Shown here: piece by piece, positions 1 through 64,000 of the stretch
Numbering within the stretch: position 1 is the first letter of the stretch
Layout: every line of letters starts with the position of its first letter
Assembly: GCA_001179505.1 (NCBI GenBank)
Contig: CDMY01000158.1
Span: 117,272 to 181,271, forward strand
Direction: 5' to 3'
Source: Vitrella brassicaformis CCMP3155
Taxonomy: Eukaryota; Protista; Chromerida
DNA: 64,000 nucleotides
Notes under the pieces: generated by a model
Seen by the model: the letters and a program-made list of their open reading frames with translations, nothing else
Databases searched by the model: none
What the model was told of the DNA's origin: nothing
Program-made: the position numbers and the translations under genes

Positions 1-122
1 GTGGAAATGTGAATGAATGTTTGCATTGGTTGTACGAGACCGAGGCTTGTGTGGACACTCTCACGAGTGGGTGAGTCGGTCTTTATTTGTCAACACATGT
101 CAATCTCTTGCACATTGCTGTC

Positions 123-846
123 TCAGTCTTCCTCGGTGTACTCGTCCTGCTGTCCATCCGCTGCTGCTGTCTGTCTCTCAGGCTGGCGGGATTCCTCAGA
201 GATACTCTCCACCTCATCTTCCTCGTTCTTGACCGCTGCTCGCTCTACCTGTGCAGCCCTCTCCTCAGCCTGACACCGACACAGCACACAGATAATCAGC
301 AAGGACATGCCATTGCTCCATCCAGTTGTCTGTCTTACCTCTTGGAGCACAGCTTTGACCTGCTCTTTCCGTTCCTCTTGTTCCATCTGCGACTTGAGCG
401 AAGGCGGGGCATGCTCGTTGCTAATGGCGCCATTCGTCACGTCAACTGGATCATCAGATCCACACACATGACGATTGTTCTGTATCTCTGTGTCATTTGG
501 TGACTCACCCTTTGCTGCTTTGCGAGGACCGTTTCGCTGCCTGAACGATGAGAGCAGCGGTGCGTCTTTGTGTGCTTGCTCAAACTCTTGCTGCTCCTCC
601 TCTTCCTCGGCCCTCTGCTGACTGTCGACCCGCGCAGAATTGACTGATGCACAGAGACACAATCACATCTGTGTGTCTGTCTGTCTGTTTGTGTCTTCAC
701 ACACCTTGTTCCGTTTGCTTGGTGTCTTGTTCCTGTTGCTCCTCCAGCTCGTTCATCTGCTGTTGCTTGTCCTGGGCTGCCTGCTGCATCTCTCGCAGCT
801 CAGCAATTGCCGGGTCCTCCTTATCTCTCTGAACCGAGTGAGACGG
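123..846 (-). CDS. Coiled-coil E/Q-rich hypothetical protein, 3' part only (5' end lost in gap 847-1146), spliced
   Basis: Exon-like minus-strand segments IAELREMQQAAQDKQQQMNELEEQQEQD, SQQRAEEEEEQQEFEQ and AEERAAQVERAAVKNEEDEVE, separated by GT-AG introns with CA/TG repeats; stop at 123-125. Confidence 0.5.
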
Positions 847-1146
847 NNNNNNNNNNNNNNNNNNNNNNNNNNNNNNNNNNNNNNNNNNNNNNNNNNNNNN
901 NNNNNNNNNNNNNNNNNNNNNNNNNNNNNNNNNNNNNNNNNNNNNNNNNNNNNNNNNNNNNNNNNNNNNNNNNNNNNNNNNNNNNNNNNNNNNNNNNNNN
1001 NNNNNNNNNNNNNNNNNNNNNNNNNNNNNNNNNNNNNNNNNNNNNNNNNNNNNNNNNNNNNNNNNNNNNNNNNNNNNNNNNNNNNNNNNNNNNNNNNNNN
1101 NNNNNNNNNNNNNNNNNNNNNNNNNNNNNNNNNNNNNNNNNNNNNN
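847..1146. other. Assembly gap (300 N)
   Basis: Run of N. Confidence 1.
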
Positions 1147-1660
1147 ACTCATGGAGCAGAACGACCAGCTGGACCGCAAGGTCCAGGAGCTGACGGCCGA
1201 CTTCACTGCGGCAGGTGTCCGCAAGGACACTGCGGCTGAGCAGCGGGCGGTGCAGCAGCGCCTCATCGAGAAGCGTCGCAGGCTGGAGGAGGCCATGGCT
1301 GCGTCGTTCGAGCGTCTGGGTGAGCTGGAGCGGCTTGAGGGCGAGAGGCAGCGACAGGCGAGGCAGCAGGAGTACGACGCAGTGACAAAATGCATCATTT
1401 GTATGGATAGAGACAAGTGCATCGCCGTCTTGCCCTGCGGTGAGATGGGAGGGAAAAGGGACGGAATGACACACAGCTTCTTTCTTTGTGTGACTACTTC
1501 TTTCATTGGTTCGCTCAGGTCACGTGTGCCTGTCGAGGTCTTCCGGGACACATTGGTGGCCCACTACGCCGCCGTGACGCCAGACAACGACGAGGAGGAG
1601 GACGACGTCCACCGCGGACGCTGCCCCAAGTGCAGACGCGCCATCAGCAGCTTCACATAG
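1147..1660 (+). CDS. Coiled-coil + C-terminal C3HC4 RING protein, 5' end missing, apparent frameshift inside the RING
   Basis: CIICMDRDKCIAVLPCG, intron 1440-1518, then HVCL; the rest of the RING (RCPKCRRAISSF*) is in another frame. Confidence 0.6.
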
Positions 1661-2158
1661 CGGCTGTACGTCGGCTGAAGCACCGACCGACCGCATAGCA
1701 AGCATCACCACCAGACATGTATGCAATGGACCCCTGGATGCGCATGTGTGTGTATGCATGTAAGCGAGTGTTGACCTTGGTCGATGCTCCGTACGTGTGG
1801 CGTGATCACAGTTTACTTTTCAACCAAATGACATCATCCAGTGGAAGACGAGACAAGAAGTCACTCAGTTTATCGTACACGCAGGCAGGCACACACAAGG
1901 GCAAGTGCAAGGGAAGAGGCAGGGAGACATCTGATCTATACAACGAGAGGCTCACTCATCTCACCGAGTCAGTCAGTCGAGCAGGCAGGCAGGCAGGCAG
2001 ACACGCCACACGGACAAAAACGACAGCTTTCCAGATACTCACTCACACGTACACGCCACATCGATCGACCACGGACCGACACCCCGATTAAAACCATACA
2101 TACACGGCCAGCCCCGCAACAAACAAATAAACAAATCAGCCATCAAATAAATCAGTCA

Positions 2159-5100
2159 TCATATCCTGGGCGGCCGATAGGATCCCCTCTGCCCTCCCTG
2201 TGAGCTGCGCATCGACCCCCACATATCGCCCGGCAGCTCATTCAGGAAGGGCTCCTGCTCGAACGACGCGATCATGGCCTGCGGCTGCGGCGCCCGATGG
2301 AACTCCTCGCCGTGCTCGCTGCCATGCACAGAGTCGCTCGGCGGGGCGGTGGGGAACGTGTTGTCGAAATTGGCGTATTCCGACTGGGGGATGACCACCA
2401 GCGGTCGTCGTGGGATGCAGAGTGAGAAGGGGAAGGTCCTCGCCCAGAAGTAGTAGTTGGGCAGTGCGTCCAGACCCGTCGAGCCGTACACATAGGTCTT
2501 GTACAGAGCTCCGAGGGCACAGTAAGACACAAAGAGGACGACCAAGAGAATGAACGTCGTGACGAGCACGTGAAAGCCAGGGGCGGTGGGGCGGAGGAAG
2601 GGCGGGGCCCCGTGGTGGCCGATGGTCGCTACTTGGTATACCCGCGGAGGCACCGACCCTCGATCGAAGCTGCGCACAGCAGACAGGCATGCATGCAGCA
2701 CATGGCTATGAGAGTGCATCCAGTGCACTTGCTGCTGTCCGCGTACTTCTCATCAGTGACGTACACATTGACGTCATATGCTTCCTTGAGCAGCAGGTCA
2801 GCGGGGAAGAACCCCACCACCTTCTCTGGACCCTTGTTGCCCCTGCCCTTGACCGTCCTGCCCCCCTTAGGCAGGTCGCTCTCCCTCGCATTCATCCACT
2901 GAGCCGACGCCACCTTTCGCCGCAGCGCCTCCTCCACACCACACACGCTGTACAGATGGATGCCGCTCTTGGACGCACTCTGGGGCGCAAAGATGAGGTG
3001 GTGACGCAGAGACTTGGACGTCATGGATGCGGGCTTGATGGCGATAGGCACCACACGCGTGCCTCTGGCAGGGTCCATGAATGAGTAGGGGAAGATCTCC
3101 AGCGAGAGGACGTCTGGCAGCTGAATGATGGATGTGGGTGGGGGTGACGGGGCCGACGAGTCGTCGAGGGAGAAGGCGATCTGGTAGAGGGCGGGGTGGT
3201 GGAAATAGGACCGCCGATGGCTGGAGGGCAGGAAACCCCGGCGGGTCTCCTGCGGCATGTCTATGTTCACCACCTCGGCGTACAGACGCTGCATACACAG
3301 ACACACTCGCAAAGCACGCATCACCACCGCCTTCCCTCTTACCGCGATCTGTGGCTCATCCTGTAGCCCTCTCGTCTCGTTGCCCCTCTCCGACAGCGAC
3401 CTCACATAATCCTCATCGTGGGGGTAGGGAATGGGCAGCTTCACGTCCCTATTGGGCTGGCCGTTCATCCACAGGGGTGGCGACGGGCTGTACCAGTTCA
3501 GCCCGCCACGTGTGGACGCGAGGGCCAGGCCGACCGAGCCGTAGCACTGTGTGACGGTGATGTGTCCGATGCCCTGTGAGGACGGCGGGGGCGGGTGTGA
3601 GGGGAGGGGCACACGCAGCTGGTATGTGGTCGACTGCACGTCGAGGTAGGCGATGTCGTGAGGGTCCTCGTTGGGCGGCAGCTGACCCTCCTTGACAGTG
3701 TCCACCTCTAGCCGCTGGGCACGGGTGCCTGACACAGAAGGAGGTCATACGTGTTGCCGTGTGCAGCAGATGTGATCTAATTGCGCATGTCGATGACGGA
3801 CCAGCGTTGGCGGTGATGGTGTAGTTGAGCTGATGTGGTGTGTCCACTTGCAGGTACAGCCAGAAGGGCCCCTTGGCCCCACCGCCCTTGGCCTGCACCA
3901 GTCTCTCCACCGGTACGCTCATCAGCAGATCCCGCGGGCTCTCAGCAGCCGCCTCGCCCCTCACCAGATCAACACGATCAGACGACACCCCACCGCCCAC
4001 AGTCACCTTGTCAAGCCCCCCGTTTGTCGCCGTCAATTGAATCTGCACAGCTGGCCCGGTTCCCCTGCTCTTTGCTGGCCGGTTTGCTGCGCGTTGGATC
4101 AGTGAGGGTGGTATCCAGAAGCGCAGGAGTCGTGACGATGCGGGTGAGAGGAAGTCGGAGAAGGTCTGGCCGTCGACGAGTGTGAAGGGGTTGGCGAGCG
4201 CCGCTGTGATGGCGTAGACGTTGCTGATCCACTTGCCCACAATCACCACATAGAAGACACCTCCTTTCGGGGCGGCGGAGGGCGGGATGTCAATCATGAT
4301 GGGCGAACTCATTCCACCCCATGCCTTGTAATGACATCGTGGGTCATTTGGCTTGATAGGGGAGATCGTTGGGGCGGTGACGCCCTTGGACGGGTCGCCG
4401 CGCCATATGGGGTGCTCCGTCCGCCACATGCACAGCTCCACGCTACCCGCCTGAACCAGACAAACAAGACACATGACACTTGAGTGGCGACAGGACCTCT
4501 CATCTGCCATCCGTGTCGGCCGTGGCTGACCTCGACGTGTGTGCGTAGGGCCACTCCTCGTTCTGGCATGGACTGCACCACAAGCTCGTATACACGCTGG
4601 TCGTTCTCTGAAGGAGACACGCACACACAGCAAGATAGATGTCTCAATGTGTCCGTCTGTGTGTGTGTTTGGCATACATACCTGTGACGGCCCCCTGGAG
4701 CGGCAGTCCGTCCCACAGCTGTGATGTAGAGTGGCCCCAGTTGACCGTCACCAGATAGGACGAGGACCCCCCAGCCGGCACACCGGTGCTGTCGGAGCTC
4801 GACTCGTCACACGTGATGCCGATGTACAGCCAACCTGATATGACAGACGTGATTGATTGACACACAGGCGATAGATACGGTACACATGCTCCACTTAGGC
4901 ACGGCACGTACCGAATGAGAACGAGGGGCTGGTTGACGAGATGACGATTTGGTCGCCTCCCTCCAGCTCGCCCATCCACGAGTGGTGGTGGGGGTCACGG
5001 TCGGGGTAGGGGGAACTCGCTGAAACATGACAGAAAGACAGACACACACAGATGTGGGATGGATGGACATCATGGCTTCATGTGCTCGCAATATGATGAC

Positions 5101-8029
5101 TGACCGTTTGAGACGAAGACGTCAGGGTCGCCGCTGATGGGTACGACACTGACCTGGAGCTGCACTGTCTCGTGTCTGTTGACGGGCTCCGGCACATACA
5201 CCTTGTACCGATCGTAGTGGTGCGCACGGGTCTGGCCACTCACAGTCGCACCTTGCACACAACCCACATCCATCCGACAAGACCAAAACTGGTCCATTGG
5301 CACACCCATCCCCTTCTGCCTCTCCCCCTACCGTTTTGAAGTTCCACCACGGTGTCCTCAGCCCTCGCCGTGATGGAGAACTTGTTCATCGTCTCCTGGC
5401 GGCCGGGGGAGGCAGGCACCACCATCACATACAGGGTGGGATTGTCGTCAGCTGGTGTGCTCCTCAGCGCGTCCTGGTAGACAGGGTGCGTGGCGTTGAG
5501 CACCAGCATGCCGCCCGTGACGACCGGTGTGGTGAGGGAGCTGTCGGCGGGGAAGTCGCTGCGGGATGACACTCGGTAGACCACGGCGCCCTCTGTGGAC
5601 GTGACGGCGAAGAGGATGTTGGGCCTGGCGCCGGCACTTGTTGCTGTGTGGTTGTCTGGTGCTGCTGGTATGCGGTAGAGGAATATTTGTTTGCTGTCGG
5701 GGTGGTTGGCGACGGACTGGATGGCGTTGCGGCCCTCCACCAGGTTCATCCACGCAGCGGACGTCGTCACCGTCACCTGGAAACGGGCATCCTGCAGCCA
5801 TACACACACACAGGCGGAGAGAAAGGTCGGATGCACAACCCGTGTGTGTGCGTGTCTGTCTTTTTGTGGGCATCGATGCGGTGGCTCACCCACCTCTGTT
5901 GAGTTTTGTGCGGCGAATGCGAAGAGTGTGATGTAGATGAAGCATGGCGGGGTGATGAGGTGCATCATGTCTGACGCCGCCGCATGCTCATCCACTGTGG
6001 TGGCCTGCAGCGACACACGCGACGCTGCATTGGGCGTCTTCCACCTGTAACCAACAGCAACAAGACAAAACAAACCCCAAATGCGACAGACAGCCGAGCG
6101 CTCTCCCCCCCTGTCCCGCCCACTCACGCATATTGTCTGGGGTCGCTGGAGTGGTACTCCGTGTCAGCGGCCATGACGACCACCCCGTTGTACGACTCAG
6201 CGGCCATCATGACGTCGACCCCCCGGTGTGCCACATAGAACTGGAAGTCCAGCCACTGTGATGTGTCCTGGGCGTTGGTGCCCACGGGGATGAGGCCCGT
6301 GTAGGGGTGTGCGTCCAGCAGCGTGATGACGTTGGTGGCGCTAGTGGCGGTGAGGGTGAAGTAGGTCTGGCTGCGGTCGTTCCGCCGCGAGGTCAGGCCA
6401 ACAAACAGCTGCCGGTCGCCCGTGTCAGGAATCTCGTTGCCTGGTGGACGCATACACACACGTGGTTGGTTATTCATTCTCTCTCTCTCTGGGTGGTCTG
6501 TCTCCACTTGCCATTGATGAGTAGGACATTGCTGTCGTGTCCCATGGCCTTGAGGCTGTCGAACTGGCAGTCGGCTGTGGTGGGCCCCGGTTTGTCGAAG
6601 GATGCCACCAGGCGCACATCGTCCAGACGGGACGTGACCGCTGTCACCGTCAGGCCGGTGCGGTTGTTCACCAACAATCTGAAGTACTTGTATTCGCTGT
6701 CCTTGGCTGTGATGCGGCCGGCGGTGGGCACGCCCTGGGGCAGCCACAGAGAGGTGTCGCTGTCACGCCGGGCCAGCACCACCGACACAACGCCCTCCAC
6801 CAAACTCGGAGAGGAACCATCACCTGCACACGTCACACACAGACAGACAGGGCGATGAAAGGGGCATGGCATGTGCGTGCGGACTGGCTGTGTGCTCACT
6901 TTTCATGTTCATGTCGACTTTGATGCATATGGGTCTGACGGTCTTGTCGTCGATGTCGACAGAGGGGATCTTGTGCACCGTGGCGTGATCCAGCTCGAGG
7001 AACTCCGCACCCTTGACGCTAGACTCAACCAGCACGCTGCCCTGGCAGTCCTGTGCGCCGATGAGGCTGACGGAAGGGTCGCCTTCGATGGGCGTCACGA
7101 TCACCTGATAGCTGTTCATGTCGTCCTTAGGCAAATCATACCTTCATGAATCATGCAACACACACACAGCCACAACCAGTGAACCACTTACACGTCCACC
7201 ACACGACACGTGTACCTGAATGTGGTGGAAGCGATCTTGGTGGCAGGGTCCTCGTCCAGCCGTGTCAGGTTGCGCAGGGAGGGGTAGTTGGGCCCATACA
7301 GATAAAAGGCGTCTGACGCGTCGCTCTTGGGGCCCACACCAGACACTTGCGCGGTGATCAGAAAGTCACAGCCTGCAATGCATGTGGGACACACACACGA
7401 GCAGACAGACATGCAACAGCAGTGAGTGCACCGACCAATCCCCACCTGCCGACTGGCCTACCTTGTTCAGAGAAGGTGCGGACGCAGAGAAACAGCTGGT
7501 CCCCCTCCGGTTTGAGCTGCTCACGATACAGCTGGAAGCCACCCGCTGGACCGGAGGCCTGCAGGACAGGAAGGAGAAACACACACATAGTTCGTGTGCT
7601 AATCTGCTGCATCCCCAGGTCTGGTCTGCATGGCATGGATGCATCAACCAAACAGCACACGCCCGACGCACCTCCAGTGCCTCTTGCTTCTGAAATCCGA
7701 CTGTGAGGGCCGGGTCGCCACCCAGAGCTACAACCGACGCAGACACGGCCACTGAACACACACAACACAACACAGAACAACCAACCAGCTAGATGGCCGG
7801 CCGATGGGTCGCCGCCTGCCCATATAATCCCCCTCACGTAAGTACCCTTGTAAGGCACATGGTCGGGGAATGCCTCCTTGAGGTCCAGGGTGAAGCATTG
7901 GGTTGCATACTGCGGCAGGTTCTCATAGTATTTGGGCACGCCAGCAAAGATGGACACATCCTCACCCCGATACACACAGAGGGCGAGAGGCAAGATCAGC
8001 AGCAACAGCGATAGGACGCCAGCCATCAT
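2159..8029 (-). CDS. Large multi-exon type I membrane protein: signal peptide, repeated beta-sandwich (PPC-like GDPxxxV) modules, TM helix and M6PR/ATG27-like cytosolic tail
   Basis: N-terminus MMAGVLSLLLLILPLALC; recurring VVALGGDPALTV, VTPIEGDPSVSL, VVPISGDPDVFVS; TM VLVTTFILLVVLFVSYCALGALY followed by YGSTGLDALPNYYFW; tail YANF and EQEPFL. Confidence 0.7.
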
Positions 8030-8950
8030 GGAAAAAGATGAATGCATCGCCTCCGGTCCGCAGAAGGCCGCGGTGTAGCACTCGCGTCTCGACACTCAAG
8101 GATGTGGACGGCACGGGCTGCTCGGGTGCACAAGCCTTCGTCAGACGATGAGCTGGAGACAGTGTTGGCAGTCAATACATGCTTAGTGTCCCATCAGGCC
8201 ATAATGGCAGAGCTCTATCACGGCCAAACGGGGAGGGGCGCGACGGGGAGATCTGCACTCAAAAGCTCGCAGCGGTTTAGGGCGTGTTGCGTGTCCGGGT
8301 TGCATGTTAGGGTGCCTGTTTCATGTTGGACAGACCGACAGGGGACTTGGCCGTCAGGCCACCTAGGGTGCTCCCTGAAACCGCTGCTTTAGGGCGGGGC
8401 CCGCCTTTCACCACCGCCAGAATGAATGACTGGCACTTCTAGTGATACAATTCATTGTACAGGAGCCATGTGAATGACTCATGCATGCAATAACATGCAT
8501 ATGCGTCGTTGACAACGTCCTGCATAGAGAAAGCTCTCCTACAGTACGGCAGAGACGTGCAGACAACTAACACGCGACCATGTCAGTCACATTATCGTCA
8601 CACAATCATCGACACTGAACGAAGCCGGCTGGAGAAAAAAGGCAGGAGCTCTGCAGATGCGGCTCCAGGAGAACATGCACAGCACGGCTGCTATACGTAT
8701 AACACGTACCATCCATGCAGTCGCCATGGGCGACAAACCAGCGACATACACACATGCTGGCCGGAAAACTCACGTACGTATGTGCCGTCACCCGTTCCTC
8801 CTGCCCACTGCGGCAGCCAAATCAGTCAGCAATCACTCATCCAGGCACGCAATTCTCAACTCAGCCACCGACCAAAAACAAAACAAAAAGATGACCGACA
8901 ACGAGAGTCCCGCCGAGCACAAAGGTGTATCCTTGGTTGCTTCGTTGATT

Positions 8951-9964
8951 CTATGAGTTCCTGCTGTGGCACTCCCTCTTGACGGTTGGGATGAGGCTGT
9001 TGACGGACTGCTGCAGGTTGTCCTGGTCGCTTAGGATGACCCGCTTGTTCTTGTCGTCCAGAGAACCCACTATCGCCAAAGACACCACACGCGACATGTC
9101 GAACTCGGGGATGTCCTTGTGGATCGTCTGACGGCCGCCCTGGAAGTTCTTCTCGACCAAAAAACCCATACCAATCACCTCAGCCCCTGAACCACACCAT
9201 CACACACATTCCACGTGTCTGTCATGTGTGCCATCGATCCCTCCCTCCCCCGCTCCCTCTCTGTCTGACCGGCTTGTTTGCACATGCTGTGGAGTGCCTC
9301 GGCTGTGGTGCCGCTAGCAAGGAAGTCATCGACGATGAGGATCTTGTCGTTGGACTGGATGAACTCTGCCGCCGCATACAGCACAATGTCCTTGTTCTTG
9401 GTGTAGCTGCGGGACCTCGCCTCCAGCACGCTGTGGCCACTCAGGGTGATCGGCTTCTGCAACAGACAAACACACACACACACACACGCATATGAACGAA
9501 TGAATGGCAGTGTTGTGGCTCCTCGACCTGTGAGGGTCGCGACTGACTGACATGATCCTTACGCTTTCTCTTGCGAAGACGTACGGCACGCCCAGGTGGA
9601 ACGCAGTCGCTTGAGCTGATCGGCCCACAAACCCACAAAACAACAAAGACAACACATCAACGAAACGAATGCCCACGGTGCATCTCCACCGCGCGATGTG
9701 CCCACCTGGCGCCACGCCACTCGTCTGTGCTGTCAGCACCTTCGTAGGACCGTACTGCGTGAAGTGATCAGCCAACGCCTGACAGCACAGCAGGAGTATG
9801 TCATTCATTCTCTGGGTGGCCTTGTGACCGATTCATTGCCTCACCTTTCCACACGAGTCCATGAGCAGGGGGTCAACTTGATGGTTTATGAACGAGTTGA
9901 CCTTCAGGATGTTGGAGGACAGCACCACACCATCCTGCAGAATGCGCTTCTGAAGCTCCTCCAT
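8951..9964 (-). CDS. xpt: Xanthine phosphoribosyltransferase, Bacillus Xpt-type, 5 exons
   Basis: Spliced product [35 protein letters not shown]...TAQTSGVAP...LGVPYVFAR...[15 protein letters not shown]...[15 protein letters not shown]...RVVSLA is collinear with B. subtilis Xpt as recalled ([40 protein letters not shown]); four GT-AG introns. Confidence 0.92.
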
Positions 9965-10209
9965 TTCTGTATATATCTCCTGGCGAAGAAACTGTCGAAC
10001 AATCAATGTGGATCAATGATCTCTCCTCGGCCTGCTCGTCATCCTTGGCGACAGCGTCTCTGTGCCCCCGTATAATGCGTTACACGGACTGGCCCTAGCC
10101 CGTTGTGCGCAGGGTTCCAGAAAAAACTTCGAAAGAGAACAGTTCTCCACCTCGACCGTTACCTTACAGTCGAAGATCCAGGCCGGGTAGACTGCCGGGA
10201 GCCGTCACG

Positions 10210-11310
10210 ATGGTGGAGAACCTCAGCAACCAGCAGCTGTTTGACCTCGTCAAGTGAGCACACCAGCAGCGGACGGGATCTGAACACACCGACATCCTCT
10301 GCTCCTTTGGTGGTATCATACTGTGTGTTTAGGAAAGTGATGGACAATAACGAGAATGAGAACCTGACGCCCAAGCTGGTGCGGCGCTACATGGAGCAGG
10401 AGATGAGTCTGCCCGAGCACGCCATGGACGTGAGGAAAGACGAGATCCGCCAGCTCATCGACAAGTTCGTCGGGCCAGCCGACGCTGACGCAGACATGGA
10501 GGGCGGCGGGTCGCCCCACGACTCGGGCGAGGCGGCGAGGGCGAGCGGCCCGGTGGCGAACGGCGTCACGAAGGAGAGCGGTGAGGATGAGGACGATAAG
10601 GACAAAGAAGAGGATGCCGACGAGGATGAGGACTATGACGAGGATGAGGATGACGGTGGCAGCAAGAAGCGGCGCAAGACCAGCAGGGCCAAGCCTGCCG
10701 CATCCAAGAAGCGCAAGACCTCGGCACCCAGGGGAGGACGGACCAGCGTCAAAGCGCAGCAGAGTAAGCGCAGGCAAGGAAGGAGGGAGGGAGGGAGGGA
10801 AGGACGGTGCTGCTCATCAATTGAACTCTATCGGTGCGCGTGTGCTTGTGCCAGTGAGGTTGATGACGAAGGCGTATTTCGACCAGAACGCGGCGCCTCT
10901 CAAGATGAAGATCGGGCCGCACGAGGAGTCGCTGAGCATCAAGACCTTCAAGTCGGGATCCAGAGGCTGGTACGCCAACAACGCAACACAACACACCACG
11001 ACACACCACAACGCACCGTACACATGTGCTGCTGCGGGTGTGGGTGTGGGTGTGTTGTGTGTAGGTATATCAACAAGAAGCTGCCCATCGACATCGGGGG
11101 CCACCAGGGCGTCACCTGCCAAGCCAACTGCATCATCACCGGTGCGCACACTCACACACGGGCAGCAACTCACACCCATCTCGCGGACCCATACGTTTTC
11201 CCTCGTGTGTGTGTCTCTCGTGTGTCGTGTGTCCAGTGGTGGGGTCTCAGCAGTGGAAGGAGGGGGGCAAGGTGGACGACGACGATGACGACGACGAGGA
11301 GGAGGACTAA
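10210..11310 (+). CDS. DEK-C domain chromatin-type protein with acidic/basic linker and a small C-terminal beta domain (GSRGWY...VVGS motif), 5 exons
   Basis: Spliced MVENLSNQQLFDLVKKVMDNNENENLTPKLVRRYMEQEMSL...RKDEIRQLIDKF fits the DEK-C pattern; D/E tract; KKRRK and KKRK NLS-like motifs; C-terminal KTFKSGSRGWYINKK...CQANCIITVVGSQQW, poly-D, stop at 11308-11310. Confidence 0.75.
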
Positions 11311-12109
11311 GCTGACGGGCAGGGGCGATGTTGCCCCGGGTGGGTTTAATTCGACTGGGTGGGTGGGTGGGCGGGCGTGGGGTAGATGAGTCGACGACAT
11401 AGTGATTCATTCGACGGGAGGTGTTCTTGACTGTCAATGCAATGCCCCTGGCAAGCCAAGCCCCCCATACAGATCAGATAGAGTGGCCTATCCATTCCAT
11501 CCCTGCAGCACTGGCTTTCCATCCTTCCCACCCCCTCCCCCTCTCTCCTGGCCTGCCCGTTTCTTGGCTCTTCTCTGTCTTCTGATGGCTGCCTGATGTA
11601 GAGTGAGTGATGCGCTATGCGACCGCCGGGTGTGTGAAGTGACCTGTAGCTATCCAGCCAGCCAGCCAGCCAGCCAGCCCTCCGGCACATGTGCGGTGGC
11701 GTGAGGGGCAAGCGAGCCTGTGCGATGGTCTGTGGATTTTTGCCCCTATGGCGAGATGATGGGACTGATTGGATGGATGGATGGATGAATATCGGTGTGC
11801 AGCGCTTCCTTACTGACACGACACAAACGACCGCTTTTGCTCGCTCGGCTGGTGGGGACTGACTGACTGAGTGAGGTGACGCTGATCACATCAGGGCTGC
11901 CAACTGGACAGTCTGGATGTGGTAGGTAGTGCAACTGGGCGATCTCTTGCAGCAGAGTGGAAAAGGATTGACAGGGTGCTGTCTTGCAGACCTCGTTCAC
12001 TTCGTTGGCCATGTCAATCGGTGCACCAACTTATTATTGCCGTGAATGCACTGTGGTCTCATGAACAAGGCAGGCACACATCTTTGTCTGTCCGACAATC
12101 GGCAGCTTG

Positions 12110-12228
12110 CTACAAGTCATCCAGAGCGTCTTGCACACGATTCAGCAGCGGCGCCGCACAGCCACCCCTGACAAGGAACACACCCAAACACACATGCAAC
12201 ATGGCCCACGACACCTGACGCGAGACAC

Positions 12229-12266
<38 letters not shown>

Positions 12267-14759
12267 NNNNNNNNNNNNNNNNNNNNNNNNNNNNNNNNNN
12301 NNNNNNNNNNNNNNNNNNNNNNNNNNNNNNNNNNNNNNNNNNNNNNNNNNNNNNNNNNNNNNNNNNNNNNNNNNNNNNNNNNNNNNNNNNNNNNNNNNNN
12401 NNNNNNNNNNNNNNNNNNNNNNNNNNNNNNNNNNNNNNNNNNNNNNNNNNNNNNNNNNNNNNNNNNNNNNNNNNNNNNNNNNNNNNNNNNNNNNNNNNNN
12501 NNNNNNNNNNNNNNNNNNNNNNNNNNNNNNNNNNNNNNNNNNNNNNNNNNNNNNNNNNNNNNNNNNCCCCCCCCCCCCCCCCCCCCCCCACCTGCAGTTC
12601 TCGAGTAGCCGCGCCACGCCCAGCAGCAGAGGCCGCCGCGCCGATGCCGATGGCACTGCCTGCGACTGCACGACAGACAGGATGAGGGAGGCCACCTTGA
12701 CCAGACGGACCGGGTTGGCGAAGCCGCCTGCAATGGTGGGGCCTGCCAGATACGATAGAAGGGACTGCAGAGTGGGGGCAGAGGCCACACCGCCCGATGG
12801 CGATATGATCAGACGGGGCAGGGCGCTGAGGTGCTTCTCCGAGAGCTCGGATGGTGGCCGCTGGAGGAAGGCGTCCAATGCAGCATCTACGGCCCTCCGG
12901 GAGAGGACACCACACAACCGCTGAAACAACTGAGAGCAGCACGGAGACGCAACATGCACACCGTATCATGGTGGGGATTCTTTGCATTTATGTCTGCTGA
13001 CCTCCTGTGCCAGTCTGTTGTCTAGAAGGTCGGCAAACATCGGTGCCAGGAGAGCTACCGCCACGGCACGCTCCTCCACTCTCACTAGGTCCTCGAGTGA
13101 CTTGGCAATCTCCTCCACCTCCCCCCTCCCGCACGGTGATCCACCTTTGACCTGAGGGGGACAGACAAAGCACAGGGGAAAATGGTCGATATGTGAGTGG
13201 GCTCTATGTGTGCACACCACTGCAGGGAGGATGATGGTCTGTATGAGAGTTTCGATGCCACGTAGGGGCACCGCCTCCCGAAGAGACGCGGCCTTGGCCA
13301 GCTTCACCACACGGATAGCGACGGACACACACGTGCCCACGTCGTCGTGTCTCTTGTCCAGTGCCGCCCGCTTCTCGTCGCTGGTCTTGCCCTCCAGCTC
13401 CTCCGCATGGCAGCGCTCATACACTCCAGACAGAATACCCTCGGCAACCTGAAACGGACAAAAGGTCAAGGACGACAGCGTGAGCTGCCGTGCCAATTCT
13501 CCCACGAAGACAGGTGAAACGCGCTACGCCCATCGACGGTATGTCCCACTCACCGTTTTCCATTGGCTTGATTCCGCCCCGCACTCAGCGATGACGTCTT
13601 TGAAGAGTCTGCGCATCTTCCGATCCTGCGGGTCCTCGTACTCGTCACAGGCGATGTCCATGTCCATGTCCTCTACATCCTCTTGCATGTCCCCTAACCC
13701 CTCCATGCCCCCACGGCTAATTCGCGCTTCCTTCTGGCCCTCTGCATCGCCACCACACAGCCCCAGCGCCTCTGCGACCACTCGGCCAAGCTGGCGGACC
13801 GGACGGTCACCCTCGTCAACATCCACGTCCATTTCCGCGACGCCATCTGCCTCCGCCCCGTCTGCCGGCTCCTCCTTGACGTGAATGGCGTCGGCAGGCG
13901 ATGCCTGTGGAGGGGCCCCCTGCCGGCTGGCTGGGGGTGAGTCGTCTTCAATGAGAATGACACTGCTGGGCGTCAGCCGGCCTACTCCGGCTGCTGCTGG
14001 TGCTGGTGCTGGTCGTGCTGGTGGTGCTGGTGGGGCGGCATCCATCCTCGCCCGCTTGGCCACGCCGCCAGCAGCACTGGGGGATGCGAGCGACAGTGTC
14101 TCGCCTTGGGGATGGGAGACCGCCTGCCGCCGCTGGGCTGCCTTTGCGAGGGCAAAGGGACGGGGTTCCTCTTCGCGCGAGGACACGCTCTCGATGTAGG
14201 CGTCCCGCAGCAGCGGCGTGTCGAACAGGGCGGGCACCGTCACGCCGTCGTCATGGACCGTCCTCTCAGCCGGCAGGGATCGTGCTTCTCGACCAGTGGA
14301 TCTGGGGAAGGCCGAGAGGATGTTGAAGAGGTACTTGGTGTAGCTGTTGTCGGGCATCTTGGCGGCGAGAGCGTGGCATCGGCGGCGAAGGTCGAAAGTG
14401 AGCCGTTCAGCGGGGGTGATGTTGAAGCGGGGATCCAGCACACCGCACACGCACGCCTGGAGGATGTTGTCAGTCATATCCCAACTCGGATCTGCAGAGG
14501 AGAAAGAGGAACGAGGCGAAGTGTGCGCTGAGTGGGTTACAGCTGTGGGCTCTGTGCTCACGATTTGGTGGATTCATTGTCTTCTCTAGCTTCGATATCA
14601 GCTTGGAAATGGTCTCCTCCACACTTGACCTGTTGCAAGCAGGGAGGAAAGACACGCACGGGGCCCTCGCGGGGAATTGTGATGGGATGCCTACTTGTTG
14701 AGAAGGTTCCGATAGGTTCTCTGCAGCTCCTCATTCTGGTTCAGAACGAGATTTGACAT
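12110..14759 (-). CDS. Multi-exon hypothetical protein (helical regions plus a central low-complexity linker); 3' end uncertain
   Basis: Exon 1 MSNLVLNQNEELQRTYRNLLN, long open exon 13524-14500, further leucine-rich helical exons; spans gap 12267-12566 inside an intron. Confidence 0.55.
12231..12589. repeat. Poly-C homopolymer (36 C + 300 N gap + 23 C); poly-G on the coding strand of an intron
   Basis: Seen directly; on the minus strand the intron begins cag|GT followed immediately by the G run. Confidence 0.95.
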
Positions 14760-15477
14760 GGGGAGGGCCTCGGCGCGAAAGAACAGATGTTCTCCAGAGT
14801 GCATTTACATCATGGCGAGGAAGCCCAGGCAGCGTATCTTGGGGACGAGTCGTCGTGTGCGCATCAGAGTGTATAGAGGGCCGTAGACAGGCGTGACGAT
14901 GGATGGCATGGACGGGTCCATCCATCCGTCTGTCTGTCTGTCTGTCTGTCTGCATTGCGTACATGGAGTGACAGACATAGATCATTGGCCCGACTGACTG
15001 CCTGCCTGACTGTACCCCACTCTCACACGCCCAGTCATCCCATCAAGCCACCCAGCACATCAAGCCTCTTTCGCTCTCTTGACACAATCCAAAATACTCG
15101 TTGGTCGACCGTCCCCCTTCCGCTCCCCTGCAGCACCCGAAAAACGCATCGCTCCAATGATTCTTGCATACCAAAGGCGATGCACAGCATCGTGACTTGT
15201 ACAAAATGTCACGTGCGTCATGTCATGGACGGAAAATCGCCGTCTCTTTCCTTGTGCAATGCAAGACCCATACGCCACACCCGGATACCCTTTGCGTCGA
15301 GGTCTTTTCACTAAAATGACTCTGTCACACACACGCAGAAAAACTTGTCCCGTCAGATACACACACACAGAGATCCCCAATAAAAATGCATATAAATGGG
15401 TATGTAGTATGCACGAAAAAAGGAGTCTGTTGGCATAGATGAGTCCAGTCTCTGTCTATGCGTGTACATGAATGTCT

Positions 15478-18400
15478 TCATCGGTGATGGCGGGTGCGTC
15501 GGCCAGCCGAGGGATCACCACCACAGGCCGAGGGATCACCACCACAGGCCGAGGGAACACCACCAGCAGCTGCAGCCGCCGCAGCACCAGCGCCAGACGT
15601 CTCTCCGCCTGCACAGCACACATGGGATACAGTCAGCCAGTCAGAAGTGCGTGTGTGTGTGTGTGGATATGTATTACTCTGACCTACCTTCTGCCGTGAG
15701 TGTGTTCTTCCATTGCTGTCTGGTGCGTCGGGCGTGTTGTCGGACGTGTTGAACGATGCGCGCCTCGTAGTCTCCCTGCCCCTGGTAGAAGGCCATGGCC
15801 AGGGTGCTGTCGACGGGGTCGACGTAGTCTTCGTCAATACACACACACACATAGCAAGAGAGACCTCGGGAAAGTGTGCAGGGAAGCAAGGCGACACTGT
15901 TGGAGTGTTTCAGACCTGGGTTGAGCAGCAGGCCGTAGACGTTCTCCAGAATGCTTCTCACAGTACTGCACACACATCCAATGCGCACACACATGAGAGG
16001 ACGGTCGATGGCCAAAGAGCGTGTGGTGCTGATGTACCCCACCTGTCGGTGGTGTAGGCCCGGCCGAGTATTGGGTGACAGACTTTGCCGTATGCGTTGA
16101 CGTTGGCGTGTTGGATGGGCGTCTCGAAGCGCAGCTCAGGGGGACGGTTGGGGTAGTCGGCGGGGAAGATCATGTACAGCAGCCACGTGCCGCCCTTGTA
16201 CACCGTACCATCAGGACCCTCCTGCACACACACACACACACACAATGAACACGTCGGCCCGCCCAGGGCATCGCCGTCTTTGTGTTGCCCACGAGTACCA
16301 TGACGATGCGCCAGAAGCCAATGTCCGTCTGCGACGGGTAGACGTCGATGGCCGGGTGGGGATGCTGCAGCAGCCCCCGCATCTCACGCATCAGACGACG
16401 GCTGCGCTCCTGGTTGCCACCGCCGCCCTCACCACCACCACCACCCGACACACGTGCCGCCCGCTGACCCCCGCCCTCTTGAGCGGCATGGCCGTGCGAC
16501 GCGATGCGGGCGCTCTGGCGCCTGCCCCTCACCCATTGCGACCCCTCTCCCTGTCCCTGCCCCTGCCCGCCCTCTCCGTCTTCATCTGCTTGGTTGTTGG
16601 CCTGGAGTGCGGCTGCGAGGCTGCGGAATGTCTGGTTGGCCAGCAGCTGGGCCACCTGGCGGCGGGGAGGGACGGTGGTGTCGTCGCATACGTCGATTGG
16701 GAAGCGGGTGGAGTTGGCGAGCAGCCTGGAGCACACGAATTCGCTGTTGGGCAGAGTGTCGGGCCGCAAGTTGGGCGGCCGCTCGGATGCTGCATGCACA
16801 CAGACAAGTGACTCCAGAGGATGGGCAAGGAATCTGTCTTTGGTGAATGCACGGCCTTGACTGACTCATTTACCGCTGAGCATGACTTCGAGTTCGCAGA
16901 GTTTGAGTGCATTGCGGATCGAGTCGGGCTTGAACACATAGCCGCCGGTGGCCTTGGCCAGATACTTCAACTGACCAGAGAACACACCCATGGTAGATGG
17001 ACGTTCACCCTCTGGTCAAGAGAGAAAGTATTCCTGGCTGACCTGGTCGTTGTCTGTGCCTCCTACGATGACGGCGTCGCACAGCACATTGCTCTGCCGC
17101 AGCGCCTTCGACTCAGAGAACCTGCCACACACCACACAAATACACACACATGGCGTCATCCGTCCTGTGCGTGTATGTGTGTGTGGTGGGCACCATGTGG
17201 TGAAGCTGCGGTTGTCTTCACCGTCGCTGAGGACGATGATGCGAAGCTGGGCCTTCTTACGGGAGGGCTTGGCCGCCTTCCACTTGACCAACTCCTCGCG
17301 AGCCCTCTTGACAGCATCGAAGATGGCGGTTCCACTTGACCAACGAGCGTCATCCACTGCACGCCTGAAACGCTCCAGATACGGACCTGCGCCGCACACA
17401 ACACACACCACATGTGGCACACACAGGGGATGGTGAGGCCATGGGTGGATGTCGCTGTGACGGTGTGTGTGTCTTCCTTACTGAGTTGGCATGTGTATCT
17501 GATGTTGGTTGGGTCAGAGAAGAGGATGAGTCCGAGGCAGTTGGGGGTGTCGTAGGCCTCAATGCGGTTCACCAACGTCTGGGCCATGGAAGGAAGGAGG
17601 GAGGGACACTCATCGATGGATGACCCATCTTCACGTGTGTGAGTCTATCTGCCTGTCGACCCACCAACCCACTCCCCCGCCCGCTTACATACCGAGAATA
17701 GCTGTGCCACGACGCGGAGTCTGCGCATAAATGCGTCCTCGCGGAATGGCCTCGGCCGGCTGTCGTACTGGTCCTTGACAAAGGTGGTCCGCTTCGACAT
17801 GGAAGAGGAGCAGTCGAGCACCACGATGATTGCCTCGTTGATATGCCGCTCCACCAGCTCGCCCTCGCCCATCTCGCCAACGTGAGACGATACCTTGTCG
17901 GCCAATTGCTGCAAATCGAAGACCAACTCACACCCCCGCAAAGGCCGGTACATGACGCGGCCACTCCCACATGGCTCCATCCCTGCACACACATGAGGCA
18001 GGCCAGACAGGGGAGGAATCGATTGACTGGTTCACGGTCCCTGGCCACGTACGTGCCCGTCGCGTGTGTCATCCCTGACCCACCCACCCACCTCTGTAGA
18101 CTGCCGTGCGAAGGTCCTCGTCGATGGTCAGCGCTGGAGCTTGTGCCTGCCCCAGAGCGGCCGGACTGACGAGCTGCAGACACGTGACCTCCCTCGGTCT
18201 GGCAGCATCCTTCTTGACCATATCCCACTGGTACGCCAGGCTGCGCAACGCCGTGTCCATCTCTCCCTCCTCCATGGCCTCGTCCTCAGGGGGTAGCCAC
18301 ACGAGCACCTCCATGCAGCTGGGAGGGGTCGCCTGCAGCAGAAGGGCCATGTGCTTGGATGGGGAGGGCACTGATGAGGAGGAAGATGACGACATTGACT

Positions 18401-21400
18401 CGTCGCGGAGGCCGCTGTACAGCTTCATCAAACGATCGCGGACTGAAAAGAAGGGATGCATGGAGAACAGATGAGTGGGGCCCTGCCGTACGTACGTAAG
18501 TAAGTCTATCTATCGTGTTGCCTGCCTGCCGTCCTACTATGCATTCACCCACCAACCTGTGAGGTTGGATTCTTGGACATTTTCGCTGTAGACTGGGCGT
18601 GTGAGGCGGGCGTGGGATGTGGCACACGTGAGGGGCACCTTGCGGTAGGCCTCGGTGTCGCCATCCTGGCTGAGGCCACGACTCGGGAGAACGTGGAGCA
18701 GCACACGGGAGTGCTCGAACAACTGCTCGTCGGGAATGGTCGATGGGGCCATCTCACGAAGCAACTGCAAAATGGACAGCGAGGCACGGGTGGGCCCTGA
18801 AGTGAGACGGCAACGCCTTGGTTTGGACGTACCTTCCACATGACTCTGGCGACGAGTGCCTTGTCTGCCGATCCGATCTGCTTGGCGGTGCCAGTCTTGG
18901 CCGACAGAATCACACGCATGGCGTACACAGCGGGCGGGAACGACACGACGGCACGGAGGTGACCTGCAGGACACGGAACACGGCATTAGGAATGCCATTT
19001 GTTGCTATTTCCTCCTCCCTCTCTCCATCGCTTCGCATGCACCTACCTGTGAGTTTGTTGATGGATGATGCATCGGCCTTCTCGGCGAGCACATAGAGGG
19101 AGGCCAGGAGGTCACTGACGCCCTTGGGGGTCTGCATCTTGACGTTGTTCTTGGCATTCATCGGCAGCCCCCACTCAGACGCCGCCGCAAACACAGCCTG
19201 ACACACAGGAGAGAAACAGCAATACACAAACAGTCGCCCCCCAGCAGTCTTGTTTGTCTTACATCGAGGCCCCCGTTTCCCTCCTGGCCGCCCTCGTCCT
19301 CGTCGCCATCCTCTTGGTCTTCACTGTCGACGTCGATCACCTCCCCATCGCTGTCCGTGTCCATCGCCGCTGGCGCAACGGCAGCCGCAGCGGCAGCCGC
19401 AGCACGGCAGCCGCAGCCGCTGCTGCTGCGGGCGCCTCTGTCGGGCTACTGTCCTTGTTCTTCTTCTTGGTGGTGTCAGTGGTGGTGGCGAGGGCCATGG
19501 TGGGGCGGACGTTGACGTAAGCCGTCACGTCGGGTGAGAGGGCCGGCACGTACTTGAGGTGGTCGATGAGCTGCTGCACCGTCCACTTGCCGCTGTACGA
19601 GGGCATGCGATGGTAAGCGCTGAACACAGAGAGGGAGGGAGGGAGGGATGGAGGGGAATGTTGGGAGGGGTCTGTCTGTGGGTGTCGATCTCTTCGATTT
19701 CACCTGAGTATATCGACCACGAAGCGAGCGTCCCCCAGAGGCGCCTCGGTCACGCTGAGATGGATGGGCGTGTTGCTGTCGTCGGTGCCGCTGCGTGAAA
19801 GCGCGAGTGCGATGATGTCCACCACACTCAGGCTGGGGTCGCGAAGGCGCATCTCACAGTTGTCACCATCCTCACGCAACGACAGGCGAACACGATCCGA
19901 CAACAAACCTGAACCACACACACACACAATACATACATATAAGAGAAGCAGTGCATCCCATCCCTCGCCGCCCCCACCGTTCCTCCACACCCATACCTAC
20001 CTGATGCTTTCTGTATCTTGTGGCTGAGCGTCTTGAGCTTGTGGTCGCTGCCCGCCACCAACTCCATGTGCCGACTGGTCTGCGTGCCCTGCTTGACGGT
20101 GTAGCCCACGGGCAGCTGCAGCTTGAGCTTCACACTCAGGGGGTGGTGACGAACCGTGCACAGGGTGGCTGTGATGCACGGCAGGGGAGTGTCAGAGCCG
20201 CCCCGCTGGTAGGTGGTGATCTGGGCGGTCGCCCGCAGCTTGATGCCCACAAACTCGAGAGACTCATGCAGGGCAATCGAGCCCAGAGGAATCGTCAACT
20301 GAAGCAGGCAGGAAGGTGGTTTTCTTGTGCATCAATATATCACTGGGCAAGCAAGAGCGTTGCCGCAGGTGCCATAGGTACCTGTCCGACACGCAGGACG
20401 CGCAGCCCCCACTGGGCGTCATTGAATCCAACCGCACGCGCCAATGCTTCCGGCAATTGCCTGCACCACATCACACATGCAGTGCACACATCGCGTTCGT
20501 CCAGCCATCCTCTCTCCGTCCGTGGAGTATGCCTACTTGCGTGTGGTGTTGCTGTTGAGTCTGATGACCACCCGCTGCCAGTCGGCCTGGCCACCTCCCA
20601 CACCACACACTGTCGACGACGGCATCAACACCTCCAGGTCGAAACTGTTGGCACCGACCGCAGCTGTGGCGGCCTGCGGCTGGGGTAGACTGAACCGCCA
20701 GTAGACCTGACACGACGGGCAGGTGCGCAGGCCGGTCGTCTTCATGCGCGCGTCGAAGTGGCTGCACAGACAGTGCCCTGAATGGAAGGCGACAGAGAGA
20801 GGCGAACCTATGTGTGTATGTTAGCCTGTCAGTGCATGTTTGTCGCCCCTCCCCCGCCCCTTACTTACAGTGGTATTTGTGGTTGCAGGATGTGTTTTTG
20901 ACGATGGGGCAGCTGTCAGCCTTCGGCAGCTTCTTGGGCGCCTCCCCACTGCCGAGCGTCACCAGCGTCAGGTCAGCGCACTGAGCCGCCATCCCGCCTG
21001 CGGCACCCGCTCTGCCGCCCTGCGAGCACTGCAGACACACCGCCTCCAACAGCTGACGGCAAAACCCACAACGGTCGCCAGTGCCAACGACTAACACACA
21101 CACACACAACCATCCATCCATCACAGTGCATGGCTTACTCTTCACGTGTCGTGTTGTGTGGCTATCCATACCGTCACTGCGATTGACTAGGTCCGCCTCA
21201 TCAAATCGATAGGCCATCTTGGCCCCCGCCGCACACCGACAGTCGCTGTCACAGTCGCCACACGCTCCGAACTCACCCACGTTGGACCGCACGATGTCGA
21301 CGGGTTTCTTGTTCTTGCGGGTGGGTCTGGCAGCGGCGGCCGCCGGGATGTCCCGCAGGGCCAGCTCCTCCTCGAGGATCTGCTGCTTCAACTCGTCCAC

Positions 21401-22204
21401 CGTGGCCCGGTTGGACACACTGACGGTGCTGGTGCGGTCGAGCGTGGCGTACGTGAACGACACCTGACACACACGGACACACGCATGGCATGCAGCGCGG
21501 ATGAATGAGCTCTGCCGCCTGTCGTGTTTGTGTTGGGTGCACCTCTGTTTCCTCCTCGTCTGTTTCCATTTTGATGTCCACTGATCCATTCCCCTCCACA
21601 GCAGCAGCAGCCGCAGCAGCAGCCGCTGCTGGTGCCCCCTTGAGCTGCTTGGCTTTGTGTTCTGGCCCTTCGTGGCTGTCGTCACCTCCTTCGTCTGCAC
21701 CGTCGACAGAGTGAGGTCGCTTCCGGCCGCGGGTGAGGGGTGGCCCTGCCGCAGCTGCTGCTGGTGGGGCGAGGGGTGGAACGAATGCTGGAACTGCCAC
21801 AAACTTGTCACCATCTTCGCTGCAAGAAGGGAACAGAGAACGATGGGCGGCGTGCATTTGCCGGTGTTGTGCTTTTCTTGTTACCATGCCTCTCTGATGT
21901 TGATGTCAGCATCGTAGGTGTCACCGTTGACAAGCAGGTGCTCGACGACCAGCCGCTGTGCGCGATTGGCCTGAAAGGCAGGGTTGGTCGCAATCTTTGA
22001 GTTGACCTGCAACCCAACCACAGCAGTAAGTCGCCACGCACCAACAAGCAGATGACCACGTCACACGATGAATGGCGCTCCCTGTGGCTGGTGACTCACT
22101 TTGCGCAGCACGTCCGCCGCCGTGGTCTCATCGTTGACAGTGACAACGACCTTCGAGCCGCGCTCCTCGACGGCAACGCCGACGATGTTCTTGGTGAAGG
22201 TCAT
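15478..22204 (-). CDS. Multidomain ubiquitin-system protein: N-terminal ubiquitin/RA-like segments, Rbx1/APC11-type RING-H2, vWA domain, C-terminal UBC (E2) domain
   Basis: RING CGFCRQLLEAVCLQC...CPIVKNTSCNHKYH|HCL...CPSCQVYW (about 20700-21080); vWA IIVVLDCSSSM, SSGTAIFDAV, IIVLSDGED, LKYLAKATGG (about 16900-17850); E2 RRLMREM...YKGGTWLLYMIFPADYPNRPPELRFETPIQHANVNAYGKVCHPIL with catalytic Cys at 16078-16080. Confidence 0.85.
15506..15568. repeat. 21-bp tandem repeat x3 in the last exon (encodes GxPSACG units)
   Basis: gccgagggatcaccaccacag x2 plus one diverged unit. Confidence 0.9.
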
Positions 22205-23071
22205 TGATGGAAGATCACACAATCAATCCCACTGACGACGCGTAGCTCATCGTCGTCCTGCGACGATCTGGCGCGTAGGAATTCAAACATGATCTGACAC
22301 TTGTAAATTCTTCGAGACTTCAATCGGTACCTTCAGGCGATGTGTTGTTGCTTTGACCTTAAGGTCAGTCGCCGTCGTTGGGTCGAAGCCAGCAGAAGTG
22401 CAGATGGTGACGAGGTTGCCCCTATGACACGATGCGGCTCGCATGCAACACTTCCGCATAGGCCTCCAGGAGCCTTGCATGTGCAATACGTTGTGCAATC
22501 AGCCGACGCTACATTTTACGACACCACTGCAAAACACGCGGCACAGTTGAATCGGTTTAAAGGAGGCGAGTCCCCGACCCCCCGACGCAGGAGGGAATCC
22601 CCCTGTGCAACGAATGCAACCGGGCCTGACGTTTTTGCTGTGGCTCGCCCAGTGGGCAAGAAGCGTCCGATCAGGGCTTGCTGCTAGCCGTTTTTTTCGC
22701 TTCCAAGCTATTCAGCTTGACACACTGAAGCAAGGCGAGTCAGTGAGGTTGGTTGGGAGAGATTCCCTTCCGTAGAAGCGCTCACCGCGCCCATTGGCTT
22801 TACTCACTGATGCGCTGACTCTGACTGCCTCGTGAATGATGGTTGGGAGCGTGCTTGAGATCGGAAGAACCACCTCGAGATCTGCTGGAGCACACGCAAG
22901 GGGACGGCAAATGACGTCTTGACTTGTCTTGGAAGCGTGCAGAACCGCAACGGAATCAGCTACAGAAAAGCGCAAGCAGCATCTCATGATATTCACATTC
23001 AAGCCAATACAAAATGTAAGCAGCGGTATTCATAAGAACCCTGTAGCATCTCTCTCTGTCTGTGCGGGCTC

Positions 23072-23670
23072 CTATGCTGGCTGCCTCTGCTGCACTCCCT
23101 GTGTCTCCCATTTGTGTTCTGCCTGCTCAGCGCCCCCCTTGGTTTGCGCTGTGACAGCCTCCTGTGGTGGCGGGGGAGGGAGGGACTTGGCTGAGCTGGG
23201 CATGGACGACGGCAACAAAGCGGGCATTGACTGAAGAATCGACTGGGCGAGAGGCGGGATGACGTTCTGCAGCCGATCGGCCCAGCTGACGCCGTTCTCG
23301 ATGGCAACTCGGAGGCTGAGCTGGTGAATGGTGTGGGGCTGCTCGGTGGTGAGGAAGGGCTCGCAGATCCGCTCCATGTACTCGTGAAGGAGCTCGCCCA
23401 TCAGCACAGAAAGGCCCTCCAGCCCCAGGGCAAAGAGGTTGGCCGCCTCACTCACCCACATCTTGGCCTGGCCCCCCTCCTCAACGTACAGGCATGTCCC
23501 TCGTCTTGCCCTCCAGCTCGTCGACCTTTTCCTCATCAGTGAGGCCGCACATGGTGTCCCAGCCATCCCGGGTCACCATGGCTGCCCCGCTCGCCTGCTC
23601 CGCCCTCCCCTTGGCCCGCTGGTCTGCCCATGTCTTGGTCAGCATGACGGAGAACTCGGGCGTGTACACG
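23072..23670 (-). pseudogene. Partial tandem duplicate of the pseudokinase C-lobe, frameshifted
   Basis: YTPEFSVMLTKTWADQRA...DGWDTMCGLTDEEKVDELEGK, then a frame change to AKMWVSEAANLFALGLEGLSVLMGELL...LRVAIENGVSWADRL; homologous to 24400-24850. Confidence 0.8.
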
Positions 23671-23714
23671 GCATACGTACAGCTGTTGGTTTTGATGTCG
23701 CAGTCCGCGGACTC

Positions 23715-25912
23715 TCACATCTGACGGCCGGACTCTGAAAGAGAAGACACCACACACAAAATGACAGCAGCCGACACATACACATGACGTTCATCCCCCA
23801 CGTGTGTTTGTGAGTATTGGTCTTACCATGCCCTCCATCCTCACCTGCCAGCTCCAGCCCTCTAAACAGGCGCTCCTCAGTCCCCTCCTCGTCCACCTGC
23901 CTCTCCGCCTCTCTCTCTCCCGCCTCCTCCCTCCCGGCCAGGCCGTCCGATGTGCCGGGCGACTCTCCCTCATCGGCTGTCTTGTTGGCGGTGTCGGCGC
24001 CCTCCTCTGCCGGCGACGCGTCTTCTCGCCTGACGTCCTTGACCAGCGGCTCCCCCACCATCCCCACACCCTCGACAACAAGCCCGTTGGTCTCGCCATG
24101 GCCTGACACATCACCGGCATCCTCGGTGGCTTGGTTGGGGTCGGCGAGAGGCGATGGGATGGATGCTCGTGTGGTGGTGCCCCAGTGGGCATCGAGAATG
24201 CGTTCCTCCATCTGCATCAGCCGCCCGTCCATGGTGACGAGGCCCTGGGGCAGCCGCTCCATCCGCTCCCACGGCATGGGCCTCACGCAGTCCACCACCA
24301 GCTCCCGCATCATCACTCCCACCTCTCTCGCCCACTCCATGCATGGCTCTGTCCGCAGGAAGAGCGATGGAGGCGTCGGTGCTGTTGACGCGCTCGACTG
24401 GGCGGGAGGTGGGAGGACCTTTGGCAGCCGATCGGCCCAGCTGAGGCCGTTCTCGATGGCCACTCGGAGGCGCAGCTGGTGGATGGTGCTGGGCTGCTCG
24501 GTGGTCTGGAAGGACTCGCGAATGCGCTCCATGTACTCCTGGAGTACCTCCCCCATCAGCACAGAAAGGGCCTCCAGCCCCACGCCGAAGATGATGGCCG
24601 CCTCACCCACCCACATCTTGGCCTGGTCTGGTAGGTAGAGCCCCCTGTCCTGCAGCAGACGCAGCTGCTCCTCCAGCTTGCCCTCCAGCCGGTCCATCTC
24701 CCCCTCATCGGTGATGCCGCAGCCGCTCTCCCACCCATCGACCGACACGAAGTCGACCTCACTGTCCGCCTCCTGCTCGTGCCTCGTGGCGCGCTGCCCG
24801 GCCCATCCCTTGGCCAGCATCAGGGCGAACTCAGGTGCGTGGTGGTGTGGGGTGATGGTCCACAGGTTCTCGTCCTCTGTCTGGTCCTCCTCGCTGACGC
24901 TGGCCAAGACGGGCAGCCGACCGATGGTGTTGGGCAGCTGCTGGCTGGTCGGCTTGGCAGTGAGGGCGTGGCCCAGGTCGATCATGCGCAGCTCCTCGCA
25001 TGCGATGCTGCTGTTGCTGTTGGTGACGGTGGGGGCCGGCTCGCGGATGAGCAGCTCCTGCGGGTCTGCCGTGAGCCTGGCTGCCGGCTCAACCAGCCTG
25101 CCGTCCAGAGGGCCGACGACCGGTGGGATGCGCTGGAGCATGGGCAGCAGTGCATCGCTGGACATGTTGTCCTCGGCGAGGACGCCCAGCAGAATGGCCG
25201 CATTATGCAGCCGCACCATGCCCCGCAGCGCCCGCACCTGGATCAGGGCGACCTCCTTGAGCAGGGCCTGGATGTTGGGGCGATGCAGGTCGGCGCTCCT
25301 GCTGACGGCCGTGGTGATGGCAGCGCATTTGGCAGCGATGTCCTTGAAGTCGCCATACTTAGCTGAGTGAAATGCCAAACACACATACAGCACGGTCAGG
25401 GATGAGGGTGTTTCTGATCGATTGTTCAGTGCGAGTGTGCAGTGTGTGAGTGGCCTCGTCTTACTCATATCCAGCTTGGGCATCCGAATGGCGAACACCC
25501 TCTGCATGGCCGCGACCTCCTGCTGTGTGATGGGGACGTTGTTGGCCAGCGGCGACTTGAACATGGCTGTGGCGCCGTCGACGTCCGTGTGTGCGGCGAG
25601 GACGGGCAGGAAGGGCCTGTGGCCCTCAGGGATGCCGAGCTCCTCACACTTGGCCGTCACCGCCTCCATCACGCGCCTCTCCTGGCAAAGCGCCAGCCAC
25701 TTGAACTCCTCCACCTCCGACAGGCACGCGTGTTCTTCGATGCGCACTGTCTTCCAGATGCTGTCGAGGGCATCCGTGGTGGTGAGGATGCTGGCGTTGT
25801 TGCCGCCACCGTGCTCGTTGATGAATCCGGACGGCGGGTTGGGCAGTGCGGCGCCGAACACGGGCGTCTGGTCCTCCTCGTTGACGCGCACCTCCTTCAA
25901 CACGTGCAACAT
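23715..25912 (-). CDS. Protein-kinase-fold pseudokinase, family copy 1 (3 exons)
   Basis: GGGNNASI (G-loop), IWKTV (beta3 K), QERRVM (alphaC E), LRGMVRLHNAAILLGVLAEDNM (HRD replaced by LGV, N kept), MIDLGHA (DFG as DLG), TPHHHAPEF, KMWVG, CVRPMPWERM; introns after LDM and at 23735-23826. Confidence 0.8.
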
Positions 25913-26573
25913 GATTCTCTCTCACGCCAACAAGGGGCAGCCGGCGGGCAGCCGCGCTGCTCTTCCTTGCAGACGGGTCAGCAGTCTGCATTTCAGCGCA
26001 CACGCCAATTGCGGCGGCACAAAAATGGCATTACTGAGCGCTTCACTTCACCTGCTCCTTACCTTGTCAGCCCTCAGCAGCTATGAAGCTGGAGATGGCG
26101 GCAGTCGTGTTCACGACGATGGTGAAGCGAAGAGGTGGAACTGTGCTGAAAGAGAGGTGTCGGAACGGCAGGAAGCACTGGATGGCACAGGATATTGCAC
26201 AGGATGGCAATCCATCCTCCGAAAAAGAGTGGCAGTATCTCTCTGTCTCCACCAATTAGTTTCTCGCCCCAGAATTCTCGCCGCCGTCGGTTCGCGCTTT
26301 TGGAGTCAGGCGCACGTGATGATGTCATGTGCGCCGACTGATTAGCCTGCCATTTGAGTGAGCTGGCCATGACCCGCTTCCTCGCAGCTGATTGATATCA
26401 GGGGATCACAGTGGGATCATGGGGCCTCGTCAAGTAGCACACGGCAGGATCAGTTGTGAACACCACCATGGCACCCACACCATCCGCCTATACAGTCACT
26501 CACCACTAAACCACTAATACCCTTCTCTGCAGTACACGGCATACGGTGCAGCTCAGGAACGGCCGTGGGTCAC

Positions 26574-29500
26574 TCAGGGGACGGCCTGCAGCCTTTGGAA
26601 TGAGGTGCTCGACACGAGCGGGAGGATGTGTGAGGGATGGCCGCCTATGAGGGTCCTCGGGCAGCTCAGCCACAGGCCAGTCACGGCCTTGCCGCACACC
26701 GCACAAACATTCCGCTCCTTCATGCACTTGCGCTGCGCCGCGCCCGCCACACACAGACAAACACATGTGCTCGTGAGCCGGGCTGTGTGCCACGCACCGA
26801 AGGACGTGATGGACGGATGGATGCTTACGCAGTGAATGGGGTGTTTGTTGACGTGGTCTGAAGGGTTGATGGCGCTCTGGAGCGGGTCGTGCGATACACG
26901 GTCAGCGTCGATGGCCACGCCGCACTCTGAACACTTGATGACGGCCTGGGTATGCTCGCGACCTGCACCCACATACGAACCCTCGATGGGAGGGCGAGTA
27001 GCTTCTCTGTTCATGATCACACAGACGTACCCAGCTGTCTGATCTCCAGGAAGGGCGACATTTTGATGAAGCGAGCACACTCGACGTGAGACCTCAGACG
27101 ACGGAGCAACTCTGACAAATACATGCAGACGGTGTGTGGTTCGTCCCACTGGCTGGGTGCTTTGTTCGCGCTTGCTCCCTCACCGATAATGCTCTTGCTC
27201 CAACGAATCAGCTCCTTGCGCCTAAAACACCACACATCGCGTTCGTCACACGTACTTGCAGCTGGGGCAATGAGCCAGTGAGTGTATCGACTGACCACTT
27301 CATTATGTCTTCATCGGTTGCCAGGTTGAGCATGAGTGTGAGGGCCGTGTGGGGGTCGTTTTGGCTGCGGAAATGAGCCACGGTGGAGGCGAACTCCTCA
27401 CAACGACACCAATCCAACCATTTGGCTGCACAGACCGCCAGGACACACCACAGTACGGGTGCACACGTCTGCCCTCCATGTCAGTCAGACGTGCGTGCGT
27501 GTACCTATGCCGCCACTGTAGCCTTCGAAAGGAGAGGCTGGATACGTCAGGGAGCTCATCATGCCATCATCCACATCGGGGCCGTCCTCCTGCTGCCCCT
27601 CTGCTTCCTCCGATGACCGCTCAGCCACACCGGGATTCCCACCGGATTCAGACGCCACCCCTCCCTCATATATCAGCTGTGCCTTGCTGCCCGCACCGAA
27701 GGAGAACACAATCGGCCCAGAGTCGCCCCTGCCGCCGTCATGCTGACACCAGGCGAGTGACGGCAGCGCCTTGACGGGGTCCATCGAGTCATGGCAATCG
27801 TCAATGTCCACGGCTGACAGGGCGGCAGAGCGGCCAGGGGGACCATTGGCGCGTCTCGCAAGTGAGGGCAGCAGGTTGACCACCGCATGGCACGTTGGAG
27901 CCTCAGTGCCGAGACTCATGTGGCGACATCCATCAACAGCAGGCAGATCAGTTGATGGTGGAGGAGGAGAAGGTGCGCTCGCCTTGGGCGGCTGCAGTGT
28001 GGCCAGGAACGAGGGCGTCTGGCTGAGTGCGAGGGCGTGGGACGGCTGGAAGGGGTGTGTCGGGGTTGCAGGTGGGCTCTGGAAGAAGTCGGCCATAAGA
28101 CGAAACGACTGCGCCTTGAGAGGATCTCCGGCCGTCTCGGCGACGGCCGCCCAGAGGTGGCATGCAGCGGGGCCAGCGAGGGCCCTCACCAACCGATCGC
28201 CCTCTCTGCACTGGGCAAACGCCACCGCAGCCTCACCAGCCCCCCCGTCAGACCGCAGAGTGGACCCCACATTCCATGCCGATCGGTCGCCGCCGGTTCT
28301 GTCGTCCTCTCTGGTGGCATGGGTCTTCTTGGCTTGTCTCCTCTTGCTGTCAGCCAGGTCACTCAACACCCACTCCAGCAGCTGACATTGCACCGACCGG
28401 GGCAGCTGGCCGCATAGCCGCTGCTGCTGAAGGGCAAGCAGCGCCATGCCCGCTCGCGGGCCCCTGCCCTTGCCCTCGGGTGTCCTCGCCTGCCACTTGT
28501 GGAGCAGCTCCTTGGAGACAGCTTCCATCCACGGTGCGATCGCCGTCACCGGCACGTGGAAGAACATGGCTTCGTTAGGCAGACAGTCGACCGCAATGGC
28601 GTGCCGGAGATAATGCAGCGGGTCGGGGGCATAATGCTCGTCATAGTCGCCGTGAACATCCACTCTGGGCAGCGGCACCGTCAGGCACGACCGCACCGCC
28701 CGCGATATCGCGTCTCTCCTGACGTACGCCTGCATGCTGAAGTCCTGCGGTGTGGGGGCCAGGCCGGTGTCGAAGGTGAATCCCGTCCTCTCATAGTCTG
28801 GGATTGGGGAGGAGGTCCGCGGGGAGGTGTCTGCGGCGCACGTGATGGGCGAGGGGCGGGGAACGGCGGTGGTCTGGATGGACAGGCGCTCGGGGGACCT
28901 GGGAGCGATGAAAGGGGGACACGTATCAACAGCCGGCGCCCACGCGATCGACACAGCCCTGAGGAAAACACGCAGAGACCCTGATGAGCGCTCGGTGGGT
29001 TGGGGCGGTGAGTGTAGGCTGCCAACCTGGTGTGTCTGAGGGGCTGGTAGGCGTCTGCAATGTCATGTAGGATGACCCGACGATCGCTGCTGCACGAGAC
29101 GAGGCGGTCGCTGTCGATCCAGATGAAGTCTTTGGCGGCCTCTGTGTGGCCCGTGAAGCTGTAGAGCGGCGAGTGCGGCGACGACAGCTCCCACACGTTG
29201 ATGTTGGGGTCCATCACCGACGCACAACACGTCACCTGAGTGGGATAACCAGGCCGCCAGCGGACGCAGCGGACGGGACTCACTGCACACACACACAGCC
29301 CAATGAAGAAATGAAAGGCAGTCAATAGGTCCAGACCCCTCATGCGTGTCAAGCTTGAGATCTCGTGCCGTACCCGTGCGCATGAAGGCGATGGCTCGGT
29401 TGTTTTTGCGTAGGTCCCAGATGTGAATGTTCTGGTCCCTCGACGCGGCCGCGAAGACGTTGGGGTCGTGGGGATTCCACCTGGCGGAGGTGACAGCCTG

Positions 29501-30853
29501 TGTGGAAACCAGATGGGACCTCTCACGCGTGTAGCCCTTCGAGCTGGGCGGGAAGGCCATGGCGACGTCATCCAACGACGATGAACTGCACCTGCAGATA
29601 CGGAGCAACATGTGGAAATCGATGGGTCGGTCTCTCGGCTTGCTTGTTGTGTACCTGACGTCATAGAGCACAACGAATCCGTTCTCGAATGACGTGAGCA
29701 TCTCGTGGTCCGAATGGCCGTCGTAGACACCATCCAAAGGCCGGCTCTGAAGATCTCTGAACAGAAAGGAGGCAGTGAGCATCGGGTATCGCATCGAGTG
29801 AATGTCATATCAGTGGGGCTTGCAGTGGTCAGCTGACCGTACGGCGATTCTGTTCATGGTGTTGAATTCGCACGACTGCCTCACGGGTGCCGGGGAGTTC
29901 GCCTTGAGGTGCTCGCAGTCGAATATCTTGATGGCACCGTCAGAGAACCCACACACCACCTACACACACAGACACACGGACACAGACACAGACACATCCA
30001 ACCCATCAATGTGTGTGACCGTGTATGTCTGTTCCTCCCTCCCTCCCTGCCTCCCTGCCTCCCTGCCTCCCTGCCTGCCACCGTACCTGTGATGTGTTCC
30101 CGAGCCATTCGATGCAGTGGCCTGTCCGCGTGTGAGCTTGGAACTTGGGGCCCATGTCCCTGACGCCACACAACACAACGCATACACACCGGTGCGGTGC
30201 TTGGTCATCCACACCCGCATCGCATATGTCCTTCCCTGCTTCCTCCCTCCATCGCACATATACCATGATTTGCTGAGTTTCTCGTACTTGACGAATACAG
30301 AGAGCATGCCGTTGGTGGAAATGGCAGCGAATGCTGTGGGGCTGCGCCGCTTCCACGCCAGCCCATTGACATTGGTGTTGAACCGCCGCCTCTCCTTCAA
30401 GCTGTCCTTCTTGACGTCCAGGATGTGCAGCCGAGACCGGCCTCCCACCGTCAGCAGGTTGTGGGGCAGCGGCGCACGGGTGGCCCACTGCCCGTCAGTC
30501 AACGTCATGCTCATGCTCCGCCCAGACGAGTCCAGTGAGCCTGGGTGGGACGGGTAGCAGGCAGAGATGCAGGACGGCTGATTCTGCCGCTCGAACTCAA
30601 ACACCACCACAGGGGAGGACGATGGCCGGCCTAAGGCTCCTTCAGGTGTGCCGCTGGTGGGTGGTGCTGTGGGGTGGACCTGGTTCGCCTTGGCTGACGA
30701 CGATCTTTTCCCACCATTGCGCGAGGATGCGCTGCTGGGTCGTGCGCTCCTCGTGACAGCGGGCGGCTGGGTGTCCTTGGGGCTGGAGAGCGGCGTGAAG
30801 AAGGCAGCGGCGGAAGAGGCAGACGGGGATGATGAACGAGCCGCTGTGGCCAT
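26574..30853 (-). CDS. WDR24: WD40 protein WDR24/Sea2-like (GATOR2/SEA complex subunit), multi-exon; start uncertain
   Basis: FENGFVVLYDVR, ARWNPHDPNVFAAASRDQNIHIWD, VRCVRWRPGYPTQVTCCASVMDPNINVWELSSPHSPLYSFTGH, AYQPLRH, QNDPHTALTLM, ELLRRLR...IKMS and C-terminal CAVCGKAVTGLWLSC all align in order with WDR24 motifs as recalled. Confidence 0.85.
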
Positions 30854-31227
30854 GGCGATGATCTGCAGCACAGAGATGAGTGAGGATCGTGCACTGATTC
30901 ATCCACCCATCCGCCTCGTACCTCACCTGCCTGGGTTCGTGTGCGTCACGGCAGCCAACAGAGCATCATGAAATCGTCGATGGATCCATGAATTCAGTGC
31001 CCACCAGCTGCATGTCCAGGCAGATCCCTTTGCTTTTTCCACACCTCCTTTTTGCGAGCTCAAGCTCGCGAGCAGATGCGAGCTTAGCCGAAGGCGCGAA
31101 AAGAGTTCTTCCTTCGGCAGTTTTGACCACTAAAGAGACCGTGACAGCGTCCCTTCACCACATCTTGCCATCTGGCATGACTGGGAGCACAACCGATGGT
31201 ACCCGCATGACTTGAAGCGTGTGAATC

Positions 31228-34200
31228 ATGTCACGGCGGTACTTCATCAAGGGCCAGGCCTTCGACAGCTGCGCTGCGGCCGCCACAGAGAAGATCAAGG
31301 AGGTTGATGCGGCGCTCAAGGAGCTCGGCGACCCTCCCCAGCCCAGTGATGATGCAGCGCACTCCCAGGCCATCCGCGAGAGCCGCAAGGCGCTGATAGA
31401 GCTCTTCAACGAGGTGGTGCGGCTGGCCGTGTCCGAGGACAATGACATGAAGCCAGATCAGGCCTTGGAGCTGCTGCATCGGGCGATAGTTATGGAGGGC
31501 GGGCAGCAGAGACACCGGGTGATCTATGCCACGCTGTGCGAGGCGCTGACGGTGACTGGCTGGGCGGTGAAGCCAGTGACGGACAACAAGGGGAAGACGG
31601 TGGAGCCTGAAACGGGCGAGTGGCGGCGATACAAGACTCTCATCAATGGCATCACCGACAGGGCCATTGTCCCCGCTGCGGTCAAGGGGGAGCTCGTCGA
31701 CTCGTCGCTGATCGACCTGCTCAAGGGGAGGGCGGCAAAGCCGAGGCTCGGCACGTCACCGACACACATCTACTCCCTCTTCCGCGAGTCGACCGAGGGA
31801 TACGCCAGAATCATCGACCTCATGGAGAACGCCATCAAGCCGCCAGCCATGTCACAGTCACACACAAGCCCGGCAGAGGGTGGCCTGAAAGATCCGGTTT
31901 GTGTGGAGTCGCTGTTTGGCCAGCTGGTGGTCATCAGCAGCTTCTTCGATCTCTGCAGCAAGCGCATCCTGGCCATCCTCCTGACCTATCTGGAGGCCAG
32001 TCTCGATGCGGCTGCCGGTGTCGCCGATGGGCAGGTCGTGGCGCTGCTTACGCTCATGGCGGCGTTCCCCAAGACACTCATCACAGACGTGGGCAACAAG
32101 CCAGGGAGGCAGGCGGGCGGGCGTCTCTGTGGGAACGATGCATGGTTGTTGTCTGTGTTGTTCTTTCTGTTGTCAGTGTGTGTGTTTCCATTTGGCGCAC
32201 CAGCAGCACTTGAGCCCCGCGAGTCTCTTCCTCCGCCACCTGGCCAACCGCATCCGCAAGATCCGTGCCAAGAGGGAAAGAGCCAGCAGGGGGGACGATG
32301 CGAGCGCCAAAAAGGACAACGGGAGCGACAAGGGCGAGGAGGGAGCCATCAAGGAGGACACACAGACAGACGACACCAAGGTGAGCAGCCGAAGATCCAT
32401 AAGGGAAATGTGCCCGTATCCATCCGGCTTGATTGATGCCGTGGTGTGTTGTGTTGTGCGGCGTGTGTCCTGACAGGATGCGGCATGGCCTGATTATGAT
32501 GGTCGGCGTCCGCTGCCGCACGTGTTGGTTCCCCCGACGGAGTCGTTTTTCACGGCGGTGGCGCTTCTGATCAGCAACGGGTGAGTTGACTTAGTCACGA
32601 CAACAACACCAGACCGCTGTCGAGCCGCCACGAGCTAGCTCCGGGGTCTNNNNNNNNNNNNNNNNNNNNNNNNNNNNNNNNNNNNNNNNNNNNNNNNNNN
32701 NNNNNNNNNNNNNNNNNNNNNNNNNNNNNNNNNNNNNNNNNNNNNNNNNNNNNNNNNNNNNNNNNNNNNNNNNNNNNNNNNNNNNNNNNNNNNNNNNNNN
32801 NNNNNNNNNNNNNNNNNNNNNNNNNNNNNNNNNNNNNNNNNNNNNNNNNNNNNNNNNNNNNNNNNNNNNNNNNNNNNNNNNNNNNNNNNNNNNNNNNNNN
32901 NNNNNNNNNNNNNNNNNNNNNNNNNNNNNNNNNNNNNNNNNNNNNNNNNACCCCACCCTCACCGCACCGCCTCAGTATCTATCTATCTCATGAAGCCAAG
33001 CCCCATATGGATGGATGCCATTCCTTCCTTCCTTCCTTGGTGTGTGTGCCCTGCCTGCCTGCCTGCCTGCTTCCCTCCCTCCCTCCCCCCCTTCGTTTCC
33101 TCTCTAGCCTGGCGGATCTGGAGCGCATCTATCCTTTTCTGGATCCCCCCGACCACCATCTGCACCTGCTGCACCACCTCGTCATGTACCTCTATGCCAA
33201 GGAGGAAGAGCAGTACAGCTTCTCGACCACAGGCGCGCCGTCCGACCGCAACTATCGGCTGTCGGCTGAGCTCAAGCCCGACGCCTCTCGCAGGACTGCA
33301 GACGCCGTGCGAGCGGCCACCGGTGGCAGGGGACCAGGAATGGTGCGGCTGCATCAAGGCCAAGGCCAGGACGATAGCAGCCGGCCATCCCCGGCCCCTT
33401 TGCGGTCCATGGGCAAGGGCGTCTACACGTCGCGCATCCCCACGCCCTTCTCCAAAGGCTCACCCTCCAGCAGGCATGACACTGCCGACACCGAGGCCAT
33501 GCCCCTCACCCGCAATCCCGACGACTCATGGCCGGCGCCGCCAAGGGCACTCGTCGCAGCTGACAAGACTTCAGGACACCAGGGGGATCTGACGCGCTGT
33601 CTTCCCATCAATCTGGCGGATGCGACATTCCCCCACCCGGAGCAGCAGAAGGGCGGCGGAGGTGGTGGGCAGCAGTCCAAGCAAGCCGAGGAGCGGCCGA
33701 GGAGCGACCACCCCGACCGGTATATGAGGCTGGAGGGTGAGGTGGGGCTGCATCGGTCATTCGTCAAGGACGACCGACACAAGGGGCCGGTGGCCATGAT
33801 GAAGGATGTCGCAAGCACCAGCAGCGGTGGCGGCGACAAGACTGGAGTGCGGGAGGAGAGCAAGATCGAGGAGGAGTTGTCGCTGGACGTCAAGCTGCTG
33901 CAGTCTCTCAAGTATGAGGAGCTGCCCCTCGACTACAACTACTGCGAGATGCTGGCCTTCGTCAACGCACTCCACTCCACCAAGCTGAGACTCATCGCCG
34001 CGCTCATCGACATCAACGCATGGCCCCTGGCCGAGGCCATGATCCACCAGCTCACGCAGCCCGTGGACGGCTCGCCGCCCGAAGCTCCGCCGCTGTTTCC
34101 CGCCTTCATGCCCCTGATGCACCACGCCATCCGCAGCAGCTTCTTCCGCCTCATGAGGTGGGTCATCGACCCTCTCTACCAGCAAATACACCCACTCCGC

Positions 34201-37200
34201 GACATCAACCCACTCGCAAACAGACAGCCACGCGGCCCACGCAAGCAGGGCAAGTCGCTCCACGAGTACGGCCTTCAGCCGCCCGTCAAGGTGCCCTCCT
34301 GGTCGCCATTCTCGAATGTGACGCAAGACGAGGCGATGGGCGACGACTCGATGGTGCAGGGAGTGCGGCAGTGCGAGAAATGGGAGGATCTGGCTGGAGT
34401 GCTGCCGATGCTGTACCATGCGGGGTATCTGCTGCACGGTGATGCGTCGCTGCTGACGATGGTCAACGGGGTGCTGCTAAAGGGAGTGGAGCTGGAGGGA
34501 TCTGGCAAGACAGAGGACGGCGACACGGTGATGGGTGGGGCTGCTGACGGCGGCCCCCAGGCGCCCCTGTTTGAGCTGCTGGTGGGTGAGGGACGCAAGG
34601 GGTGCGGTCTGGCGATCCATTGTGGGCTAACGGTGCCGGTTGGTTCCTCTCTCCCCGTCTGCTTCTTGCCTTTCAGGAGCCCCTCCTGCTGCATGTGTTG
34701 ATGCCAGCTATGACCTACCTGCCGGCCAACTCGATGGTGTCTGAGGGCATATGGGAGCTCCTCAAGTGCCTCTCCACCGACAGACGATACGCTGTCTATG
34801 CTGACCTGATGAAGGCATATACCGAATTCCCCCTGGTGAATTAGCCACTGATCCGCTTCTTGATGCCCCTCTCATCTCCTACTCTCCTGCGTGTCTGTCT
34901 GTGTGTCTGTGTGTCTGTGCAGAGCATCCAGTGGCATGGGACGAGCAAGATGGCGACGAGCCTCTTCAAGCGCATCGTGGCCAAGCAGCAGTCGGCCGCC
35001 CGCCAGTCAGGCGGCCCTTCGGGGGGCATGCAGCTCATGAGCATGGGCGGCGCTGCGGCAGACGCCATGGACGTGGATCTGGACATCGGCCCGCGGACGT
35101 CTGCTCACACGAGCAAGAACCTCCACAACTTGTTCTACCGCTACTGCGTGTGCAACCCCTTTCCAGTGTTCACGCTGGCCAACAAACAGGTCAAGATGGC
35201 GCCAAACATCATCCCCCACCTCGTCGAGACCACCAAGACCGTCACAGACTTCAGCGCTGATGCCGCCGTCTTCATCCTTACGTTCCTGTAAGCCCACACG
35301 GAAGCACCCCCGGAGGCCATGAGCCATCTATCATATGCCTCCATCCCCTACCCTGGTGCACCCCACCCCCCCCACATGTGATGCAGGCGTCTCGAGAGTG
35401 GCGAGGGTCGGGATGGTTTGTTGGAGGAGTGCGAGGCGGCGGGGCTCAAGATGCCGCAGGGCACCGCATTCCCGGCCATCTTCGAATGGAACGCAAAGTT
35501 CCTCAGAAAGTCAGGGAGGCAGAAACAAACCACAGACAAGACAGACGCCCGTGGCGTGGATGGCACCACTCACAGCACCGCATTATTGTGTGGGATCTCT
35601 TCTCTGCAGGCACCCCAATGTCGATATCTTCCCCCTGCTCGTCTGCATCATCCAGAAACTCGCCGAGAATGTAACTAACATGCACACACACACAGGCCTG
35701 CCACTAGATAGTCCTGGCGAGACGACCTGGACGCTTCTTACGATGGCCATGTGTGTCCCCTCCTACCTCTGTCTGCCTGCAGGACGTCTCGCTAGAACGG
35801 CTGCTGGTGCAGGAGGTGCTCAAGTACATGGGCGGCATCCCATTCGTAGAGCACACCAGCCTCAACGCTGAACAGATACGGGCGCAGGCCGGCGGGCCAC
35901 TCCTGCGGTTCCACGCCCTCCAGACCCACCGCGACGGCCTGCCGTCAGACGCCGAGAACAAAGAGGTGGCTCGTCTGCTCCGCAAGGGCAAGGAGGCCCT
36001 CCTGCGGGCCCTCAACAAGTCGCAACTGCACCTCAACAACGCCTCAAGAGCGGCCAGCGCGGACTCAGGTGCTGCAGCAGTTGGGGCGGTGAGCAGCACG
36101 AGGAAGCGTCCCTTTGATGAGGTAGAGGCGGCCGTGGCAACCGAGATCTCGACGGATGGGAAGCTGGTGGTGCCTTTGATCTACACGCTGGCTGGTCAGC
36201 TGAGTGGTGCCTTCTGGCCGTCGGCCAAGCAGCACCTGACAGCCCGTCTGTCGAGCGACAAGCGATATGCCGACTACGTCCGCAAGGCCGACCAGGTGCT
36301 CCGGACGCTGGGCGGGCTCGGTGACGACGCCCACATGTGCCTCCAGGGGCTGTGCGAGTTCCTCGCCGACAACACCAACGTCAACGCACATCCAATGTTG
36401 CCACACCAACAGCCACAGCCACACCCACACCCACAGCACACACACAAGGGCGGCCAACAGGCAAAGGTCAGGGCGGGCAAGAGGGGCAGCGGCGCCGCAT
36501 TCGAGACCGACTATGCGGAGCTGTGTCCGACCTTCGGTCGGCTGCTGGCCTACATGGAGGTGGAGGAGGCTTTCAGAGTCGTGCGACCGTCTCTCCCGCC
36601 ATACCCCCTGGTTGACAAGCACGACAGCATGGAGGTCGACGGCTCCCTGGCACAGAAGAAGAGAGACGATGGCGAGGCGGTGTTGGAGGGCATCGGGGCC
36701 ATGGTCGGCGCCCATTTTGCCGCTGAGCAGGCCGCTCCCGCATCGTCTGTCCCCCCGGCAGCTGACGCCGCCCCCACCCAAGACCGCAGCAAGAGAAGAA
36801 AGACTGACGCGCAGCACGAGGAGCAGCAGCCCCAGGCCAAATCCGGCAAGCGGAAAGCTGAGGGAGAGGCCGACTCGCCCCCGCCGCCCAAGAAGACGTC
36901 ACAGGCCGCTGACAGTACCACTGGCGATGGCGACAAGGACATGGTGGCGGGGGCGTTTCCCCGTCCGTGGCTGGCCATGCGGGGTCAGTTGCTGGCCTGG
37001 CGCAAGGAGGAGGGCTGTGTGAGGAGGGGAGGAGTGGGTGGGGGCTGGCTGGAGGGCTTCACGATGGACCTGTACCTGACCTTCTGGCGCCTGGACTGGA
37101 GCGACATGCTGGTGCCAAAGGACGTCTATGACGCCACACTGCAGCAGATCGAGACCAACATCAAGGAGGTCTGTGCAGTGCAGTGCAGTGCACACCAACA

Positions 37201-40200
37201 CCCTCAGGACTCGTTTGTCATCCATTCATTTTGTGCTCTGTATGTGTGTGTTCAGGTGCACCGGCGGCGTGACGCCTTGCTGCAGGACAAGAGGGACCGC
37301 TATGGCCGAGCGCCTGATCGCGAGGAGGATGTCAGGAGGGACATCAGGGTGCTCGAGAAGGAGGTCGAGCGGCTCAAAACGTCCAAACAGGAGCTACAGG
37401 TGACAAAGAAGCAATGACGCAATGGATGGACGGCTCGTGTATTTCTCTTCCTCCTTGTTGGTGTGGTGCTGCAGGCGGAGTTTGACCGCCTCGTAACCAA
37501 TCAGCAGCACGTGACGGAGCGCATCGACCACGACAAGATCAACTTCTTCACAGCCCCCACAAACGCCTCCCTCGACGCATCCGCACAGGAGGGTGCGTGT
37601 GCGTACCTGCACGCCAGCCCCCACTACCTGCACCCGGCCGTGTGTGTGGTGAAGTACCTGCTGGCCCCGCGGATCAAGTGCTCCACCGGCGACGCCATGT
37701 TTGGGTGGGAGTTCATGACGCGGCTGGTGGAGGCCCGTACGCCAAACCTCTACTTCTTCCCATTGGTGGAGGCCTGTGTCAAGACCATGCCCCCACTCAT
37801 CAGGTGAGCAGAGGGCGGAGGCAACCCACCAGCCAACACACGTCACGCTCTGTGTGTGTGTGTGGTTCAGGGGCATGACGGACAGCGAGGCGTGGTCGTG
37901 TGGTTCGTTGTTCAACAAGATCTTCACCACACTCACCGAATGGCAAAGGGCACCCAACAAATACGTCAAGGTAAGTAAATGAGTCCCATCTGGTCACTCG
38001 AGCACTTATCCATCTTCGCCCAGGAGTTTGACGAGAACCCGTGTTTGAGCATCTTCCAAGCCCAGCTGGTGGCCAGGTCGACCGACCCACCACCCGCGAG
38101 TGAAGCACCAGGCCCGGCAACCGAGAGCGCCACCCCCACCCTCGCCCCCCAGCCGCTGGGCGAGAAGCTACTCGTGCTGCTGATGCACTTTGAGGAAGAG
38201 ATCTTCACATTCTTCTTCACAAGTGAGGGATGGATGCTGTGACCGCAACACCCGCCGACACACACACACACACACACACACACAACACTCTGCGTGTATC
38301 TGCAGTGGTTCGTCAAGCCCTGGATGGGTCTGATGGCCCACTGGAGGCTGCGGCCGATGGCGACAAGGGCGACGACGACTCCAAGATGGATGAGGAGGAG
38401 GCAGCGGCTGAGAAGGAGCGGCAGCAGGAGCGGGTGAAGAGGAACAAGGAGAATGCCTACCAGGAAGTCAAGCGGGGGCTGGCCTTCCTCGTCCAGGCCG
38501 CACCGGTAGGCAACACACACCGGACTGAATGAATGACACACAGAAGGAAGGCAACAGGTCCTCATGTCCTGTGTGTCGCCGCTTCCAGGCCTTCCCCTGC
38601 ACGCAGTTCGTGGCCACTGAGCTCCGGAAGCTGATGGACCAACTCGGGGCGCATGCCGCAAAAGACGTCAGCCAACAGAACCAGACATCAACCCATGCGT
38701 GTGGGTCATTCATCTGTGGTGTGTTTGGCATCCATCTTTGAATCAGAGAATGGATTGGCCGGATGTCAGGTCAAATGCCAACGGCTACGCCTACCAAAAG
38801 CTCAGGTGAGCCGCAGGACCAGGAAGCATGACCATGTGAGGCAATTGGATGGATGAGATCCTGGGTGTGGTGTGTGTCATGGTGTGTCTTTCATCCTTGC
38901 AGGCACGATGCCCCTCGGCTGGATGTGGGCGACCATGCAGCCCATCAGTCTCTAAAGGCGTGGCTCAAGGCGCAGGAGCGAGCCCCACCACCGGAGAGCT
39001 CACCCAAGCAGCCCTCCCCTGCTGCATCGCCTCCGCGTCCCCTGCCGCCCCCGCCACCCAAGAATCTCCTTGACGTCGGCCCGCCACCACGGACACAGCC
39101 GAGTGCTGCTCCTGCTCAACGGCCACCGACACAGCAGACGCTTCCGCCCTCTCGCCCTGCGCCGGCGCCAGCCAAACCCCTTGCTGCTTCTGTGGCCGAC
39201 AGCGGTGCACCTTCTCGCGCCCCCCAAGCACCGCGCGCAGCGGCCAATGCGCTGGCGGCCCCCGCGGCCTCGTCTGAGCCGAAGGCCAAGTCCCCTCCGC
39301 CCAAGGCTACTGCACCGCCGACCAAGGCACCAGCTGGAGCTGCTGCTGCCGCCGCACCGACAGTGAGACCGCCATCTACACAACCACCACAGGAGAAACA
39401 ACCACAGCAGCAGCAAGAGCCGTCTGCACGTCCCAAGGCCGCCTCAGTGCCCTCACCCAAGCCACCACCGAGCAAGTCCCCTCCGCCGTCAGGTCCCTCC
39501 GCTGCTGCGGCGGCTGCCCCCAAGGCAGCGTCCACTTCGCCGCGGCCTCCCTCGACGTCACCAAAGACGGGCGGCATTGTTCTGGGGCCCAAGGCGACAT
39601 CCAAGTCGCCCCCCGCCCGCAGCCCCACATCGACACCGACACCCCAGCTGAGACCCAAGCCGACATCCACACCCCCCAAGCAGCCGACTGGTCAGCCACC
39701 GTCGTCCCCGCCTGTGAAGCCGTCAGCTGCGGCCAAACCAGCCGCAGATCTCAAGGCCGAGGAGCACCTGGCGCAGAAGAAGGAGGCCGTTCGCGAGCAG
39801 ATGGCCTCGTCGAGAGCCGCCCTCTCCCCCAGACCGTCATCAGCCAAGGAGACGCCATCAGCTGCTGCCAAGCCGGGCGCCAAGGCAGATGGTGTGTCCA
39901 AGGCGCCGCGTGCTGCTTCGCCTGTTCCGTCCGGCGGCACAGGGAGAGCGCCTGGTGCACGGCGAGATGGGCCATCCGCCCCACCGCCGTCATCTGCTGG
40001 ACCGGCCTCACAGGCTGGACCCGATCGCGCGGCAAAGGGGGCCGCCTCTCCACCGTCAAGCCAGAACGGCCGCGTCAAGGAGTCCCAAGAGGGGCCAAGG
40101 AAAGGGGACGCCGCTGCCGCTGCATCAGCTGCCTCTAGCCAGCATGAGAAGTCTCCTGTCCGCAGTGACCGAGGCAGTGAGCGAGGGAGTGACCGCAGGG

Positions 40201-40640
40201 CCACACCAAAGGCAACTGCACCTGGAGGCCGACCGCGTAATGCGCTGAATTCGCTCGACTCGCCCGCGCCAGCACCTGGAGGCAGCAGCCGGCTGGCCAG
40301 TGGGGGCGGTGGAGCGCCGAACGGGCCATCATCATCGCGTCAGTCGGAGAGGCGGAAGGAGGGTCCGCCGCCCCCGGAGCCCGTCTCGACACGATCGATG
40401 AGGAGCGATGCGTACGGGCCGAGGGGCGAGGGAGCTAGAGGCGACGGGCACTATACACGGGGGTCGGTGACGCAGGGATTATCGTCTGGCGACTGGCGTG
40501 ATAGCAGGGGCGACGACTGGCGGGGTGACAGAGGGGGCTATCGCGAGAAGGACAGTCGTGAGAGGCGGCAGCAGCACAGCCACTACCCCCAGCAGCACGA
40601 GAAGCCCAGGAGCTTCTATGAAACACGGCGGAGATCCTGA
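31228..40640 (+). CDS. THOC2: THO complex subunit 2 (Tho2), multi-exon, with a long P/A/S/K-rich last exon
   Basis: YSLFRESTEGYARII, RRYAVY, CNPFPVF...PNIIPHLVETTK, QEVLKYMGGI...LNAEQIRAQAGGPLL, YLTFWRLDWSDMLVPKDVYD, APRIKCSTGDAMF, MTDSEAWSCG match the THOC2 motif order; contains gap 32650-32949. Confidence 0.92.
32650..32949. other. Assembly gap (300 N) inside a THOC2 intron region
   Basis: Run of N. Confidence 1.
39501..40375 (+). repeat. Source copy of a ~870-bp segmental duplication (part of the THOC2 last exon)
   Basis: Near-identical to 61601-62463 from gctgctgcggcggctgcccccaag to gagggtccgccgccccc. Confidence 0.97.
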
Positions 40641-41089
40641 CGCCCTGTGGTGGTGTGTGTGAGTGGTTCAGTGGAAAGTCAGGCAGTTGTAGAGATTGAT
40701 GAAGAACGCCCTCTTTTCCACATCCGTCAGCGTCTCCAGCCCTTCCACGCATGTGTCGATGGCTAACATGTGGATGACGGACTCTTGATGGATGGATGGA
40801 TGCTTATGTGCTACGTTTTAAGCCATAGACAGAGCACTGGTTGAGTTGACGGTTTGATTTCGATGTCGGAACGCCGCCACACATACACACATCCGTCTCG
40901 CTTGATGCATCGTCATCCCACACACAGCACAGCGCCTCAATGTGCGCATCGAACAATATACTTACTGGCCTCGCCTCGCGCCTTCCGCGAGAGCAACACA
41001 GCACTCACACCCACGACCCAAAAATCATGCCCTCGCAGAACATCCTTAGGACGGACAACCTGCAACCACCCTTCTCATAAGACAGACCG

Positions 41090-42238
41090 TCATGGAAAGT
41101 ATGGCGCCCTCGACGTCTCCCCGCCCCCACCAGCACCCCCGCTCTCATCCGTTTCCCTCACCCCCTCCGGTCTCCTCTCGCCATCAGACTTTGTCCTGAC
41201 TCGCTGGTAGATATTGAAGGCCACATCGGGGTCGCTGTCTGGCTGTGGAGGCAGCTTCTCGATCCACAAGTCGCCGTCAAAGTAATCCATCGACAGCTTC
41301 TCCTCACCGACGGACGGCAGTGTGGGTATCGACAGGCCAAAGAAGTTGACTTTGAGGTTGTTCTTCCGCAGCAGCAGTGCCTGCTCGCTGACGAGCTGGT
41401 AGTCGCCCCCATACTGCAGCCGCCATGTGAAGTTGCGTGCCGTCACGTAGTTCTCGTACCGGCCGTCGTGGTCGAAGACCAGGAAGGCGTCGAGGCCCTG
41501 CGGGAAGACATTGTACCGCACCTCCTCTGTGAAGGCCACCCGCCACGTGCCCTCGAGCAGCGCCCTCCTCTGACTCATCGAGTCAATCGTCATCTCCGTG
41601 GCCTCCCCTGCCCCTGCCCCTCCCCGCCCCTCCTTCCAGCCACCCTGAAGGCTCCTCACCGAAGTCAGCTCTCGCGCATAGCTGACGACTTCGTCGCATA
41701 TGGGTCGTGGGCAGAGCCGTGCCTGGAAGACCTCCTTCTGGTTCATCTCCCGCAGAGTACACTTGAGCTCCTGCTCGGCGAACCGCAGCTGCCAGTTCAT
41801 GTTGGTCTCCGACGCAGGGCTGCCATCATCCTCCTGCTGGGGAGGAGATGAGTCGGGCGGCGGCTCGGTGGATGACTCAGTTGAAGGCGCTGGTTGGGGT
41901 TCCGTCTCAACACGACCAGATGCAGCACCCAGGCTGACAGATGGCAGCCGCCGAGAGGTTGCAACATCTCTCCATAGAGCGGATGAGCCTGTGGCAGGTG
42001 ATGACAGGCTCCTCTGCCATCGATGCAAACCATGATGCCGTCGTCGTGCTGTTCTCCTGTGGAAGGGCGTGGGAGAGATGAGCGCCAGGCGCCTCGATGC
42101 TTGTGACAGGTGTGTCACGTCATTGCTGTGCGCTAAGGATGCAGATGAGGCTGACGATGGCAAAGATGAGAGAACCCAGCAGCATCTCCATAACAACAGC
42201 ACTGCGGACGTCCACAGTTGGAGTGCAACAGCCATCAT
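41090..42238 (-). CDS. PAP/fibrillin-like (lipocalin-fold) protein with bipartite signal + transit peptide, single exon
   Basis: Hydrophobic N-terminus, then an S/R/H-rich, acid-poor segment; C-terminal LLEGTWRVAFT...YENYV...MDYFDGDLWIEK resembles PAP_fibrillin motifs. Confidence 0.65.
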   Translation of the reverse strand: MMAVALQLWTSAVLLLWRCCWVLSSLPSSASSASLAHSNDVTHLSQASRRLALISPTPFHRRTARRRHHGLHRWQRSLSSPATGSSALWRDVATSRRLPSVSLGAASGRVETEPQPAPSTESSTEPPPDSSPPQQEDDGSPASETNMNWQLRFAEQELKCTLREMNQKEVFQARLCPRPICDEVVSYARELTSVRSLQGGWKEGRGGAGAGEATEMTIDSMSQRRALLEGTWRVAFTEEVRYNVFPQGLDAFLVFDHDGRYENYVTARNFTWRLQYGGDYQLVSEQALLLRKNNLKVNFFGLSIPTLPSVGEEKLSMDYFDGDLWIEKLPPQPDSDPDVAFNIYQRVRTKSDGERRPEGVRETDESGGAGGGGETSRAPYFP

Positions 42239-42333
42239 TTTCTTTTTTTTGTCACAGATCTGCCACTTGATCGTTTTGCTTCGACCGTGCCTTCTGCTCA
42301 GACCGGACCACGACGATGTCCGCTGAGTGTTAC

Positions 42334-42405
42334 GGGGACATAGCTCAAAGGTAGAGCGTCTGACTCCAGATCAGACGGTTGGGTGTTCGAGTCGCCCTGT
42401 CCTCA
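42334..42405 (+). tRNA. tRNA-Trp (CCA), intronless
   Basis: GGGGACA/TGTCCTC acceptor stem, A box TAGCTCAAAGG, anticodon arm TCTGA-CTCCAGA-TCAGA, B box GTTCGAGTC, discriminator A. Confidence 0.97.
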
Positions 42406-42683
42406 CGTTTGGCTGCCATGTTGCTTCCGCACGAAGCGCTGTAGGTGTTTTCCCGTGCTGTGGTTCTTCTTACGCCCTCCTCCGGAGATCGTCGGGGGGG
42501 AGTCGTGAGCTAAGCTTGCAGACCGATCGAATGCGAGCTAGAAACCAGAGGAAGGGAAAGGAGGTGAGGACCCGCAACCAATTACCCTTAACACAATCAC
42601 GTACGAAGTGAGTTATGCTGCACAGTGGCTCGATCCTGAGTCAGACAAGTGCGGGGTGTGTTCGTTGACCTGCTCGCTGAAGG

Positions 42684-45600
42684 ATGGTGGCCTTGTCGTT
42701 CCTCCCGCGAGGCTCGACGGAGAATGGCTCGGTGCCTGGATCGGAGAGCGCCCCTTCGCAAGACACCGCAGCTGCCTCTGTCCAGGACACCCCAACACAG
42801 CCTCGCGCCAACCACCCCGCACCAGAGGGCATCGTGAGCATCTCGGGGCGCGTTTATGCCCTCAAGCCGTCCAGCAATCAACGAGAAACCCGCAAGCAGA
42901 CCCGCGCTTTCTGTCAGCAACATGGTGGCGGGTGCCACTGCCTGGTGTTCGATGTGCGCTGTGCAGCGGGGGGCGACACTGAGGGCCATAGCAGGAGTGG
43001 GCTGCACTCCACTGTGGTCAAAGCGGATGTGGGCTTCGGCGGCGGGAGGGGAGGTCCGATGAGCATCGCCCCGCTGTGTTTGGAGAAGGTCTTCAGCACC
43101 TGCCAGGCGATGGAGGAGTGGCTAACGGCTGATCCCAGGCATGTGGTGCTGCTGCAATGCCCGGCAGCGCCCCATGCCATCCTCAGCTTCCTCTCGGCAC
43201 TCCTGGCCTTCGCACCTGAGGACCAAATCGTGGCCAGAGGGACGGGCGATGTCACTGCCACCCTCGATGGCTTCGTGCTTCAAGCTCAGCGGCTGTGCGA
43301 GGCCCTCTGTCCACCGTCCTACCGTGTCACCCCGAGCCCTTACGCCACTCAGCTGGCCAGTGCCATGCAGCGATCCCGGCTGAGACGGCGGGCTGCATCA
43401 ACACCACTCCATGCCGCCAACACGGCACGGTCGTCCGCTGCGCACGGGTCGGCCGGCGGCAATCCCCTCGCCGGCCGCAGAGCATCCCTGCCGGCTTCAC
43501 TGGTGCCAGTGGCTGGTGGTGAGAGCAGCCGATGGCGGCGGTGGAGCATCATGAGTGGCCTGGGACGTCCCAGCAGCGGCTTTGCTGTGGGGCGGATGGA
43601 CGATGCAACACGTCGGCATGTGCTGGGCATGGAGGCGTTCTCGACGTGCATGCTGCAGAGCATCACCGTCAACGAGAGTGCAGCCAACATGGAGACGTCC
43701 GCGCCACTTTATGTGGAGATATACTCCACAGGTACACCACACCAGGGGAGGGACAGGAGCATGGCAGACTCGCTCACTGCTCGTCTTCCTTTGATTCTGT
43801 ATCAATGTCTTTTGCAGCGTCTGACGCGCCTCTGGTCGCTAGTCGATTGAGCCAGGTGGAGGGGTCAGTCACCGCCCCCAACAACGGCAGAGTCGAAGGC
43901 ACGCCGTCCACCAGCCCCAACTCGGCTGGCTCGCAGCAGTCGCACTGGCACCTGCAGGTCGACAAGCGCATCGACGGCGAGCTCCTCGCCTTCATTCACT
44001 CCTCCCCCCCATCCCGCAGCTTCCTCACCGTCGACACCAGTGCACCATCGTCAGCCCGAGGAGCCCCCGCCGGCGGCCGGTTCACCTCCCTCTTCAAACG
44101 AAGCCAAGCAACGGCACCAGAAGGGGGCAGTGCCTCCGACCGGTCCCCCACGGCCCACTCTCCCCCCCTGGCTACCTTCCAGCTGCATCTGTCGGACATT
44201 CTCCATCGGCCACCAGGGGGAGCCAAACGTGCGGCTACGGGCGGTGACAGCAGCAGCAGCAGCGATGAGGGTGAGGTGCGTGATGGGGTTGGGCGTGTGA
44301 CTGAGACGGTGCGGATCGATGGGCTGCGGCTGGTCAAGTGTCAGCTGACAGCGACGGACGTGGTGTCCAGACACCAGCTGCCCGACGACTTTGCAATAAC
44401 ACTCAACTTCGGTACGCACAACGCGGAGCACGGAGCATCAAGCATGCCGGATGGATGTGTCTCGTCCCGTGTGGGTCTGGTCTGGTGTGTGCAGAGGTGT
44501 ACCCCGAGAACGTTTTCGCGCACGTGTCCAACAGCCCAACCCGTGTGAGTGTCCGTGTGCCCTGCGGCCCCCCGGTGGTGAACCCCTCCATGAGCCCCAG
44601 CCGCAGCGACGACAGCAGAGGCGCATCCACGGCAGCTCAGTCAGCCTCCTCCGGTGCACACGACGCCACCACCAACACAGCAGATGACCCTACAGGACAG
44701 CCACAGGTGAGATGAGCACCGCAAGACAGGGACGCATACGTGATGGAATCGAATCACTGATGTCGGTTCTCTTGCCTTGCATCCATGTCAGGTGGAGACT
44801 GACGAGCAGATCGCTTGGCGTCTCTTCCTGGAGGACACCTCCACAACACAGCCGCGACCAATGCCGGCTGTGCCGCTCGAGAGAGGGGAGCCACCCAGGC
44901 CGCCTGCTGCTGCTGCGGTGTCAACGACCACTGAGCCGCCCAACGCCGTGGGTAGTCCTGCTGCATCCGGGGAGCAGTCTGGCGGGAGCGGGGGCGACAC
45001 GGGCTACAGGGATGTGGCCGCTGAGGGCCAGACCAGGGCACCCGAAGGCTCGTCCGTCAGAGATGCAGATGAACTGCTTGCCAGACGGCTGCAGCAGGTC
45101 AGAACCACACACAAAAAAGAGTGTGTCTCGTCTTGCATGGTCGTGTTTGCTTCTGTGGTGTCCTTCTATGTCTGCAGCAATATCTATTGGAGGCGCAGCG
45201 CCGTCACCGCGGCAGTCCCCAGCTGCCCCTGCTCCTGGACGACCTCTTCCCATCCCTCTCACTCTCTACTGGCACCTCGGCAGCTGCCGCGCGCGGCACC
45301 GCCAACGCAGGCCCTGCCGAGGCGGCAGCCACGAGCAGCGTGGGCGCGTCAAGGAACACCAGCCAGTCTGTGAGCTCAAGTGCGAGTGCAGCCGACGCGA
45401 CGAATGACGGCAGTGAGGACGTGCCGAGGGAGGCGGCCGGCGCTGCATCGGCCGCCGCTGCATCCAGGTAAAAGGCTGGGGTGGTATGTGTGGAGGGCAG
45501 GCAGGAAGGCACCTGTCTGTCCATGAGTGGATCTGTGTGCTTGTGTGTGTTCAGTGTGTCTCCCAGTGGCGCATCCCGCGGGGCTGAGGCTCGCATGAGC

Positions 45601-47015
45601 CTGAGGAGACAGCTGGTGAGCGAGAATGAGACAGCACGAGCAGACAAAGTGGAGAACTGTCGGCTGTGTTGCTTCCTTGCTTGCTTCATCTCTCTTTTCA
45701 GGAGTTGCTGAACTCCTTCCTGGACGACAACCAGCGTGTGTTTTCGTCCAACGACCCCCCCAACCTGCTGGGCGACAGGAGTGAGAACATCATCAGCGAG
45801 ATAGACCTCATCAGCAGCAGGTCAGCTGGTGGTGCTCGACCACCAACCACACACCATCCATCCCTCCACACAGCCCCGGAGCCGTCACACACGCGCCTCT
45901 CTCTGTCTCACCTCTCTCTGGGTGTCTTGCAATGATTCGGGTCATCGCTCAGGTTGTCGCTGCGTCGGAACCGTTTCCCATTTACCGTTGGTGCGTCTCA
46001 CTTTGAGATCAACGCCCTGCCCACCTACACCTACAGCTGCAAGGCCGCCGCCAAGGATGACGACGAGTGTGGCGGCAAGGGTGTTGGTGATGACGAGCGC
46101 AACAAGTGCATGGTGTGCCAAGAGGAATTCGACGAGGGCGACAAACTCAAGGTGAAGGGAAGAGCTAAGAGGAAGGAACGAACACCTTAGGCACCTCGAT
46201 GCATGCCAGCCAGGGATGGACGTGTGTGTGTGTGTGTGTGTCTGTGTATGGGATGATTGCAGAATTTACCGTGCTTCCACTCTTTTCACGCCGAATGCGT
46301 CGACAAGTGAGTGAGACATAGAGACGTGCAGGCATCACATCGCCACCGCACCCACTCCTCTGTCAGGTGGCTGGCTGTCAAGAAGACGTGCCCCATCTGT
46401 CAGCTGCGCATCGACCGGCCCAACCTGCCCCCAAACGACACGGCTCGCGGGACGTCCTCCCTCGACCCGTCCAACGCCCTCCGCGGCAGCAACATCGCCC
46501 GCCTGCGGCTGCAGCTCCACCAGAACCAGCTGGTGCTCGACGCTCTCTCACCCAGAGGTGACAATGGCCCCGAGCCGAGGGGAGAGAACGACTACGATGA
46601 AGAGTTCCTCCGGTCACTCGGTGAGCGAACAACACATGCGTGATATGGGAACACATGCATGTCCGCAGCCCTGCTCACGATTGTCGTTGCCCCCTTGTGT
46701 TGTGTGTGTGCAGAGACCATGTACCGCATCCCTTTGATGCGCCGCTCCCGAGGTGTGGGAATGTCCCTCGGCAGACCCACCGCTGCATCCGCCAGACGCG
46801 AGTCGAGGACCCGCTCTGGCTCGACTACCAGCAACCACCGCTTCAGCTTTCTGCATGGGTGGGGTCGGCAGCGGGCTGACGAGCCGCTGCGGGACCCAGT
46901 GGATGGCGAGGAGATCGTGCCCATCGACAGCTTCGGAAGGTCGAGTAGGTGGGTGCGGCGGTACTCGCTGCCGTCTGAGGCGAGAAGACTGCGACGCAGA
47001 CGGATCATGGGGTAG
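42684..47015 (+). CDS. PTEN/tensin-like pseudophosphatase + probable C2 region + MIU/UIM-like motifs + RING-H2 E3 ligase, multi-exon
   Basis: PLCLEKVFSTCQAMEEWLTADPRHVVLLQC resembles the PTEN pre-P-loop but has no CX5R Arg; TDEQIAWRLFLED and DADELLARRLQQ; spliced RING CMVCQEEFDEGDKLKNLPCFHSFHAECVDKWLAVKKTCPIC. Confidence 0.75.
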
Positions 47016-47167
47016 ACAGAGGGGTGCAATGGGATTGGGGGTGGGCGATGGTTAGCCGTATGTAGACAGGGCTGCAGTGAGAGGCACCCTGAATTGATTT
47101 CAGCCGGCTGGCTGCGATCGACAAGACGGTCGGCCAGTGGTGTGGTGTATTGTGTATTTTCTGCGAG

Positions 47168-47590
47168 TTGAGTAAGCCAGCTGATGTTTGCTGATGTGTG
47201 GTGGCGGTGCGGGGCGGGGCGAGGGTTTGCCAGTGCCGGCTGGCACCCGTTTGTTGATGAGAGTGTGAGGACGCGATGTTGGGATCGATAGCTCTTTGGA
47301 TAAAGTGAGTGACAACACTAGGATGCTGCTCGCTCGGTTGCTGCTGGTCGAGAAGATGGCATGTGCATCCACCCCATGTTATGCACATCTGGAGCGGCCC
47401 GAGCAGCATCTCGTGCATACGAGTGGACGGATGGATGGATGGATCTGTTATGTGTAAGTAATTCGATTGTGTCGTAACCGTGAGCATTGAGCTACCGTCA
47501 GCCTTTGAATGGCGATAAGGGTCCGTCCATCTGCACAAGTCCATCCATCCATCCATCCATGCTTACAAAAGGTAGGCAGGCAGGCAGGCA
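47168..47590 (+). repeat. Direct repeat, left copy
   Basis: Shares ttgagtaagccagctgatgtttgctgatg, gcgatgttgggatc.atagctctttggata, gatgctgctcgctcggttgctg and gagcattgagctaccgtcagcctttgaat with 50270-50583. Confidence 0.92.
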
Positions 47591-48314
47591 CTCGCACAAA
47601 TAGTCAGGCGCTTCTCTGCTGTATTGACAACGGAAGGAGGGAGAGAGACAGGCAGAGAGACAGACAGACAGACAGCCAAACTCACACGAACATACACACA
47701 AAAAGAAATCGCGGCACGACGGGAGGGCAGCGGTGTTGAGTGTGTGGTTCGTCGCCCGTTGTTGCGAGCACTCTGAGTCACAGTGTCCCAACACCAGCCC
47801 ACGACAGTCACTCACCACACCAACACACCTCAATCGATCTCTAAGTTCGCCTTCTCACCACTAGCTATCCTCCCCTGCCATAGCCTGCTCGGCATTCATC
47901 TCTCGCTCCCCCTCACTCACGAATGATGAATGATTCACTCATTCTTCTCAAATCACTCAAATCACTCGATGAAAATTCGCCGAAGGTCCAACAAGTTGCA
48001 AAAGAAGCTCATGGCTGAGAAGAGGGGGAGCAGACGATGCAATGATGACGTCTATGGTTCTCGAGAGAGGCGGAGAGGCTCTCGAGAGAAGCACTACTCA
48101 CTTCGCGTCGAGGAGGGCCTGTTTCACTGCAAATGCTTCCCAGCGCTCCGCAGCTTGTTTGCTTCGCTGCTTGGCCCCGCTTTGGCGGCACTGATCTCTC
48201 GACTGTTTGTGGGTGTTTGTTCAGTGAACCAAATTTACAACGCTTCTCCGAAGCAGCAGAGCAGCCCCAGCACGAGAACCCACACGCGCGAGTGAGCGAG
48301 TGAGTGAGTTTCCG

Positions 48315-50092
48315 ATGGCGGTGGAGGCGGTGTTTAAAGAGCTGCCGGTGCAGGCATCGCTGCCCGTAATAGGAGCACTGCCGGCGAGTCCCCCGTCCGG
48401 CCTCCTCACCCAGCACGAGGGCGGTAGCCACGCCCGCATCTTCACCACCGCCGACGCGCCGCACCTCCTCTGGAAGACAGTGCCGCTGGAGGACATGGAG
48501 GGTATGTCTGACGAGGAGGAGGAGAAGTGGAGGGTGCTACGGCAGGAGAGGAGGGTCATGCTCGCTGTCGAGAAGCGCAGCAACAACCTGGGCATCCCTC
48601 CTGACAGACGCCCCTTCCTTCCCCTCCTCGCACACCACACCGACCTCCGCAGCCCCGCGGCCATGTTCGCCTCGCCATCGCCCGCCAACGCCCCCGTCAC
48701 GCCAGAGGAGGCCGCCGCCATGTCGAGGGTTTTCGCCATACAGATGCCAAAACTCAATATGAGTAAGATAATTCACACTGAATCAGGGCATTTCATTAGT
48801 TCTTCATTTCCTGTCTGTGCCTTTGTGTGGGTGTGTGTGTGGGTTTGTGTGATTGGCGTCACTCAGGTGTGTATGGTGACCTGAGGAAGGTCTTGCCTTG
48901 GTGTGCGGCGATTTGTGGGGCCATCCGCAGCAGCCAGCTCCACCAGCCGCACACACAGGCGCTGCTCAAGGACCTGGCCCTCCACCAGCCGCACACACAG
49001 GCGCTGCTCAAGGACCTGGCCCTCCTTCTGCTGCGTGGGCTGGTGAGGCTACACAACGCCGCCATCCTGCTCGAAATCCTGGCGGAGGACAACATGTCCT
49101 CGGACGCCCTCGTGCCCATCCTCGACCGCATCCCTGCGGTGCGGGTCGACAGGAGCACGGGGGAAGTGTCCCTGCTGGGCGAGCTCAAGGACCTGCTCAT
49201 CCGCCAGCCAGCCCCCATCATCACAGACGACAGCAGCAGCATCGCATGCGACGAGCGCATGATAGACCTCGGCCACTGCCTGCGCCACAAGCCGACCACC
49301 CACCCGCCCCCCACCAGCATCGGACGGCTGCCGATCCTCGCCAGCATCGCCAAGGAGGACCAGGAGTACGACCAGATGTGGACCATCACCCCACACCACC
49401 ATGCTCCCGAGTTCTCGGTGATGCTGGCCAAGCAGTGGGCCGGTCAGCGGGCCAAGAGGCGCGAGCAGGAGGCGAGCGGCGTTGAGGAGGTCTACAGGGA
49501 TGGCTGGGATGTCGGGTGTGGGCTAACCGACGACGGCGAGGTCGATCAAGTCGAGGCCAGGGCGGGCCAGCTGCTGGGCGCCATGCAGGAGAGGGGGCTG
49601 GACGTGGAGGAGCCGCAGGAAGACGGGACGGTGAAGGCCAAGATGTGGATAGGGGAGGCGGCCATCGTGGGCGGCCTGGGGCTGGAGACGCTCTCCGTGC
49701 TGGTCGGCGAGCTGTTGCACGACCACATGGAGAGGCTGTCGCCGCCGCCCCGCGGAGCCGACAAGGACTGCCACCGGAGGCGCCTTTCAATACTCAACGG
49801 CCTCTTCTGGGAGGACACCCTAACCCGCGCCCTGCCGGTGGTGTCTGAGGAGAGCCGCTCGCTCTTCCAGCGGCCAGAGCCATGCATGCAGTGGGCGAGG
49901 GACGTGGGGAGCAAGCTGCGCGAGCTGGTGGTGGATAGCTTGAGGCCCATGCCGTGGGAGCGCATGGAGCGGCTGCCCAAGGGCCTCATCGACATGGATG
50001 CCCGGCTGCATGAGATGGAGGAGATGGTGCTGGCCGCTCACTGGGGGGCCACGAGTCCCTCCTTTCCTGCACCCATCACCGACGCGAATTGA
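48315..50092 (+). CDS. Pseudokinase family copy 2 (intron 48763-48866; 3' end altered by an early stop)
   Basis: EGGSHARI, LWKTV, QERRVM, LRGLVRLHNAAILLEILAEDNM, MIDLGHC, TPHHHAPEF, AKMWIG, LRPMPWERM. Confidence 0.8.
48938..49021 (+). repeat. Exact 42-bp in-frame tandem duplication (LHQPHTQALLKDLA x2)
   Basis: ctccaccagccgcacacacaggcgctgctcaaggacctggcc twice. Confidence 0.97.
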
Positions 50093-50269
50093 GTAAGCAC
50101 CCCCCCCAGGAGCCAGACGCCGCCACACCACACACACCGCCCCCGCACCACCACCTGCAGCAGCAGACGGTGAGTGAGTGAGTGAGTGAGAGGGGAGAGA
50201 GAGAGGGAGGCTGATCTGGTGTGTGAGTGTGTGTGTGTGTGTGTGTGTGCAGCAAGTGGGTTCGGAGGA

Positions 50270-50583
50270 TTGAGTAAGCCAGCTGATGTTTGCTGATGTG
50301 TGTGGTGGTGGGGGGCGGGTGAGAGATGGCTCTCCTGCCGCGATGTTGGGATCAATAGCTCTTTGGATACAGTGAATGACAACACTGGGATGCTGCTCGC
50401 TCGGTTGCTGATGGTCGTGCAACAATTAGTGGCCGTGGAGCAGCGTATCGTGGGTGCCGATGGATCTCTTATGTGTGAGAAATTCGATTGACCATGAGCA
50501 TTGAGCTACCGTCAGCCTTTGAATCGCTATAAGGGTCCGTCCATCCATCCATCCATTCTTAGAAAAGGCAGGCAGGCAGGCAG
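50270..50583 (+). repeat. Direct repeat, right copy
   Basis: Homologous to 47168-47590, with indels. Confidence 0.92.
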
Positions 50584-51222
50584 TCACACGGACACACGCA
50601 CGCACGAAGAGGACAAGCAGGCTGCTGATGTCGGGCAATCGTGTCTTGTATCGACAACAAGGGGGGTGGTAATTGAGGGGCCACTCTGTTTGTCGCTCTC
50701 CATCGGTCGCTCTCTATCGGATGGGCATGCCAAGGATGCATGCGGGGACAAATCAAACCCTCATCCACGCAATCCTATCTCACCTCACTGCACAATCCAG
50801 TCAGCCAGCCAAGCCTACCGATAGCAGCGAGTCGAGTCAGCCAGGATGTCTGTATCTAGTCAATCAGTCAGCCTGTCTATGGGTCTGTCTGCCTGTCTGT
50901 AGGGTAGGTAGGTGGTACGGTATGGGTGTACGTCTTGCATGCGTCACTCGGGGATCGATCGCATGTCCGCCAGATTCTTCTTCTGCTTCTTGCCCCCTGA
51001 CGGGACTGTCGCACACACTTACACACCCATACACAGCAACACTTGTGTCAGGTGGGTGCAGCGTCTCCGTCTCTTCTCTATTGTCATTGTTCTGACCTGA
51101 CGAGTCGCTGCGGGGTTTCTGGCCTCCGACGAGCGAGCTCACCGAACTATCAGTCGAAGGTTCCTCTGCAAAACAAGCGACACAAAGGACGTTGTTGCAA
51201 GCAGCACGTGGGGTCTTACATG

Positions 51223-54126
51223 TCACTCACCTGTGGCCATCAACGGCGGTTTGATGTCATCCTTCTTGGATCCCTCCTTCACCAACACACCCACTGACAT
51301 GAGCACACACATACACACACACAGAGGCACATGTGCACACTCACATATATGGCATTCGTGCAGGCCTACACTGCGATCCATCCACGCCTGCCTCAGCCGA
51401 GAGGCGGCCACACGCGCCAGCCGAACCTGCCAGGGGACACGCACCCAGACACACGCACATGCACTTAGCCCTGCCGGTGCGCCTTTCTCATCCTTGGTGC
51501 AGGGCTCACCATCCAACGACCCTGCAGAAGGACTGGCGGGAGACGCAGACGGCTTCTTGCTCTGCCCCAGGTGCCACTGGCTGTGCTTCTTGTCGCAGCT
51601 GCCCCCCTTGGCAACGGCGATGCCCTGCAGTTGCTTGACCACGGTCCGCACGTCGAGCTCCAGACCCTCATCCACAGCCTTGATGCTCCCGCCACGAACT
51701 GCATCTCCCCCGGCCCGCACCCCACTTTGAGCAGCTCAACCCTTCCTTTGTGTGTGGTTGTCTGTTACCTGGTAAGTAGTGGTATATGGTCCCAAACTCC
51801 TGTGGGATGGCGATGGTCGGCGGGTGGGATTTCATGATGTTGCCCGTGAACACGGCGCCGCCGGGGGTCTGCACGCGGTACATGTTGGCGATCGACGCCG
51901 TGGCACGGACCAGCGGCATCAACTGCTGCAGCTGCGAAACCACAGCGCCCTCCCACACACGCACCTGCACACACACATACACACAGACCATGCAGGCGAC
52001 ATAAGCATGGCTGTTCATCTGCTGCCTACCTGTTCGATGTTGTCAGCCAGGGGGACGTGCAGCGACAGCTCGGCCCACACGCGCTTCAGGCCTTCGGCAT
52101 GTCCACCGAGGGAGCCTCCGATGAACTGCACGAAGTCAGACACGCTCCCGTCCGTCAGCGAACCATCCGGGCTCTTCTCCTGGCACGCACACACGCACAC
52201 ACACAGACACACACGCACAGAGAGAGAGAGACAGCAAAGAGGGAAAAGAGACGTGCGGTTGTTGGCGTGCATTGTGATGTGTTGACTAACCGAAAAACCC
52301 ATCAGGTCCATCCATGCCGAGGCGTTGTGGTGCACGAGGCAGAGTACGCCATGCGGGTCGCCACGGCCCACAGAGCGCTGCTCGACCTCAGTCAGGTAGA
52401 AGGCGTTCTTCTTGAGAAACTTGGCTGCCAACGCTGCATGCACCATTCACACAACACAACACAACACACGGCACATGTCCATCGTGCAGTGATGGTTGGA
52501 CTTCAGGTACAGCTTACTTTTGAGTGCACAGTGGACTTCCTTCAGGCCCTGTGGCGTAGCCATGCCGGGGGAGTCTTCGAGGGCCTCGTATGCCGAGTTG
52601 ACCACCATCTGCAGAACGCACAGACGGCCCACTCGGCCAGGCTGCACCAGCGACACAGGTGACAGGATGGATCGATGAATGGATGGAGCGGTATGTGTTG
52701 TGCTGGCGTGCCTGCTGACCTTGATGCGACCCAGCTCCACTACGTTTCGTTTGTCAATGAGGAATGGCGTGAAGAGGTTGTTCAGCTCAGTCCACAGCGC
52801 ATCGTCGCTCGCCTCGATGTCGCGGTGCTGCACGTGCATACGCGCACACGAGCACACACACAGAACACACACGTGAGTGGTCATGTTGTCCGTGTGTATG
52901 TGTATGTGTGTGTGTTTTCTGTCACCCAGATATCGTAGTAGTGTTTGCGCAGCACCGTCCACAGGGACATCTCCAGCTTGAATCCAAACGCACCGCCCTT
53001 CTTCACGACATGAACGAACAAATCCTCCGTCGCCCTGCAACCAGCAGCAACCAGCACCGCCACACAATCTTCCCTGGCATGCATGGCGTGTTCCTGATCT
53101 GTGTGTTGTTCGCTCACACTATAGGCAGAACTTCCAGCATACTGCCGATGACGTATTTGATTGCCTTGGCTTCGTCGGATGACTCGGCAGAGACGTCCAC
53201 GACCCGAGCCGTGGAAGCCGAGATACTCATCTAATATCCCCCACACACACGCACACACGCATACACGCATAGACACAACATGCTCTCTCGCCATTCTCCT
53301 TGTTGCTGACCGTGACGACTCCTCGGAGGAAGAACGTGGCATCGCTCGGGTGGCGCTCCGCCTCCAGCGCCTGGACGGCCTTCTGCATCAGGCAGATGGC
53401 ATCGAGGGGGGGGATCCGGAGCAGGAATCTCACCAAGGGCTCCTGCAACCGAGAGAAATGTCAACATGGTCTTGGTAGCGGACGGTGTGCATCCCGTACG
53501 CTGAGGCTGGCCACGGCAGATGCGAATGAGTTCTCCATGCGACGAACGAAGTCCTTGCTAATGTCTAGCTCGGGAGTGTCGATGATCGCCCCACGGCGCT
53601 TGTGCGGGAGAAAAGGGGGGCTGACACATATACAACACAACACAACACCACACAACACAACACAACACAACACACACATGACCACACCACCACCATCCAG
53701 TTGTTTCCTCCCCGCCCGGCCTCACCTGTGTGTTTGTAGCTTCGATGCGCTCGGCGGCTGCGCGTTTCATCTTCTCGAACAACACGGGGTCATCTTTGGC
53801 CTACGAGAATGGATGAGCCAGGACGCAGGCAAGCGCATGTGTATCACCCTGCATGCTTCTACCTACCTGCGGCCCTTCCTCCGCCAGAAATGTGAGGATC
53901 TCGTCGACCCGAGCCATCACGTTGGCATCGGAGCTCCCCGTGATGGAGAGCTGAGAGATCATTCATCAGTCATCATGCCTTTTTCGCCCTGCTCTGTGAC
54001 AGTCAGTTGACTTACAGTCAGAAACTCCATCTTGCCTGCCATATCCATGTCCTTCCATGAGCGGCCCTTCCATATGCGGCCTCCAGCGGGCTCCATGACG
54101 TCGTTCGCCTGGCCGGTGCCGTCCAT
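51223..54126 (-). CDS. Multi-exon hypothetical protein, family B copy 1; 3' end uncertain
   Basis: Spliceable exons MDGTGQANDVMEPAGGRIWKGRSWKDMDMAGKMEFLT | LSITGSSDANVMARVDEILTFL | ... | KSPDGSLTDGSVSDFVQFI...GLKRVWAELSLHVPL | ...TIAIPQEFGTIYHYL. Confidence 0.6.
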
Positions 54127-55320
54127 TGCTCCTTGCTATGGCCGAGTGCGTCGCTCTGACAAGATTCAAAAGCCTCACACAGCTGCGGAAGGACAGCCCG
54201 CACAGCCAGCGAGCTCAAAAATTGTTTACACACACTTAAGACAGAGGTGTTGTGCAATCTCCTATTGTTGACAGTCTTGCAGAGCCACGAAGACGGCCGT
54301 CATTGTACAGTCACACATGCGGAAGATCCTACAGATACCCTAGTGTTGTCCGCCCATCAGCATGCTGTCATCAGTGCTGCCATCAGTGCTGCCCTTTTCA
54401 AGTGGCCAGGAAGCAAGTATTGCTGCCCACTTCTCTCATCCCATTCACCCCACTAAGCGTACCACATCAAAACGAGACGGCGGCGCATCAACCTGAGTGC
54501 GACTACGGCGCCGCACCCAGCGAGAGAGGCTGATTTGCCGGTCCACGACGACAGAGGCTGATTCGTCACAGTGCTGGCTGATTTGCCGCTCCGCGTCCGT
54601 GTGCGGCGGGCACGTCGATCGGCTGACAAAGCGGCACGATGATAGTTCGCACCCATCACCTCCCCGCGTAGAGAGGTTCGCCTTGAAGGAAACATCACGG
54701 GGCGGGCCTGAATCAAACACAACAAAGAACCCGTGGCAGCTCTCGTTCTTGTTGCACGACCTTAAGTCAGTGTGCCAGCCAGAAGGACGCAACTCATCAA
54801 TCAACTGGTTGAGCCAGTCGGTGTAACGGCCCGTTCGCACCCTCCCAGATGCTTCTCCAGAATTGCCGTGAGCCTCTCCCAGACGGCCTGCTGTGACGAG
54901 GGGCCGATAAGAGCTGATGCGTCAAAGAGGAGCGATGACGACTGCGGCGAGTTGCGCTTCAGATGGGGGTTCTCAAAGGCAAACGTCAGCTGCACCAGGG
55001 CACGGCGAAACTCACTCTCAAGCGACGAAGTCTCGCCATTTCTTCGCTGCGTGGCTCCAGCACCGACGGCAGATCCGCCCACCAGCTCGGAAGCAGCATC
55101 AGGGACGCGCTGAAAGGCGGCGGCTGGAGGCTTGACTGCGGCCTGAGTGACGATAGATCGATAGGTGCGGCCGGAGTGGCCCGTTGCAGCTGATGCACCG
55201 ATGTTCAGGAATGCTGCTGATTGTCAGGACGAATGCAGATGGCCATTCCAAGGGGGGGACGAGATTCGCGAAGTCGAGACAGATCCGTTTTCGGGATTTT
55301 TTCATTTATTTTCGGGTGGC

Positions 55321-55925
55321 TGGTTGGTTGTCCTGCATGGCGAAATACAATGTCGCGGCATGGACATCATGGGCTTCTCGGTCAGCCGACGCACACTCAC
55401 GCACAGCACACTCTCGCACTGCATGGTCTTGTTCCATCCTTTCTTTCTCCTCTCTCCGCGTGTGCCATCAATGCCGCACGACGGCACACTGACGCCTGGC
55501 AGCGTGGCTGGGTTCGTCGAGTTCATCAAGGAGTGGCATGGATACGAGAAGGGGCTGAAGCAAGTGTGGGCGGAGGTGACGAAGAAGGTGCCACTGATGG
55601 AGATCATCAACGAGACGAGAGAGGATAAGGTGGGCACGTGCACGAGTGACAGCACTCTTGGTCGTGTGGTGCGTTTGGTGTCATGTACTTACGCCTGTCT
55701 GTCTGTCTGTCTGTCTGTGTGCCTGTCTGTGTGCCGTGCCGCATCGAGCAGCTTTGGACCCCGACGACCATCCCCCTGCTGCCTCTGGCCACTCGTGCGC
55801 TCCACGGACGCCATTGCCGGCCAGAAGCGCCCCAAGGCCTTGCCGGCCGCTGCCGTCCTCCGCGCATCGCACTACGATAGAGATCCCTGACGACTTCAAA
55901 ACCATCTACAACCACCTCAACGGTA
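55321..55925 (+). pseudogene. Truncated, frameshifted paralog of family B in inverted orientation
   Basis: GMDIMGFS| intron at the same site as WMDLMGFS|; DGTLTPGSVAGFVEFI...GLKQVWAEVTKKVPL; PLVRSTDAIA, then a frame change to TIEIPDDFKTIYNHL. Confidence 0.75.
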
Positions 55926-56292
55926 AAAGCGGGAGGCAGACAGCCAGGCAGCAAGAGAGGAAAGACTGATGGACCAGGTGAAGGGGATCGGACTCAATAA
56001 GGGAGAACAAGTGCTGTTCTATGCTGTTGCTCAAGATCGACGAGAAGAAGCACAAGATGCTGCCCGTGACTCACGCCTACTACTCGCCCCTGATGAATGG
56101 GACGGTGCCCCTCTTTTCCGCGACGCCATCGCCAAGCTCGCCAAGGCCTCCCTGCAGGCGCCCTCCCATTCCCCTGATCTCGCCAGGTCATCCCTATACA
56201 TCGTTGCCTACATTTAAATTCGCGTAGCTTATGAGAGGATGACATGAAAATTAACAGCTCAGCAGTCAGCAATCGAGGCAGAGCAGACGCCA

Positions 56293-57404
56293 CGATGTCG
56301 GCCTCGAGCCCGACAATCCTGCGCTGCGCCAATGGACATGAGTACGAGCTGACGGGCAAGTTGAGCGGCAAAGCTTGCCACAACCTACTCGGGTGTGTTC
56401 GTGCTGTGACGGACGAGGTACTGTACACACTCACGCACAAATCAGACACTCAGGCGAGACGTGGTTGATGTGTTGGTTGCATCTCTCTGCTCTCTCTGTG
56501 TGTGTCCTTTGGCAGTCTGCTGGCGTAACGGTTGACGAGTGCATGAAAGCGTACTTTGCACAGGAGTCACTGCCAGGCGGCGTTCAAGACGCTAATGCTG
56601 CCAACCACCAACACCAGCAGCCTCGGCAGCACCGACCGGGGTGAGCGAGAGACCGGCAGTGCGGCAGCGGCTATCGAAACGAGCAGGCTGGTGCACCTGC
56701 GGGACTCGGCAAGTGCCGACCTCACTGCAATAGAGGAGGGGCCGACCAAGGCCCCCTTTGTGCGGATCTTCGGCGCCCACATCGACCCTGAGCGACCGGC
56801 CATGCTCGTCGAGGGCGATATCGAGACTTCTTGTCTGTTTGTCGCTATGGAACAGCTCCCACCAGGTGCGTCTGTGTGTCACACGAACGGAAGGAGGGAG
56901 GGAATCTAGAGAGGGGCAGAAAGAGAGGATCTCATATTCTCTGTCCCGTGTTCTTCTTCTCTTCCGTGTCTGTTGACTCACTCAATCAGATGCCTACACG
57001 CCGCTGGATGGGTTTCTGAGAGTGCAGTCCTTCACGGGCATCTCGGCGCGATTCCCGCCGCCCATCATCCCACCGGACTGCAACCCTGACGCCGCCAACG
57101 ACATCTGTGCAATGGCGGCAAGGCGGGCTGATCTGGCGATCCGCCGCATGACGCGGGGTTTGTGGTACATCACCAGGTGCCACAGGTCCCTGCTGATGCG
57201 GTTTGGCCTCTTCTGCCCGACAATATGCTCAAGGACATCTTCCTCCACAACGAGGCCCTCGACGAATTTGCCCTGCCTGAGCTCGACCAGACACACACCG
57301 TCGGATCCCCATCTGGAGCCATCAATCTGCCCAGCACCGGCGCGACCATGATCGACTTCGCGAGCAGCGTGCGGGTGACGCACAACGTCCCCAAAGGGCT
57401 CTGA
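56293..57404 (+). pseudogene. Exon-like remnants of an unknown gene (weak USP-finger-like words)
   Basis: ILRCANGHEYEL and VTVDECMKAYFAQESL bounded by GT-AG sites; no continuous reading frame established. Confidence 0.25.
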
Positions 57405-58509
57405 CAGCAAGCTGACCAATTGAAGCTGACGCCCCCAACGTGGCGTCCCTCCGTCCCCCCGCACACATCCACGGCCCGTGCGCGCCGGTGCCTCTGGACC
57501 GGCAACGGCAGCTGGCCGAGCATCAGCGGCCGACGGGCATCCCCGCCGCTTTGGACGAGGTGACGGCCCTGCTGCTGATTTGGAAGTGGCGGGCCAAGAA
57601 CAGTACTATGGGTAGCATGACGGCGGCCGAGCAGCAGGCCGTGTGGCGGCAGTGGCGAGGGCGGAGAACCGCACGAGGGCGGCAGGCAACGAGCGGCTGA
57701 TTAAGTGGGGGGGCGGGGAAGAACGACTGTGGATGGATGAGCAGACAGCCGTCAACGGCATCGGCACGGTGATCCTGCGCTTCTTGCGTGGGTACACAAT
57801 CGTGCCCATGATCGTGCCGGAGGCAGGCCGATCGATGAGGCCTCAAGGTCCAAGCGCTGGTCAAAGAGGCAGCTTTGATCCTGACGGGTGAAGGGGATGA
57901 TGGCGTATCGGTGCCTACATTTTATATTTGTTCGGCTTATGAGGACCATTTGCCGCAGTAGGCAGCTGAAGGCCGCCAGAGTGCAGGTGTGTGTATCGAA
58001 GAGGAACACACTTATGGCATTATGACGTCTCATTGCTCATGGTCTTCCTCATGTCTCTCTGCTGTTCTTCAGGCAGGAGGTCGACAGCGATATGTGTGTG
58101 TTCAGGATGGTAGTGTGTCGGATGAGCTGGTGTTGGACTCGCGGATGTGGGACGAGCTGGCGTAGCAGTTCGTTCCCTTCATCCTCAACAAAAATGTCAT
58201 CATCGGCAAAGCAAACCGGCTCAAGGTCAGCAAGCACATCAGCACCAGCACCAGCACCAATACCAACACGACACCACACCGCCGCCTCCCCTGCCGCTCT
58301 TTCACGTTTGTCGGTGGTGCAGGTGGGCGCCATGGGGGTGCTCGCCGTGCTCTGGCGACTGGCGCGCAAGGCGTACGAGGCCTTGGGGGCAGACAAGTAC
58401 ACCGTCATGCACCAGAAGCTACACGGGCTGCAGGATACCCTCTGCGCACTAGAGAGTGAGCCGATGACCATCCTCTGATCACCAAGTACATGTGCTTGAA
58501 ATGTGTGGT

Positions 58510-59130
58510 GGTCGAGTTGGTGTCTGTCGATGGCTGGGAGAGCGGCTGCGGCATCACCGATGACAGAGAGATGGCGCGACTGGAGGCCAAGCTGGAGGAG
58601 CAGCTGCGCCATTTGCAGGAGAGGGATCGACGGAGTTTGCCGGCCGATTGCTGCCTACATTTTATATCAGCGGACTCATCAGGAATTTTCCCGCACCACA
58701 TTCGTTCGCATCTGAGGATGGAGGACATGGTAAGACCAATACTCACAAACACACGTGGGGGATGAACGTCATGTGTATGTGTCGGCTGCTGTCATGTTGT
58801 GTGTGGTCTGGTCTTGTGTGGTGTGATGTCTTCTCTTTCAGTCCGAGTGGCCATCGAGAACAGCCTAAGCTGGGCCGATCGGCTGCCGAAGGTCCTCCCA
58901 CCTCCCGCCCAGTCGAGCCCGTCAGCAGCACCGAAGCCTCCTTCGCTGTTTCAGCGGACGGAGCCGTGTATGGAGTGGGCGAGAGAGGTGGGAGTGAATA
59001 TGCGGGAGCTGGTGCTGGACTGGGTGAGGCACATGTGAGAGAAGCGGATGAAGCGGCTGTCGCACGGCCTCATCGCCATGGACGAGCAACTGATGCAGAT
59101 GCAGCGCATAGTCAATACCCACTGGGTCCA
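58510..59130 (+). pseudogene. Scrambled mosaic of pseudokinase copy 1 fragments
   Basis: 58510-58625 matches about 24650-24770; 58713-58841 matches about 23735-23850 (intron); 58842-59130 matches about 24150-24470; stop after VRHM. Confidence 0.85.
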
Positions 59131-59583
59131 CCAAACCAGCGAGCGGCCAACAAGTAGGCAGACATGGAGACAAACAGGAAAGATTATCACTTTTATGTCT
59201 CGCATTTGCTCGTGTCCATTTTAGGTCATCCACCTGCCCACATTCTATATCTGATGCCGGAGGAGTAGGTCAAATGCGACCATTCCATAAAGTATGCTGT
59301 ACGAAACACGACTTGGCCATTATGGGGATATCATCGACATGCTGCTTACACGTTACATTTTCAATCTGTGTGCCACCTCTGCTTCCTGCTGGGTATGCCC
59401 TCAGACAGCACTCAACTCACGAGCAGCGCATTTCCATTGATCGACTGATCAAATTAACATTCCATGCTCATTTCTGACATCCACTGGCCAGTCAGAACAA
59501 CATCAGACGCCTTCCTGCGGCTTTTTTCCATGATCGCGAGTCGGTCGCGAGCTTTTAAGCTTGCGTGTTGAGAGAAGAGAAGG

Positions 59584-61484
59584 ATGGCTCAAGAGAGCGA
59601 GGTGCCCGAGCAAATGCCGCGGGGCATGGTGCTGAAGGAGGTCCAGGTGTAGCAGGCGCTGCCGGTGGTCGGAGGGAAGCCAGCGAGCCCGCCGTCGGGC
59701 CTCATCACCCGACACAGCGGCGGCAGCAATGCCACCATCATCACGACCGCCGACGCCCCTGACCACCTGTGGAAAGCCGTCTTGCTCGAGGAGCAGACGG
59801 CTATGTCAGATGAGGAGGAGGAGAAATGGATGGCGCTGCGCCAGGAGAAGAAGGTGATGCAGGCCATCCAGGCACGGTGCGAGGAGCTGGGCATCCCCCA
59901 CAACCAGAGGCCGTTCCTGCCGCTGCTCGCCCACCACGCCCACCCCAGCCGCCCCACCGGCCTCTTCATCTCGACCGTGCCTGGCAGCGTGGAGGTCACG
60001 CAGGAGGAGGCGGAGGCCATGCAGAGGATCTTCGCCATTAAGATGCCCCGGCTGGACATGAGTAAGGCCACTCACACACTGCGCACTCGCACTGCACAAT
60101 CCATCAGAAACACCCTCACCCGTGTGTGTTTGGCATCATTCACTCAGGTAAGTACGGGGACTTCAGCGACATCCTGCCCAAGTGCGCCGCCATCTGCGCC
60201 GCTGTCGACAGCCGCCATGTGCATCTTCCGCAGGTCCAGGCTCTGCTGAAGGAGGTGGCCGTCATCCTCATCCGTGTCCTTCGGGGCATGGTGAGGCTGC
60301 ACAACGCCGCCATCCTGCTCAGGGCGCTGGCCAACGACAACGTGTCGACGGACGGCCTCATCCCCATCATGCATCGCATCCCCCCGCTCCACATCGAGCC
60401 ACTGTCGGGCGAGCCGCGTGTGTCGACAGCTGACCTAAAGGAGCTGCAGGAGCGTCAGCCAGCCCCCGTCGTCACCGACAGCAACAGCAGCATTGCATGC
60501 GGGGCCCTGCGGATGATCGACCTCGGTCATGTCCTGACGCCCAAGGCCACCAGCCACCCGCCGCCCACCACAATCGGCAGGCTGCCCATTTTGGCGTGCG
60601 TGAGGAAGGAGGACCAAGGGGAGGACGAGAATATGTGGACTACGACGCCATACCATCATGCCCCAGAGTTCTCCCTCATGTATGCCAAGGAGTGGGCGGA
60701 CCAGCGAGCGGCCAGAAGGGCACAGGAGGCGAGCGGGGAAGCCATGGTCGACATGGACGGCTGGGAGGTCGGCTGTGGCATGACGGACGAGGCGGAGATC
60801 GACACGCTCGAGGGCAGGATGAGGGAGCTGCTGGATGAGATGGGGGAGAGGGGCCTGTATGTGGAGGAGGGCGGCACACAGGGCGAGACGCGCAAGCCCA
60901 AGATGTGGCTAGGGGAGGCGGCCATCCTGTTCGGCCTGGGCGTCGAAGGGCTGTCGGTGCTGCTGGGTGAGCTGATGCACGACTACATGGAGCGGACGTT
61001 CCAAATCCACGCCCCCGAGCAGCCACAGACCGGCAGGCAACTCCGCTTGCGGCTGGCCATCGAGAGCACCCTCAGGTGGGCGGAGATGCTGCCCCTTGTC
61101 CTGCCCGAGGAGCCCGACCCAAGCGCAGCCAAAGGGTCGACGCCGCCATCGCTCTTCCTGCGGCCAGAACCATGCATGCAGTGGGCGAGGGACGTGGGGA
61201 TGAAGTTGCGGGAGCTGGTTGTGGATAGCTTGAGGCCCATGCCATGGGAGCGCATGGAGCGGCTGCCCAGAGGCCTCATCGACATGGACGAGCGGCTGCG
61301 TGAGATGGAGATAATGGTGCTGGCCGCTCACTGGGGCGTCACGAGTCCCCCCATTCCCGCACCCATCACCGACACACCCATTGTCTTCCAGGCCACCCCC
61401 GACAGCCCGATCGCATCCCCCCAGCAGCCAGACGCCGCCACACCACACACACCGCTCCCGCACCACCACCTGCAGCAGCAGACG
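59584..61484 (+). CDS. Pseudokinase family copy 3 (in-frame TAG at 59650-59652; may be a pseudogene or use a downstream start)
   Basis: SGGSNATI, LWKAV, QEKKVM, LRGMVRLHNAAILLRALANDNV, MIDLGHV, TPYHHAPEF, KMWLG, LRPMPWERM; same intron position as copies 1 and 2; phase-0 donor at 61485. Confidence 0.7.
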
Positions 61485-61564
61485 GTGAGTGAGTGAGAGG
61501 GGAGAGAGGAGAGGTGAAAGAAGGGAGGCTGATCTGGTGTGTGTGTGTGTGTGCTCCCTGCAAG

Positions 61565-62839
61565 GCACCGGAGACCAAACCGGCACCCGAGATCAAAGGT
61601 GCTGCTGCGGCGGCTGCCCCCAAGGCAGCGTCCACTTCGCCGCAGCCTCCCTCGACGTCACCAAAGACGGGCGGCATTGTTCTGGGGCCCAAGGCGACAT
61701 CCAAGTCGCCCCCCGCCCGCAGCCCCACATCGACACCGACACCCCAGCTGAGACCCAAGCCGGCATCCACACCCCCCAAGCAGCCGACTGGTCAGCCACC
61801 GTCGTCCCCGCCTGTGAAGCCGTCAGCTGCGGCCAAACCAGCCGCAGATCTCAAGGCCGAGAAGCACCTGGCGCAGAAGAAGGAGGCCGTCCGCGAGCAG
61901 ATGGCCTCGTCGAGAGCCGCCCTCTCCCCCAGACCGTCATCAGCCAAGGAGACACCATCAGCTGCTGCCAAGCCGGGCACCAAGGCAGATGGAGTCGCCA
62001 AGGCGCCGCGTGCCGCTTCGCCCGTTCCGTCCGGTGGCACAGGGAGAGCGCCTGCTGCACGGCGGGATGGGCCGTCCGCCCCACAGCCGTCATCTGCTGG
62101 ACCATCCTCACAGCCAGGACCCGATCGCGCGGCAAAGGGGGCCGCCTCTCCACCGTCAAGCCAGAACGGCCGCGTCAAGGAGTCCCAAGAGGGGCCAAGG
62201 AAAGGGGACGCCGCTGCCGCTGCGTCAGCTGCCTCGAGCCACCATGGGAAGTCTCCTGTCCGCAGTGAGCGAGGGAGTGACCGCAGGGCCACACCAAAGG
62301 CAACTGCACCTGGAAGGGGACCGCGTAATGCGGTGAATTCGCTCGACTCGCCCGCGCCAGCACCTGAAGGCAGCAGCCGGCTGGCCAGTGGGGGCGGTGG
62401 AGCGCCGAACGGGCCATCATCATCGCGTCAGTCGGAGAGGCGGAAGGAGGGTCCGCCGCCCCCTGCGCTCTTCTTCCCACCGACCCCTCATCCCATGACG
62501 GCCCTGCAGCCACCCGCACACGCACCCCCGCCACATCTCCCCCACCCCCAGAGCCCCGCCACCTACGATTACAGCTACTCGCCCACCCTCCCATTCCAGC
62601 CCGACACGGCCATCCTGATCAAGGGGCCACCGCCCGACACACCTCAAGCCGTCCAAGGAGGCTGGATGGAGGGCTGGATATGGAATGGGGTGCGGCGAGA
62701 GTGCGAGTATTGGGAATACGACCGACGGGAGGGGATGTGGGAAGTGAGGAGTGAATCGCAGGACCTGAAGATGATCAGGAAGAGGCAGTGGAGGGAGGAA
62801 CTCGAGTCGTGGATAGCCCTGTTCCGCTGCCGCCACTAG
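61565..62839 (+). CDS. Putative chimeric terminal exon: THOC2-derived low-complexity segment plus a novel W-rich tail, in frame with pseudokinase copy 3
   Basis: Candidate acceptor tgcaag|GCA at 61564/61565 is in the frame of the open 61493-62839 ORF. Confidence 0.5.
   Translation, partial: APETKPAPEIKGAAAAAAPKAASTSPQPPSTSPKTGGIVLGPKATSKSPPARSPTSTPTPQLRPKPASTPPKQPTGQPPSSPPVKPSAAAKPAADLKAEKHLAQKKEAVREQMASSRAALSPRPSSAKETPSAAAKPGTKADGVAKAPRAASPVPSGGTGRAPAARRDGPSAPQPSSAGPSSQPGPDRAAKGAASPPSSQNGRVKESQEGPRKGDAAAAASAASSHHGKSPVRSERGSDRRATPKATAPGRGPRNAVNSLDSPAPAPEGSSRLASGGGGAPNGPSSSRQSERRKEGPPPPALFFPPTPHPMTALQPPAHAPPPHLPHPQSPATYDYSYSPTLPFQPDTAILIKGPPPDTPQAVQGGWMEGWIWNGVRRECEYWEYDRREGMWEVRSESQDLKMIRKRQWREELESWIALFRCRH
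61601..62463 (+). repeat. Duplicated THOC2 last-exon segment
   Basis: Matches 39501-40375 with scattered substitutions and one 12-bp deletion (gaccgaggcagt); the frame is preserved. Confidence 0.97.
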
Positions 62840-62933
62840 CCGAGGTGGCACGGATGCCTAGGGGAGGGAGGGCGCTGTGGTGTGCGCTGGCCCGTGGTCG
62901 GGCCCGCCCTCATCTTCCGAGTGGGAGGCAAAG

Positions 62934-64000
62934 ATGATCGCCAAGTCGTGCCTGACTGAGATCGACCACGTGGTGTCGCAGTGGCACCCCGACTGGCCCT
63001 TTGCCTACGACGAGCAGTTGCGGAAGCTCATGGTTGTCTTGGCTGTGCAGAGCCAGCTGACGGCCTACGTGTGGTACATGTATGTGTGTGTCAAGGAGAA
63101 GGAGAGGGAGAGGCAGGCGGCGGCCAGGGGGCGGCCCGTGACGTGCAGGAAGCCGGTGGAGGTGACGCTGCCCGACCGATCCACCGCTGTGTGGAGGAAC
63201 GCAGACCTGTCAACTGAGGAAGCTGAGGAAGCTGAGGAGTCGGCCAAACAGATATTCAAAGCTGCTCTTGACCTGGTCAGTCAGCACAGACAGCATTCAC
63301 CAGCTGAGGTCACGTTGACATGGATTCACATACTGCGTGTGGGTCGTTTCAGTTGGGTCGCGTCCTTCGGCGTCTGTCCGCACAGCCTTCCTTCCGACTC
63401 CTTCGCAGCGGCACATTCGACGCTCTGCCGTCGCAGCGGACGGCCTGGCTGCCCTGCCGCTGGCCAACAAGGAAGAGACGCTGCTCAAGACGCTGCTGGC
63501 GGGCCGGTTGACGCTCACCAGCCGCATCAACGCCATGGCGCATGTAGACGTTCCCACGGCACACTACGACTACGACGGTCTTCTCACTCCTTCAGAGGCG
63601 ACGCCGAGGTGCTGTGATGTGCCGATTTCATCCCCATGACTAACAACACACAGCCGCCAGCCATCTCGCCGGTCGATTTAGATGAAGATGGTGGTTTGGA
63701 TGAGGGCGGGGCGGAGGAAGGGGAATACGACATTGACGAGGAGGGCTGTGATGAGGGCGGCATGATGGAGGAGGGAGGGGCGCCGGCAAGGGGGGTTGAG
63801 GGGAGGAAGAAGGGCCTGGCGGACCTGTCGGTCCTGAAGAAACTGGTGCTCCAGATCGGACCTTCGGACTTGCCCGTGCATGCAGGTCTCTGTCCATGTG
63901 GCGTTGCGGCCCCTGCTGCTGGTAAGCCGACCACCGACCTGGCTGTTCTCGTCGTGTGTACATGTCGCTTGTGTGCGTGTGTGCAGCACCAGACCATTCA
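62934..64000 (+). CDS. Hypothetical protein or remnant, runs off the window
   Basis: MIAKSCLTEIDHVVSQWHPDWPFAYDEQLRKLMVVLAV..., then EETLLKTLLAGRL and an acidic segment ending LSVLKKLVLQIG in other frames. Confidence 0.3.

Follow-up and report, generated by a model that had tools for sequence, protein, structure and literature searches.

The alga Vitrella brassicaformis encodes a new, species-restricted family of paralogous proteins, which is most likely of the pseudokinase type. Three copies of the gene lie in the window, by which we mean the whole 64,000-nucleotide stretch of V. brassicaformis CCMP3155 nuclear DNA that was analysed, and a more diverged paralogue is found on contig C300. We consider it likely that the core of these Vitrella-specific paralogues, about 550 residues in length, is a very diverged ePK-like domain, and that the proteins are pseudokinases without catalytic activity.

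The alignments with kinases show a pattern of retained and replaced residues. Those that would hold ATP-Mg and keep the two lobes together are preserved, namely the glycine loop, the β3 Lys, the αC Glu, the catalytic-loop Asn, the DFG Asp and the APE Glu together with the subdomain XI Arg, while the two residues that would serve phosphotransfer are replaced: the HRD Asp by Val, Ile, Ala, Met or Leu, and the Lys of HRDLK by Ala. We infer that the family proteins are pseudokinases, which may serve as scaffolds, allosteric partners or decoys rather than as catalysts. They are probably soluble, perhaps cytosolic as the initial annotation proposed, and probably still bind a nucleotide.

Profile-based surveys of kinomes and pseudokinomes are blind to this family, and its invisibility to profile models implies that, in protist genomes, kinase-like domains of such divergence can go unnoticed. 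The value of the finding lies chiefly in annotation; beyond this, we see no indication of a novel mechanism or of a tie to any known pathway.

Gene copies and their structure

The three paralogues that had been reported for the window are all present, as seen both in open reading frame (ORF) translations and with tblastn. In the following, P0001, P0004 and P0003 denote the proteins of copies 1, 2 and 3, and P0005 that of the paralogue on contig C300; searches and structure predictions were run on exon sequences and on database gene models, not on self-spliced joins. Copy 1 is encoded on the minus strand, with a core extending from 25912 down to about 24134. Its first exon (25465..25912, residues 1-149 of P0001) comprises the predicted N-lobe with the motifs HGGGNNASI, which resembles a glycine loop, WK (β3) and QE (αC), and is followed by a 102-nt intron (25363..25464) and by the core of exon 2 (24134..25362), which comprises the predicted C-lobe according to its translation and the hhalign alignments. 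Downstream of the core, the ORF remains open to 23639 and encodes an acidic, low-complexity C-terminal tail (23639..24133); the public model of copy 1 splices close to the end of this tail.

Copies 2 and 3 are encoded on the plus strand. Copy 2 (48315-50092) consists of exon 1 with the predicted N-lobe (48315..48762, residues 1-149 of P0004), a 104-nt intron (48763..48866) and exon 2 including the stop codon (48867..50092). Its second exon contains a perfect 42-nt tandem duplication (48938-49025), which repeats LHQPHTQALLKDLA. Copy 3 (59584-61487) is composed of exon 1 (59584..60061), an 86-nt intron (60062..60147) and exon 2 (60148..61487), the latter delineated by its ORF, the public model P0003 and tblastn. 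It carries an in-frame TAG codon at 59650-59652, ahead of the glycine loop, where copy 2 has a Gln; this codon had been overlooked in the initial annotation. As a consequence of the TAG, the public model P0003 starts downstream, at MSDEEEE (59803), and contains neither the glycine loop nor the β3 Lys. At its other end, P0003 joins exon 2 of copy 3 to a duplicated THOC2-type tail exon (61565-62836).

The initial annotation had also proposed a common intron position, and this holds at the level of single bases in all three copies. The intron is of the GT..AG type and in phase 1, with the donor A|GTAAG located right after the (D/N)M codons and the acceptor CTCAG|. At the equivalent position, the donor of the diverged C300 paralogue is GTGAGT. 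In copy 1, the intron is in frame and free of stop codons, which is why the ORF reads through it; P0001 reads DM-T-KYGDF across this site.

Relationship to protein kinases

Several lines of evidence bear out the proposed presence of a kinase-like domain and make it the most likely assignment: the ESM Atlas, hhalign with reversed controls, and unfiltered hmmsearch. In the embedding of the ESM Atlas, P0004 and P0005, which are 37% identical, each reach 0.97 to Pkinase clusters with 207-208 of 256 features in common, and for both proteins the ten best named matches are all kinase-clan families. The Atlas structural model of P0004, which is of middling confidence (pTM 0.60, pLDDT 0.54), matches a bacterial Pkinase cluster over 293 residues with a TM-score of 0.61 and STK40 with a TM-score of 0.57, both scores being normalised by the target.

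For profile comparisons, we used three kinase profiles, which were built from 17 Vitrella kinases, from 10 Vitrella kinases, and from 90 Vitrella and bacterial kinases. Against these, the family profile including P0005 obtained hhalign scores of 35-40 (P 2e-4 to 8e-4), compared with scores of 14-17.5 (P 0.18-0.59) for the reversed-profile controls, and in the alignments, collinearity spans the domain from the glycine loop as far as subdomain XI. The corresponding hhalign probabilities amount to just 24-48%. A profile of the three window copies alone yields a weak signal (P 0.015-0.12), and in a default comparison with these copies only the catalytic loop was aligned (P=0.17); the kinase signal depends on adding the diverged paralogue P0005. 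In an unfiltered hmmsearch with our own kinase HMM, P0005 likewise stood out with E=1.5e-4 (7.4 bits), a value matched by none of 300 shuffled sequences, while P0004 and P0001 reached E-values of about 0.02-0.03 at about 0 bits, which were matched by 5-7 of 300 shuffles.

Alternatively, the proteins might form an orphan family with another fold, the kinase motifs being a chance likeness picked by eye and echoed by weak profile matches. Sequence databases offer some grounds for this view: searches of ORFs, exons and public gene models against Pfam at E-values up to 10 gave no relevant match for any member, none reached the gathering threshold of Pkinase (PF00069), and phmmer and hmmsearch found no match in the PDB. 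Likewise, AlphaFold2 failed to fold the protein, both for full-length P0004 with a seven-row family alignment (pLDDT 36.8, pTM 0.24) and for the exon-1 N-lobe with 10 rows (pLDDT 39.7), and Foldseek with the full-length model found nothing in the PDB below E=1; both models are unusable. Real kinases were kept out of the AlphaFold alignments, because adding them would make a kinase-fold result circular. The bilobed fold that the initial annotation had named as a test of its claim is putative, as the AlphaFold models are not confident and the Atlas model, which matches kinases, is of middling confidence. Furthermore, hhalign probabilities stayed below 50%, the default run was not significant, and the Atlas documentation states that a score of 0.95 is attained by about 1 in 100 shuffled proteins and ten concordant matches by a third of them.

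Nevertheless, we regard another fold as unlikely. The embedding, the ESMFold TM-score, hhalign and hmmsearch constitute four partly independent measures, and they agree; the motifs appear in canonical order over about 500 residues; and the diverged P0005 gives the same result, being more rather than less kinase-like, while reversed and shuffled controls all scored lower. A comparison with the ePK domain (PF00069) shows both sides of this divergence. The family shares its order of motifs (GxGxxAxI, β3 Lys, αC Glu, LH...xxN, D(L/M)G, APE, XI Arg), is collinear with kinase profiles over the whole domain and has Pkinase clusters as Atlas neighbours. By contrast, it obtains no score with the Pfam model, has a hydrophobic residue in place of the HRD Asp and an Ala in place of the HRDLK Lys, carries three long insertions, and its αF DxW Asp is displaced or lost.

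Motifs and the putative nucleotide-binding site

All motifs that had been listed for the family are evident from the translations of the three copies. In copy 1, the motifs succeed one another on the minus strand as HGGGNNASI (25813-25787), IWKTV (25759-25745) and QERRVM (25684-25667) in exon 1, followed in exon 2 by the catalytic loop RLHNAAILLGVLAEDN (25213-25166), which lacks both the Asp and the Lys, and by RMIDLGH (24988-24968), TPHHHAPEF (24853-24827), DGWESGCG (24739-24716; DGW(E/D)xGCG in the family), KMWVGEAA (24619-24596) and RPMPWER (24283-24263). The long inserts between them are real as well: 63 residues separate the catalytic-loop Asn from the DLG Asp in copy 1, 49 separate DLG from APE and 71 separate APE from KMW, compared with canonical spacings of about 13, 24 and 12 residues (PKA numbering). 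By alignment, about 50 residues are inserted ahead of DFG, downstream of the catalytic loop; the activation segment has gained about 25, and a further 20-60 follow APE.

The proposed loss of the HRD Asp, with the Lys, Glu, Asn and DFG Asp retained, stood up in every alignment. With hhalign, the canonical HRDLKxxN is aligned to L-x-(V/I/A/M/L)-L-A-x-D-N, so that in all members the column of the HRD Asp is occupied by one of these hydrophobic residues, never by Asp, and that of the HRDLK Lys by Ala; nor does any family member have an Asp up to two positions away from the HRD column. In P0004 numbering, K54 is shared by all 10 of the 10 N-lobe sequences and E78 by the four full paralogues; both align to the columns of the kinase β3 Lys and αC Glu, and would presumably pair with each other as those do. 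N225 of the catalytic loop and D283 of DFG, the Mg ligands, are invariant and aligned to their kinase counterparts, as are the APE Glu E331 and R515, the subdomain XI Arg of MPxxR. These six residues belong to the only 26% of aligned columns that are invariant among the four paralogues, an argument that is partly circular, as conserved columns are preferred by profile alignment.

Less clear is the fate of the αF Asp. The initial annotation had placed the DxW motif at KMWxG and considered its Asp lost, whereas hhalign pairs the kinase DxWxxG with DGW(E/D)xGCG instead. By hydrophobicity, the αF candidate is KMWxGEAA, as the most hydrophobic helix of the protein (KMW-GEAAI..G.GLE.LSVL.GE) fits a buried αF; the second most hydrophobic one runs into the catalytic loop. 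The assignment is therefore ambiguous. Strongly hydrophobic 19-residue segments are confined to such internal helices, and the N-terminus is free of hydrophobic stretches, in agreement with the proposed absence of a signal peptide.

By the sequence-based definition, a pseudokinase is a kinase fold in which one or more of three residues, namely the VAIK Lys, the HRD Asp and the DFG Asp, are missing (PMC13519141). Provided that the fold assignment is correct, the family falls under this definition, as none of its members has the HRD Asp. Nucleotide binding despite a degenerate catalytic loop is on record for ILK, in which HRD is replaced by RHA, and for JAK2 JH2 and HER3, which have HRN (PMC13519141). 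Compared by sequence alone, the Vitrella proteins resemble these in lacking the catalytic Asp while retaining the VAIK-type Lys and the DFG-type Asp, but they have no detectable sequence relationship to them, occur in a single species and are devoid of recognisable partner domains.

The same constellation, in which Lys, Glu, Asn and Asp are invariant as ligands of ATP-Mg and the phosphotransfer residues are gone, could also be that of an active, species-restricted enzyme, which would use the kinase scaffold and its retained ATP-Mg site for non-canonical chemistry. Such an enzyme might perform AMPylation with a flipped ATP in the manner of SelO, or rely on a relocated base, for instance D224, the invariant Asp before the Asn, or H286, which follows DLG. 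Co-options of this kind are on record, and SelO is described as an AMPylase that carries HGV at the HRD position (PMC13519141). SelO (PF02696) and the Vitrella family have in common a kinase-like scaffold without the HRD Asp but with the Lys, Asn and DFG-type Asp, and a local resemblance of the loop, (H/L)GVL..DNMS, which is LGVLAEDNMS in copy 1 and HGVLNTDNMS in Vitrella SelO. However, the G-V of this loop varies within the family, where the pairs E-I, R-A, G-M and G-L also occur, and 'DN' instead of 'EN' is common in ordinary kinases, too. Moreover, the Asn and the DFG-type Asp are 63 residues apart in the family but 9 in Vitrella SelO, and the Atlas neighbours are canonical Pkinase families rather than SelO. 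A SelO member would be expected to match the SelO profile, with the loop HGVxNTDN shortly ahead of IDYGP. Membership in the SelO family itself can be rejected, given that PF02696 does not match the proteins, its only matches in the genome being two other loci on contigs C938 and C738, and that hhalign against SelO pieces covers just 29 columns (P=0.065). We therefore consider an active enzyme improbable; if this reading were true, the kinase fold would here have evolved a new catalytic use.

Distribution and evolution

The initial annotation had described the family as undescribed and lineage-specific, and both attributes were corroborated: no Pfam model matches it, a literature search gave no paper on it, and all of its matches in 5.8 billion clusters and in 1.84 billion representatives are Vitrella brassicaformis proteins. 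Accordingly, a profile search of the 1.84 billion representative proteins found no relatives outside Vitrella. By contrast, the term 'expanded' was an overstatement. The family is small: in our genome census, about three genes are intact, one copy is interrupted by a nonsense codon, and the remainder consists of two tandem copies in a degraded state and of some fragments, next to which chimeric gene models of the family are also present.

The copies in the window are 50-62% identical in protein, with dN/dS ratios of 0.37-0.44 (bootstrap upper bounds ≤0.54) at a dS of about 0.75-0.8. This identity, together with a dN/dS below one, shows that their likeness is more than chance. The intact copies are under moderate purifying selection, while local birth and death shape the evolution of the family, with truncated, rearranged and chimeric copies surrounding the intact ones. 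The 'fast turnover' suggested by the initial annotation consequently applies to the fragments and chimeras, but not to the intact copies, which are old (dS ~0.75) and constrained (ω ~0.4).

Slightly less probable still than an active enzyme is a family in decay, the copies of which would be what is left of a kinase-like gene that once functioned, most or all of them now non-functional and drifting to loss. The nonsense codon of copy 3, the fresh in-frame duplication of copy 2, the many fragments, rearrangements and chimeras, the absence of a matching transcriptome peptide for the intact copies and an ω that is high for a kinase domain speak for decay. Against it, ω is clearly below one across a long divergence, the key structural residues are invariant, and copy 1, copy 2 and the C300 paralogue have each retained an open frame of over 550 codons along with the conserved intron, whose splice sites are good. 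A transposon-borne or viral origin was rejected, as the similarity between copies ends at the coding regions without terminal repeats; the ordinary nuclear neighbours, such as WD40 and THOC2, also disfavour it.

In apicomplexans, pseudokinase families of the Toxoplasma ROP5/ROPK type are clustered and polymorphic. The Vitrella family is similar to these in being a lineage-specific alveolate kinase-like family without the catalytic Asp, the copies of which are clustered and turning over, but it is much smaller and lacks a signal peptide. Neither the hydrophobic N-terminus of the ROPK type nor, among the 1.84 billion representatives, a relative outside Vitrella was found, and since Vitrella is a free-living alga, a role as host effector does not apply.

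With their intact, diverged, nonsense-mutated and chimeric members, the putative pseudokinases provide a small natural series for studying how the kinase fold tolerates the loss of residues of the catalytic loop and long insertions. Decayed copies are also found in the window. Just downstream of copy 1, a partial tandem duplicate of the APE-to-αF region (23201..23711, minus strand) was located by tblastn and as a direct repeat (D2, 87%). The duplicate holds a 164-residue ORF (23072-23566), which matches P0010, a peptide of the MMETSP transcriptome, at 100% identity, and this fragment is the only one for which we found a transcriptome match; the intact copies yielded none. Upstream of copy 3, a cluster of degraded family fragments (58073..59143, plus strand) was detected by tblastn and as inverted repeats (I1, I5 and I6); their closest relative is copy 1, to which they are 86-93% identical at the nucleotide level in inverted orientation.

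Gene structure of the three copies

The window contains three paralogs of a putative kinase-like family, which ORFs and translations place at 25912 down to about 24134 on the minus strand (copy 1, conserved core; its ORF stays open to 23639) and, on the plus strand, at 48315-50092 (copy 2) and 59584-61487 (copy 3). The window is positions 117272-181271 of contig C158 in the 72.7-Mb assembly of Vitrella, a free-living photosynthetic alveolate, and the copies lie among ordinary nuclear genes that include a WD40 protein and a THOC2 homolog (~31-40.6 kb). Their proteins are 50-62% identical. The placement of three paralogs in the initial annotation is borne out; all the motifs listed there are legible in the translations, and each was placed in window coordinates for copy 1. 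In this copy, 63 residues separate the catalytic-loop Asn from the DLG Asp, 49 the DLG from the APE and 71 the APE from the KMW motif, compared to about 13, 24 and 12 in canonical kinases (PKA numbering), in agreement with the inserts that had been proposed.

The single intron position previously noted for all copies holds at base level, with the donor A/GTAAG directly after the (D/N)M codons, the acceptor CTCAG/ and phase 1; the intron spans 102, 104 and 86 nt in copies 1, 2 and 3, respectively. The copy 1 intron keeps the reading frame and contains no stop codon, and the ORF therefore looks continuous. A diverged fourth gene, the C300 paralog, has a GTGAGT donor at the matching position, which points to an intron already present in the family's ancestor. 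The public model of this gene, P0005 (L008 2860-2900, G000:C300), uses a weaker GTATGC donor 24 nt upstream of the better GTGAGT, and through this choice probably lacks eight homologous codons (SMPEIDL-). A (TG)n microsatellite is found at 48824-48851 within the copy 2 intron, and similar CA/TG-rich tracts occur downstream of copies 2 and 3.

Copy 3 carries an in-frame TAG at 59650-59652, overlooked in the initial annotation, at a position where copy 2 has Gln. Its public model, P0003, therefore starts at a downstream Met (59803), without the glycine loop and the β3 Lys; the TAG may be a genuine nonsense mutation or a sequencing error. In copy 2, a 42-nt stretch is perfectly duplicated in tandem and in frame at 48938-49025 (2.1 copies, 100% identity), repeating the 14 residues LHQPHTQALLKDLA directly before the helix leading into the catalytic loop.

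Evidence for a kinase-like fold

Standard profiles miss this family wholly, which is what makes it notable: a Pfam scan of ORFs, exons and public gene models gave no match even at E=10, and neither phmmer nor a family profile found a match in the PDB. All evidence together nevertheless makes a kinase-like fold probable. Searches and folds used exon references and database gene models.

An orphan, non-kinase fold is the alternative that survives best, and we consider it unlikely. AlphaFold2 yielded a pLDDT of only 36.8 for P0004 (the public model of copy 2) with the family alignment and 39.7 for the exon-1 N-lobe, because the family alignments are too shallow; true kinases were kept out of these alignments, since adding them would force the result. 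Foldseek with the P0004 model of pLDDT 36.8 returned no meaningful match. By contrast, the ESM Atlas embedding of P0004 reached 0.97 to Pkinase clusters (208/256 features in common), its best ten named matches were all in the kinase clan, and P0005, which is just 37% identical, gave an equal outcome. Over 293 residues, the ESM Atlas model of P0004 (pTM 0.60) aligned with a bacterial Pkinase cluster at a TM of 0.61, and it aligned with the pseudokinase STK40 at a TM of 0.57 (both target-normalized).

Profile comparisons agree with the embedding and the Atlas structure. Two sources supplied the kinase profiles: kinase exons of Vitrella itself and 73 bacterial Hanks-type kinases. In hhalign, the family profile including P0005 scored 35-40 against three kinase profiles (P 2e-4 to 8e-4), compared to 14-17.5 (P 0.18-0.59) for reversed-profile controls, and the alignment was collinear from the glycine loop through subdomain XI. 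The signal is modest, with HH probabilities of 24-48%; with the three window copies only, P was 0.015-0.12, and a default comparison of two alignments, A2 and A4, aligned just the catalytic loop (P=0.17). In unfiltered searches with our own kinase HMM (hmmsearch), P0005 scored E=1.5e-4, a value matched by 0/300 shuffles, and P0001 (copy 1) and P0004 scored E of about 0.02-0.03, matched by 5-7/300.

Catalytic and structural residues

The mapping of the catalytic loop was identical in every alignment, with the kinase ...LH..gI-HRDLKPEN corresponding to RLHNAAIL-L[G/E/R][V/I/A/M/L]LA-x-DN. Leu stands in for the HRD His, different residues fill the Arg position, a hydrophobic residue always takes the place of the catalytic Asp and Ala that of the loop Lys, and the Asn is kept. 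The alignments support the loss of the HRD Asp read in the initial annotation: the catalytic column and the two positions on either side of it contain no Asp. K54, E78, N225, D283, E331 and R515 (P0004 numbering), among them the Lys, Asn and Asp that had been described as retained, are invariant in the four paralogs, compared to 26% of aligned columns overall, an argument that is partly circular, as profile alignment favors conserved columns. In RPMPWER, it is the second Arg that corresponds to subdomain XI.

Two segments compete for αF. Hhalign aligned the kinase DxWxxG with DGW(E/D)xGCG, in which the Asp would be kept and which is followed by charged sequence, whereas the initial annotation had assigned the motif, with its Asp lost, to KMWxGEAA..., the start of the helix with the highest hydrophobicity in the protein (KD19 of 1.9). 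Given that this hydrophobicity fits a buried αF better, we lean towards KMWxGEAA....

Judging from the alignment, the domain would be kinase-like with three long insertions, in which the residues responsible for ATP-Mg binding and for holding the lobes together appear conserved, and both loop residues that perform phosphotransfer appear to be absent. We regard an active, non-canonical enzyme as improbable. The proteins rather resemble pseudokinases that probably bind nucleotide and would serve as non-catalytic scaffolds, allosteric partners or decoys, the mode of action of characterized pseudokinases (PMC13519141). They are presumably soluble, as they have no signal peptide, in line with the initial annotation, and no convincing membrane helix.

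The copy 1 loop, LGVLAEDNMS, locally resembles that of Vitrella SelO, HGVLNTDNMS. Membership in the SelO family was rejected: the G-V is not conserved within the family, hhalign gave P=0.065 over 29 columns, and a SelO profile matched only two other loci in the Vitrella genome.

Distribution and novelty

A word-indexed search of 5.8 billion clusters returned four proteins and an exhaustive HMMER search with a three-sequence profile (1.84 billion representatives) seven, all from Vitrella brassicaformis; no other chromerid, apicomplexan or dinoflagellate proteins were among the matches of either. At the sensitivity of HMMER, the family is confined to this species, consistent with the lineage specificity proposed before. 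The best protein matches are records titled 'unnamed protein product [Vitrella brassicaformis CCMP3155]', and we found no description of the family in the literature. It most probably is a new, species-restricted family in a well-known class, the pseudokinases. Lineage-specific, very diverged kinase-like families are already known from alveolates, and nothing suggests a new mechanism.

Six-frame searches of the genome located, besides the three copies, two fragment clusters in the window (23201-23711 and 58073-59143), further fragments on C158 at ~103.4-104.2 kb, the C579 array (G000:C579:21224-28622; loci L005, L006, L009, L011-L014, L018) and the one intact paralog on C300 (P0005, 37% identity). 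The C579 array comprises two tandem copies, internally deleted or rearranged, and an N-terminal fragment. Its pieces are merged in the public model P0002, a scrambled 1100-aa protein with C-lobe motifs ahead of an N-lobe, an order that invites misreading as a circular permutation. With about three apparently intact genes (copies 1 and 2 and the C300 paralog), calling the family 'expanded' was generous.

Selection, turnover and expression

From codon alignments made exon by exon, the three window copies have a dN/dS of 0.37-0.44 (bootstrap upper bounds <=0.54) at a dS of 0.75-0.8; against the C300 paralog, omega is 0.5-0.75 at a dS of about 1 or more. Nei-Gojobori dS is rough at a GC3 of about 0.86. 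By these values the copies are old, and moderate constraint has acted on them as coding sequence. A family of relics, which the fragments and the nonsense codon of copy 3 might suggest, is the least probable reading, if only slightly less so than an active enzyme.

Recent flux around the copies is clear. A partial tandem duplicate lies directly downstream of copy 1 (87% nucleotide identity), a degraded, inverted duplicate of copy 1 upstream of copy 3 (86-93%), and there are pieces with 94-97% protein identity to the C579 array. The 42-nt duplication in copy 2 and the TAG in copy 3 belong to this flux as well. The fast turnover proposed initially fits the fragments and chimeras, not the intact copies. 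Over their final 300 nt (49859-50182 / 61149-61497), copies 2 and 3 share 90-98% DNA identity, compared to 71-79% elsewhere, which suggests gene conversion between their 3' ends. Copy 2 has its stop at 50090, and its match to the copy 3 coding sequence continues beyond, to the same GTGAGT donor. A mobile element was ruled out, as inter-copy similarity does not extend past the coding regions and terminal repeats are absent.

The 90% clusters of the intact copies contain no transcriptome members, and look-ups of contigs that encode P0004 or P0010 yielded none. The sole transcript-derived match, the MMETSP peptide P0010, is 100% identical to a 164-aa fragment ORF at 23072-23566 on the minus strand, so that either this truncated fragment or the 3' end of a copy 1 transcript is transcribed. 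Downstream of copy 3 lies a duplicate of the end of the THOC2-type gene (ORF 38853-40640), with 96-99% nucleotide identity (39501-40386 / 61601-62474); the public model joins it to copy 3 by splicing, which yields the 956-aa P0003.
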